Positions 1 through 64,000 of a stretch of DNA of 64,000 bases are shown piece after piece. Position numbers and translations under genes: made by a program. Origin of the DNA: Yuukianura sp. NJ FZ-2021 (Eukaryota); assembly GCA_046563655.1 (NCBI GenBank), contig CM102286.1, positions 14,756,001 to 14,820,000 of the forward strand, in the 5' to 3' direction. The notes under the pieces were generated by a model that saw only the letters and a program-made list of their open reading frames with translations, was not told the origin of the DNA and ran no database searches. Position 1 is the stretch's first letter. Each line of letters opens with the position of its first letter.

Positions 1-1094
1 CACATTGCCAAACTCTACCAGCGTGAAGTGTTTAATGCATTTGAAGCTGCGAGGGAAGCGAACGCAAAGTACGAAAATACTGTTTGGGGCATAGCTCTGA
101 CCAGTTTCCTCTACATGGGACCCCGGAATGACCAAATTCTGCAGTTCTTAGAAACAAACCGACCACAAGCACGTCAATACGGACTCAAAATTGGCGTCAG
201 AATTGATTTTTGTGACCAAATCCTTCAGACGAACCTACTTGAAGAAGAGTACATGTAGTTCTTTATTTCAAAATTTTAACCTCTAAACCAAGGTTTTGAC
301 TAGGGATTTTCTTTAACAGGTTGGGTAATACCTCATATTTTTTTTCGATTTTGTAAGAAAAATTATCTTTTCATTTCGGTGCATCGTAGTTAACAATACA
401 CCCATTTTTTTTAAATTTTGCATACGAATTGGTATCAATTTTTTGGATTGGTACTAAATTCGCACGAATTTGTGTTTTTTTAACAAGCGAGGTAGTACTC
501 ACCCTGTTAAAGGAAATTAACTTTTCATTGTCAAGGAACCTTGCTCTAAACTATCTTTTTGAAATTGTCGTTTTGAGAACCTTTTTTTTTTGAAATGTCA
601 GACAAGGCCTTTATTCCGCCGTTCCATTGTCTCCCGAAGACCAACCTCTGTCAGATATTCAAAGAATTGCGCGCGCAGCGGATTTTGTGATATGCATTAA
701 TCAGCCTCCTGCGAATTTGGTGAGTCAAGGAGTAGAGGTCGCTGCGGAGTCATTGATGGCCGAAATGACGTTGATTCAGAAACTCATGAAACAAGAAAAC
801 GAGGTCATTGACCTCTGGTTTGAAACTGGCTGGCCAAGTGCCGGCATTAGTAGAAGTGGTTCAAAAAATACTGCCCGAAATCTACGAACTTATTGGAATT
901 TGATGTCCCAACTTGGTACCAAATTCAAAATTCATCTGTACATGTTCACTGCCTTTGATGAACCGTGGAAGATCAATCCCAAAGCAAACATCACTGATCC
1001 GCATGGTCCTAACGGTGCGGAATCACACTACGGTTGGTGGCGACTGCTGGACAACAATGACTTTTCGAAATTTGAAGAAAAAAAACTGCGGTAA
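1..1094 (+). CDS. 3' part of GH17 (beta-1,3-glucanase-like) gene, paralog of the RTK ectodomain, ending without TM/kinase (5' end outside window)
   Basis: Exons ~1-254 and 602-1094 closely parallel 3251-3623 and 4039-4529; motifs WFETGWPSAG and FTAFDEPWK...AESHYGWW; stop after FEEKKLR where the paralog splices to its TM exon. Confidence 0.8.
289..543. mobile_element. MITE, P-element type (CAAGG...CCTTG) in GH17 intron
   Basis: Inverted ends CAAGGTT/AACCTTG, subterminal TTAACAGG/CCTGTTAA, exact 8-bp TSD CTCTAAAC at 281-288 and 544-551. Confidence 0.8.
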
Positions 1095-2191
1095 AAATAC
1101 TGCGTACACCAAGTATACGATTCTGTCAACAGATTCTTTGTACACTGCATTTTTATGTGTAGCAATGCAACTGTGTAAATAAAATGCACTTTTCGCCTCC
1201 GCTGAAATCTGTAACATCTTTCGTCCACTTGAATCCGTAAAGTTTTTACATGTAACCAACTCCAGAACTTCACGGTAAGAAATACATGCAGCATACTCCT
1301 TCTTTTAGTTGTGTTTCCAATACATTCTGTCGTTACTTCTGCTATTGTCATCCGTTTTACAATTTTCCTGAAAATTGGGGTTTGAATTGATTTCAAAACG
1401 GCTGTAAGGGCTCCCCCGTATCCCCTGACGACAATTTCAAAATTTTCAAGGTCACTTAACTCCTCAAACGTTGTTGGCAAGTACTCTGGTGACCCTTTAA
1501 TCATGACATCAATTTCATCATCAATTTCTTGTTCAAAAAACGGCAGGGAAATAAAATTTATACCTTTGGAAAATAAAATTTTCCATGGAGGGGCATTGTT
1601 GCCTAGGGTTTTAACTCTGTGTTTACCTCTCCTTTTATTTCTGTTTTTATCTCTATTCGTATCTCTGTTTTTATCTCCGTTTTTATCATCGTTATCTGTG
1701 TTTATCCCAGACGTAACTTTGACTAAAACTATGTAAAATGGTAAAACTATTCCAAAACAAATTCCAACGAGTAAGAAAAATGCATCAATTTGAAAAGCGT
1801 TAAAACTTGAGGTTTTAACTGGAAACCGTGTACTTAAAACTACATTACCAGTTACAATTAAATGTGAAAAATAAGCAACTTTGAATCTACCTATGTGCTG
1901 TGCAAGCGTAGCAATATCAATATTTCCCTTAGCAATTTGTCCGATTACTCCCGAGTAAGTTCCATTCGTTAATTCAGTTCCATATTCCGTATCTGGATGA
2001 GTAGATATGGAACAATTTAGAGTTGATTTACATGCATCCAATACTGGACTGCATACCCCTCCATAGTATTCCCATTTCCCTTCATTTTGTTGAAAATTCA
2101 CCAAAACTGGATTTCTTTTAGACGTGGAATATCTTAGAGTCCTTCCATTCAAATTCCTTGTGTAATCTGGAAATAGCTGCTCAGAGGTCAT
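1085..2191 (-). pseudogene. Intronless ionotropic receptor (IR/iGluR-like) fragment, apparently frameshifted and 3'-truncated
   Basis: S1-like YGTELTNGTYSGVIGQIAKGNIDIA, M1 hydrophobic helix, PTTFEEL; the S2-like continuation appears in another frame (ORF 1023-1259); no clear second TM helix; no ATG start. Confidence 0.6.
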
Positions 2192-2561
2192 TGACCTTTC
2201 TAATTTTTAGTTTTGACATTATAAGATACATTACTTTTGTATTTGTCAAATACAAACACAATTCGAATCCAACTTCTTAATTTGAAATTAATTAGAAATG
2301 AACCGCTAAATATTTATTTTGTGAAACTCCAAGTTTTGTTCAAACCACAAAACTTTCAACAGAAAAATCAATGAAGGAAGAAAGGAAGGAAGTGCGGTTT
2401 CAAGTTCCGTGAAAATTCAATGTCAAAACTGAAATTTCCAGTATAAAATGAAACTTTCCTCAAAAACAAATTACGTCTAGTTTGTAAATTTAGTTAAATT
2501 CTCTGTTTGCTTTTACGGAAACCCAGAGTTAATTTTTTACTTTTCGTAAGCAAGTCCAAGC

Positions 2562-5500
2562 ATGATTTCTTTCCTGGTAGTTTTGCTGCATGCACTTTGT
2601 CAAAGTTTAGAAACCGTAATTAACAAACTAGAAAAACAATTAATAATTAATGATAATAATTAATTAAATACATAATGTAATATAATAAATAGATTGCTTT
2701 GACTGATTTGGCTGGTCCGTCGTCGTTCAATTTGACCTACACTGGCGTAGTTTTTGGTCCATACGTTAAAAACCGATTGTCCGATGGCAGTACGCCGAAT
2801 TGGAAAAGTTACTCGGAAGAGGAACTCAGTGCTCTACTCAAATTAACTTCAACCAAATTCAAGCATATCACAACATATGGAATGGGCGTTGGCGGTAAGA
2901 TCCAAAATTTTATCAAAATATCAAATTTTGAAACCAGATGAACCAAGGTTTCTTGACAACGCAAAGTAAATTTTATTAACAGGTTGGGTGTACTACCTCG
3001 CTTGTTGGCAAAAAATTAGTACTAATCCGGAAAATCGGTACCAATTCGTACGCAAAATTTAAAAAAATTAGCTGTATGACTACGATGCCCTGAAATGAAA
3101 AGATACTTTTTTTTACAAAATCGAATAAACCTGAGGTATTACCCAACCTTTTTTTTTGGATAAAAAAACAGGTTTCTTTAATAGTTTACCCAACCTGTTA
3201 AAGAAAATCAAAAGTCAACACACCTTGAGTTTAATAGTGAACCATTTTAGATCCGAATGGCCACTGGCGTCATGGAGACCGCGCTGGACTCGTGCCGTTT
3301 CTGTCAGCGGTGCACAACTCTAACAACACCAACCGCAAGTTGTCCGTGTCTATTGGGGTTTGGCACAACCAGGATCCCAAACTCTACCAACGTGAAGTGT
3401 TTAATGCATTTGAAACTGCGAAAGAAGCGAACGCCCAGTATGAAAATACTGTGTGGGGCATAGCTCTGTCCAGTTTAACGTACTTGGGCCACAGTAATGG
3501 ACAAATTCTCCAGTTCTTAGAAACAAACCGACCACAAGCACGCCAAAATCGACTCCAAATTGGCGTCAGAATTGAATTTTGTAACCAAATCATTCCGACG
3601 CAACTACCTGAACAGGAGTACATGTAGTTCCTTATTTCAAAATTTTAACCTCTAAACATAAGGTTCCTAAAGCAACGAAGTAGTTTTCCTTTAACAGGCT
3701 TGGCAATAAGTTTACAAAAAATCCCGCCCCGAACAATTTTTCCGTAGAGTTGTCAAGGCGATTTTTCGTTTTGTTTCTTTTAACGTTAAAAGACAAAAAA
3801 TCGAAAATTGCCCTGACAACTCTATGATTTTTTCCGGGTTTTCCGTCAATCCCATTTGATTACATATAAATCATTGCCATATGAAGGCACGGTGAAGCAT
3901 GTTTTGCTAATTTCTTAACAAAATTTAAAAAGTTCTAGTTATTGCCTAACCTGTTGAAGAAAAAACTATTTTCTTGTTGAGGAACCTTGCTCTAAACATT
4001 CTTTTTGAAATTGTCGCATATTTGTTGTTTGAAATTAGACAAGGCCTTCATTCCGCCGTTCCATTGTCTCCCGAAGACCAACCTCTGTCAGATATCCAAA
4101 GAATTGCGCGCGCAGCGGATTTTGTAATATGCATTAATCAGCCCCCTGCGAATTTGGTGAGTCAAGGAGTAGAGGTCGCTGCGGAGTCATTGATGGCCGA
4201 ACTGACCTTGATTGAGAAACTGATGAAAAAAGAAAACGAGGTCATTCACCTTTGGTTTGAAACTGGCTGGCCAAGTGCCGGGATTAGTCAGAGTGGTTCA
4301 AAAAATAGTGGTCGGAATTTACGAACTTTTTGGAATTACATGAACCAACTTGGCGCCAAATCCAAAATTCATCTCTACATGTTCACTGCTTTTGATGAAC
4401 CGTGGAAGATCAATTTAAAAAAAAATATCACTGATCCGCATGACGGTCCTAACGGTGCAGAATCACACTACGGTTGGTGGCGACTGCTGGACAACAATGA
4501 TTTTTCAAAGTTTGAAGAAAAAGTGGCCGGTAACAGAACAATTTTTTCACACAAGCTTCATCTTTAGTTCAAAATTTTGAAAATTTCAACATTTTCCCAA
4601 ATTTCAAGATTTTCATAATTTTTTTTAGAACCGGAGGAATTTAAGGAATTTAGTTTGCCCGGGGGAGCTGTAGCGGGAATAGTCATTGCCGTTTTGACTC
4701 CGGTCATAGTTTTTTTGGTTTGGCGGTTGTATAAAGCCAGAGTAAGGTTTCAAAATTTTGAAAATTCGTCCAAAATTTTATACTTTTTCATTTTTTCGAA
4801 AATAGAAAACTATTGAACGCATTAGTGAGAAAGACATCAAGGATTTCATGGAGGGAATGACAGGAAGTGGAAAAGGAGATTCGGTAGATGTCGCTCTCCA
4901 GGTTCCGTACGACAGAAGCTACGAATTGTCCAAAGCGGACTTTGTTATCGGTTAGTTTTAAAATTTGTAAGTTTCAAAATTTAAAATTTGAAAAACTCTA
5001 AATTTTAAGTTTTTTTTTAGATGAGTCAGATATTCTTGGGAGTGGTGCTTTTGGTGTTGTACATAAAGGAAAAATCACTGGAATCGATGGAATCGTTGCA
5101 TTTAAAAGACCAAACAAAGACATTTCAGTGGCACAACTCAAAAATTTGCTATCCGAAATCAAAATTATGATTTACATTGGACGGCACGAAAACATCGTCG
5201 TGCTACTCGGGGCTTACACGGAACAAATTAGAGAAGGTAAACTTTTTTGAAAAATTTTGAATTTTTGAACTTTTTGAAATTTTGATTCTAGGTGTGGTGT
5301 ACATTGCCTCTGAATGTTGTTCACTCGGGAGCTTGGAATCCCATTTGCGAAGTATTCCAAGAACGTTTACAACAGTTGCTTATGAAAATATTACCAAAAC
5401 ACAACCAAATTCAAGTGATCCTTATGAAAATATGACCAAAACACAACCGAATTCACGTGATGTCAGATATGTCAACTGTGACCGGTAAAATTTTGACTTT

Positions 5501-6553
5501 GACTTTGTTCAAACATGTTTGAACAGGATTTTCAAATTTTGAATTTTTAGAAAACCGGTTGAAATTACAACGACTGTTCCGACCTTGAGCTTGTACAAAT
5601 GGTCATTTCAAATTGCAAGTGGCATGGAATACTTAGCCAGCAAAAGAGTAAGCATCGATTCCTAAAGTTTTTCTTAAGTATTGACCTTTGACCTTCTGAC
5701 TGATTTTGACCCTGGTCTTCGCCTTTTTGACTGACGTTGACCATGACCTTTGCTTTTTGGCTGATTTCTACTTTTGACCTCTGCTTTTAATGCTGATTGG
5801 GAACTGCCGCTCGCTACAGAATGAGGATTGCTAGGAAGACATCAACTGGGACTGACAGCTCGAGGGTTAGAGCGCTACCCGGATTGAAGAGATGCGGGTT
5901 CGAGTCCCACTCTGTTCCTTATTTTTTCCAACCTCTCGTTCTTTTTCTCTCAAATGATGTGACCACTGAACTTCACATCAACCTTGACCTTTGACCTTTG
6001 CTTTTCTCTGCTTCTAAAGGTCGTTCACGCGGACTTGGCCACCCGAAATGTTCTTTTGACTGAGAACGGGACTGCCAAAATCTCTGATTTCGGCCTTTCC
6101 CGCCGGCTGTATGAGTACACACAGTATGTCAAGTGCAGTCAAGAACCGTTGCCATGGCGATGGATGGCGATCGAATCTCTGCGCAGTCTCGCTTTTTCGA
6201 CCGAGTCAGACGTTTGGTCATTCGGAGTCACCGTGTGGGAGATATTCTCTCTCGGAGATATGCCTTATCCCGGATTATCTTGGGATATCACCTTTGTAGA
6301 ACAATTGGAACGCGGATTGCGTATGCAACTCCCAAAATACGCGACAAATCCAATGTAAAACATAATCCATAAACATAATTTCCTTTTTGATTTATATATT
6401 TTAATTATATGTAAACACATTTTATTTACTTTTTATAGTTATGAACAGATGACGCGATGTTGGAACATTGATCCGAAGGCTCGTCCAAGTTTTACTGAGC
6501 TCAAAGCATTTTTTGAACTTTTGACCTTCGAAGAACAAAAACTAAATTGTTAG
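2562..6553 (+). CDS. Receptor tyrosine kinase with GH17 glycoside-hydrolase-like ectodomain (PVR/VEGFR-like kinase, non-RD)
   Basis: In-frame GT-AG exons 2562-2615 (signal peptide MISFLVVLLHALCQS), 2693-2894, 3251-3623, 4039-4529 (GH17), 4629-4741 (TM AVAGIVIAVLTPVIVFLVW), 4806-4950, 5021-5236 (GSGAFG, VAFK), 5292-5484, 5551-5647, 6020-6354 (HADLATRN, DFG, LPWRWMAIE, SDVWSFG), 6439-6553. Confidence 0.88.
2944..3227. mobile_element. MITE, same subfamily as 289-543, opposite orientation
   Basis: CAAGGTT...CACCTTG ends; interior is the approximate reverse complement of 289-543 (gtactacctcgcttgtt, ccaattcgta, gaggtattacccaacct). Confidence 0.75.
3659..3989. mobile_element. MITE, P-type ends, second internal subfamily
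   Basis: (T)AAGGTTCC...GGAACCTTG flanked by CTCTAAAC on both sides; interior shared with 54793-54999. Confidence 0.75.
5845..5930 (+). mobile_element. tRNA-derived SINE-like element / tRNA pseudogene in RTK intron
   Basis: A-box-like CAGCTCGAGGG, B-box GGTTCGAGTCC, T-run terminator; anticodon stem does not pair; related copies at 36695-36780 and 63605-63680. Confidence 0.65.
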
Positions 6554-6981
6554 TGCCCAACTTACAATGCAAAATTGAAGTAAAAAGTGAATTGACATAT
6601 ATAAATACATAAAAATAAGCAAATAAATAAGTCAAATAAAAATAAGTTAATCATATACTTGGAATTCGTCTGGTTCAACATAAGACAGACAGACGGACGA
6701 TGTCAAACCAGTAAGTAGCTTTCCCTACTTAACTAATCACCACTCAATTTGATATTCAGATTCAAATTTAGATGGGTCAACATAAGAGTAAAAGAAAGGA
6801 TACTCGTAACTGCGTAGTCGCATTTGCTGGAAACTGTTTTGCATGAGTGGTTCTTTTGGTAAGACTTTTCCAGTCAAGTGCCCCGAGGTGAGTGAGCCCT
6901 TAAGTGACCTCTGGTGGTCACAAACTCCAAATCCACCTTCCACTTTCCTGAGGTGTCTCAGCACTTTGAGTTTGGGGAACA

Positions 6982-8072
6982 CATAGAGTAACCATGACGA
7001 TTCGATTTTTTTTTCTTTTAACTAGAGTGGACATAAGGCATTTTTTCAACAAAATTTTTGAAACATTTCCAAAGCGAAGAAAAAACCGTTTTCATCTCAA
7101 GTTTAAGCCAGGTTCACACAACGATGAATTGCAGGTACCATTTTACCATTACCATTAACTACTTAAAACTATTTAGAATTAAGTGAGATTTTATTTCACA
7201 AGAGAGTTTAAATTCGCGAATCGGAAATACTCCGGATCTAACATTACTGACCTCTGAAAATTACAGTTTTGTTGCAAGAGTTACGAATACGTAATGGCCC
7301 TATCTTAGAAACCACGCTATCCCTCTTTCTCCCTCCTCTTATACCTCCAGCTTCCAACTAGTGGAGGGCAGGCGAGAAGAGAAATTGTCAAAACTCAACT
7401 CAATGTAAGAGTTTTGCACATTACTCGAAGTTTTACGGTAACCGTGGGAGGAGTGAAATGAGAAGAGCCAATCAGAGGAGTTTCTAAGATAAGGCCATTA
7501 CTGTAGTAGTTGGGTTTAGCTTAATGGTTTCCTGTTTGGCTATGTAATGAAACCTAATCTTACAGTATTGTCTAATGACCAAGCGAAGCAAAGTAAGCAC
7601 GTGTGAAAACTCAAAAGTGTGTTCATCCATGCTGATCATCCTCAATTCTCCGAAGATGTCCCCTTCCTGAAGAGTTTGGAGGGTGACAACGTTAAGTATT
7701 AGTAATCAGAATTAGGAAATAGTAACTTTAATTTAACTTTTTCGAAAGCAATTTTAGCAGGAGGACGAATTGTTGGGTTGCTGTCACCACTTCTAGGCAT
7801 ACTATTAGTCACCAGTTTTATCGTGACAGATATGGGCGGATATTTTGTCTCAAAACCCTTGCTTTTCGCAATTTTATTCATAATTTTAGAAATTTTGAAG
7901 GCTGAAAATCTAAATTTCATTTTTTGTGTGAACCTTGCTTAAACTTCGGATGAAAGCGGTTTTTTACCTCTTTTAACCTCTTTTAATTTGTTTCAAAAAT
8001 TTTGTTGAAAAAATGCCTTATGTCCACTCTAGTTAAAAGAAAAAAAAATCGAATCGTCATGGTTACTCTATG
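6982..8072. mobile_element. Non-autonomous DNA transposon with long TIRs (CATAGAGTAACC...), P-element type
   Basis: Near-perfect TIR of ~85 bp, degenerate out to ~140 bp; exact 8-bp TSD GGGGAACA (6974-6981, 8073-8080); paralogs show the empty site; no transposase ORF. Confidence 0.92.
7291..7501. mobile_element. Small inverted-repeat element nested in the 6982-8072 transposon
   Basis: GTAATGGCCCTATCTTAGAAAC ... GTTTCTAAGATAAGGCCATTAC (21/22 inverted match). Confidence 0.6.
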
Positions 8073-9980
8073 GGGGAACATGCCCATCACTTGGTTTAGT
8101 TCCGGAGAGAGACAGGCCGTTGTCATGGAAATAACGAGGAATTCCAGCTGAGGGATTTCAATCGGAACGCCATTTTCGTCTTTCCCCGGGAACATTTGTG
8201 TGAATTCTTCTGTACTTTCTACAAACGGAACGGAAATGCATGTGAGTGATTTGAGACATGGCAAAACCGAACTAAACCTTTCAGATCCACCCTGACAACC
8301 AAACAAAAGTTAAAATTTTGAATTTTTTTTTGAAATTTTGAATTGTGCATATGATTGCTTACCAGAAACAGAAGTCGGAGGCTCATGACATCGCTGAGTC
8401 GAGTATCAGTTAGGTCGAATGTCAACCTATGGATGATGCTCAACTCTTCCATTGCTGGCATCACTGGCATTTCATTTTTGAAAACGGTTTTGTGCTCAGT
8501 TAGGTTGTGCAAAAATAGTTGGCAAATCCTCAAAGTCTTTGCATATGGCAAGATTGTTTTGGGAACGAAGGGTTCGCGTACAGGAAAATCGTATTCGTCC
8601 ATCCTTATCCACGCATCATGACTGTAGGTTGTGACTGTCAAGTACTTGAGTGGTCTCGGCAGAGGAGTGAAACAAATGTCATTAATAAGATTGACACGAA
8701 TTCCCTCCAGAGTCCGAAATGCAAGGTCATCAAGGTCACAAATAGTTTTGAGAGCTTTCAAACACGGGCGGACTTTGTTTCTATGGCGATCTAAATACGG
8801 AAAGTACAGAGGATACGAACTCAAGTCCAGAAAACGCAATCGGTGCTCGAATACTTTCAAAAAGTGAATGTAGGATTCCAGTGTCCATTGCTCGTCTGGA
8901 TACTCATGGCCAGTCTACAACAAAACAAATTTTTAAACAGTTCACTTTTTGTCAATTTTTTTTTTAAAGTTTTCAAATTTTAGCTAAAAAATTACAAATA
9001 TTGCTTCTGCGTGTTCATGTTTCACAAATAGGCGAAATCCGAGTGACTGGAAAGTTGGCGGGAGTTTGAGATTGAGCGGGAGACTTTGAACTGCTTCGTC
9101 CGTGGAGTTGACCAGCACAAGAGCGAGTTTGCGCAGATGAGTGGTTTGGGTTAAAATGTTGACGAGGAATCCAGCATCTCCAGCATCCCGCAGCATCAGT
9201 TCCAAGTACAGTTCAGTTGTGATGTTGGTCGTTGCTAAGGGCTGCAGCAACATTTTGGAAATGCAATCAACGTACAACTCACAATTCTTTTGCGTAAAGT
9301 ATGGTTTGAAGAGCACTGGGATCTGTTTATCCCCGCAGTAGTAGCCTCTGTCGCATGGCCAAGGATATTTCATGAGCAGAGACAGTTTGAGTGTGTGCCT
9401 GATGTGATGTTCGGCTAAAAATTGCGCAACTTCTTCCAAAGTTGCAAGTGAAGAGGGTTCATGTGGCACGAGAACTTTTTGGCTGAAGGCCCTCCCCCCT
9501 GCGAAGGCCCAACTTTTGCACACGAATCGCGCTGATTTCAAATCAACCAAATCCAAGTAGCTCAACACTTCATCCAAAACCTGGAAAATACAAACAATTT
9601 TGAGACTTACTGAAGAGGAGGAAATTTTTTGTTTCAAAAATTTCAATTTCTACCTCCAGATTACTGTTCAACTTTTCCTGAGCACTTGATTCCATTGCCA
9701 TCACTTTCAGCAAATGAATGAAACACTTTAATGTTTCTCTTTTTGTTTTGAATTTTGTAAAAGTAGTTTTATTTTTACTTTTGAGAAACTTTCCCTCTCC
9801 TTGTGCTCATTTTCCATTTCGAATGAAAATCAATAACTTTCTCTACAAGGGCTTCTCTAATCCACTGAATTTGCTTATTCTGGTTTTTCATTTTGAAGCT
9901 GCAGTTTTGGATTTCCGTAAATAACCAAAATTTGAAGCAAAAAATTAAATTAATCATTTTATTATCAATTATTTAAATTA

Positions 9981-11864
9981 TTAATCATTAATTTCCACTT
10001 GAAATTCGTCTGGTTCGAGGTACGAGTAAAAGAAGGGGTAGTCGTGACTGCGCAGACGCATTTGATGAAAGCTGTTTTGCATTAGTGGTTCTTTTGGTAA
10101 AACTTGTCCAGTCAAGTTACCCGAGGTCAGTGACCCCTTAAGGGTCCTGTGGTGGTCACAAACACCAAATCCACCTTCCACTTTCCTGAGGTGTCTCAGC
10201 ACTTTGAGTTGGGGGAACATGCCCATCACTTGGTTTAGTTCCGGAGAGAGACAGTCGGTTGCCATGGAAACCACGAGGAATTCCAGCTGAGGAATTTCAA
10301 TCGGAAGGCCATTTTCGTCTTTCCCCGGGAACATTTCTGTGAATTCTTGTGTACTTTCCGCAAAGGGGACGGAAATGAATGTGAGTGATTTCAAAGATGG
10401 CAGAACCGAACCAAATTTTTCAGATCCACCCTGACAACCAACAAAAAAAGTTTAAATTTTGAATTGTTTTCTGAAATTTTGAGTTGAGCCAATCAATTTC
10501 TCACCAGGAAGAGAAGTCGTAGGCTCATGACATCACGGGATCGAGTGGATATTTGGTCGAATGCCGATCTCTGCACAATACTCAACTCCTCCAGTACTGG
10601 TAATATTGGCATCGTATTCTTGCAAGTGATGTAGTCATCTCTAGGGTACAAAAATAGTTGGCAAATGCGCAAAGTTGTTGCGTATGACAACAGCGTTTTG
10701 GGCACGAAAGGTTCCCGCCTGTAATTGTTCTCTTGAACACAACTGTATTCGTCATGACTGTGACTCGTGACTGCCAAGTATGTGAGCGGCCTCGGAAGAG
10801 GGGTTAAACGAATATAATTAATGAGATTGACACGAAGTCCTTCTAATCTGCGCAGTGCAAGGTCATCGAGGTCACAAATACTTTCGAGAGCTTTCAAGCA
10901 CGAGCGGACTTTGTATCTATGGCAATCCAAATGTAGAAGGAACAGTGGATACGAAGTCAAGTCCAAAAAGCGAAGTCGCTTTTCGAATACTTTGAAAAAG
11001 TGAATGTAGGATTCCGGTGTCCATTGCTCCGGATACTCATGAGCAGTCTGCAGACAAACAAGACAAACTAAATTTTTAAACAGGTGATTTTTCGTCAAAT
11101 TTGGAACGTTTTGGAAATTTTAGTTAAATTTAGAAAATTACAATTATGGCTTCTGCGTGTTCATGTTTTACAAAAAGGCGGAATCCAAGTGACTGGAAAG
11201 TTGGCGGGAGTTTGAGATTGAGCGGGAGACTTTGAACTGCTTCGTCCGTGGAGTTGACCAGCACAAGAGCGAGTTTGCGCAGATGATTGGTTTGTGCCAA
11301 AATGCTGACGAGGAATCCAGCATCTCCAGCATCCCGCAGCATCAGCTCCAAGTACAGTTCAGTTGTGATGTTGGTCGTTGCGAGGGGACGCAGCAACATT
11401 TTCGAAATGCAATCAACGTACAACTCGCAGTTTTTCTGTGTAGCGTATGATTTGAATTGGTCAATGGTACGGCTGATAGGGTCTTTGTCGGGTACATAGG
11501 AGTGGTGGTAGAGTCTGTCGCATGGCCAAGGATATTTCATGAGCAGAGACAGTTTGAGTGTGTGTCTGATGTGATGTTTGGCTAAAAATTGCGCAACTTC
11601 TTCCAAATTTGCAAGTGAAGAGGGTTCATGTGCCACGAGAACTTTGTTGCTGAAGGCCCTCCCCCCTGCGAAGGCCCAACTTTTGCACACGAATCTCGCT
11701 GATTTTAAATCAACCAAATCCAAGTAACTCAACACTTCTTCCAAAACCTGAAAAATACAAACATTATTTTGAAATTTACTAAGAAAACGAAGAAGTTTTG
11801 GTTTGAAAATTTCAATTTCTACCTCCAGAGTACTGTTGAACTTTTCCTGAACACTCGATTCCAT
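9981..11864 (-). CDS. F-box protein gene copy B (apparently intact)
   Basis: ORFs 11130-11873, 10493-11098 and 9981-10394 form exons homologous to copies A and C; N-terminal F-box motif; no insertion seen. Confidence 0.8.
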
Positions 11865-12170
11865 CTCCACCACATCTCCAAAATGAAGAAACGGATTTAA
11901 AATTTCAATTTTTATTTTGAATTAAAAGAATTTTGGAAAAATGGTTTCATTCTTAGTTTCTGAGAAAGTTTCCTTCTCCTTGTATTCACTTTCCATTTCA
12001 AACGAAAATCAATAACTTTCTCTACAAGGGCTAATCTAATCCACTGAATCTGCAGATTCCCGTTACTTTTTAATTAATTGTTAAGGAGTAAAATTGGCGA
12101 TGCCAGATAAACAAACACAGGCGGACAAAGTCAAACCAGTAAGTACCTTTCGTTATCGTTACTTAAAAAA

Positions 12171-14251
12171 CTAATCACCATTCTCTATTTGAAATTCAGA
12201 TTCAGAATCGTGTGGTTGTACGTAAAAGTGAAAGAATGGGTAGTCGTGACTGCGCAGACGCAGTTGGTGGAAACTGTTTTGCATGAGCGGTTCTTTTGGT
12301 AGAACTTGTCCAGTCAAGTGACCCGAGGTCAGTGACCTCTTAAGGGTCCTCTGGTGGTCACAAACTCCAAATCCACCTTCCACTTTCCTGAGGTGTCTCA
12401 ACACTTTGAGTTGGGGGAACATGCCCATCACTTGGCTCAGTTCCGGAGAGAGACAGTCGGTTGCCATGGAAACGACGAGGAATTCCAGCTGAGGAATTTC
12501 AATCGGAATGCCATTTTCGTCTCTCCCGGGAAAAATTTCTGTGAATTCTTGTGTGCTTTCCACAAACGGGACGGAAATGAAGGTGAGTGATTTCAAAGAT
12601 GGCAGTACTGAACTAAACTTTTCAGATCCACCCTGAAAACCAAAAAAAGTTATGAAAAAGTCTGAAATTTTGAATTGTGCCGATGCTGACCAGAAACAGA
12701 AGTCGGAGGCTCATGACATCGCTGTGTCGAATACAAGTTTCGTCCCATGCCGACCTCTGAACAATACTCAACTCCTCCAGCACTGGCAATATTGGCATCG
12801 TATTCTTGCGAGTGCTGGATTCGTCGTGGTATGGGTACAAAAATAGTTGGCAAATGCGCAAAGTTGTTGCGTATGGCAACAGCGTTTTCGGAACGAATGG
12901 TTCAACTCTGAAATTGTCAAAATGGTCTCTGAAATCAGCTCCACTGTATTCGTCATGACTGAAACTTGTGACTGCCAAGTATTTGAGCGGCCTCGGAATA
13001 GGGGTCAAAGTGATAAAATTGGACAAGTGGACGCGTAAGCCTTCAAAACTGGCAAGTGCAAAATCGTGACGCTCACAAATTGTAACCAGTGCTTTGATAC
13101 AAGAATTTCTTTTGTCGAAGTCATCCAGACAAAGGCAAATCGGATACGAAATACAGTCGAGAAAACGCAATCGTTGCTGAAACGCCATAAAAAAGTGAAC
13201 GTAGGATTCCAGTGCCAATGTTGCAGGATAATAATGATTACTCTGTACAAAAAAATGACAAAGGATAATAACAGTATTTGCGAATTTTTGAATGAAAACT
13301 TTTTTTTTTTTAGAAAGTTACAAATAGTGTTTCTAGGTGTTCCGGTTTTACACAAACTCGAAATCCGAGTGACTGGAAAGTTGGCGGGAGTTTGAAATTG
13401 AGCGGGAGACTTTGAACTGCTTCGTCCGTGGAGTTGACCAGCACAAGAGCGAGTTTGCGCAGATGAGTGGTGTGGGTCAAAATGCTGACGAGGAATCCAG
13501 CATCTCCAGCATCCCGCAGCATCAGTTCCAAGTACAGTTCAGTTGTGATGTTGGTCGTTGCTAGGGGCTGCAGCAACATTTTTGAAATATAATCCAAGTA
13601 CAACTCACAGTTTTTCTGTGTAAAGTATGATTTGAAGTGGGCAATGGTACGGTTGGTCGGGTATTGGCCACCTTATATCGGAGTGTAGGGTCAATGCCAT
13701 TGCATAAAAAAAGACATCAACAGAAAAGACATCAACAACGCAAACACATCAACAATGAAAACAAATCAGACATCAACTTCCTAACCTAACCAACCTAACT
13801 TTGCAGTGCTGATGCCTTTTTTGTTGATGTCTTTTGTGTTGATGTGTTTTCTGTTGATGTCTTTTTTTATGTAATGGCGTGCTTCGGGAGTCGTGGTAGT
13901 TTCTGTGACATGACCACGGGAATTTCATGAGCAGAGACAGTTTGAGTGTGTGTCTGATGTGATGTTTGGCTAAAAATTGCGCAACTTCTTCCAAAGTTGC
14001 GAGGGACGAGGGTTCATGTTCCACGAGAACTTTGTTGCTGAAGGCCCTCCCCCCTGCGAAGGCCCAATTTTTGCACACGAATCTCGCTGATTTCAAATCA
14101 AACAAATCCAGATAGCTCAATACTTCATCCAAAACCTCAAAAATACAAACATTATTTTGAAATTTACTAAAAAACGAAAATGTTTTGGCTTGAAAATTTG
14201 AATTTTTACCTCCAGATTCATGTTGAACTTTTCCTGCACACTTGATTCCAT
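12171..14251 (-). pseudogene. F-box protein gene copy C, exon 2 interrupted by a small MITE
   Basis: Same exon series; ORF 13773-14132 runs into the repeat and stops; homology resumes in another frame (13310-13603). Confidence 0.65.
13690..13885. mobile_element. Palindromic MITE with ACATCAAC subrepeats and CCTAAC core
   Basis: GCCATTGCATAAAAAAAGACATCAACAGAAAA vs TTTTCTGTTGATGTCTTTTTTTATGTAATGGC; absent from copies A and B. Confidence 0.75.
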
Positions 14252-14460
14252 CTCACTTCCAAAAAAAAAATGAAACAACCGCTTCAAAATTTCGCCTTTT
14301 TTGTATTTCGTAAAACTAGTGTTATTTTTAGTTTTTGAGGAACTTTCCCTCTCCTTGTGCTCATTTTCATTTCAAATGAAAATCAATAACTTTCTCTACA
14401 AGGCTTGTCTAATCCACTGAATCTGCCGATTCGTGTTGCTGTTCACTTTTTAAATATGTT

Positions 14461-14560
14461 GGTGTTGTAACATTGATCCGAAGGCTCGTCCAAGTTCTAC
14501 GGAGCTCACTGAATATTTTGAACGTTTTACCTTAGGAAAACAAAAAATTAAATTATTAGA
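14461..14560 (+). pseudogene. Decayed copy of the RTK terminal exon
   Basis: AACATTGATCCGAAGGCTCGTCCAAGTT is identical to the stretch starting at ~6464, and similarity continues to the TAG. Confidence 0.75.
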
Positions 14561-15159
14561 TTAATTAAAGAAAAAGGTAAGAAAGAGGGAAAAAAGTGTT
14601 TTTCAAAAACTTGTACGTTTGTTTTTCATCAAAAATAAAACGTGTCACAAAACATTAGTTTGGCTATGCTAATCTGGTCCGTTTTAAAAATAGAAAACAT
14701 CTTTAGAAATTTGGCTAAACCAGAGCGACGTAAAAACGTTTCTTTCATGTCTTTCTTTCCTCGTTTCGCTGTTTTTGTTTTCAAAGTTTCAAAATTTTGA
14801 ACAGTGCCGGAAAAAACAAGTTTGTTGATGCCAAAATATTCTTCGTCGAATTTTGACACGTGCCGGGTAGTACGTGACTCCCAGAAATTGTTTATGCAAC
14901 TCAAATTTTTTGGGATAAACAGAAATGGCCATGAAAAAATTAACGATTTTGTTTGCCACGAATTTTGCGACGTCTGGTCAGCCATGGGGCATATAAAAGC
15001 GACAACTTTCTTCACTCAGAGTATCCAGACACAACAAACCAACAGTAAGCGAGACAGCTTTGGAAAATTAAAAACCAAAATTTTGAAACACAATTTTCGA
15101 GAAAAATTTTTTTGAAAAACTCAATTTTCAAGTTAAACTGAGACTTTTCGAAAAGAACA

Positions 15160-15738
15160 ATGGTGAGTTAGTAGCAAAAAAAAATAAAATTTAAATTAGA
15201 ATTTTTAATTTGAAGAAAAAATATTAAAAGAGTTTTTGGATTTTTAAATTTCAGGACCGCGGAATGGCAACTGAGAAGACAAATTGTAAGCAAACTTTGA
15301 AAAAACTTTTCAAAATACTTTGCAAAACCAAAATTTTATCCTTTTAAAAAAAAATTTTTTTTTCACTAGTGATGCGGAACACGTTCCGCCGTAACTCTTC
15401 AACGGACCATGGGCGAGAGGTGATTGATCGTCGTCAGATGCTAACAATTTTTGGCAGGATGGGCCAACCCGTTGACGAAGTAGAGCTGAACAAGTACTTG
15501 GACATGCTGGACTCGGACAGTAACATTCTTAGCTAAAAACTCAAAATTTTTAAATTTTCTAAAAATTTAAACTCAAAATTTAAAACTTCATTTTCCAGAT
15601 TCTGGCTACTTGGATTTTGATGGCTACAGCAAAGTTTGTGACAAATTTGTGAGGGATCCTGCTGCTTTGGCGAAATTCAAAGGCGACGAATTTGCTTTCA
15701 AGCATTTGATCACCCTCAATGATTTTGAAAATCCTTGA
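15160..15738 (+). CDS. Small single-lobe EF-hand protein (troponin C N-lobe-like), copy 1
   Basis: Exons ATG-only 15160-15162, 15255-15285, 15370-15519, 15599-15738; IFGRMGQPVDEVELNKYLDMLDSDNSGYLDF resembles arthropod TnC MGQPF...VDxDxSGxLEF. Confidence 0.75.
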
Positions 15739-16902
15739 ACACAATTTCAAATTTTGCATGTTTTATACCAAAGTGGAAGCTACTTGTATGAAGTAGTTAG
15801 CTTTTTAGTGTATCTTAGGCTTCAAATGTCATTTTTAAATGGTACATACTCAATAAAGAATTTGTGTGGCGCCAAACAATGTCAGTTTTCAAAAAAAGTG
15901 TTCTTTTTAACAAAAATATTATACATCACAAATCATTTTTTTCAAAACCGCGAACTTTCAAATTTTTCTAAAGTGTGGTTCACTTAATCCTGTTCTGGCA
16001 CAAAACAATAATGTAATTTTTATAGTTTTAGCTATAAATCTTAAAAGTAAAGAAAAACTCTAAAAATCTCTCGAATCCAGAACACTTCCAGAACACAATT
16101 TCAAAATTTGAAATCAAAATTTTAAAAAGACGTATAATGAGTAATTTTAATTTGCAGAGGAAGACAAAATAATTTGGCTAGCAACCATAGCAGTCGGGTC
16201 ACTAGTCTCGCCAAATTTTGTCCGAATTGCAAATTCTTGCAAAAATTGGCAAACGGTCATGATCTCACTTGTGATCTCTCAGATCTAAAATCTTTAGAGG
16301 CATAATTCAATATCCTGTTTTGAAAAAACAGTTTAAAAAAACAGTTTTCTAAAATCAGTAAACCCCATTCATCACTCTCCTCCATTCCAAAATTAGACTG
16401 CTGTTCAAACAAGAAACTTCTAGACCCCAATTTTCTAAAAATGGAAGCAGTTTTAGAACAGAGGGGAAGAAACGGAGACTTCTTGAAAGTCTACGGCGTA
16501 AATGTAATGCGTTTTAAAAAAAAGTTTTAGAACAAGCGTTAATGTTGGATTGCAAGCAGATGGGAAACGGAGCCTAAGAATAGATACCGGAAAACCATCC
16601 GCACACACACTCTTCGCATTCATTTAGCACAAAATTTCTTCTCAACTGACTTTTTCTAAACTGAACTCACTTTTTCTAAACAGAACTGATTTTTTTAAAA
16701 CAGATTCTGAATATTTACGCACTCCGGAACTTGGTCTCCACCCACTCTTTCGGAAAAATCTGAACTATTTAAAGGACTTTGGACACTCCAGACATGGCGA
16801 CAATCCGGAAAACGACATCCTTCAAACCACAAGCAGAGCAAAATTAAGTTATTTTTTTGAAATTTTGTAAAAATTTTGAAAATATTGAAAACACTTTTGA
16901 AA

Positions 16903-17479
16903 ATGGTGCAAACCAAGGTAAGCCGATTTTCCAAAAGTGAATTATGACATTTGTTTTCAGAGTTTAAGCGGTACCAACATCTTGAAAAAAAATATATATT
17001 TTGTTTATTTTAGGTTTCCGACGCTGAGCGGGAGCAACGTTAGTTCCGACTTTTACTAAACGAGATTTTGAATACAAAAATTTTGAAAATTTGGAATTGA
17101 ATTGAAAATTTTGAAATTTTAGTAATCCAGAAAACTTTTCGGAGAGACTCATTAAATTCCGAAGGTGTTGAGGTGATTGAAGCCTGGAGAATTCCGGGTA
17201 TTCTGGGCCAAATGGGGCAACCGTTTGAGCAAAATCAACTGGAAGCTGCGATCAAGAGACTAGACCCTGCTGGTAATTAATATAAATAAGAATATATTAT
17301 AATAATTAATATATTATAATATAAAATGTAAATTTTTAGGATCTGGGAAGTTGGATGAGGCAGCATATCATAAGCTGTGTGACGAATTTGTGACTGACCC
17401 AGCAGCTTGTGCCAAATTCCAGGGAGACGAATTTGCTTTTAAGCATCTCATCAACCTCAACGACTTTGCAAAACCATAA
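16903..17479 (+). CDS. Small single-lobe EF-hand-like protein, copy 2 (start uncertain)
   Basis: Exons ~17014-17038, 17123-17271, 17340-17479: ILGQMGQPFEQNQLEAAIKRLDPAGSGKLD...KFQGDEFAFKHLINLNDFAKP. Confidence 0.7.
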
Positions 17480-18145
17480 AATAGTTTATGAATTCTGTCT
17501 AAAATAAACACTACTTTTCACTAAAAAATACATCAAAAAAACAAGTTTTATGACGCCCAAATTCCTTAAGCCGTTTCAACTTCTGACAATAAAACAAAGC
17601 ATCTTTAACTTTTAGCACCGCATGTCTCTCGTCACTCATGTTTAATTTTTTTTACCATGCAAATTTCAATTTCAGTTGACAAAAAAAGGCGGCGACAAAT
17701 TTTGGTTTTTTGGATTTTATCAAAAATGGTAGTCTTTCCATAGTTTAATTTTGAGTTAGACATTTTGTTTCAAAATTTGGAAGTTCAGTAGAGTCAAATT
17801 TAGCTGCGTAATGAATCATGTTCTTTGATTTTAGTGTCAAAATTAGTCAGAAATTGATTCGGATGTACCAAAAAAGTCAAGGTGGAGACGAAGTCGTTGC
17901 CTCCTCCCGGATTCGGTTACGTTCCGCCTAGATGGCAACATTTTAAAAAAAGTGTATTTTTAGAACAAGCTAAGCTTCTTTTTTTTAAAAGTGAGCAGCG
18001 TCTACCGTTTGTTTAAAGTTGCGAGGATCACCTTCCAGTTACCTCTAGACATCGTCTATAAAGCTAAGGAAATCTTGCCAAACCCTCACAGTTAGTTACT
18101 TCCTCTGTTCAAAAACACAAAAAAGTGAAAGTTTGTTCAAACAAG

Positions 18146-18611
18146 ATGGTACGACTTCAAAATTCCAATTTCCATTTTTAAAACTTTCAAATTTCAAAAT
18201 TGACCACATTTTTTTAACTTCAGGCAAAAGAAGCTGGACGGAACGAATTTCGGAGGGCGTCTGCCGTTATTCACCACGTTGAAAAAATTGATGCCAACAA
18301 AGTCGAAGGAATTCTGGGTTTGCTGGGTCAACCGTTTGACCAGAAAGCCTTAACTGCACGTTTGATAGCATTACAAGATGGTAAGTGAACTTCAAATTTT
18401 CGAAAAACGTTTTTTTCAAAATTTTGTTTTTTTTTTCTTCAAAATTTGGAAACTGTTTTATAACTTAACAGAAGAGGGACGCCTTGACTTCACGAACTAC
18501 ACGAAGATCATGGATGAATTTGTGGTGAAGGATGAAGCAATTGAGAAATATGCCGGAGATGAATTTTCCTATAAACATCTTATTAACAGAAACGACTTTT
18601 CAACGCCTTAA
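18146..18611 (+). CDS. Small single-lobe EF-hand-like protein, copy 3
   Basis: ATG-only exon 18146-18148, exons 18224-18380 and 18472-18611: ILGLLGQPFDQK...EGRLDF...KYAGDEFSYKHLINRNDFSTP. Confidence 0.72.
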
Positions 18612-18895
18612 AATTTTGAAAATTAAAACCAACTTTTCGAAAAGTTTTTGAAAAACTCAAATTCATAATGCGTGTCTTCTTAGCACAATGTACTATGCCT
18701 AAATTTTCATTATTGTACTTATTCAATTTCTCAGCCACTGCCTACTACACAATTTAATAAAACTAAAATTTACAAGTAACGAGTACTACTTTTGGTCTCT
18801 CGTGTGTCAAGTCTTTCGAAATTTGAAAGTTAAAGTTTCAAAAAACAGTTTTTTCAAAGTAAAATTTCGAGTTTTAAAAATTTTGTGTTAAAATT

Positions 18896-20586
18896 TTAGA
18901 CTATGGTTAGTTGTCGGTCGGATTCTCCGTACTTGTCTCTGTGTTCGTAAAATAAATTTTGTAAGGCCTCAACATATTTAGAGTGAAGTTGATCCACTTC
19001 CTCAGTAGTTGGATTCAGATTTTGCTCAAATACCAAAGGCGCTCCAACTGAAATTTCAAAATTTTGAGAAAACGTTGGATTTTTAAATTTTTAACTTCAA
19101 ATTTTTGCCTTACCGACAGTGATAAGTCTATGACTTTTGGGAATTAGGTTCTTAAGTGTGATGACTGGAAGTCCGAATTGTTTCAAAATAAAGTTTTGCA
19201 GTTTTCGTAAAGTCGAACCTTCCGGATTGGCCCATTGGTCTGCAATGTCGTTCTCACCAAACGTAAAAACAGGAACAAGCGGAGAACTGAAATTCACAAA
19301 ATTTTGAAGTTAACTTTTTTGAAATTTTTCAAAATTTCTTTTCCAGTTTTCATGCCAAAAGTACCCGCACTGAAGCGCCACGCGTACAAATCCTTTTCGT
19401 CGACTCAGATGTATTACGTACGTGTTTGGATGAGCATCAAGCACTGTAAAAAGATTATCGTGGACCCAAAAAATAATTGAAATTTTTTGTTTCCAAAAAA
19501 AAATTTGTGTAAAAAAAATTCATACTTTCTGGACGGCCTCCTATGGATAACACTGGAGCATTTCCGCCTTTTGCATCACTCAGCACATGACGAAGGCTTT
19601 GTTCCGAGGCGGAAATGGCTCCTGAAATTTAAAAATAGAAAAAATGAACTTAAAAAAAGTTTATCATAAATTTTATAAAAATTTTACCCGCGACATTTAT
19701 TAAAAATTCACGATGAATTGGAAAGTAAAAATGCTGGCGCACAGTGACAACGTAAGGACGAATTCCTGGAAACAACTTTCCAACACCAGTGGCCTCTGTG
19801 CTAAAGTTCAACCCACCACCTACCATAACAATAATATAATAATTACAATAATAAAATAATAATAATATATTATATAACTAAATATGTAATTACTTCAAGA
19901 TCACATTGATTTACAACGAAAAAAAACTTTTTCTACACCAGGTTGTCCAATAACTGGAAGTTTTATGTTTAAAAATAGCAAATCTGCCTTTTATGCTAAT
20001 TTTTTTTGTATGTAATGTAAATGGGATAGGTACAGAATCTGTGCAGAAATTTGTTTGAAGTAGGATTTTTGGAAAGCTGAGTTATTGGACAACCTGTTGT
20101 AGAAATTACAATTCGGTTGTGAAGGAACCTTGATTTACAAGGTCATTGACTTTCTTACCGACTGGAATGATTCCATGGGGATGGAGACAGAGGAGATAGT
20201 TTTTAGCAGGATCCAAATCAGCAGTTTTGACCAGTTTCACTGGAAAGTACTCTGCAATTGTTTTGAAAATTGAAAATTCCCGCGCTTTTTCAAACCATCT
20301 TCCGCCGTTTTCCGGGGTTTTTGAATCGTAGATCATCCATGCTAAGTAGAGTAACGTCACAAGGCCATAGTTAGTAAAACAAAGAATGTAGAGCAACAGG
20401 AGAGGCCATACAAGAAGGAACAGTGCAGGAACTACTAGCAACAACACTATCTGCAAACATAATCATCAAAATTATATATTTTAATTAATATTATAATATA
20501 ATACATTTATACTAAACTTTTGCCACTAATCTTTGACTTACAATTTTGGATTTCGTGGGTGTGGAAAATTGATGAGTTTGGTCCAT
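18896..20586 (-). CDS. MOGAT/DGAT2-family acylglycerol O-acyltransferase
   Basis: HPHG motif (YFPVKLVKTADLDPAKNYLLCLHPHG), NFSTEATG, LVPVFTFGEND; multi-exon. Confidence 0.88.
19896..20132. mobile_element. Degenerate MITE of the CAAGG/AACCTTG family in MOGAT intron
   Basis: CAGGTTGTCCAATAA / TTATTGGACAACCTG inverted pair and GGAACCTTG right end. Confidence 0.55.
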
Positions 20587-22126
20587 AATTTAAGTCAGTT
20601 TAAAAGATGGTTTTAGTCCAGAAATAGGAACGGCACTAAAAACTCTTCTCAAAAATGCTGACTGGAATCCCACACAGGAAATTCTGCAACTTTTGGAAAT
20701 AAGTTGATTCATAATGAGATTGCACAACCTTCGTGTTTAATGTGAAATTTTTTGCAACATTCAAGAGTTAAATAGCGAAGTTGAGTTTCTGGATATACAC
20801 TTTCTCATATCGATTTTAGGAAAAATAGAGAACTGGGTCAAAACAGAAAAGCGGCGTAATACATGTGCGTCATTCGTATTTAGTAAAACGCTGTTTTTCC
20901 TCTCCAGTGTCAAAATCCAAAGATATTTGACAAGTTTTGATAAGTTTAACTCATGCAGATAAGGAAGTTTTCTATTTTTGAAATCTAGTTTACTAAGGAT
21001 TTCAAAATTCCAGTTTCTCTGAAATTTTCTAAGAAGTTTTTAATGTTTTAGCTTCCTCGTTCATGCCCTCTGGCATTACATCGTTCCGTTACAAATGTCG
21101 TTTTCACTTTACAATCGGTAGAGGGAGATTCAATCAGAAAAGCAAAAGCGTTTGTACAATTTACTGTTTTTTTTAAATAAAAATTTTTATAAAATTTTGA
21201 GCTCCATTTTCACCAAAAACAGGGAAAGTAAAATAAGCATAATTTAAAACTAAAAAGACTTTGTCTTTTCTTATGTCCACTTTGAAAGTTTACTGAATTT
21301 ATACTTTTTAGTTAGTAGCAGTCGTGATTCGTGAATCCAACACTCATTGCCAAAAATTTATTAAATCTTGCAAAATTTAGCAAATATTTTTTGTTTTTTT
21401 AACCTCTATGTCTCACTTCTTAAATTCACTTAACTGTAACGCTACTAACTCGAGTCTCAATTTAGTAATTTTGCAATAGAATTGCTGAAGTTCCCTTATT
21501 GGGGCATCAGCATCAACTGTACAAATGGACCTTCATGGACGGAAATTTCTGAACCGCTACGCTACTGGTAGACCTATTTCTTTTTATGGACGGATTTTTG
21601 TGAACCGGAACCTTGAAGCCTCGGAGTTTGTGAAACAATTTGGTCTAAACATGGGTTCTATAACTGAATATTCCTTAGTTGTCGTCTTTCCGTCTTCCGT
21701 CCATGGACGTATCTGTGCATGTGGATCCGTCCATGCCCTTCCCAGCCCCCTTATCACCCACTCACCATTCACCACTTCCAGTTTAGTAAAGTTGTAGTGC
21801 CTGTGTGCACTTGAGCTAAGTGTAGTAAAGTATTTGACGTGGGTTTTGGTTGAGGGAGGCTTCGTTAAGTTGAGGAAGATCCACACTCTGCCCAACCATT
21901 GCCAGTCTCTCGTAGAAATCCGATCTGCCACCACATCCCTCACACATCAGCTCCCAAAAATACTCAAAATCTCAGAGTGGGTGGAAGAATGTGCTATAGT
22001 CACTGACTCAAGCGTCTTCTGTCTCCTCAAACCCACAGTTACAATTTCCAGACGCAAAACTTTTACAATTTGCAACTGCAAACTTTTTTTGGCTTTGAAA
22101 AAAACCATTTCCGTCCAAGGTCACCT

Positions 22127-22222
22127 TGAAACTGAAACTTTTTCAGTGAAACTTTAAAAATTTCTGCTGAATTCCAACTTTTTCAGTGAAACTGTAAAAT
22201 TTCCGCTGAATTCTGACTTTTA
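22127..22222. repeat. ~39-bp tandem duplication just upstream of kindlin ATG
   Basis: ACTTTTTCAGTGAAACT..AAAATTTC.GCTGAATTC present twice. Confidence 0.6.
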
Positions 22223-22248
22223 GTGCACCCTTCTTATTGTGATCAATC

Positions 22249-25200
22249 ATGTTTTCGGACGGGAATTTGGTGGGTGACGGATCCTGGGAATTGCGTGTTC
22301 TTGTCACTGACCTGCGAGATGAAGAGCCAAAAACACTCAGGGTCAAAGGTGACACGCACATTGGAGGAGTCATTCTACAACTTGTGGATGATTTGGGTAA
22401 AATTTTGAAAAAAATTTGAAGTTTCGAAATTTCAAACTACGTAGTTTTTTTTTGGGAATTCTGTGAAGTGTGACATACATTTTTTTTCGTGTCTACTTTT
22501 CTACTTTTTAGCGGCACTTAAGTAAAAAAAATGATTTAATTTTGACTTGTTGCAAAATGATTTTTTTGTGTTATTTTTTGCAAGTGCAACTCAAAATGAC
22601 GTTATTGAATTTTCGTGATTCATGAATTGAACTTTTTCTTAACTTTTAAGTTTTTATGAGGATGTAACAAAACCACAAACATTTCTCATCAACCACATTA
22701 TTGTCGGAAGTTACGCACGCCATCAAAAATTTGTCACTTTTCCTTTGTAAGCGTCACGAACTTCCTTAAAGCTGACTTGGAAAATTCCAAATTTGGATTC
22801 CATTTTTTCATTTTTAGCAAAACTTTGCACATTCTGTGTTATAACACTTGATGTCATCTTGGTACATTTTAGCACATGTGAACCAGATCCAGGAAAAACA
22901 AGGTCATAGGTCAGTCTGGCTCCAAAATTTAACTTAAAAGCGCCAATTTCAAATCTTTTCCATTTTTTTTTCAAAAGTACCCGCTACTGGTTTTCATCTC
23001 ATGAATAATTTATGATTTCCTAAAATATTGTCATCATCTCCCAAGATTTGAAATGTGGAACATGGACATTTTGATGTTTTTGACTAATGGCCATGTCACT
23101 TTTTAAGTTGACATGGCTGTCACGTCTTCATGTCACATGTCACGGACAATCCGATGGACATGACCTTCCTAACATACCCTAACAAAGTAGTACAAAACCT
23201 TCAATTGAGGATTATGACAAGTACCTAATCATTTTTTTTAACTTCTTTTTTGAATTTCAAATCTTGGGGCTCTTTTATATTCTTTTGAATTGTCCGGTTT
23301 TACGCTTGGACATGAGTGTATGGCCCCCAGGGGTTAGTTTTTATTGCACATTTTCATGCACTCTATAAGTTGAGTTTTTAAATAGCAATTAAAAAAACGC
23401 GTTTATTGCGGCGTTAATTGTTGAAATTGTTGATGATTAATTACGTCATGACTAAAAAGCCAGAGGCTCCCACGACTTCCTCTTTGCATCTTCAAGGTCC
23501 TTGAACAACCCACGACTGAATTCCAATCCCCCTCTGTCATTTATCACGTAATTTCACCATCTCACAAAATGTTACTCTTTTTTGAGTCTATGAGTATGTG
23601 CAGTGCTTAAAAAGATGATTGATGCGCATGAGCAGTGCTTAAAGTAAAGAAAAAAGTGAACCTACGCAGTAATGACAAATATTTGCTCAGTGTTTCCGTT
23701 TTTTAAAGGAAGTTTGAGCCAGTGCCGTTAAATAAAAATTTAAATGATTTGAAGTGACCTTGCGTAGTTTGTGGCCGGCCGAAAAGTTTAAAAAAATAAG
23801 CCCTTTGAGTTTTTTGTTTTTGTTTTTCAAATTTTCCCGCCGTTTACCCTTGAACGCGATATCTTTCCTAAATCCCTCTCAAAACTTGTTTATTTTTTCA
23901 AAAAATGTTTGTCTACGGCCTTAAAATTTTACGTTCCTTTGTACTTTTGAACAACAATTGGTTATGGATGTGGCGTGACACTTTTTTGAATGGATCTTCA
24001 AAAATAGTATTGTTGAAGGTACATTCAACTCTTGTCCTAATTTTGACTTTTATGAAACTGTTACAACCTTCGATTAGTCTAAGATGAATTACAACCTTAT
24101 GAATAACCTAACTTTTAGCCTAGTTTAGGAATAAGCATAACCTAATTTAGGTTATCTCAAGGCTAATTTTACTTTTTATGTTAAACTTTTACTGCCTTTT
24201 GTCTTACAAGAAACACAAACAAATTTTATGATGTTTAGAACTTTCGTACTAAAAAATTTGGCAAACTGTGCCATTTTTTGGGCGGCGGCAAGTTTGTTTT
24301 TGAAATTTTATTTTGGAGGCTACGGAAATTCCTGAATGTTGAGAGCGCCTTCCTGTTTGTTTAAAAGAGGGGGAGCCCTTAAGGGCTGATTGTGAACAAG
24401 GGAATTCTTGAGATGGAGCCCTTAACTCAAGGAACTTAAGGGATTATCATAAATCAGAAGCGGCGCAACTATGGCGCGACCAACACTTTCTTTGAAATTT
24501 TTTGTGTAAGTGTATGATGGCTGAGCATAGTTATGTTAAGGGCCCCCCTCCCTTCATTGATATTCTCCCATTGTCCTTTGCCTTACAAATAACTTTCTGG
24601 AGGGCCCTTGAGCCTCAATTGCGTGTCTTGACTTCTTGCCCTTGTTTGTTTTAGAACAGAAATGCCGGGGTACCTTTAAGTCCATAAAAATTGAAATTTT
24701 TATTTTTATTTTTATTTTTTTGAAATTTTCAATTTCATTTTTTCCCGTCTTGGACCTTGGTCGCTCATCCTTGTCCGAAACCCGGGAAAATTTAAATTAA
24801 AAATTCAAGGTCACCAAACCACAAGCATTTTGGACTCGGAGCTTTTTGTTAACTTTTGTGTCAGAATTTCCAAAATGTGCACAAATGCAATTTTTGAAGG
24901 CGTTACAAAGTGTTAAAAGTGTCACTTGACCTCAATTGAATTTTAGAGGTTTTGAGTGCCAGTTAAATTTAAATTGGCAAAATTTCCATTCAGTGTCAAC
25001 ACTTTAGTTGAACTTTTTTTTTCCAAAACAGCCGCTGATTTAATCCAATTTTGGTCAATTCCACGACTATTTTGAATGTCACACAATCTGAACATGTGTC
25101 GAATTCAAAATTTTAGAGTTTAACTTTTCAAAATTTTGAAAAAAATTAAAAATGATCCTTTGAAACACGAAAATTACAGCAACTGCGATGATATATGAGA

Positions 25201-28200
25201 GCTACAAAAGAAAATCTGAGCAATTTATCAAGTTAATTGGCCAAAACGTGTTAATTATGGGCGTCAGAAGGCCAATTATAGGATCAAAATTATATAAATT
25301 ATTTTTGAAATTCTCTAAATCACTTTTGAGTGTTGAAAATTCCCCAACATTTTCAAAATTTCGAAATTCTTCTAACATGAAATTTTGAATTCTAGCAGAG
25401 TTTCTTGCATTTTAATGAATCTATAAGGAAGGAACTACACAGTAAAATAGCGTGCGAATTCTTTTTTCCTGTACAAGACTGTTTAAAATTCTACGTGCAG
25501 AAAATTGTGGGATGAAACTTACACCACACGTGATTTTTTTTTCTTCTTTTTTGCAAATGGTATAAAACTTGCTTTGTGGAACGAAATCTGTTGATGAAGG
25601 TCACTTGCTTTAAAAATAAAAACTGCTATGTCATTAAATCAAGAAAAGAAGATTTTTTGCACTAAAATGTGAAGATCTACTTATGTCTGTCTAAAGTTTT
25701 GCAAAAATTGCACTTTTGCAAAAAATTGGCACAGTTTTAATTAATTTACGAGTTGAAACAACTTTTTCCCCATCCAGGTTTTTGCAGTTGTCATTTTTTA
25801 TCATTTCTGCCAATCACACGAGTTTTCTCAGAACCACATCCTGTGAAACACACTTTTTCAAATTTCCCGCCATGCAAAACATATTGCAAAACTTTTACAT
25901 CTTTTTACGAAACTTTTACGATTGATTAATGTGCAAAAAGTTTGCACATTTTCACAGTCGTAAAATCCTATTTTTCTCGTCTTTTAACAAAGACATGTTT
26001 TTTTTATTTTTGCAAAAATGAAAAAAGTAAAAGTTAACAACCATTTTTTTTTGAAAGTTCGCAATATTTTTCCTCTAAAGGCTGTAAGCCTAATCATCAT
26101 CAATCAAAATGTCAGTTTCTGCAAAACCAAAAAGAGCAAAGCGAACGACCTTTTGACTTTTTCAAACCTTTCGAAAGTTGGACAGACGCAGAAGCCTGAA
26201 CTTTCTGTTGTTGCACATCGCCCCCCAAAAAAGTGACATTTTTCAGAATATATTTGAATTCTGATTAAGCTTTTCGTTAACAATGAAATGCGTTTTGTTA
26301 CTAGTTAAAAAAAACAGTTGGATAAAAAAAGTTGAGTTTTGCTTTTTGTTTAATTTGCGCAGCTCTTTTTGTGCAAAGTCATTTTGTCATTGTTTGGAAC
26401 TTTAATTTGGAATTAATTAAAAGCCAATTTCAATTACTTTTGGACATTGTTTTGGACTAAGCAGGAAGAAGATGACACAAAAGTAAAAGCTATTGTGATT
26501 TTTTCTATTTGGAGGGAGTAACTAATTGGACAATTTCATTTTCAAGAGTGTGATTCATACAATTTCAAAAGTTCCCTCCAGTGGACGTTCTGATTTTGAT
26601 GACTTAATGACATACCCAACTACTTTGTCTATAATTTATGGACCAGGGCGGGAAATTTTCAAAAAATCGGAAACGGACACAAATTGTCCCTCCCTATATA
26701 GTCTCTTCTCACTTGAATTATTTCCAAAATCACCAGAAAACCGCTTTTCAAAACAAAAATTTCAGAAGTCGCTGCTGGAAGACCATTTTGGAAATGTTTC
26801 ACAGTCGATTGAACATAACAGTGATGACAAATCGTAACTGGAAATCAAATCAACGCGTGGCGTGAAAAAAATTACGAAATTTTCAGTTTCACCAAAAGTA
26901 TGAAATCTTTCAAAATTTCTCATCTGTGGTGCTTTCAACATGATTCCAAGATTGCAAAAGCAGTTTCGCTCGAGATTTCCAAAATTTTCAAAAAATGATT
27001 CATGATCTTGTTGTAGATTTTTCGAAAAAATGAAAAAAATGATTGAGTTTCGTTTTGGCTCGTTGTATCCACCCTAGACATTTCCGCTTTTCCTGGATTA
27101 AGTGCTGGTGATAAATGGATTTATGGAAGGCAGGCTTAAGGGCCTGTCACACTCCAAGTCCACATCAAAATCTTCTCGTTTTTGGAAAAAAGGGCCCCCT
27201 TTCCAGAAAAAGTGGACCCCTTGCGGGGGAGACTTAATTTGGAGCCAGTTGCTGGTTTAAGTGGACTTTTCCTAAATCCCATTACATTCATTTCCGAAAA
27301 CTACTCACAGTGTAATAATTAGTTTGAAATGAAAATGAAATGGAAGTGACAATGAAATTTGGAGTGATAGATGATCAGACTGTTCTCACGTTCGGATGAA
27401 ACGCGATCTGGATAAGACTGTTCACAAATTACGTCATCCATTGTGTGGGTGGATTGCACAAATACCCTATTTATCGGCGTATAACGCGCGCCTTATAAGT
27501 TGTTTCGGTAGGAACTAATTGAAAAAAAAAGCGGGACTCTCGGAGAGTTTTGAGAAAAATTATTTTTGAAAAAGTTATCGACTATCAGTTTAGTTTAAAG
27601 TTTTGTTTATGAGTTTTTTTTTAATTGTTTTTTTTTTTGAAAATTGGAGTTTATTCTGCGCCTGACAGACAAACTCTTATGAAAACAGTGTCTGACATGC
27701 AATAGATGTCAGGAGCCAATCAGCAGCGACTTCCTGTTCCCGCCAAAATTTGAATTTGAGGAAATTAGTACTTGGGGATTTAGGGTAGTTGGCAGGAAAT
27801 GAAAATCTGAAGTAAGCTTATAAGTGTCTAGTCAAACTTTCACCATGTAAACCGTCACTTTTTTCTTTCAAATGCGATCATATGCCAAGGTTCTCGAAAT
27901 TTACACAAGATAGGCCAAAATTTTGAAAAAACGAGTTGGAAGATAGAGACGGAGCCATATTGAGCAAACAGTCTCCAGTCTCGCTTCCTTACCTCTTTGC
28001 CGCCACATCTATTTTTAAACATTACGCCGACCAAAAATGTTTTGGCGCCCAACTCTATTTTTTGATTTTCTTTTTACCCAAAACTCTTTTTGCAAAGTTG
28101 GACTTGCACGGCAGAAAAATAAAAGTAAAATTTTTATTGAAAATTTTCTAAACTCCTGAAATTTAGATTACAGTGATCACTGTGCAACTTGAAATTCAAA

Positions 28201-31200
28201 ATTTTGAATTTTGTTTTTGAAAATGAATTGAAAACATAACGGTGTAAATAATAACTTTGAGGGTTATCTACTGATACCATAATCGCACTCTGAAGCAGAT
28301 TTGTGTTGCGTCTGTTAAAGTAGAAATGAAAGCTCTACAGAGTGTGATATCACTTTTTGTAAACATTCGAAAACACGAAAAGTTTAATACTCAAAAAGCA
28401 ATAAATTTTAGTTCAAAATTGAAGCCCAAAGTGGACGTCAGTCAATAATTCATTCTCAGAAAATTTTAATTTCAAGTGGACCAAAATACTTGACTTCTAG
28501 AGCCTTCAAGATAAAAAAAAACGTTTCAATTACATGTTTTTCTAAACTCAAAATTTTAAGTACTGCTCGTGCAACATTCAAGATTTTCATTAAAAATCGG
28601 GATTCTCAAACTTCCAGGAAAATTTGTCAAAGGTTTTAAAAACCATACATATTTTTGACAGACTTCACCGGAAAATCAATTTCCGGTTTGAAAGGCTTGT
28701 GGCGAGCTGCGTTTTCCGGAAAAATTAATTCGAAAAAAAATGGACTTCCCGTTTTCCTCATTTCTCCTTTTTTAGTAGTTCTCCAGCATTTTTTTGCTTT
28801 TTATCGTCGTTGTCCAGAATTTTCTCCTTCTAAGAATTTCCAAATTTTGAAATTCTATTGGAATTTTTACGGTAAAAAGTCGTTTCACCTAACTTCTTAC
28901 TTTGGGCTGTGTTCCTCCTTGGTCATTAGGCTGGAGAAAGTCATGCTCCATCCATTAGGCGTTTCGCTGGAGAAAGCACTTCCAGCGGGAGAAACTACGC
29001 TCAAACTTTCTCCAACTTTTTTCATAAAATTTGACATTTACGAAAACCCATTTTGGTAGTTCTAAACTTAATGAAAGGAACAAAGCAAATGGAAGTTGCT
29101 CAAATTCAATTTCCTGCTCAGCACTTTTCCTAAGTGAAGATGAGCCGAAAAAGCACTTTGGGCAGCACTTTGTGTAAAAACTAAACTTTTTATGCTTGTG
29201 TTTTGTTTTTGGCTCAATCGAGGTCAAAAGGTCACGAGAGTGTAGGAATATTAATCAGAGACAAAGTAGTAAAGTTAATGTGAGTGAAAATAGTAAACAT
29301 TAAAATGGGTTGCGTGCTCATTTTTTGAAAATGGGCGCGCTTTGTCTGTGTCCATTTGTTTTCATCGCGTGCTGGCAAAGATTTTGTGTGGTTTAGAGTT
29401 GTGCACCGCACAGAATGAAAAAAAGTAGGGCAAGATGCCCATGTCTGAACGGACAGATATAAATAGGCCAATCTCCCTAATGGACTCAAACACAGATTTC
29501 CTCCCGCCTTTTTCATCTGTCTAAAAAATCTTTGTTTGCGTGTTTCCGTGTTGTTTGATTCGCTCAATTTTTAGAAAACTTAAAAAAAACTGAATTTTCG
29601 GTTTGAATTAGCCTTTTTGTGGTCCTAATTCGAAAATTTGCGGCCAAGAAGAGGCGGGAGGTTGGAAAATTTTGGCAAGGAGTTCAAGAGTTTTTTTTTG
29701 TGCGTAGCAAGGAGTGGAGCGAAATTTGAAAAAGTGAAGCGTCAGCATTGGAGCTATGAATATCTTTTGACTTTGGCTAAATGCCAACTTAGCACAAAAA
29801 GTTCATTCTGAACGTTGTTTTTTCTCTTGTGCTGCTTTGCTAGATTCGGTCTCTGCAAAAGTTGTTCAAACACATATTTTCCCATGATTCACTTGAAATA
29901 ACAAACAGGGCCTGGATTTGTCAGTCTCTGTTCACTTCCGGATCCAAATTCACCAGTTTATTAAAAATAACACTGCTTTTGATTTATCCAACTTAATCTG
30001 GATCAGAATGTGCACAACTCTAAAAGAGGAAAGAGAAAAACACTGCGTGGGAGAAACAAATCATGGGAAAAGTCATTCAAAACGTCGATTTCCCGGGTAT
30101 TCACTCCGGAAGGTCATTCAACTCCCGAAATCGGGAAGCAAAAAAAAATTAGGAACTGAATTCAAGACAAAGTAAAAATCAGGCTTAGGGACCGAATTCA
30201 AGAGAAACCAAAATTAGCCGTTTCTTTTGTGTTTTGATTAAATTTACTTTTGAATTAATTTTTTCCCGGCTACTATTGAGCTGGTTTGAATTGGGGCAAA
30301 GTGAGACGACATGTCACGTGCCCATGATTGTATTACGAGGTTATGCGAGGTCACTGTTACTTTTGTAATACAAAAGAGTGATCATACGGAAGATTTAGTT
30401 CATAATCTGGTGAAGTAGTGTACTGCTTACACTACTTCCAAAATGGAATGTGGATCATTAGCTGTTTTGAAATTTCCCTCCACGAGTGGAGGAGGTTGTC
30501 CATAAAAGGCATCTTGTCTGGCAGGAGGCCAAATTCAAACATCAAAAAAGTACTTGCCTCATACACTATAAGCATAAAACACAGTTCATGGCTCAATTCA
30601 AATTTATACGCTCACAAAAATTACGAAATCCAACTTAATCAATCTTCAAAGTAAAAGTAAAAATTGTGAGCAGTTGAAGCTGTTTTACGGTAACTCGATC
30701 TTCTAAATTTTAAAAAATAAGTTGATCCAACTTCTTCCTGAAATAAGATTTAGTACGTCGTAGCCAATTTGGTTCACTTGTGACACTGAAGCTTAAGGCG
30801 CCAAAATTAAATTTCAAATTTTTAGAGCCCATAAGCAGTTCCAATAAAAAGTGAAACAGAATCTGTGTGTTTGTAGTCCATAATTCATGAGTGTGGTTGT
30901 GGGTTCCTTGGTCTCATTAATGTCGGCCTCACTTCATAAAATACTTTGTTACTCCGCTTCACCACGTTCATAAATTCTTTTCAAAAAGAAATCTTTTGTG
31001 TCCTTTTCAAACTTTGGCGCTCTTTTTCTAGATCAAAAAGAGACTAAAAGTAGATCTTTCCTTCCCATGGCCTAATGAACCCCCGTTTCCTTCCAGTTCA
31101 CTGAATTAGAACACTTTTTCGGCCTTGTCCAATTTCAAAAAAGTGGGTTCAAATCATACCCGGTTTTTCCCGCTTCTAAAATTTGAAATTCAAAGGCTTC

Positions 31201-34200
31201 CCGCTCTTTTCAAAATGCTTGACACGGATTTTACCCAGATCGGTTTCACTTTTGTTCAGAGTTCGCTCCCTTTGTCCGAATTAGCAAAGTGTGAAAATTG
31301 GCACGCGTTTGCAGTAACAAGTTACGTTTCGAGCCTTTTTCTTAAGTTTGAATTTCCTGGGAGATGAGTTTTTTTTTGTGCATGAACAACTTCGGGAGTG
31401 ACACTTTAATTGGTTACTTTTTGAATACGTGTAACGTGTAACCGTGTAACTTGCGTGCAACGTACCTTACACGCATGCGTGTCTGATTTGTATCACGTCA
31501 AAGCACAGCATTTAGTGTTAAGTTCATAATGTTCTCCCACATCACAGAACCCATAAGTTCCGTCCACTGTCAATGTCACGCATTCTAATTCAGAGTTGGG
31601 CAAATCGTAGGATTTTCAGATGCCCAAATATGGTTAGACTACTGCACCTTACTTAGCAACGATTTGTCTTATTCTGGAGGTTTTAGCAAAAAAGGCTTAC
31701 TGTCTTCATTTTTACCGTAAAGAATCGACTAATCCTCAGAATTGAGGATTCCTAAACCCATTTCAGTAGTAGAGTCCTGATTAGGAGTCTTGGGTGCTTA
31801 TGAGAACTTTTACGGTATTTTTTGAAAACAGGAAAGAGAGAAAGTGAGAGCGTCTTTTGTTTGGAGAGATGATCCAGAAAGGTTTATGATGCGAAGCGAG
31901 GGAACATTTGAAAACAAATCCGGCGGATTCCTAATCTCACAAGATTATTTCAAAGTGTAAACCTAATCTCCCGTGACCTCTGACCCTCCTTTTAGTAAAA
32001 CTAAAAAAATACAAAATACGAAAGTGTTAACTCTGAAGTGTGACTCTTTTGTTTTCGCTTTGGCTTAAGTAAGTTGTTGGTTGGATTTTGGGGTGACATT
32101 GACGAATCGGGCGACATCGAGAGCGTGACAGCGACATCTTGGATCCATTACGACCAAAGTGGCACGCAGTTTGGCAGTTTGCTTATTTTTCTAAGGTCAA
32201 AAGTCCATTTACGGCTTAATTTATTTTTGTTCTGTTCTCGCATCCAACAGTCAATCAGCCAAAATGTACAAACAAATTCCACCACAAATTGAGTATTTCG
32301 AAACACACATTTTTTGGATCAAGGTTGTTTTTTTTTTCCAAATTGGATCTTTACGGTATTCTGAAAAAAAAAAGTTTGAAACTTTTCTGCAAAGTCGTGA
32401 TGTAACGGTAGTAAAAGTAGACAATTGTCTCCGTAGAAGTCATCGTGTCATAAAATACTTCCAGAGGTCATTCACCTCTCCTTTGTTTGTGCGTACGACA
32501 TGTAGAATGCAGAAAAAAAAATTATTCGTGAACACGCGCGTGTGTGTCCAAATTTTTCAAAATTTTGACACCCAAGTGTCAAAACTTGTCAAAATTTTTC
32601 ATTTTTTACATTTAGAGCCTAAATTAGTCAGTCAACACGGAAATAAAGTAGACATTTCAATTTAGAAAAAATCTATTGTTTACAAAAATTTAAAAAAAAA
32701 TGTACTTTTGATTGTTTTTGAAGTTGAAATTTTGAAAAATTGAGTTTGAGTTATGAACTGGATGGTTGAGAGATTCGTGCTGCTGGAATTAGTTGTGGTA
32801 TGGTCCATGTCTCGTGGCGGGAGTTAGGGTGAAGTTTGAATTTTGAAAATGTGTTTTCTTAGAAAAATAAAGTTTTTGAACAAAAAGTGCGGATGCAGCA
32901 GGAGACTTTCAAAAGTTCCCCCTCTGTTTGGCATTCCTTAGATGAAGAAGAAGTAAAAGGCTTCTTGTGTTTCACTTTAGCACGACGAGATTTTAGTACT
33001 TGAGCAGAGTCTGCTTCAGACTTAATAAAAATTGGGGTTAAACAATTTTGAAAAATGTTTTTCCAAAAAATGTTTGAAAGATTCTAATCTACCGCCCTTC
33101 CGCCCTCTTGAACCAAAAACACATTTTAATCCACACCAAATGTTCTGAAAACGGGAAGCTGTTCTTGTTTTAAAAATTTTTCTAGAAGTAGGAATCAAAA
33201 AAACTTGTTTTCTTAGAAGATACAAATTAAACACAAAATTAAAATTTTAGAACGACAAACAAGGACTTTTTATAGTTTTTGACTTTTTTTCTGTTTCAGT
33301 TTTGACTATTTTTGCTGATTTTTCATCAGAATAGCAGATTTTTCTGCAACTTCGAAATTGTGGTGTTGTTCTAAAGTAGAGCCGTCCATATTTTTCTTGT
33401 TTTCAAATTGGAGGCATGTGCCGCCACATCTGCTGCTTGTGGCTTTTTTCAAAAAAATTAGGAATGAGTAGGGAGAAGTAATTGTTGGAGGAAATTGAAC
33501 ATGGTTTTAGGAGGGAAAATTTGAAAAACCAAAATGGAGGGGAAACCATAGTGTCGTTTTCACAAGATTAGACATCACAAGATCTTTACATCTGGGAGCA
33601 ACCAGACACGCCATGTGAAAAGCACACGACTTCTGTCAAACTTTTCCAAAATCACTTTTTCAAAAGTTAACTTACGGATGCACAACACAAGGGAAAAATG
33701 GAAAAATGTCTGGACTTCTTAAGAAGCAGCGTTAAAACTTTTATTTCAAGACAAAATTAAACTTTTACGTCAATCAAGTTCTTCGTAAAAATTCTAGCAA
33801 ACTTTCCGTTAAGGAGGACGAAAAGTTTATTCCAAGTTCTCCAACGTCCAAGAAAAATCGTGTTTCAAGTTCAAATTCTTCACATAAATTTTAAAGTGTT
33901 TGGGTGGAGGTCAACTTAATTTTACATGTTACGTAAATGGGCACTTTGAGTTTTAAAAAAAAACTCGTCGAAATTCGAAATGTATGAATTCACGACTGTG
34001 TTGCTGTGTATAACTATGTAGAAAAATACAACGTTTTGCAATCAGTTCTTTATTAGGAGAAAATTTGCACTTCATACTCCTCCTACGCCACCTTTCAATG
34101 TTTTTAGACAGTGACCTCAAATCCTACGAGGTCAAATTCAAAATTTGAATTTCAAATTCTCCCTCCAAATTCAAATTTTCCCTCCCCCAACTATTGTCTT

Positions 34201-37200
34201 TTTTCCTAATTGGGCTAACGGTCAGTCAGAAGAATTTTGACAGTATGAAAATGCTGAAATTCAAAATCTATGAAAGTAGAATATCAATTTGTACTCCTCC
34301 CTTGACTTTTTTTTAAATTTTGAGATTTTGTTGAAGAAGTGATTGGAAATCTAATGTGAATGGGTTTTAATTTGGGTGGAGTTGGTTTGTAAGATGCGAT
34401 TTGTGGTGGTGATAGGATGAAAAGTCCAAACAAATAGTGCGTGGGTGGAATCTGCTTAGAAGCCAACATTCATTATCTTCGTGGGTGTGGAGAGGCGGCA
34501 AGGTTTAAAAAAATCCCGGAAGCCAAATCCATTTTGTATCAAAGTTGAAATCTGGACATGCTTTGACTTGATGACCTCTGACCTCCCAGATTTCAAATTT
34601 TAAAAATTTGAAACCTGTTTTGAATTTGGATTTTTTTTTGAAATAGGAATTTCTATGGACTGGTCAGACCATGCGCTGTGGTGGCCCGAACGAAATATTT
34701 GGTTAACTCGGACACGATTTACGCTCGACCAGTATGGAGTGCAAGCAGATGCCTTACTATTCTTTACCCCAGTGCACAAGGTAAAACTTTAAAAAAAAAG
34801 AAAATTTCCAAAAACTTATGAAAATTCTTTCGAAGTTTTTTAATAATTTCTTTGGTTTTTAGATTCTCAATGTACAATTACCAGACAGAAGAGTTTTGCA
34901 ATGCAAAGTAGATTTTTCAATCAAAACTTTTAATTCAGTAGTTCAGCTCTGCAAAGAACTAGGTGAGTCAGTATTAAAATTTTGAAATTGAAAATATTAT
35001 TTTTTGTTTTTAATTTTCACTTTTTTTTAGGAATTCGCTACCCAGAAGAACTGTCATTTTGTCGCCCCCTATCGAACGACCACCTAAAACAAAATTACAC
35101 CCAAATGAAACGACTCGACACACAAAACGGCCGGCCCGAACTAGTTCGTGGGAAATCTCCTTTGCCCCCCGACACGAACACATTTATCGCCAATTCTCAC
35201 TCCAACGGCTCCATGTACAGTCGACACAACCATAGTACCGGAAGTTCGAGCAGTTCCGGTAGTTCCAATGGTGATCGGTTCCTCTGTGCCCCGATTCGGT
35301 CTCCCACAAAGTCCGGTATCAGTTCTCCCATGGGTTCTGGCGGAAGTGCCAACGGAGACTGGAACTCAAACAACACTATTCACTCATACTCTCCCATTCT
35401 GGGTGGGGCCAATGACTTTGACTTGGACGCTTTAGCCACCAGCCCCACCCCACCCTCCAATGACGTCAGAGCAAAGATGCTCCGCCCCAGAAATCTAGTA
35501 GAACGAGCACGCATGAACGTCGCGTAAGATTTTTAATTTATTTTTGCAGCGAGGCCCCAACGAGAACGTGCAGCATTCTAGTCTTTGACAAAACGAAAAT
35601 TCTTTCGTGTCTAAAAAAAATCTATCTAAAAATTAAGTTAAAAATGTCAAGCTTTCAAATGTTTGAGTTTTTACCCAGTTTGTTTAAAAAAAATCGTTCC
35701 AAAATTTTATTTATTATTGGGGCGAGGCCCCAGCGAAGACATGAAGCATTCTGGGCTTTCGAAAAAAAAATTTTTCGTTTCTAACTTAAAACCTATCTAA
35801 AAAAATTTTGAGAAAAAATGCCAAAATTCTCAAATTCTCTTACAGTTCCCTGCTTTTTGTTTGCCCAGACTTAAAACAAAGTTTCTAAAAAGTGTTTTCA
35901 TTTGTTTTTCTGTATTTTGAAATTTTAGGTGGCTCGATTCATCATTGTCGATTATGGAGCAAGGTGTGCGAGAGCAAGACACACTTTTTCTGCGATTTAA
36001 ATTCTACTCCTTCTATGACCTCAATCCAAAGTACGATTCGGTTCGAATCAACCAACTTTATGAGCAAGCACGATGGCAACTCCTCAACGAAGAAATAGAA
36101 TGTACAGAAGAGGAGATGCTCATGTTTGCAGCATTACAAGTAAGCAATGCGAAATTTCAAAAACGGATTTTTTTGAAAATTTTGAATGTTTATTTTTGTT
36201 TTCAGCTCCAAGTCAATTTGCAAGCGAATGTTCCGCAGCCAGAAGTGGGTGGACTGGACGGAGAAGACGACATAGACGCTGCACTGAATGATTTACAAAT
36301 TACACTGGAAGGATCTACTGTCCAAAATCGGAACATGATGCAATCTCCAGAACTCTCAGAAAGTCTCAGAGTCATGAGGTCAAAGTTCAAAACACCAAAA
36401 TTTCAAAAAAATTCATGCCTTTTTCTAAAATTTGAAAATTTTGAATTTTAGGCCCAAGAAGTTTACACTGAAGGCCTTCAAGAAGTACCAAGTGACCTGC
36501 CGTGACCTTTACATGAACTTTCAAAAGTCAAGGAGTGACCCTGAGTCTGCTTTTTCAATTAGTCTCAAAGGCTGTGAAGTCACACCAGACGTTCAACTGT
36601 CTCAGAAAAAGTTTGGAATCAAACTAGAAGTTCCTGGACCCGATGGCATGTCCGAATTTTGGCTAAGATGTGACTCGGTAAGTGTTCGCAGTGTGGAAAA
36701 AATAACTCAACCGAGTGGGATTCGAACCCAAGTCTCTTCAATCCGGGAAGCACTCTAACCCTTGAGCTATCCGTCCCTTCTCGAGTATCTCAGGACGGAG
36801 CAATATTGGATCCGAGCTCATCTACGCACCGTAACCCTGCATCTCTCCAAACGGAAACTAGAATTTCGAAAATAATTTTTTTTAAATTAATTTTTTTTTC
36901 AAAATTTTGAAATTTTAGGAAGAGCAATATGCCAAGTGGATGGCCGCTTGTAAGTTGGGTTCCAAAGGGAAGACTTTGGCTGACAGTTCGTACGAGGGAG
37001 AAGTGAATCAGATTAAATCGTTTTTGCAAATGCAGCAAAGGGCCCCCGCCCCTGCAATCAATCCTTCCGCATTTGAAATTACACCGCAAGACTACGTTGC
37101 CCCGAGGCATCAGAAAAAAATCAAGGGCAAGGTATGTACTTCCAAAGATATCAAAATTTCAAAATTTTAATTTTTCCAAAATTTTAATTTTTTCAAAAAT

Positions 37201-37706
37201 TTTAGTTGACCCAGAGGATACTTGAGGCCCATGCGAACGTGAAGGACTGCAATCTAGTGGAAGCCAAGATGAATTACATTAAAGCATGGCAGTCGCTGCC
37301 CGATTTCGGACTTTCTTTGTTTGTTGTAAAATTTAGTGGCGCCAAAAAAGAAGAACTTTTGGGTGTCACTTTTAATCGGATAATGCGGATGGAGCTGAAT
37401 AGCGGAGATCACATCAAGACGTGGCGATATAGTGCCATGAAGGTACGAAATTTCAAAAAATGACAAGGATTCAAAATGTTAATTTTCGAAATTTTGGTTT
37501 TTCAGGCGTGGAATGTAAATTGGGAAGTGAAGATGATGATGATTCAGTTGGACGATGAGAATATCGGTTTTAGTTGTTTGTCAGCTGACTGCAAAGTAGT
37601 TCACGAATTTATTGGTGGGTACATTTTCCTGTCACTTCGCTCCAAAGACTCCAGTCAAGTACTTAACGAAGAACTCTTCCATAAACTCACTGGAGGATGG
37701 TCATAA
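22249..37706 (+). CDS. Fit1: Kindlin / fermitin family FERM-PH integrin activator (unc-112-like)
   Basis: Exon 22249-22396 (DGSWELRV...[17 protein letters not shown]), ~12.2 kb intron, then 34647 onward ([10 protein letters not shown]), [17 protein letters not shown]-terminal [14 protein letters not shown]...[10 protein letters not shown]. Confidence 0.93.
35548..35810 (+). repeat. Two diverged direct copies of a short repeat in a kindlin intron
   Basis: GCGAGGCCCC...GCATTCT(A/G)G...CTATCTAAAAA at ~35548 and ~35722. Confidence 0.55.
36695..36780 (-). mobile_element. tRNA-derived SINE-like element in kindlin intron
   Basis: Reverse complement TAGCTCAAGGGTTAGAGTGCTTCCCGGATTGAAGAGACTTGGGTTCGAATCCCACTC, same family as 5845-5930. 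Confidence 0.65.
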
Positions 37707-38585
37707 ATTTTTAAAAATTTCAAAATTTTGAAATACAATTTCAAAATTCCCTCCAAATTGTCCTATTTCCCCACCACCTTGTGTGTTTTAACCTTAAAAG
37801 TTTTCGGGGAATGTCTAAAATGTACTTTGCACAAGCTTGCAATTGTCAAAAGAATTGATGCAAAAATGAAGTGCAATTGAACAAAACTTTTAAAAGAAAT
37901 TTAACAATTTTACAGAGTAGAATTTTTTGAAAAACGTGTTTTTAGAATACTGTAAAGCCTTTAGAAGAAGCTTTTCGCAAAACAAAGGAATTTGCATGTT
38001 TTAAACTAAAATATTTGGGCGGGAAGATTTCCAAAAACTATGAAAATGGAATCTTCAAGGAATCAGAGATGGTGCCATAACCCTGTACATAAAAATTATT
38101 TAGTTAACTGTTCTAAATTTAGACTATGTAAACTAATAATTAGTAAATTACAGGTAAGTTAAATTTAGACAGAAATTAGAATTAGCATTTAAAACTAACT
38201 GTTTCCTTCCATTTACCCCTGAGCTTAACAAAAGTCATTTTGCTCTCATTCTGTTTACTAATAAATTTTTTGATTGTTTTGAATATTAATTGTCTGAATT
38301 ATTACATTACATTAATTGTGGTACTTATATTAATTACATTAAAAAATTATATTTACCAAAGTAGGTCAGTTTTGAATTAGTTAACTTTAACATTATGTAT
38401 TGTGTTCTACTTTCTCTTGTTCTTCTGCCTAGTTTTTAAAAAAGTTTCATTTAAAATCATACAACTGCGTCAAAGTAGTTCATTGTAAAACTAAAATTTT
38501 GAACTTTAAAATTTTAACACAACTACGGAATACAAGTATTACAGTGACAATCGCGAATAAAAGGCATAAAATCTGTATCGTCCTA

Positions 38586-38785
38586 ACTTTTTCCAAAAGT
38601 CCTTCTGCAGAAACGTAGAAGGTGTGATGGCGTTTAAAAAAACAATATTTTGGAGAATTTCAATTTGTGATGAAAAAGGAAAATACATTTTTGGGAATTT
38701 GTTAGCCTAATCGTGACTTTTCCAAAAGTCCTCCTGAAGAAACTTAGAAGGTGTGATGGTGTTTAAAAAAAACAACATTTTGGAA
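38586..38785. repeat. ~70-bp direct repeat, two copies
   Basis: ACTTTTCCAAAAGTCC...AGAAGGTGTGATGG.GTTTAAAAAAACAA at ~38586 and ~38716. Confidence 0.65.
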
Positions 38786-39041
38786 TTTTTAAAATTTCTC
38801 ACAAATTAGGAATGGAAATTAGGCACTTGAATGTTTTAGCCTATTGAAATTGTAAGAGAAACTGGAGTTGGGCATTGGGATATTTTGTGTTTTCCTGATA
38901 TTCAAATTTTGAACTTGACCTCAGAGGTCACCAGATAAAATTTGGCAATGACTTTTTAGTCTTAAGCTCCATTCGAAGAAAAAGTCTAGGAAACAGTGAG
39001 GAAATAAAAAAAAGTTTCAGTTTTCAGATTTGTCAAAGAAA

Positions 39042-40782
39042 ATGTGTGAACCAGTTTCAAAAATTTGTGGAGATGAAAGTAGAATGGAAGTTTGTAGGCA
39101 ATTGTTTAGAAAAGCAGTGAGTGTAGTGCATCCTGCTAATTTAATTAGAAACCAAGTGACTGGAAGTGGATCCATTTTGAAGGTCAACCAACATCATGTC
39201 GTTGACCTCAGCAAGGTCACGGGGGTCAGAGTCGTCGGTAAGATTTTTAGCCACAAACAAAAAAAAAGTAAAAGTTCAACTTTTAATGAACGTTAAAAAC
39301 TTAAAAAACTTAAAATTTTTTAAAAACATTCAAATTTTTGCAAATTAACAAAAATTTTTAGGCTTTGGGAAAGCGGTGCTTCCAATGGCAGAAGAATTGG
39401 TCAAAATTTTGGGGCCGACAAATCAGCTGATGAGCTGCGTCCTCAGTGTTCCAATCGGGACACGTCACACATTTGACCCCAAAATTGGTAAAATCACACC
39501 CATTTACATAAATTTAACATTATAAATATTATATTATATGTAAATACTCATAAATATTATATTTTCATGTTAGTTAATTTATAATTTATTGTATTTCGTA
39601 GAGATTTTCCGTGGAGCCAAAAATAACATTCCAGATCGTCCCGCCTTTGAAGCAGCTTTGAAAATCACGGAATCCTTGACCTCTGCGAGTCCAAGTGACC
39701 TCGTCATTGTTCTAATTTCTGGCGGTGGCTCAGCTCTTCTGCCATTTCCAAAACCACCAGTGACACTCCAAGAAAAAAGTGACATCATCCGAGCACTCTC
39801 TCGCGCAGGCGCAGACATCCATGAACTCAACACAGTCAGAAGGAAACTGTCATTGGTCAAGGGCGGAGGACTTCTGAACTTCTGCTCATCCAATCAAATC
39901 GTTTCTCTTATCCTGTCGGATGTACTCGGAGACGATTTGGACATAATCGCCAGCGGACCAACTGTGATTGGTTCTTTATCGACCAATCACATCACTGCTC
40001 TTCAAGTCATACAGAAATACAATCTGTCAGATGTAGCACCCAATGTCTTAACATTGCTGCAGCAACCGACCAATCACGATCCAGAGAAAGACAGACTCAG
40101 CCAATCACGTGTGAGGAATATAATTTTAGGTAGCAATTCCCTGGCGCTGAAAGAAGCTTCAATCGCTGCTGCTGATTTGGCTTACTTTCCAGTCACTTTG
40201 ACCTCGACGCTGCAAGGTCAAGCAAGAGTCGTCGGAGGTCAAATCGCTGAACTATGTGATTCCATTGCACATGCGCTGAAAAGCGGTGATGCTGAAATCA
40301 TCGATGCAAATCTTAGACAAAAATTGCAGAATCTAGCAATTTCTATCGAAAGTGAAAAACTTTTGCTGGAAGGAATTGAACTCGTGGCTCAAAATCCGGA
40401 ATTGTACAAAGGGTTATGCCTTTTATTCGGTGGAGAGACTACTGTTCGTGTCACGGGGACTGGAATTGGCGGGAGAAATCAAGAACTAGCTTTATCAGCT
40501 GCCGTGACTTTTCATGACCTTGGGACAAGGTCAAGGTCACCGATTGTCTTGTGCAGTGGAGGTACAGATGGAATCGATGGACCTTGTGATGCTGCCGGAG
40601 CAATTGTGACCACAACGACAGTTGAAGAGGGACTGGAAAGTGGATTTAATGCAATTACATTTTTAGAAAATAACGATTCGTACAATTATTTTAAAAAAGT
40701 CAAAAGCGGCAAGTTTCATCTCATCACGGGCCACACGGAAACGAATGTCATGGACATTGTGATCTGCTTGATTCCAAATTAA
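39042..40782 (+). CDS. GLYCTK: Glycerate kinase (MOFRL family)
   Basis: Exons 39042-39237, 39362-39487 (GFGKAV), 39604-40782; LISGGGSAL, KGGGL, SDVLGDD...IASGPT, GGETTV, GGRNQE, GTDGIDG, TNVMD. Confidence 0.93.
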
Positions 40783-41253
40783 GAACCAATTCTGTCTAGA
40801 ATATAATTTTTTCGAATTTCAATACAAAAAGAAAAGTGAATCTCGACAATAAATTTTGGTGTTGACCGCTTGACTTTGACTTTAAAGAAAAATCTCACGA
40901 GTTTGTTTGAGTTTTCACACCGTTTAGTCAATTAATTAATTAACTAACATAACCTTTGAGATGACAGGTAGATTGATTATTAATTTGATTTGGAAATTTG
41001 ACATTTACACAATGACAGTATTTTCTCTTGTTTCATTTTTTTTAGTACAGGAAACGAAAAATTTCTTCTCAATTTAGAAACTTTTTCGAAAGTTATCTCA
41101 CACGTTTCTGAATTTGAATCAAATAAAATTAAGCATCGAGATCAAAGTCTCATTACACTTTTGCAATTACAACACACCAGAAACATTTCATAAGTTTTCA
41201 GAAATTTTTGATTTTTGATTGGTTACAACTTGAATTTTGAAAAAAGAAGAGTA

Positions 41254-41944
41254 ATGGCAAAAGTTAACATTGTTTTAAAATTTCTGATAACTTTTGGATT
41301 TTGCTGGAGCGTCAGTAAAGGAATTTTCTCTGTCCAAGGTAACTTTCACGAAAAACAAATACATCGTACGTTTTAAAATTTGCAAAAAATATTTTTTATT
41401 TGTTAAAAATGTTGGTTTTTGAAAATTTCTAGATTATTGTGACAAATTTGATAACTACAGTGTGAAGCCCATAATTTGCCTACTAAAAACGAATACCACT
41501 ACCACCACAGAAGGCCCACCAGAAGAAGATGAGTCTTGGGAAGAAGGCTGTTCCTGTGACGTCAGCTGTTTCCCCCACGATGACGTCATCATCCCCATTG
41601 ACCTTGACCCCATGAACATGTCCGAAGCCCCCAACCCCCTCGGGGGCAACTTGAGATGTCAACCTTGTGGTCGCCGTTGTCCAATCAACCCATTCCTGGT
41701 CAGTCGCTGCAACTGTGTAGCCATTGGTCGCTCAAATGTCGCCACGGGACCGAAATGTCGCTGCGCAGTCACCTGTGCAGCATCAGACACAAATAGTGAC
41801 CAAGATCCTTACTGCATTTACAATGTCACTAAAATTACTAAACTTCGCAACACTGGAACGCCTTACTCTTGTGATTGTGACCAAAGTCGAGCGGCGCAGA
41901 ACACTCCGTTTCCTGAATTCACCTGCATTTGTGAACCAAGCTAA
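41254..41944 (+). CDS. Secreted cysteine-rich protein of unknown function
   Basis: Signal-like exon 41254-41338 spliced in frame to 41433-41944; many Cys with repeated CxC motifs, Thr run and acidic patch. Confidence 0.65.
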
Positions 41945-42232
41945 ACTTTGAAAAATAAAACTCAACTAAAAAGTAAAAAAAATTCTCCGAAAAAACTTTT
42001 CTTTATGCTTCGACATTTTTTTAAACTTAATTTTCAAGTTAGAGATCACTTAAAACGAGTCATAAATGCTACAATTTTTGTAAAATAATTTATGGAGTTA
42101 GTTGTAGGAACACTATGATATTTTACATATTTAGGTTTTGTGATTAATTATAATTACATGAATTACTTAATTGCACGAATTACATAATTACATGAATTAC
42201 ATAATTATGAAATACTTTAAGTGAGCATAGAC

Positions 42233-44378
42233 TTAAGCATGGCCTGTCACAGTTTGGATAAAGTTTTTGTACTGTGAAGTTTTTACATAAACGCCCGGAA
42301 CGTCCCGCTGTCCGCATCCGACACCCCAACTCACAATGCCCGCTAATTGCCAAGTACCGTGAAACTCACAGACAAGAGGACCACCTTGTACAAAAAAAAA
42401 ATTTTTTTTCAATTTTTTTGAAAACTTGAAATTTTTCAAAAATTAAATTTTTCGACCTACCTCCATCTCCCTTGCACGAATCCTTGGCTTCTTCTCCGCC
42501 TGCACAGAGGAATCCTTGGTTTAAAACAAAATCAGGGCCGAGTCTTGTCCTTTTCAGTTTCTGTTCACAATCAAAGTGGCCTAATACTGGTAGGTCAACT
42601 TTTTTGAGCACATTTTGATACTTGCCGCCACTGCCGAAAGCATCTTTGCCCCACCCAGTCACCCAGCATCTCTGTCCAGTGAAATCCATGTTCTGTGAAG
42701 GTGTGCAAATCGGACTAATATGCGGACTGGTCCGAAAGTCCACAAAATCTGCAAATCTTAGAATCGCCACGTCGTTGATCAGATTCCCTCCGTAGTATTC
42801 TGGATGAATGTCAATTGATATAACTTGTTTCTCTACATGTGGATAAAATTCAGTGTCGTGATTCACATCCCATTCGCCCATGCGTACTTTCAAGTCCTGC
42901 GCAGCCAAACGCTTCACGCAGTGCGCAGCAGTGATCACATGACTCTGGTCGATCACTGCCCCACCGCAGACAAAAGTTCCATCTTGTTTTAAGATGGCCG
43001 TTTGCCATGGAAACTCTCCAAATTCAGTTTCTCCGTCTCCAATTACATTGTACTGCGATGTACCGGTGATGACTCGACCATTGATGCCGTTCGGTTGTCT
43101 CATTCCGCACTGACCGAATTGTGTCGGACGAGAGATCGGAGGAATTCGGGAATCGATTTCGGACGATGGAAATGCTTGTGGTTGGTCACAACAGACGTAA
43201 CCCCTGGGGCAAGATTGACCTTGACCTGCACCGTGACCGTTGTAGTTCAGTTGACGTGGAACGGCATCGCTTTGTGGTATAAGAGGAGCTTCACGTTTTG
43301 ATCGGCTTGATTCGGTAGTTGTCGTTTCGGTTTCAGTACCGTTGGATTCTATTTCACTGAATCCTAAGTTTCTCGGATCGATTCCGAATCCGACCAAACC
43401 GGAATTCGGTACTCCTGTTCCGGCAATTGCAGCTTGCGGTTGCGTTCCAAGGGCTGTTGTGTAGCACTGATCGGAAGGAATACATAAACAACCGGTTTGA
43501 GCAAAACCGGGAGAAACTGGACGATTTGAATTTTTAGCCGGCTGAAAAGAGCCAATTTCCTGGCCGTTCGGACTGGCGACAGAAACTGCCGGTTTTTGAG
43601 CTGCACCAAAGTAGCCATCGTCATATCCAATTGGATTCAAAGGCTGGTTATGATGAATATGGTGGTGGACGTGGGTAACTGGTGGCTTGACGCCACCAGG
43701 AATATATGGTGGGGCAATTGGACGATGGATGGGCCCCACCGGAGGAGATCCAAAAACTGGAGGAGGGCGTCCGAACCCACCAGAAACTGGTGCTCCACCA
43801 GGGAAAACGCCTGGGGCGGGTCCCGGTCCGGGACGGCCAAACGGTTTTTCGTATACGGCCCCACCAAATGGTTTTTCATATACGGCCCCACCAAACGGTT
43901 TTTCAAAGGCCCCACCAAATGGTTTTTCATATCCGGCCCCACCGAAGCCGGGACGATCAAATCCAGCTCCAATGGCTTTTCCTGGACGATGATGAAGCGG
44001 TTCGAGCGGTACGGCATGGATCGGACCGCCTACCGGTTTGATCGCAACAGGTTGTACCAGTTTGACCTCAGTCACTGGAATTTGACCTCCATGGTGACCT
44101 CCGATTGGTCCATCACAAAGTCCAAGACTACACAGCTTGTCACGAACAAAGTTTCTTCCTTCGACTTCACTTCCCTCAGCAACTTTTTCTTCAACAGAGG
44201 TCAACTGCCTGCCTGACCTCGGTTCGACTAAAGTCGTTCCGTTTTCGGCTGTTTCAGGAAATTCAAATGTCTCCTCCATGATGTTGTCTTCATGCTTTTC
44301 TTCTTCCGGAAAAAAACTGGCCCCAAAAGCTCCACTTACCACCAAATAAACTACAAAACCAAATATAAAAATTCTCAT
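42233..44378 (-). CDS. Clip-domain serine protease homologue (masquerade/PPAF-like)
   Basis: Signal peptide, Pro/Gly-rich repeats, split clip Cys, [12 protein letters not shown], catalytic Ser replaced by Gly (CKGDGGGPLVC across intron ~42387-42460). Confidence 0.9.
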
Positions 44379-45401
44379 TTTGAAAATGTTTCCAAAATTT
44401 TGAATTGTTGAAAATTTTAGTTTTAAACTTGAGGTGTCTATTCCTCTGACACGACTGATTTAAAATTTAGCTTCCAAAAGTCTTTTTATATAAATCCCAA
44501 AAGTGTTGTTCCTTTTTAGGCCACTTTTGGTGTAATTTTGTGAAGTTACGGTGCAATTTGGTGTGTAAGGACTTGGGATGTCCCTTGGAGTGTTAAGTAA
44601 TAAGAATTCCCTGCATTTAAGCAAGGTAAGGGATTCCCCAGGCCCAAAGTGAAAAGAATCTGAGGTTCCTTACATAAGTGGGGGTGGGGGTTGAGAATCT
44701 GGGGTAAGGGGGGGGGTACTTCAGTTAGTCATGAAAAATGACCATGTATTCCCTTGTTGCTTTGTTGTTGTTTACTTTTAGTCTGCAGATCATACTCCAA
44801 ATCTAACTTTAGGAATTGCCAAAGGTTACACCAACTATGGGATTCCCAGAAACTTAAAAGTTCCCTTCGAACTTTACGCGTAGACGAAAATAAACAAATA
44901 TTGTTGGGGTTTGAGCTAAGGTCAAAGAAAATGGACGTGAACTAGGACACGTACTTACATCCGGATCCGGAATACTAGTAAATAGTCAATTATTTTTTTT
45001 TTCCAAAATTGTTTAAACATATTTCCATTTGTCAGTTTGAAAACAGGAATTTTGAGGTTTTTGAGTTGATTTTTTGAAATTCTCAGCCGGATGTGCAAAC
45101 TTTTGCTTGATTTTAATTTATGTTAGGTCGTTGACTTAGGAAGAAATTTTTTTTTCTGAAAAAGGAGTCACCGTGGGAAGAAAAATTGACTGCGCATGAC
45201 ATCTTCGTTTCTACTTTTGTTTCATGCGTGACGATAAGGAAGAGGCCATTGACCTACTGCAGCAAATGCGCAATGCAAATGAAATAAAAAGTGTGAAAAT
45301 ATTTGTAGATGAAGAAATGTTGGAAGATTTTTATTCCAAAAAGTATTATTTTGAAGGAAAATTGTGAAAAGTTTGTAGATTATTTTTAAATTATGGGAAT
45401 C

Positions 45402-46220
45402 TCAGAGTTTCTTTTTGTTTTGATAGACTTCAAAACGGTACTTGAGTCCATTTTCCTCCTGAACTCCTTTCTGGACGGTGAGGTCATGCGTGAGGTCAAA
45501 GTTCACGAGAAGAGATCCAGGAAAATATGTATCACACTCGAATTTGGCAAAAACACGAGTCAAGTAAACACGGTCACAAAGTGGAGATTGGAGTCCGATC
45601 TAAAAAAAAAAATAATCTTAAAAACTTTCAGTTTAGTTTCAAAAATTAGTTGCGGTCCTACCACAAAGGTTTTATGTAAACGTTTTAATTTTTTGTTTTT
45701 TTCTTACTTTGTAGAGTTCGTGACCTCCGATGACCCAAACAGTCTCAAGCAAATTGTTTTCTTTCAAAATTTGGCAATGCGAAAGAGCTTCTTCCCAATT
45801 GGAACAAGTCAGCACTCCTGGTTCATCACTAAAACATAAAAACAAAATTTCAGAAAAACTGATTTTGCGAGAATTTTTTTTTTTAAAAACTTACACAACG
45901 GTGTGTTTGGAAAGCACAATGTTGAATCTGCCTTTGAAAGGACGCATAGACTTTGGATTTGAAAAATACGTTTTTCTTCCCATTATCACAGCATTCATTT
46001 TTCCACTTCCATGCACTTCAGTCGTCATTCGGTGAAAGTAGGCCAATTCATTTCTTAAAAAAGTTTCAAAAAATTTTTTCTGGAAATTATTTCTCAAAAA
46101 TCGTTTTTTAAAATTTTCCAAATTCGTGAGCTACTTGAGTTTCCAGGGAAGATCTCCTTGGAATCCAATTCCAAAATTTTCTTCAGTAGCGGCAATTAGG
46201 TTGAACCGAAGGGCGTCCAT
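45402..46220 (-). CDS. Dhfr: Dihydrofolate reductase
   Basis: Four exons: FNLIAA...[22 protein letters not shown]...[39 protein letters not shown]...[12 protein letters not shown]. Confidence 0.93.
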
Positions 46221-46819
46221 GGCTTCAAGGCTTCTTCAAAACTGAGTTCAAAAACTTTCGAAATTTCGAAAAAATGTAAAACAAGCCTTTTTAGAATAAC
46301 CCAAAAATCTAATTGTAGAAACACAAGGATAAGAACGTGAACTAAAATGGCTTGAGGCGAGATGAGTAATGGAAAAAAACCAAGAGGTTGAAGACGTTTA
46401 CAAAAATTAAGATTTACAACTTCAATTAAAATTAAGACGGAAGTGTGCCACAAGCAAAAAAAAGTTGCAAAACAACTACCTAACTTGATCGTGTGCTCCC
46501 AATTATTTTCGAAAAACAAAACAAGTTTTAGTGTCAAAGAAAAACTTTGACTCAAACGTGACTTTTTCCAAAAGTGAAATTTTTACTTTGCACTCGTTTC
46601 TGACCAAGGTCAACCTTGTTACTTGTTGGACTGATTAGATATAATTACTCACGCCACAAAACGTCACAAGGACAAGCATGTGACTCGGAGAAAACTCGTC
46701 CACAATGTATCATGTGTGTCAAGTTTCAAGGTCAGTTGACCTTTGATCTGCTTAAAAAAACATGGATATCTAAAAGCAAACTAAATCTTAGCTGTTAATT
46801 GTTCGATGACTCTTGATTA

Positions 46820-47820
46820 TTAACTGGAGGGGTCAGATGAACTTTCTGTTTGTCCAGTAACAGGCTGCTGACTTGCTAAGGAAGACAAGGAGTGGGACAA
46901 AGTCGTTTGGTTGGACATGAGGATTTGGCTGAGCTGGGTCACTGATTGCTGAAGTGTGTGACACAACTGAGCTCTCATAGTTTGGAGATCCAGTTTGGCA
47001 AGAGTTTCAATATCAGCTCGATGGAGTAGATGGTTTTCATAGACAAGACCAATGAGCAAATACTGCGGCATTTTCTTCAAACAGTGCAGTAGTTTGGGAA
47101 TATCCGCCTCTGAACAGAATCCTAGGGAAGTTCTGGACACAATCAACTGCAAAACGGGCTCGAACTTTGTACCGGTCAGAGCTTCTACTGCGACGGGTCT
47201 TGATGTTCTGTGGAACTCCAGCTTCATTTGGAAGTTGTTGTCGTACATTAATCCCAAAGCCTGGGAGAATCAATCATAAATTAAATATCGTAACTTCATC
47301 TTGAAATTGATAGTGATGATCTTACATGAAGATGCTCGTTTCCACTGACAGAGTTGGCATGAAATATGGCAGTCATCGGATGTTTATAGAAGTCTTCCCG
47401 CATAGTTCTTGCCAAAAATAAGGCATACTTGTTATCCTGAAATTGAAAATGGGAAAATTTGATCTTTAACGCGGTTTAATATTTGTGTAAGGCAAGATTT
47501 TTGCACCTTTATCGTTCTTTCTTGCTTAACGTCTGGCAGTAACTCTTTTTCGCAAATCTGTAGTCGCTCAGGGTAAATCGGTTTACAGGCGGCCTGGAAT
47601 CTTAACTTTTTAAAAAACTTTGTGGGCTCTTTTAAGCTTGGACGAGATCGGTATCTTAGCTGGGTCAGTGTCGGAGTCCAGCATGTCACCCTGCTCAAGG
47701 TCTCTGTAATATAGACGTTCATTGTTAACGTTAGCATGCAAATTATATCGCAATTTGCAATGAACTTAACTTACCACCGAATCCACCTAATCCTTTGAAC
47801 ATTGTTGAGATCGTCGCCAT
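46820..47820 (-). CDS. mRpL10: Mitochondrial ribosomal protein uL10m-like
   Basis: Transit-peptide-like N-terminus; ALTGTKFEPVLQL, KKMPQYLLIGLVYE, LQTMRAQLCHTLQ helical C-terminus. Confidence 0.7.
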
Positions 47821-48789
47821 GCCCAAGCCCCTGCTGGTGGTGAGTAAAACGTTGGAAAATTCCTTTTAGAAAATTTAGAAGTGATTAGTCGATTAATTAA
47901 TTGATTAAAATCATAAATATCAGCTGTTTATTTCTTGTTTACAAAAAATAAATAAAAATGATTCATGCTCAATGTTTTCGCGCCACTCAAATTAGAACCT
48001 TGCTTTTGTAAATGTTATTCATTTAATTAATTGTTTACTAAACTTTATAATTTATAAATGGTGATAAATTAGATAATTAGTTAGTTTTACTTTATTTCGA
48101 AACGTTAATTAAAGTTAAAAACTGCAATTAATTAAATTATAAAAATTAGGCCCATCTCGGTTGGAGGGTGACCATTTTCTAGTTTGTGTTGTGCGTAGCT
48201 TTTAGTGCAACCAGAAGATTTGTGATTATTTGGTTGAAGTGAGAATTAGGCATTAGGCAACCTACACAGATACGAGGCCTTATATTATAGCCGCTGCGAA
48301 ATTCATTGGTGGCTACAAAAGTTGGCAACACTTACGTCACAACATTTGTATTTGCGTTAATCTAAATCTAACTCCTAAATCTCCTGAAATGGCAACGTAA
48401 GTTGCAACACAGTGTAGCCAACAACCATTGCCTGATTGGCTAATGGCTACTCTGCGTAGTTACAATCCGGTTGCTCAACTTTACTGCAACGAAATATGTC
48501 AACAGGCGGCAGAATCCTGTGTTTAGAGGCGGCATCCCCTTTGAAGTTCCACTCTCACACGAGGTTTGCTTTTTACCTTACTCTTAACTCTTTGTTTACT
48601 AATTTCTATTGTCTTTAAGTTAACTATGGAGGTCAATGACCTTAACATGGACAGCACTTGAACAGGTCAAGCAGTATCTGACGACGGCCAGGTGAGGAGC
48701 AGTCATCATCATCCAAAATGAATTTTTCGGAGTAAAGAAAAGACTAAACTTCCTTACAAAGTCTTTTACAAAATTCTTTTACGGAAAGA

Positions 48790-51700
48790 ATGAAGGGCGT
48801 CAGAGCACTGATGCTATTTCTATTGTCGCTGTTCTTATTCCTTCCATCATCAAACGGTAAGTTATGAATTATATATTATATAAATTAAAATATGAATTCT
48901 TACTTAAAATGGGATAAACTGAACTTGTTGCTAGTATTGCTTTAGAATTACGCCTTCTATTTGCCAACCGTCGTGATATTCGACTACTGGAAACGAGTAC
49001 AAATGGATCTTCTCCTAGAGGAAGTACAACGATTACGACAGTCGTAGATAAATTGGCTGATGTCACTTCACTAGACTGGGTGGGGTCCACGATTTGTTGG
49101 ACCGATTTGGACGATGGAGCAATTTACTGCGAAAGTGACTCCAAGCGGGTAAGGAATCTAAAAAAAAAAGTTAATTAGTTTGAAGTTAATCACTTTTTTT
49201 TTTATTCTAGAGGACGATTGTGAACAATCACTTGCCTTCTCCAGAGGATATGTCGATAGATTGGCTAACAAACAAAATTTATTGGACTGATTCGGATAAC
49301 AATCGAATTGAAGTCGTTAGTATGCAAGTGCCCTATTACAGAGCTGTGATTATTCAAGAGGATATGGACCAACCCAGAGCCATCGTTGTGGCTCCACAGG
49401 CTGGGTCGGTGAAATTTTGAAAAACGTTTGAATTTCATAAACTAACAATTGTCAATTTTTTAGTTTTTTGTTTTGGAGTGACTGGGGAGACAATCCTAGA
49501 ATTGAGCGAGCCACAATGGCTGGCTCCGACCGTCGAATTCTTGTCACATCAGATTTATACTGGCCGAATGGCATTGCCCTGGACATGGACAGGAGAATTC
49601 TGTTCTGGGTGGATGCCAAGCTACATACAATCAGTTTTGTAGATTTCGAGGGACGGAATCGTGGTCGTGTTGCCCGCGAAACGACCGGTCATCCCTTTGC
49701 TTTAATTTTTGTCAATGGTGGATTTTACTGGTCAGACTGGCATACAAAGTAAGTCAACCTTTTATGTCAATTGCCACTAAAAACGTAACTAAAACGTTTT
49801 TTTTTTTTGAATTTTTAGTTCACTCCATTTTCTGCGACATACAAATCCACCCCCTCGCCCTGTCCCACTTGCTCCCAGGCAGCCGTTGACCCCAATGGAC
49901 TTAGTCGACTACTCACCGCGACCAATCATCTCTTCTCCGTGTGGCCCATCGTCATGTTCCCACTTATGTCTCCTGGTACCCGGTTCTTTTAAATGTGCCT
50001 GTCCCACCGGAATTGGCAGAATCAATGCCACCCACTGCAAAACCCAAATGGAACAGTTCCTCCTGGTGGCTCGCAGTACTGAAATGAGACTTATCAGTCT
50101 CGATACTCAAGACTACACCGACATGGTTCTGCCCTTCAAGGGCCTTCGTCATGTCCTGGCAGTTGATTTTGAAGATACTGAGGGCTGGGTATATTGGACT
50201 GACGACGAGAAGAGAGTCATTGAACGTGCTAGACTCAACGGGTCTGACCAGAAACCTGTGATAACAACTCAAGTGATCCATCCTGATGGCCTTGCAATTG
50301 ACCCCATAGCGTCCAATTTATACTGGACAGATGCTGGCACTGACAGAATTGAAGTTTCCAAGTTAGACGGAAGTTGTCGTCGTGTAATCGTTTCTAAACA
50401 TTTACAAGAACCGAGAGCTATTGCCGTGGATCCTCTTGCTGGCTGGCTATTTTGGTCTGACTGGGGCAAACACGCGAAGATTGAAAGGAGTCGCTTAGAT
50501 GGAAGTGACAGAATTAGTTTAATATCGGATGGAATTAGTTGGCCCAATGGAATCGCACTGGATCCAATATCTCAACATATGTACTGGTGTGATGGAAAAC
50601 TGGATAAAATTGAAGTGTCAACTTATGCTGGAACTGAACGTCATATCCTCACTTCCTCAAACCTTCCACATACTTTTGGATTTACTATTCTCAATAACGA
50701 TTTGTACTGGACTGATTGGCAACGTCGAGTGATCGAAAAAGCTGACAAGGACACGGGCAGAAACCGTGTGACAATCAAGGATCCATTTTCAGATGCCAAT
50801 GGACTTAAAGCTGTGAAACGCTGGAAGTGGCGCGGAGTTACGAACGGATGTACTGGAAATGGAGGGTGTGGCGAACTCTGTTTCTGGATGGGTGACTATG
50901 TCAAGTGTGGATGTCGAAGTGGTATGAAATTTCAAAAAAGCTTAGAATTTTTCAAATTGTGGGATGGTATTTTTGAAATTGTTTTGGTTTTTAGGACATG
51001 AGTTGCAGTGGGACAATCGAAGTTGTTTTTTGCCTGGTTCTTTTTTGATTTTCACTGGAGTTGGAGATTTACATCGCGTCAGTTTGAATCGTTCTGAAGA
51101 CGAGGAAGTAATTCCAGTTGGGAGGCTGAAAGCTCCAGTAGCTTTGGCAAGTTGGGGTGACTGGGTGTACTGGACGGACAGCAAAACTAGGTCGCTTGCT
51201 AGAGCCAAAGTAGATGGCACTGGAGTCACTCAAACCGTAATTTTTACGTTTTTAACTCAAGTTTTCAAACTTTTTCGAAAATTTTGATTTTGTTGTTGTT
51301 GTAGATTATTGACCTTGGATTGTTCCATCCCGAGGGCCTGGCAATTGACCACACTGCTGGCAACATTTATTGGACGGACATGGGAAGTGGAAAAGTTGAA
51401 GTTGCCACTTTGGAAGGAAAGTTTCGTCGTACGATCGTCTGGGCCGTTGAGGAGCCACGATCAATTGTTGTAGATGAACGCAAGGTACATATTGAAAAAA
51501 GAAAGAAAAAGAAAAAAAAATGTTGGTTTATATTTCAAAATTTTGGTTTTTGTTTGATTTTGTAGCGATACTTGTACTTTTCACTTTGGTCCACAACAAC
51601 AGCACCAGGAATTACACGATCCGAAACTGATGGAACTGACATGACCTCATTTGTCACAAACTGGAGAACTCATGGCCTGGCAATAAACGGAGACTTTTTG

Positions 51701-53608
51701 TACTTTACCAACATCGACAGTGAAACTGTTTTGAGAAAACCGCTCGAAGGAGGCAATTTGGAATTCATTTTCAAAGCACTCGCACCTTACTCTCTAGTTG
51801 TTCATGGCGTAAGTTTTTTTAAAATTTAATAGTATACTTCGCGTACTTGCTGGGACTACGCCCAAGCATTCCAAATCCAACTACTATCGAAATTTTTTTG
51901 TCAAGAGTTTATAAAATGTCTTATTTTTCAGGACCGAATTTATTTTTCATCACTCTCGAACGGATCGATCTACCATATTCCAAAAGAGCCAGTGACTGGC
52001 CCTCCGGCTCCACCAATTCCACTTCTAACAAATGCTGGCGACGTGCTGGACATGACCGTCTACAGTTACAATAGCACCGTTGACGGAGGTGGATGTACTT
52101 GCGATGTTGGCATTTGCGTCGTCCATCGTTCCCATGTCAACTGTCTTTGTGGAAACCATCAGTCGCTTGTCAACGGAACGTGTGTCGGACCACAAGAATT
52201 TTTACTCGCCGGTACAAGTTCGTCAATTCTCCGGATTCTGAACGATTCCGGCCCGGACGATGTCGTTTCCAATGTCAAGAATGCTAGAAGTGTCGATTGG
52301 GGCAAAAGTCTTATTTACTCTGACGGTGGACGTGTGAAGGGCGTTGACCTTGGAATTGAAGGTTGGGAAGTAGCGATGGACAGAAGTCGAGACTGGGTGT
52401 TTTATACAACAGCAGAAGGCGGGGTGAATGTTACGACAAGTCAGGGGATTAGTGGCACCGTGGTCAACGGCGGCAGTGACAGTCCGCCGCGTCATCTCGT
52501 TCCACATCCCGCTTCGTCAACTTTGTTCTATGTCCAGGGAGAATCGCTGTACCGGATTCGGTATGATGGAAAACTGAAACAAAAAGTTGCTGATGGTGGA
52601 ATCACTGGAGTTGGAATCTACGCTGATCAATTGTACTTCAGCTTGGGCCAAGTCGTTTGGCGGTCGGAGCTAAACGGCTCAAGCCGATTGGTCGTCGTGG
52701 CTTGTGGAGAAGAAGTTCGTACTTTGGCGCTCTGGGGAGACACGATTTTCTATTCAACTCAAACTGGATTATTCAAAGTCCCGAGCCCAGCATTATCTCC
52801 AGCATCGATACTTCCAGTCCTTCCAGCATCCGTTGCAATTACAACATTGAAATTTGTTAACTTATCAACGCCTAGTCCAGATAAATGTACTGGATCTCCG
52901 TGTGGATACTGCGTAGAAGGAATCTGTTCATGTCCACCACCACTCGTTTTGGCTCCAAACGGTCGCCACTGTGTCGTCAAGCTGATGTGTGGAGCTGGAG
53001 AGTGGGAATGTGCCAGTGGACCAATCGGATGCATCGGAAACATGAAAAGATGTAACGGAATTGTCGATTGTCGTGACGAAGGCAGCGACGAGCTGAATTG
53101 TGTCATGCCTGTGTCGCCAATCTGCGAAGACAACTGCGCAGAAGTACAAAAACCGGAAGAATCTTCTGCCTCTGCCCCCTGGGGAATAGTGTTAGCCTGC
53201 CTTTTTACAGTACCTTTCATTTGTGTCCTGGCGTATATTTGTCACCGGCAACATCTCAAGAAACGACCAAGGTTAGCGGCGACCATCACGACCGAACCGT
53301 TGTTCCAAATTCCTCCGCCGTCTCATCCGTCGTCCAGTCCATACTGCGAACTACTGGCACCACATCCGTCGCCAGCGACTGATTGTTGCCGAGAGTACTG
53401 CGGAAATCCACCGCCGACGCCGTGTTCCACTGATGTCTGTTCGGATATTGTTTATTCTCCACCGCCACCAAGTAGTGCCGGTGGGACGAGTTCGAGTGGC
53501 GGCAGAAGTCGGGGACTCAGCAGCATCAGCATGAAAAGAAGCAGTGGGTGGAGAAAAAACGGCACGGAAAGATACAACTACGTCCCACCACCTCCCAGTC
53601 CCACCTAA
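48790..53608 (+). CDS. arr: LRP5/6 (arrow)-like Wnt co-receptor
   Basis: Signal exon, many YWTD repeats with EGF modules, one LDLa module, TM helix, cytoplasmic NPPPTPCST and terminal PPPPSPT. Confidence 0.82.
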
Positions 53609-54792
53609 AATTCTAGATGTAATGAAGAATTTTTTAAAAGTGCTAAAAAACGAAATTTTTAGCCCCAATGCCTCGCCTAAATTGTTAACTTTGTTAAGTT
53701 TACGAGTAAAAATTTAGTAGGCACTAGTTTGTTAAATTTTTTGTTTTAAATATTTTAGTCTCGATAGAGTCATGCGCAGCAGCATCAGCAATGTAAAGTT
53801 TGAACTCGAAACGCGAAAGTTTTGGTCAAATCCAGATTTCACACTTCACTTTCAAAAAATTGCGACCATTTACGTTTTTAAAATTTTAATCAATTTTGAA
53901 ACCGGTCGTTAAGTGTTTGATCATCCTAAAAAGATAAATGTAAAACCAGAATTCAAAATTTGTCATCACGTTTTTGGTGGTTTAGTTTTTAATTTTTAGT
54001 AAAACGAAGCTTTTACAATACAATACTCACTTAAATTTTATTTATAGCCGTGTAGATCGTTAAAAATGCAAAATTTAAAATTTTGAATTTACTTAAGATC
54101 GGTCACTATACAAAAAAAATCGGTGTTGTTCGAAATGTTTTTAACAAAAGTTATAAATAAAATTTAATAAATTATTAACAAAAGGAAGCACACATAACTT
54201 GACATTAGTTTAGAAATAATTGATTTGTTAATTACTCAGTTTCGTAATTGCTGTTTATTGAAACAAAAACGAAAGTTACAAGCTCCACATAGGCACCTTT
54301 TGACTTCCAATGAAGACGGAACTCACTTTTTGCCAAGTACGTTTGTAAATTTTAATTTTCTTCCTGTTTCAATTTTTGTTATGATCGTCACTTTTACTTT
54401 TGTGGTTGAAAAAAGTAGTTTCATTGAATAAGTTACTAAAAAGAGTTCCAATCATTCGACACGAGGTGGATTGGGGTCAACGATGCTTCAACTTTTTGCA
54501 TCTTTACTCTTATACTACTACATTTACGTGTTGACATGTACAAACAACACTACAAAAAATGAAATTTTGAATGTGGCCTTACAATCCCCACCCCTCACAC
54601 TCTGATCTCTGAATTAAAAAATTCGGAGAGATGACTTTTGAATTGACAAATTCAAAAAGGAAAATGAGTAAAAGGTAGAAAAAATTGTTTGGGACGAGAA
54701 TTTATTTTTCGAAAACAGGACTTACTGCCAAACCTCTTAAAGTATTTCGTTGCTATAGCAACCTTGCGTGCTTGGATCAAGTCCATCCATCC

Positions 54793-54999
54793 CAAGGTTC
54801 CTATAGTAACGAAATAGTTTTCCTTTAACAGGTTTTGCAATAAGTCTTGTATTTTTTCTGCCAATCCCATTTTATTACATATAAATCATTACTATAGGAA
54901 GGCACGGTGAGACAAGTTTTGCTAATTTTTGAACAAAGTTTAAAACGTTCTAGTTATTGCCTAACCTGTTGAAGAAAACCATTTTGTTTACGAACCTTG
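54793..54999. mobile_element. MITE, P-type, immediately upstream of cfa
   Basis: CAAGGTTC...GAACCTTG; TSD ATCCATCC/ATCCCTCC (7/8); interior matches 3659-3989. Confidence 0.8.
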
Positions 55000-55139
55000 A
55001 TCCCTCCCACTCCGCACCCCCTCAACAGCTCAAGCCGACCCCTCCCACCCCCTGACCCCCCTCACTACTTCTAACCAGTTGAAGCAGAAAATGACTTAAC
55101 AGAGGAATAGTTGGTCTCATTTTGCGTGTGACTCTCGTC

Positions 55140-56970
55140 ATGGGAGAAACTGAGACAGAATCAGTAGTGACCCGGGTTTTTTACCCCCTCTTGACCTGGA
55201 TTGTGCGCACTTACAAGGTTCTGGAACTTTGGTTTTTCAAGTTAAATAGAAAAAGAACAGAGTCGGAGGTCAAAGAGTGGTTTGCGAGGGGTGACGTGGA
55301 GATCAATGGGTCCAGAGCGTGGGACTTACAGGTCAAAAACCCGGATTTGTTGCTTCGGTTGGCCAGCGACGCTTCACTGGGCATGGGAGAAGCGTACATG
55401 GACGGCTGGTGGGAGTGTGATGCAGTGGAGGAGTTCAGCTACAAAATATTCAGTCTTGGGTTATACCGAGACTACTTGCATACCGTCAACAGGTAGCTTT
55501 TTTAAAAATTTTCAACAAAAAATCTCATTGACCTTTGGAAAATTCATTTTTTGAAATCTTATTTTTTAATTTTAGGTTCCTGAACTATCTGCTTCTGCGT
55601 GTCTTTAACCTCCAGACACGAGCAAGAGCATTTGAAGTTGGAGTGAAACACTACGATATTGGTATACAATTTGAAACAATCTTGATTCAAAATTTTTGAC
55701 TTCGTTTTTATGGAATCGTAAAGTACAATACAGTAGTTTTGTTTCTGGCTAAAAAACTTTAACGTTGGGAATTCCCATCCATTCAAAATTTACACGTGCG
55801 TGACAAATTTGAAATTGGAAATTTGCGAAAATTGTTTGCGAAATAGGCCAAGATGGGGAAAGTTTGCAAAAAGTTATTTTTAGCCCCTTTTGTTTAGATT
55901 TTGCATTGACGATGCCATTTACACCCCACAAAACAAATTTTGCAACTCAGCAAACAGTTTTTTTCTTGAAATGTACAAAACGAAAACTAATTTCGGTATT
56001 TCGGTTTTCCGCTCTTTTTTTTTCCAGGAAACGACTTGTTCCAGTCATTTCTGGATCCGACGATGAACTACAGTTGTGGCTACTGGAGAAACGCTGACAA
56101 TCTGAACGATGCTCAACTGGACAAGATGAAGTTGATTGGAGAAAAACTAAAGTTGTCACCAGGCATGCGTGTTCTGGACATCGGTTGTGGTTGGGGTGGA
56201 CTCTGCAAGTATTTGGCACAAAACTACAAAGTGAGTGTAGTTGGGTGCACAATCTCAGTAGAGGGCGCTAAGGAAGCCAAGGAGCGGTGCAAAACTCTGC
56301 CAGTTGACATTCGAGTCATAGACTATCGAGATCTGGACGAGAAGTTTGACAGAATCGTGTCTGTTGGCATGTTTGAACATGTTGGACATGCCAACTATCG
56401 AACATTTTTTGACATTTGTCACAAAAATTTAGAGGAAGATGGAATTCTACTTTTGCATACAATTGGGGTCAACCACAAAAGAGTTCCACTCACGGAACCA
56501 TGGTTCCACACTTACATTTTCCCCAACGGAATCCTTCCTTACTACAAGTAAGTTTCCAAAAAGGAAAATTTAAAAAAAAAATCAGGATTTCAAAATTTTA
56601 GGTTTTAAGTTTTAACCATTTTGATGTTTTGCAGAAGCATTCCAGACAATATTGAAGATTTGTTTATCATCGAAGACTGGCACAATTTTGGACACGACTA
56701 CAGTCGGACTTTGATGGTAACTGAAAATATCGAGGCAAATTTTTTTTAAAACTTTGAAAATGAAATGTTGAAAATTTTAAATTTTAGGCTTGGCATGATA
56801 ACTTTGTTAAAAACTGGCCGAAGATTTCTCAGAAAGGCGAAAGATTTTTCCGAATGTGGAGTTACTACTTGAGAATGTCGTCAGGCGCTTTTCGCTCACG
56901 ACGCTACCAGCTATGGCAAGTCGTGCTCACAAAAAATGGATTCAGCGGTGGATATGAATCTGTCCGATGA
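55140..56970 (+). CDS. cfa: Cyclopropane-fatty-acyl-phospholipid synthase, bacterial type, with 4 spliceosomal introns
   Basis: Exons 55140-55492, 55576-55661, 56028-56547, 56635-56716, 56788-56970; motifs INGSRAWDLQVKNP, LGMGEAYMDGWW, HYDIGND, YSCGYW, VLDIGCGWGG, FDRIVSVGMFEHVG, YIFPNG as in E. coli Cfa. Confidence 0.93.
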
Positions 56971-57189
56971 AAAAATCTCTACAAAGTCCCGTTTTTCAAC
57001 TCGTTTAAAAAAAAAACTACATTTTACAAAATAGAATTTTGGTTGTTCTTTGGTTTTTTTTCTTTGACATTTTCGAAACATAGTTGGAGAATTTTTATAT
57101 AGTAAAAGATTTATTTTGGACAAGAACAATTTCTTATTAAATTGTTGAAACTACTGAGACATAAAATTTGATTAAAAGTTAAGATTCGC

Positions 57190-58961
57190 TTATATTTTGA
57201 ACAAAAATTTAACAAATTTTGTAGTAGTGTATAGAACTAAAAGTGGAAAAAGTGTGATTAAAGTGAAAAGAAGAAAGTAAACATCTACACAGTTGCGTAC
57301 AAACCATGGTTGTTCTCTGAGCATTGGTTTTAAGGCACTCGTGTCATCTTGACGCATGACAAACTCTGTCCAGAAAATTGCCTCTTGAACAGGATGCATT
57401 CGACGATCTTTGAACATTCTGGAACGGACTTCCATGTTCTTCTTGTATCTTGGCAAAAAAAATCAAATTTAGCAAGTCGTTTTTGAAAATTTTCAACTTT
57501 TGTAAAAAGTTACTTTGGATTTTGTAAAACTTCTAGCAAAGCATTGTCCAAAATCTCCTGTGAAAATTTAGTAATTTCCACAGCCAATCCAAGTTCTTGT
57601 GCCTTGACTCTGTAGGCGTTGAAATCTTGATCAGCAAACAACGGAATGACGATGAGCGGCACACCGTGGAAAGTAGCTTCGTTCAAACCGTTCAAACCAC
57701 CGTGTGTCATGAAAGCTCTCGTTTTTGTATGATCTATTTTTCAAAATTTTGAAACTGAAATTTTGAATTTTGAAACTTCTTGATCAACTTACTCAGGATT
57801 TCTCTCTGTGGAAGCCATTTTGCAGCCATCAGATTTTTCGGATGGCCTTCCGGCATGGGTCCGTCCCATCGCCAGATAAATCGGATTTTGCTGAATCTGC
57901 GCATTGCTTGGAAGAAAATTTGGATGAACTTCGCATCCAAAGTGGACAGGTCAATGGTTGACCCAAAAGTGATCAAAACCACGCCATCTTCAGCTCCGTC
58001 CATAAAATCTTGAAATTCCTACACGCCAAGGATTTAAAAAAAATAACAAAGTACTAAATTTTAAAAAATTTATAGTTTTTGTTTCGAAGTTTTGATTTTT
58101 GCTAACTTTTGGCAGCTTTCCAATTTCGTCGAAACATTGCATTCCACCGATGCTTACAAAAAAGGGCGGGAGTGACCTCGGGAAATCGATTGAGTAGTGC
58201 GTGTTTAACAAAAGAAGAGACGTGTTTCGCTCGAGGTCAACTAAATTCGGGGTCACGAGGTCACTGACCTTGAACGTACTTTTATACAGTGACCTCAGTC
58301 TTTCAGTATGTTTTTCACGCCAAGTATAACCATACCAGTATTTATAAACGTTTCTTGCTCTTTCAAAATATGACATTGGAAATCCCGTTTCGCTGTGAAC
58401 TTTTAGTTCTGGAACTGAAGATGCCTCAATCGGAGCACCATGTGAGCCAAAGAACCTTGGAAACATTGTCATAGACGAAAATAAGATGACCTTGAGTTTC
58501 ATGTGATGAGTCAGAAATAAAGTGCATTCTGAGAATATGCCATTGACCACTGCGAGGTCAAAGGTCACAGAATCGATGATTTCCCTAAAAACTTGATCTT
58601 CCTGGTACGCTTTCATGGTGATTTTGCAGAATCCGTAACTTGCGAAATCGTAGCCCTCGTCTGTCATGTCCCAAGTGTCGCCATCTATCCTCATTTTAAT
58701 CCGATCCAGGTCGTACAGCTTGTCTGTCGCCGCTTTGTATGTCGCCGGGGTGACATCGGTCACGTTGACATGCGGCTTGACCTTCTTGTCACTTGAAGAG
58801 ACAAAGGTCACATGGTGACCTTTTTCTGCCAGCCCAAAAACGAGCGGCCAAATTGAAATTTTGTGTGAAACGTTTCCGCCGCCGAATAAAAATAAAATAT
58901 TTGCCCCCAAAACACTTTGAGTAAAGGCGAGGGACAAAAGTAAAAGTAAAGCAAGTTTCAT
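57190..58961 (-). CDS. UDP-glucuronosyl/glycosyltransferase, copy 1
   Basis: Signal peptide, WLPQREIL...THGGLNGLNEATFHGVPLIVIPLFADQ signature, C-terminal TM. Confidence 0.9.
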
Positions 58962-59361
58962 GCTGAAAATTGAAATGTAACAAATCTTTCAAAAATTGGA
59001 GAGAAAAGAACAAGGTGAATTGGAGTAACTTTTGAAATTTTGAAAGTGAATTGAAAGTGTGAAATGTCGATCCTAATATTTGTTTTGGCTTGTGTACTTA
59101 TTGGAGTTTAGATATGGAAAGTTTACTCAATGATTGTCATTTATCAACTGCTTGTGTCAAAGTGGCAAGGATTTTCAATTTCGAAGGTTTGTGTGTTATC
59201 AATTTCCAAAAAAAACTTGAAAAATGACATGAATTGAGACAAATTTCGAAGTCACGTGATAATACTTCCAGCATTTTATATTAAAGAAAGTGCAAGGAAC
59301 AAGTATGTTGTTCTTCATTTGCTCAAGTTATTGAGAAAAAAAGTTAGAAGTTAAGATTCAG

Positions 59362-61183
59362 TTAAATTTTGAACAAAAACTTAACAAATTTTGTAATAGT
59401 GTATAGAATTAAGAGTGGAAAAATTGTGACTAAAGTGAAAAGGACAAAGTAAACGTCAACGGAGTTGCGTACATGCCACGGTTGTTCACGCAGCATTGGT
59501 TTTAAGGCACTTGTGTCATCTTGACGCAGTGCAAACTCTGTCCAAAAAATTGCCTCTTGCACAGGATCCATCCGACGATCTTTAAACATCTTGGAGCGAA
59601 CTTCCATGTTCTTCTTATACCTTTGAAAAATAAAGTTACAAATATAACTTAGTGTTTTGAATTTTTGAAAGTTTTTTAGGTTTCTTACTTTGGGTTTTCT
59701 AAAACTTCTCGAAATGCTTCATAGACGAGTTCTTCCGAAAATTCCCGAAGTTCCACAGCCAATCCAAGTTCTTGTGCTTTCACTCTATTTGCATTGAAAT
59801 CTTGATCAGCAAACAACGGAAGGACGATGAGCGGCACACCGTGGAATGTAGCTTCGTTTAAACCGTTCAAACCACCGTGCGTCATAAAAGCTCTCGTTTT
59901 CGTATGATCTATTTTTCAAACTTTTGAAACTGAAATTTTGAATTTCCAAACTTCGTTGATCAACTTACTCAGGATTTCTCTCTGTGGAAGCCATTTTGAA
60001 GCCATCAGATTTTTCGGATGGCCTTCCGGCATGGGTCCGTCCCATCGCCAGATAAATCGGAATCTGCTGAGTTTGCGCATTGCGTGGAAAAACATTTGGA
60101 TGTACTTCGCATCCAGCGTTGACAGGTCAATGGTTGATCCAAAAGTGATCAAAACAACACCATCTTCAGCTCCATCCATGAAATCCTGAAATTCCTGAAA
60201 TTAAAAATGACACATTTCAAGAACTTCAAAAAAATTCCAAAAAGAAAAGAAACATTTTTTTTCTTGGAGAAGAATTTTGTATATTTTTCTTACTTTTGAT
60301 AACACTCCAATTTCTTCAAAGCATTGCATGCCTCCTATGCTAACAAAGTAAGGCGGAAGTGATCTGGCGAAATCAGTGGAATAGTGAGTGTTGACAAACA
60401 CTAGAGAAGCGTTTCGCTCGAGGTCAACCAAAGAGGGCACGGGGTCATTGACCTTGAACGTCTCTCTGTACAAACCCTGCAAATATCAACTAATATGTAA
60501 ATAATATAACTAATATATAATATAAAGCTAACCTGCAAGCGTTGACTAAATGTGTCACGCCGACTGTACCCGCCCCAGTATCGATACACATTTCGGAGTC
60601 TCTCGAAGAATGTCATTGGATATCCGCCCTGAAATGCCAGTTCTGGAATCGTAGATGCTTCCACTGGAGCTCCGAGTGAGCCATAAAACCATGGCAACAC
60701 TGTAGTTGACGAGTAGAGGATGACCTTGACCTTCATGTGATAAGCCAAGTAGTAGCCACACTCTCCAAATGCACCGTTGACCACTGCGAGGTCAAAGTGC
60801 GAGTCCATCACATTCCGAATTGCGATGTCGCCTCCTGCATAGCTCTGCATCGTTGCTTGGCAAATTAAATATCCAAATTCGTCGTAACCCGGGTTAGTCA
60901 TATCCCAAGAAACTCCTGCCAATCTGTCTTTGATTCTGTCTGCCTTGTAAAGTTCTTCAGTGATACGTTTAAAGGTCACCGGGGTCACGTCGGTCACATT
61001 TGGAACAGATTTCATCTTCTTGTCGCTTGACGACACAAAAGTGACATTGTGTCCGGCTTCAGCTAAGCCTACGACATACGGCCAAATTCCCATTTTGTGC
61101 GAAACATTCCCACCGGCAAAGAAAAATAAAATATTGGCGGCGTTGATACACGATGAGAAAATCAAAATTATTGCAAATTTCAT
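59362..61183 (-). CDS. UDP-glucuronosyl/glycosyltransferase, copy 2
   Basis: Tandem paralog with the same UGT signature and an additional intron at 60477-60532. Confidence 0.9.
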
Positions 61184-62764
61184 GTTTCTGGAGTTAAAAC
61201 TTTACAAATTTCCAAGTTTTCAGTACTTTTTTTTTGCAAAATGTGATAAAAACTGTACGTTGTTGGTGTAAGCAAATTGCAAATTTTAAACTGACTGAAA
61301 TGTTGAGGGTGGGTTTGGTTTTAAGGCCATAGACAATTGGACTTTAACATCAACAAAAGTCACACAATTTTGATTAGAGCAAAATGACTGAGTTTTGATA
61401 CAGAAAAGTGCTTGTTTGTTCGCGCGCGTGATATAAAAAAAAACGTTAAAATCTACTCATTTTTATCAAATTTTACACTTCAAAACTCAATTGTACAAAA
61501 CACATCATGAAGCTCTGAACTCAACTTTTCCAGAAAAACAAACCTCGAACCAGGTTTTTTGATCAAATTTTTTGAATTTAAATTTTTTTTGCAAACTTCA
61601 AACTCAAGCTCGTCGTAGCGAAAAGAGCCACAAGGTCGTAATAATCTGTTCATATTTTTTTGACCTCCAAAGACAGATTAACCTTTATTTTTTTACATTT
61701 TATTCCACTTTATGAAAAACTAAAGTGAAAGCAAAAATCTGCAAAGATGGTAAACAACTATACTTTGCAAAAATTTTCAAGGATGACGAAAATCCTGCAA
61801 AGTACAAAATTGCAAAAAATTTCGACAAATTCTATACGTCATTCGGACATTGTGCCTTATACTTTTTTAGGAACAAATAAGGAACTTATACTTCCTACAT
61901 TTCAATATTTCTCAAATTAGCACTGCACATGCGTGGAAGCTTGAGATCGTCAAACAACGCATGTCAAAACGCAAAAAAAAAGTTTTGTTGAGAGAAAATG
62001 TCGCCAATGTCGCTTGGAAGAAACCAGAAATTGCATTGAAAAAAGTCAATGCTAATCTTAAAAGACCATCTTCTTCTTCCTACGCAATGACTCTGAGCAT
62101 ATGAAAACTTAAGTTTTTTTTCGGCATCTGGCCTTTGACTAACAAGAAAACAAACAAGGAAGATGATATACTAATAGTTGCATTGTTAAAAACAGAGATT
62201 TGGTCTGTGTTGACTAATGAACTTTTTGAAATGAAAGTTAAGCCGTTTTAGAAAGTGTATAAATAAATGGGAATTGGTTAGTTGAAGTTTAAGTTTGAAA
62301 AGTAAAAGTGAGTTAGAGCGCATGCGTGTTAGCGGGTGGTGGTCACTCGAGTGCTGTGTGTCAACCAGTGTCCTGCTTACCCAAAAATAGCATCTCAGCA
62401 GCAGCCTCATTTCAAATTCACATCCTCATTGTTGATTGAAATAATTTGGAGGTAAGACTAATGAAAATTTAAGACTTGTGCGCATCTTCCTCTGCGCAAC
62501 TTAGACTTACTTAAGGCAACACAAGTGTTACAAGGATTAATCAGTCACAATTGACCAATCCCTGTCAAAAGTGGGGGGAGTAACTAATTCTAGCGCGGAG
62601 GAACAAAAGTTCGCTTTTTATTGACACAAGGGATATGATACAGTAATAAATATTGATGTTTCATCTTTCCCTTTCATCAGTTACCATCTTCAACTCTCGC
62701 GGATCTTTTCAAAGTTTTGAAATTTCGAAATTTTGAATCTTCCCGCCTTGGAGAGTCTTCCATC

Positions 62765-63228
62765 ATGGGCGGCTTCGTTCTAAGAATAAGGAGAAACCAG
62801 GTACAAAACTCACAAAAATTCATCAGAAATTTTCTAAGAAAACTTAAAATTTTTATTAAAGAAATCAAAAAAATATTTATTGTTCATTTTTTTTGTAGGT
62901 CAAGCTTCTGGAGTTGGTCTGCGTAGTGATTTTAAATTTCATCTTCACTGCGCATGGTCGGCCACAAGGTCAAGAGCCAAATTTCAATTTGCCCCAAACT
63001 GGACCTGCTCCGAACTTCAACTTTCAAAGTGGAGCGGGAAACGATTTGCCAGTGCTCCCGCCTGTTTTCGTGCCCGGAGGTCAAGGGGGTGGGGGCGGAG
63101 GGGGTGGGGGTCAACGCCCTGCATTCAGAAACCCCCTGGGAGGAGGGGGTGATGGGGGTCCCTTTAGCTCAGTGACCTCCTCTGTCAACTCATTCTTTAA
63201 CAGAATTTTCAGATTTTTCAGAAACTAA
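62765..63228 (+). CDS. Small secreted Gly/Pro-rich peptide with cationic amphipathic C-terminus
   Basis: Exons 62765-62800 and 62899-63228 in frame; hydrophobic LLELVCVVILNFIFTAHG followed by RPQ; ends SFFNRIFRFFRN. Confidence 0.6.
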
Positions 63229-63604
63229 GGTCAAAGTTCAAAATTTTAAAAATATTTATAGTATTCGCAACAAAATGGATATATTTTGGAATGTTAAACG
63301 AATCGGGTTCTAAACGTATTGACTTTTTGTGCCAATTTTAAAAGTTGTAAAATGTTGGAATTTGAAAATAAATTTGAGAATAAGGTGAAAGTTACATGAT
63401 CAAATGTTTACTTTTCTCTTATTTGTATTTACTATTCTTGACCTATTGACCTTTCAGAAAATTTTCACAACTTTGACAAAACTTTAACTAAACATTGAGA
63501 ACTTTTAACTGTTGTTACCTTGTTAAACTAACACAACTAACCTTAAATTTGATGCACAGTTGGTTTGCACTGACTGCATATTGAACTACAAAAGAGGAAA
63601 AATA

Positions 63605-63680
63605 AATGAGTGGAATGGGATTTGAACCTGTATCGTATCGTTCCGGGGAATCGCTCTCACCATTGAGCTACCCAGTTACA
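63605..63680 (-). mobile_element. tRNA-derived SINE-like element (more diverged)
   Basis: Reverse complement TAGCTCAATGGTGAGAGCGATTCCCCGGA...GGTTCAAATCCC. Confidence 0.55.
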
Positions 63681-63744
63681 GTCTCACTCCTCTTCTAAAA
63701 TCCTGCATTTTACCTAACATTGACAAAGTTACTGGTCGTGAACG

Positions 63745-64000
63745 TTAGTTGTGAACGTTACCGGTTGTGAACATCAGTGGTTGTGAACTTTTGATGCTAA
63801 TTGCTACAAGTAGGTTTGAAGTGTAGACGACGATTGAGTTGAGTATAGGGAGTATCGCCTTGTTCGTCATTGGTAGAAACACGCCAATTCGAAATTCTAT
63901 TGGTCGACGCGTGCGCAGTACTTTTTGCTCCATTTTGGACCATTGACGGACCGTCTCGCGTTTCATTTCTGCTAAAAATTTGGTTGAAAGTGCCGGAACG
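63745..64000 (-). CDS. 3' end of a probable gustatory/odorant-receptor-like membrane protein (continues beyond window)
   Basis: Basic loop RTRRPIEFRIG followed by a TM7-like ILPILNSIVVYTSNLLVAI. Confidence 0.4.
   Translation of the reverse strand, partial: VPALSTKFLAEMKRETVRQWSKMEQKVLRTRRPIEFRIGVFLPMTNKAILPILNSIVVYTSNLLVAISIKSSQPLMFTTGNVHN

What the first reader, a model, noticed from the sequence alone, without database searches (positions are those of the whole stretch)
3440..4500. GH17 ectodomain seems to lack the acid/base glutamate (binding pseudo-enzyme)
GH17 (clan GH-A) enzymes have an acid/base Glu in a (V)GNE motif after strand 4 and a nucleophile Glu in ETGWP. ETGWPS is intact here, but the segment I align by eye to strand 4 reads NTVWGIALSSLTY, and NTVWGIALTSFLY in the upstream paralog, with no NE. 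Losing hydrolysis while keeping the groove would suit a receptor that holds rather than cuts glucan.
Basis: partly seen in the sequence, partly recalled or inferred. Interest (0 to 1): 0.78.

Follow-up and report, generated by a model that had tools for sequence, protein, structure and literature searches.

The report
Disarmed glucanase domain on receptor kinase
A springtail-type gene joins a sugar-cutting enzyme domain that lacks one of its two catalytic acids to a membrane-spanning tyrosine kinase, so it is likely a cell-surface receptor that holds rather than cuts its ligand, possibly fungal beta-glucan.

Summary
Observation confirmed. Window 2562-6553 (+) models as an 11-exon, 777-aa gene: signal peptide, GH17-like domain, one membrane helix, tyrosine kinase. 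Leu161 (TTA, 3475) occupies the acid/base column. All 37 homologues of an intact paralog have Glu there, and profile alignments tie that column to the strand-4 Glu of PDB 4WTP and 6FCG. No Asp/Glu lies between residues 150 and 176.

The loss is targeted: 34 of 40 enzyme-conserved positions survive, including the nucleophile and the glycone-side groove residues; five of the six losses sit at the catalytic centre. None of 14 kinase fusions and none of 9 membrane-anchored forms keeps the Glu, while both stand-alone secreted paralogs in this genome do. The fusions probably descend from one event (weak support).

The upstream paralog is an ectodomain-only duplicate with dN/dS 0.31. Loss of normal hydrolysis is about 90% likely. 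Glucan as the ligand is untested (about 50%), and most Orchesella members have also lost groove residues. No structure model or RNA evidence was obtained. The scan had already noted this receptor type on two paralogs; ten paper searches listed no description.

The parts
2562..2615 (+). Exon 1, likely signal peptide
   Evidence: ATG, hydrophobic stretch and GT donor; judged by eye, no predictor run
2693..2894 (+). Exon 2, start of the GH17-like barrel (inferred strands 1-2)
   Evidence: Aligns to the N-terminal part of intact homologues
3251..3623 (+). Exon 3, inferred strands 3-5; holds Trp123 and Glu134 (Trp65 and Glu75 of RmBgt17A)
3475..3477 (+). Leu161 (TTA) at the acid/base glutamate column
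   Evidence: Glu in 37 of 37 homologues of the intact paralog; column matches the strand-4 Glu of 4WTP and 6FCG; codon
4039..4529 (+). Exon 4, inferred strands 6-8
   Evidence: Pfam PF00332 E 1.4e-5, 25.3 bits, below the 28.2 cut-off; best PDB sequence hits are GH17
4133..4141 (+). Strand-6 site: Ile242 and Gln244 replace the conserved Asn and Tyr
   Evidence: Asn in 53 of 55 and Tyr in 54 of 55 two-Glu homologues; each kept in 1 of 14 kinase fusions
4259..4261 (+). Nucleophile Glu284 (ETGWP), kept
   Evidence: Aligns to the Glu that is Ala in 4WTR; codon GAA
4382..4468 (+). Glycone-side groove residues Phe325, Asp329, Glu330, Trp332, Lys333, Glu351, His353, all kept
   Evidence: subsite roles of the RmBgt17A/MlGH17B equivalents from PMC11005184 passages
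4629..4741 (+). Exon 5, single predicted membrane helix followed by basic residues
   Evidence: Best 19-residue hydropathy 2.71 at residue 386
4806..6553 (+). Exons 6-11: juxtamembrane part and tyrosine kinase with Gly loop, Lys, catalytic Asp and DFG
   Evidence: Pfam PF07714 E 3e-38 and 5e-9 on two exons; motifs at 5038, 5098, 6026, 6086
5381..5479 (+). Kinase insert with three YxN motifs, two from a 42-base tandem duplication; candidate SH2 docking sites
   Evidence: the pY-x-N docking consensus is recalled, not tested
1..1094 (+). Upstream paralog, exon 3 (to 254) and exon 4 (602-1094); Phe at the acid/base column (106-108); ends in a stop without membrane or kinase exons
   Evidence: dN/dS 0.31 against the receptor gene

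Best explanation
The gene models as a single-pass receptor tyrosine kinase whose GH17-derived outer domain has leucine in place of the acid/base glutamate, so it likely cannot hydrolyse glucan and likely binds beta-1,3-glucan to switch on the kinase. Shown in sequence: the substitution, two further catalytic-centre losses on strand 6, the retained nucleophile and glycone-side residues, the membrane helix and the kinase motifs. Inferred: the spliced protein is made; a glucan chain or fragment sits in the -3 to -1 half of the cleft without being cut; a polymeric ligand brings receptors together; the kinase autophosphorylates and recruits SH2 adaptors at the YxN insert. Fungal wall from food or pathogens is the likeliest ligand source. 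The catalytically complete secreted paralogs could produce the fragments, and the ectodomain-only duplicate could act as a soluble binder.
For: Glu at this column in 37 of 37 homologues of the intact paralog, 36 as Asn-Glu. Column anchored to 4WTP and 6FCG. 4WTP chain Glu133/Glu223 fit Glu99/Glu189, the proton donor and nucleophile named in PMC11005184, by one offset of 34 that I counted. No acid in residues 151-175, and no acidic column gained in the fused forms. 34 of 40 enzyme-conserved columns kept. Acid/base Glu in 0 of 14 kinase fusions and 0 of 9 membrane-anchored forms, and the nucleophile in only 9 of 14, so catalysis is dispensable in the family. Both stand-alone paralogs keep both Glu. 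The Atlas model of the Orchesella fusion P0041 ectodomain matches GH17 models, TM 0.67-0.72 by query. dN/dS 0.31 between the tandem copies.
Against: No binding, activity or expression data. The strand-6 Asn and Tyr and the acid/base Glu all contact the -1/+1 sugars in characterised enzymes, so affinity could be much reduced. The groove glutamates (Glu235 and Glu242 of RmBgt17A) survive in only 3 of 14 kinase fusions, the three from this genome, and in 0 of 9 membrane-anchored forms, so glucan binding may not be what the family conserves. This gene's better-kept groove may partly reflect less divergence. The substrate of the intact arthropod enzymes is itself only inferred from family. The 23 fused or anchored forms appear to share one ancestor, so they are not 23 independent losses.
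Confidence: 0.5

Rival explanations
1. The ectodomain is a dead enzyme, but its ligand is no longer beta-1,3-glucan: another glycan, a glycolipid or a protein. The barrel serves as an evolvable binding scaffold.
For: Groove residues are widely lost among Orchesella fusions, the strand-4 loop varies, and branches are long. The -1/+1 contacts are lost even here. Unchecked scan notes report other dead-enzyme ectodomains on kinases in this genome.
Against: This gene keeps all seven strand-8 and loop residues examined, plus Trp123 and the nucleophile, which a change of ligand would not need.
Confidence: 0.28
2. The domain is a slow or trapping enzyme: the retained nucleophile attacks a bound glycoside, and without the acid/base the covalent intermediate lasts and holds the ligand on the receptor.
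For: Nucleophile kept in this gene, its duplicate and L008, and in 9 of 14 fusions. Acid/base mutants of retaining glycosidases accumulate such intermediates with activated substrates (recalled, no call).
Against: A natural glucan needs acid help for the leaving group (mechanism passage). The strand-6 residues beside the nucleophile are lost. Paralog L009 has Gln at the nucleophile, and 5 of 14 fusions lack the Glu. The nucleophile is also a sugar contact, which could explain its retention.
Confidence: 0.08
3. The domain is still an enzyme, using a relocated acid (Glu194 at the inferred end of strand 5) or an external acid/base, as myrosinases do with ascorbate (recalled).
For: Glu194 lies on the neighbouring strand; the duplicate, L008 and P0041 have Asp at or beside it. 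P0041 has Gln at the acid/base column with the nucleophile kept.
Against: That column is acidic in only 4 of 22 fused or anchored forms and 7 of 55 two-Glu enzymes, and no acidic column is gained in the fused set. Leu cannot position a water or cofactor as Gln can (inference).
Confidence: 0.07
4. The fusion is a modelling artefact or the gene is decaying: a broken glucanase gene lies beside an unrelated kinase.
For: The splicing is modelled from DNA only. The neighbouring ionotropic-receptor copy is broken.
Against: Ten GT-AG introns give one open frame of 777 codons. The same order occurs at L008 and L009 and in 11 database proteins, 10 of them Orchesella records. dN/dS is 0.31.
Confidence: 0.05

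Closest known systems
GH17 enzymes of solved structure: RmBgt17A (PDB 4WTP/4WTR) and Formosa FbGH17A (PDB 6FCG)
   Same: Best PDB sequence hits (profile E 2e-16 and 8e-18); nucleophile motif and glycone-side residues align.
   Different: They have the strand-4 Glu and strand-6 Asn; they are soluble enzymes, not fused to a membrane helix and kinase.
Stand-alone secreted GH17 proteins of soil arthropods (Allacma fusca P0002/P0003, Folsomia candida P0011, Orchesella dallaii P0021, Oppia nitens P0023, Pseudolycoriella hygida P0028; L010 and L011 here)
   Same: Nearest family by sequence, 27-35% identical to this ectodomain; related to bacterial proteins such as the Nitrospira cluster of P0039.
   Different: All keep both catalytic Glu; none of the two-Glu proteins examined carries a kinase.
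Orchesella cincta ODM95569.1 (P0041, auto-named VEGF receptor 1) and related O. cincta / O. dallaii records
   Same: GH17-like ectodomain without the acid/base Glu, membrane helix and tyrosine kinase.
   Different: Named only from the kinase; Pfam does not detect their ectodomain at E 0.001; most have also lost the groove glutamates; no study of them appeared in my searches.
Insect beta-glucan recognition proteins (betaGRP/GNBP)
   Same: Glucanase-derived recognition proteins, many lacking the catalytic region (PMC9459437 passages).
   Different: GH16 fold with a separate N-terminal domain, acting through the Toll and prophenoloxidase pathways; no membrane kinase.
Plant GH18 receptor-like kinases (tobacco CHRK1)
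   Same: Glycoside-hydrolase ectodomain joined to an intracellular kinase (PMC5485988 passage).
   Different: GH18 rather than GH17, and a plant receptor-like kinase. That CHRK1 lacks its catalytic Glu is recalled; the passage I saw instead calls the domain predicted to be enzymatic.
Whitefly GH17 glucanase Bta06115
   Same: A horizontally acquired GH17 in an animal (PMC11800479 passages).
   Different: Plant-derived, secreted, both Glu present and active; that paper knew of no earlier animal GH17.

Membership tests
GH17 (sequence family, clan GH-A) | Sequence homology to GH17 across the domain | tested here: met
   Exon 4 hits PF00332 at E 1.4e-5, below the gathering cut-off; profiles that include this gene's exons hit only GH17 structures at the top; HH-suite 99.2% to a GH17-annotated protein
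[quoted passage not shown]
   No model of this protein was obtained; the Atlas model of relative P0041 matches GH17 models, TM 0.67-0.72 by query
GH17 active enzyme | Acid/base Glu at the end of strand 4 | tested here: not met
   Leu161
GH17 active enzyme | Nucleophile Glu at the end of strand 7 | tested here: met
   Glu284 in ETGWP
GH17 active enzyme | Strand-6 Asn and aromatic residue at the -1/+1 subsites | tested here: not met
   Ile242 and Gln244
GH17 active enzyme | Hydrolysis or transglycosylation of beta-1,3-glucan | not testable with these tools
   Needs an assay
Receptor tyrosine kinase | Signal peptide, ectodomain, single membrane helix, cytoplasmic tyrosine kinase in one reading frame | tested here: met
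   Modelled from DNA with GT-AG introns; hydropathy and motifs; PF07714; splicing not confirmed by RNA
Receptor tyrosine kinase | Catalytic kinase motifs (Gly loop, Lys, catalytic Asp, DFG) | tested here: met
   the catalytic loop reads HAD rather than HRD
PDGF/VEGF receptor class | Immunoglobulin-domain ectodomain (recalled definition) | tested here: not met
   Exons 2-4 gave only PF00332 in Pfam; kinase placement was not tested by a tree
Beta-glucan pattern-recognition receptor | Binds beta-1,3-glucan and signals on binding | not testable with these tools
   Only residue retention was examined

The most novel reading that the evidence does not exclude
Springtails built a beta-glucan-sensing receptor tyrosine kinase from a bacterial-type glucanase: one copy was disarmed at the catalytic centre and fused to a kinase, intact secreted sisters cut fungal wall into ligands, and a soluble ectodomain-only duplicate tunes the signal. 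This would be an animal glycan receptor class unrelated to GNBP/Toll or lectin receptors.
Probability: 0.35. Interest if true: 0.87.

Novelty: new variant of a known kind. Interest (0 to 1): 0.68.

Why it matters
Dead glycosidases that act as sugar sensors are known (insect betaGRP, and by recall plant GH18 receptor kinases). A GH17 pseudo-enzyme wired directly to an animal tyrosine kinase did not appear in my ten paper searches, and databases label such proteins only by their kinase. The same genome holds catalytically complete enzymes, disarmed receptors and a soluble disarmed copy. That makes the enzyme-to-receptor transition directly testable with a few recombinant proteins. If the ligand is beta-glucan, it would show how fungus-eating soil arthropods may sense fungi, and how a gene probably acquired from bacteria became a signalling receptor.

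Tried and rejected
Structure prediction and superposition: no model was obtained, so the acid/base assignment rests on alignment, and strand numbers are inferred.

RNA: no RNA holder listed; no evidence either way.

Word-index searches for longer fused relatives were insensitive: exon 4 gave 1 protein of 655 candidates (P0001, 802 aa, no kinase), and a dead-ectodomain profile gave only P0041 of 6076. The range of the fusion beyond this genome and Orchesella is therefore open.

The Atlas feature search with exon 3 gave leads only, best 0.88. The own-genome Pfam search found 4 of the 6 loci, so six copies is a lower bound.

Rejected: sequencing error (three different codons in three copies); wrong strand register (no acid within residues 151-175); a conserved replacement acid; the upstream paralog as a second receptor (no membrane or kinase exons). 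No tRNA lies in 1-12000.

Paper searches were seen as listings only and listed no GH17-kinase receptor. In the Orchesella cincta genome paper (PMC4987106, passages) the single 'kinase' mention is unrelated; its supplementary tables were not read and may list these genes.

Full report
Setting. The window is eukaryotic DNA with short introns, at G000:C4:14756001-14820000 of a 98.7 Mb assembly. The best database matches to a paralog are Allacma fusca proteins (79% and 65% identical), so the organism is very likely a springtail. The finding covers exons 3 and 4 of a gene that I model at 2562-6553 (+): 11 exons, ten GT-AG introns, one open frame of 777 residues. It reads as signal peptide, GH17-like domain (exons 2-4), one membrane helix (exon 5, hydropathy 2.71) and a tyrosine kinase with Gly loop, Lys, catalytic Asp and DFG. 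The splicing is modelled from DNA alone.

The observation. Both quoted segments are present. Searches with exon 3 and exon 4 each found six loci in the genome, a lower bound. Two of them, L010 and L011, end in a stop right after the domain and read FTNEY at strand 4 and GETGW at strand 7. The window gene aligns to L010 across this region without a gap, which puts Leu161 on the Glu. All 37 proteins found with L010 have Glu in that column, 36 as Asn-Glu. A profile of 61 rows, including this gene's exons, aligns the column to VGNE of 6FCG and VGSE of 4WTP (4WTP also). Counting along that alignment gives 4WTP chain positions 133 and 223 for the two glutamates. These fit Glu99 (proton donor) and Glu189 (nucleophile) in PMC11005184 by one offset of 34; Trp65, Glu75, Ser98, Tyr102, Asn152 and Phe154 fit the same offset (passages). 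A bioRxiv preprint (10.64898/2026.01.22.701063, passages and the docking section) also places the two glutamates at the ends of strands 4 and 7. Register errors cannot rescue the site: there is no Asp or Glu between Glu150 and Glu176.

How targeted the loss is. Of 183 database proteins and 6 genome models, 134 had a single match of at least 200 profile positions and were aligned. Fifty-five without membrane helix or kinase, chosen for having both glutamates, served as the enzyme set; their 55 of 55 at those two columns is therefore circular. Forty columns are at least 90% conserved in that set and this gene keeps 34. The losses are Asn160Ser, Glu161Leu, Asn242Ile, Tyr244Gln, the Gly before the nucleophile, and a conservative Val281Leu. 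The grouping of five as 'catalytic centre' was made after seeing the data. Kept are the nucleophile and the equivalents of Trp65, Phe230, Glu235, Arg238/Lys272, Trp271 and Glu242, which line subsites -3 to -1 in the characterised enzymes. So the glycone half of the groove is preserved and the cutting point and +1 side are remodelled.

The family. A full HMMER search returned 2418 proteins at E 0.001; I examined the best 150. Eleven database proteins carry a kinase after the domain. Ten are Orchesella cincta or O. dallaii records and one is unnamed; several hold only part of the kinase. With the three fusions in this genome, 0 of 14 have the acid/base Glu, as do 0 of 9 forms with a membrane helix but no kinase in the record. 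Among the other 111, 64 have Glu, 42 do not and 5 have a gap. Many of the 42 group with the fusions and may be exon fragments, but some are whole-length proteins without a membrane helix, so loss of the Glu is not confined to receptors. The nucleophile survives in 9 of 14 fusions; paralog L009 has Asp and Gln at the two sites. In a 53-row IQ-TREE tree, picked by hand from the 134, the 13 fusions and 3 anchored forms included fall on one branch with weak support (83/56), and the window gene groups with L008 at 100/99. The counts therefore probably reflect one ancestral event. Close bacterial relatives include a Nitrospira cluster. A bacterial origin is likely but was not tested formally, and the root is unstable between the two trees.

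Against the glucan reading. The two groove glutamates survive in only 3 of 14 fusions, the three from this genome, and in 0 of 9 anchored forms. The residues lost here also contact the -1 and +1 sugars. No acidic column is gained in the fused set; Glu194 on the neighbouring strand is the one local candidate for a substitute acid, and it is acidic in 4 of 22. I obtained no structure of this protein. The Atlas's model of the Orchesella relative P0041 matches GH17 models at TM 0.67-0.72 by query, which supports the fold only.

The upstream paralog. It arose by a tandem duplication of about 4.1 kb holding an ionotropic-receptor gene and exons 1-4. The join lies near window 1085, so this copy stops at 1092-1094 and has no membrane or kinase exons. 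Over 350 codons dS is 0.27, dN 0.08 and dN/dS 0.31. With L008 as outgroup, it has 7 private amino-acid changes against 14 in the receptor gene (difference not significant). It therefore looks maintained, perhaps as a soluble binder; expression is unknown.

Mechanism. Most likely the ectodomain binds beta-1,3-glucan without cutting it and ligand-driven clustering activates the kinase (0.5). Rivals are a changed ligand (0.28), a covalent trap (0.08), a relocated or external acid (0.07) and artefact or decay (0.05). The first three together put loss of normal hydrolysis near 0.9. Clustering, autophosphorylation and SH2 docking are inferred from general receptor-kinase knowledge.

Comparison with what is known. 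It descends from GH17 but fails the test for an active GH17 enzyme. It works, by inference, like insect betaGRP/GNBP (PMC9459437, passages) and resembles plant GH18 receptor kinases in layout (PMC5485988, passage), but belongs to neither. A 2025 paper knew no animal GH17 before its whitefly case (PMC11800479, passages). Ten full-text searches, seen as listings, showed no GH17-kinase receptor; subscription journals are largely outside that library and no supplements were read. The scan itself had noted this receptor type on two paralogs. I had reached the same reading before that look-up and checked those loci myself.

Verdict. Real feature, correctly spotted; a new variant of the dead-glycosidase receptor idea, with an untested ligand. 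Interest 0.68.

Noticed in passing
window 5381-5479 (+): A 42-base tandem duplication in the kinase insert doubles a Tyr-Glu-Asn motif; with a third YxN motif this gives three candidate SH2 docking sites.
   Followed up: partly
window 1028-2207 (-) and L007:5732-7738 (-): A broken ionotropic-receptor copy lies between the two GH17 genes; an open 668-codon copy lies upstream. Both belong to the same tandem duplication.
   Followed up: partly
P0041 (Orchesella cincta ODM95569.1): Gln at the acid/base column with the nucleophile Glu kept, the pattern recalled from myrosinases.
   Followed up: no
P0136, P0156 (Orchesella records): Matches span about 600 residues before the membrane helix and kinase, suggesting two GH17-like domains in tandem.
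   Followed up: no
P0059, P0064, P0069 and relatives: Roughly 400-residue GH17-like proteins without the acid/base Glu and without a membrane helix (one is an O. dallaii record), on a branch apart from the fusions; possibly a separate soluble pseudo-enzyme group.
   Followed up: no
P0023, P0056, P0028: Two-Glu members of the same GH17 group occur in mites (Oppia nitens, Dinothrombium tinctorium) and a fungus gnat (Pseudolycoriella hygida), a patchy range among soil arthropods.
   Followed up: partly
window introns 255-601 and 2895-3250: Introns 2 and 3 of both copies share an inverted repeat element of about 230-260 bases, and 3745-3824 is self-complementary; possibly small transposon remnants.
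   Followed up: no
window about 5800-5915: Text in intron 9 looked by eye like a tRNA-derived repeat; ARAGORN found no tRNA in 1-12000.
   Followed up: partly
window 6737-14252 (-): Three tandem copies of a gene that looks by eye like an F-box protein.
   Followed up: no
L007:1994-5338 (-): Two tandem genes that look by eye like chemoreceptors lie just upstream of the window.
   Followed up: no
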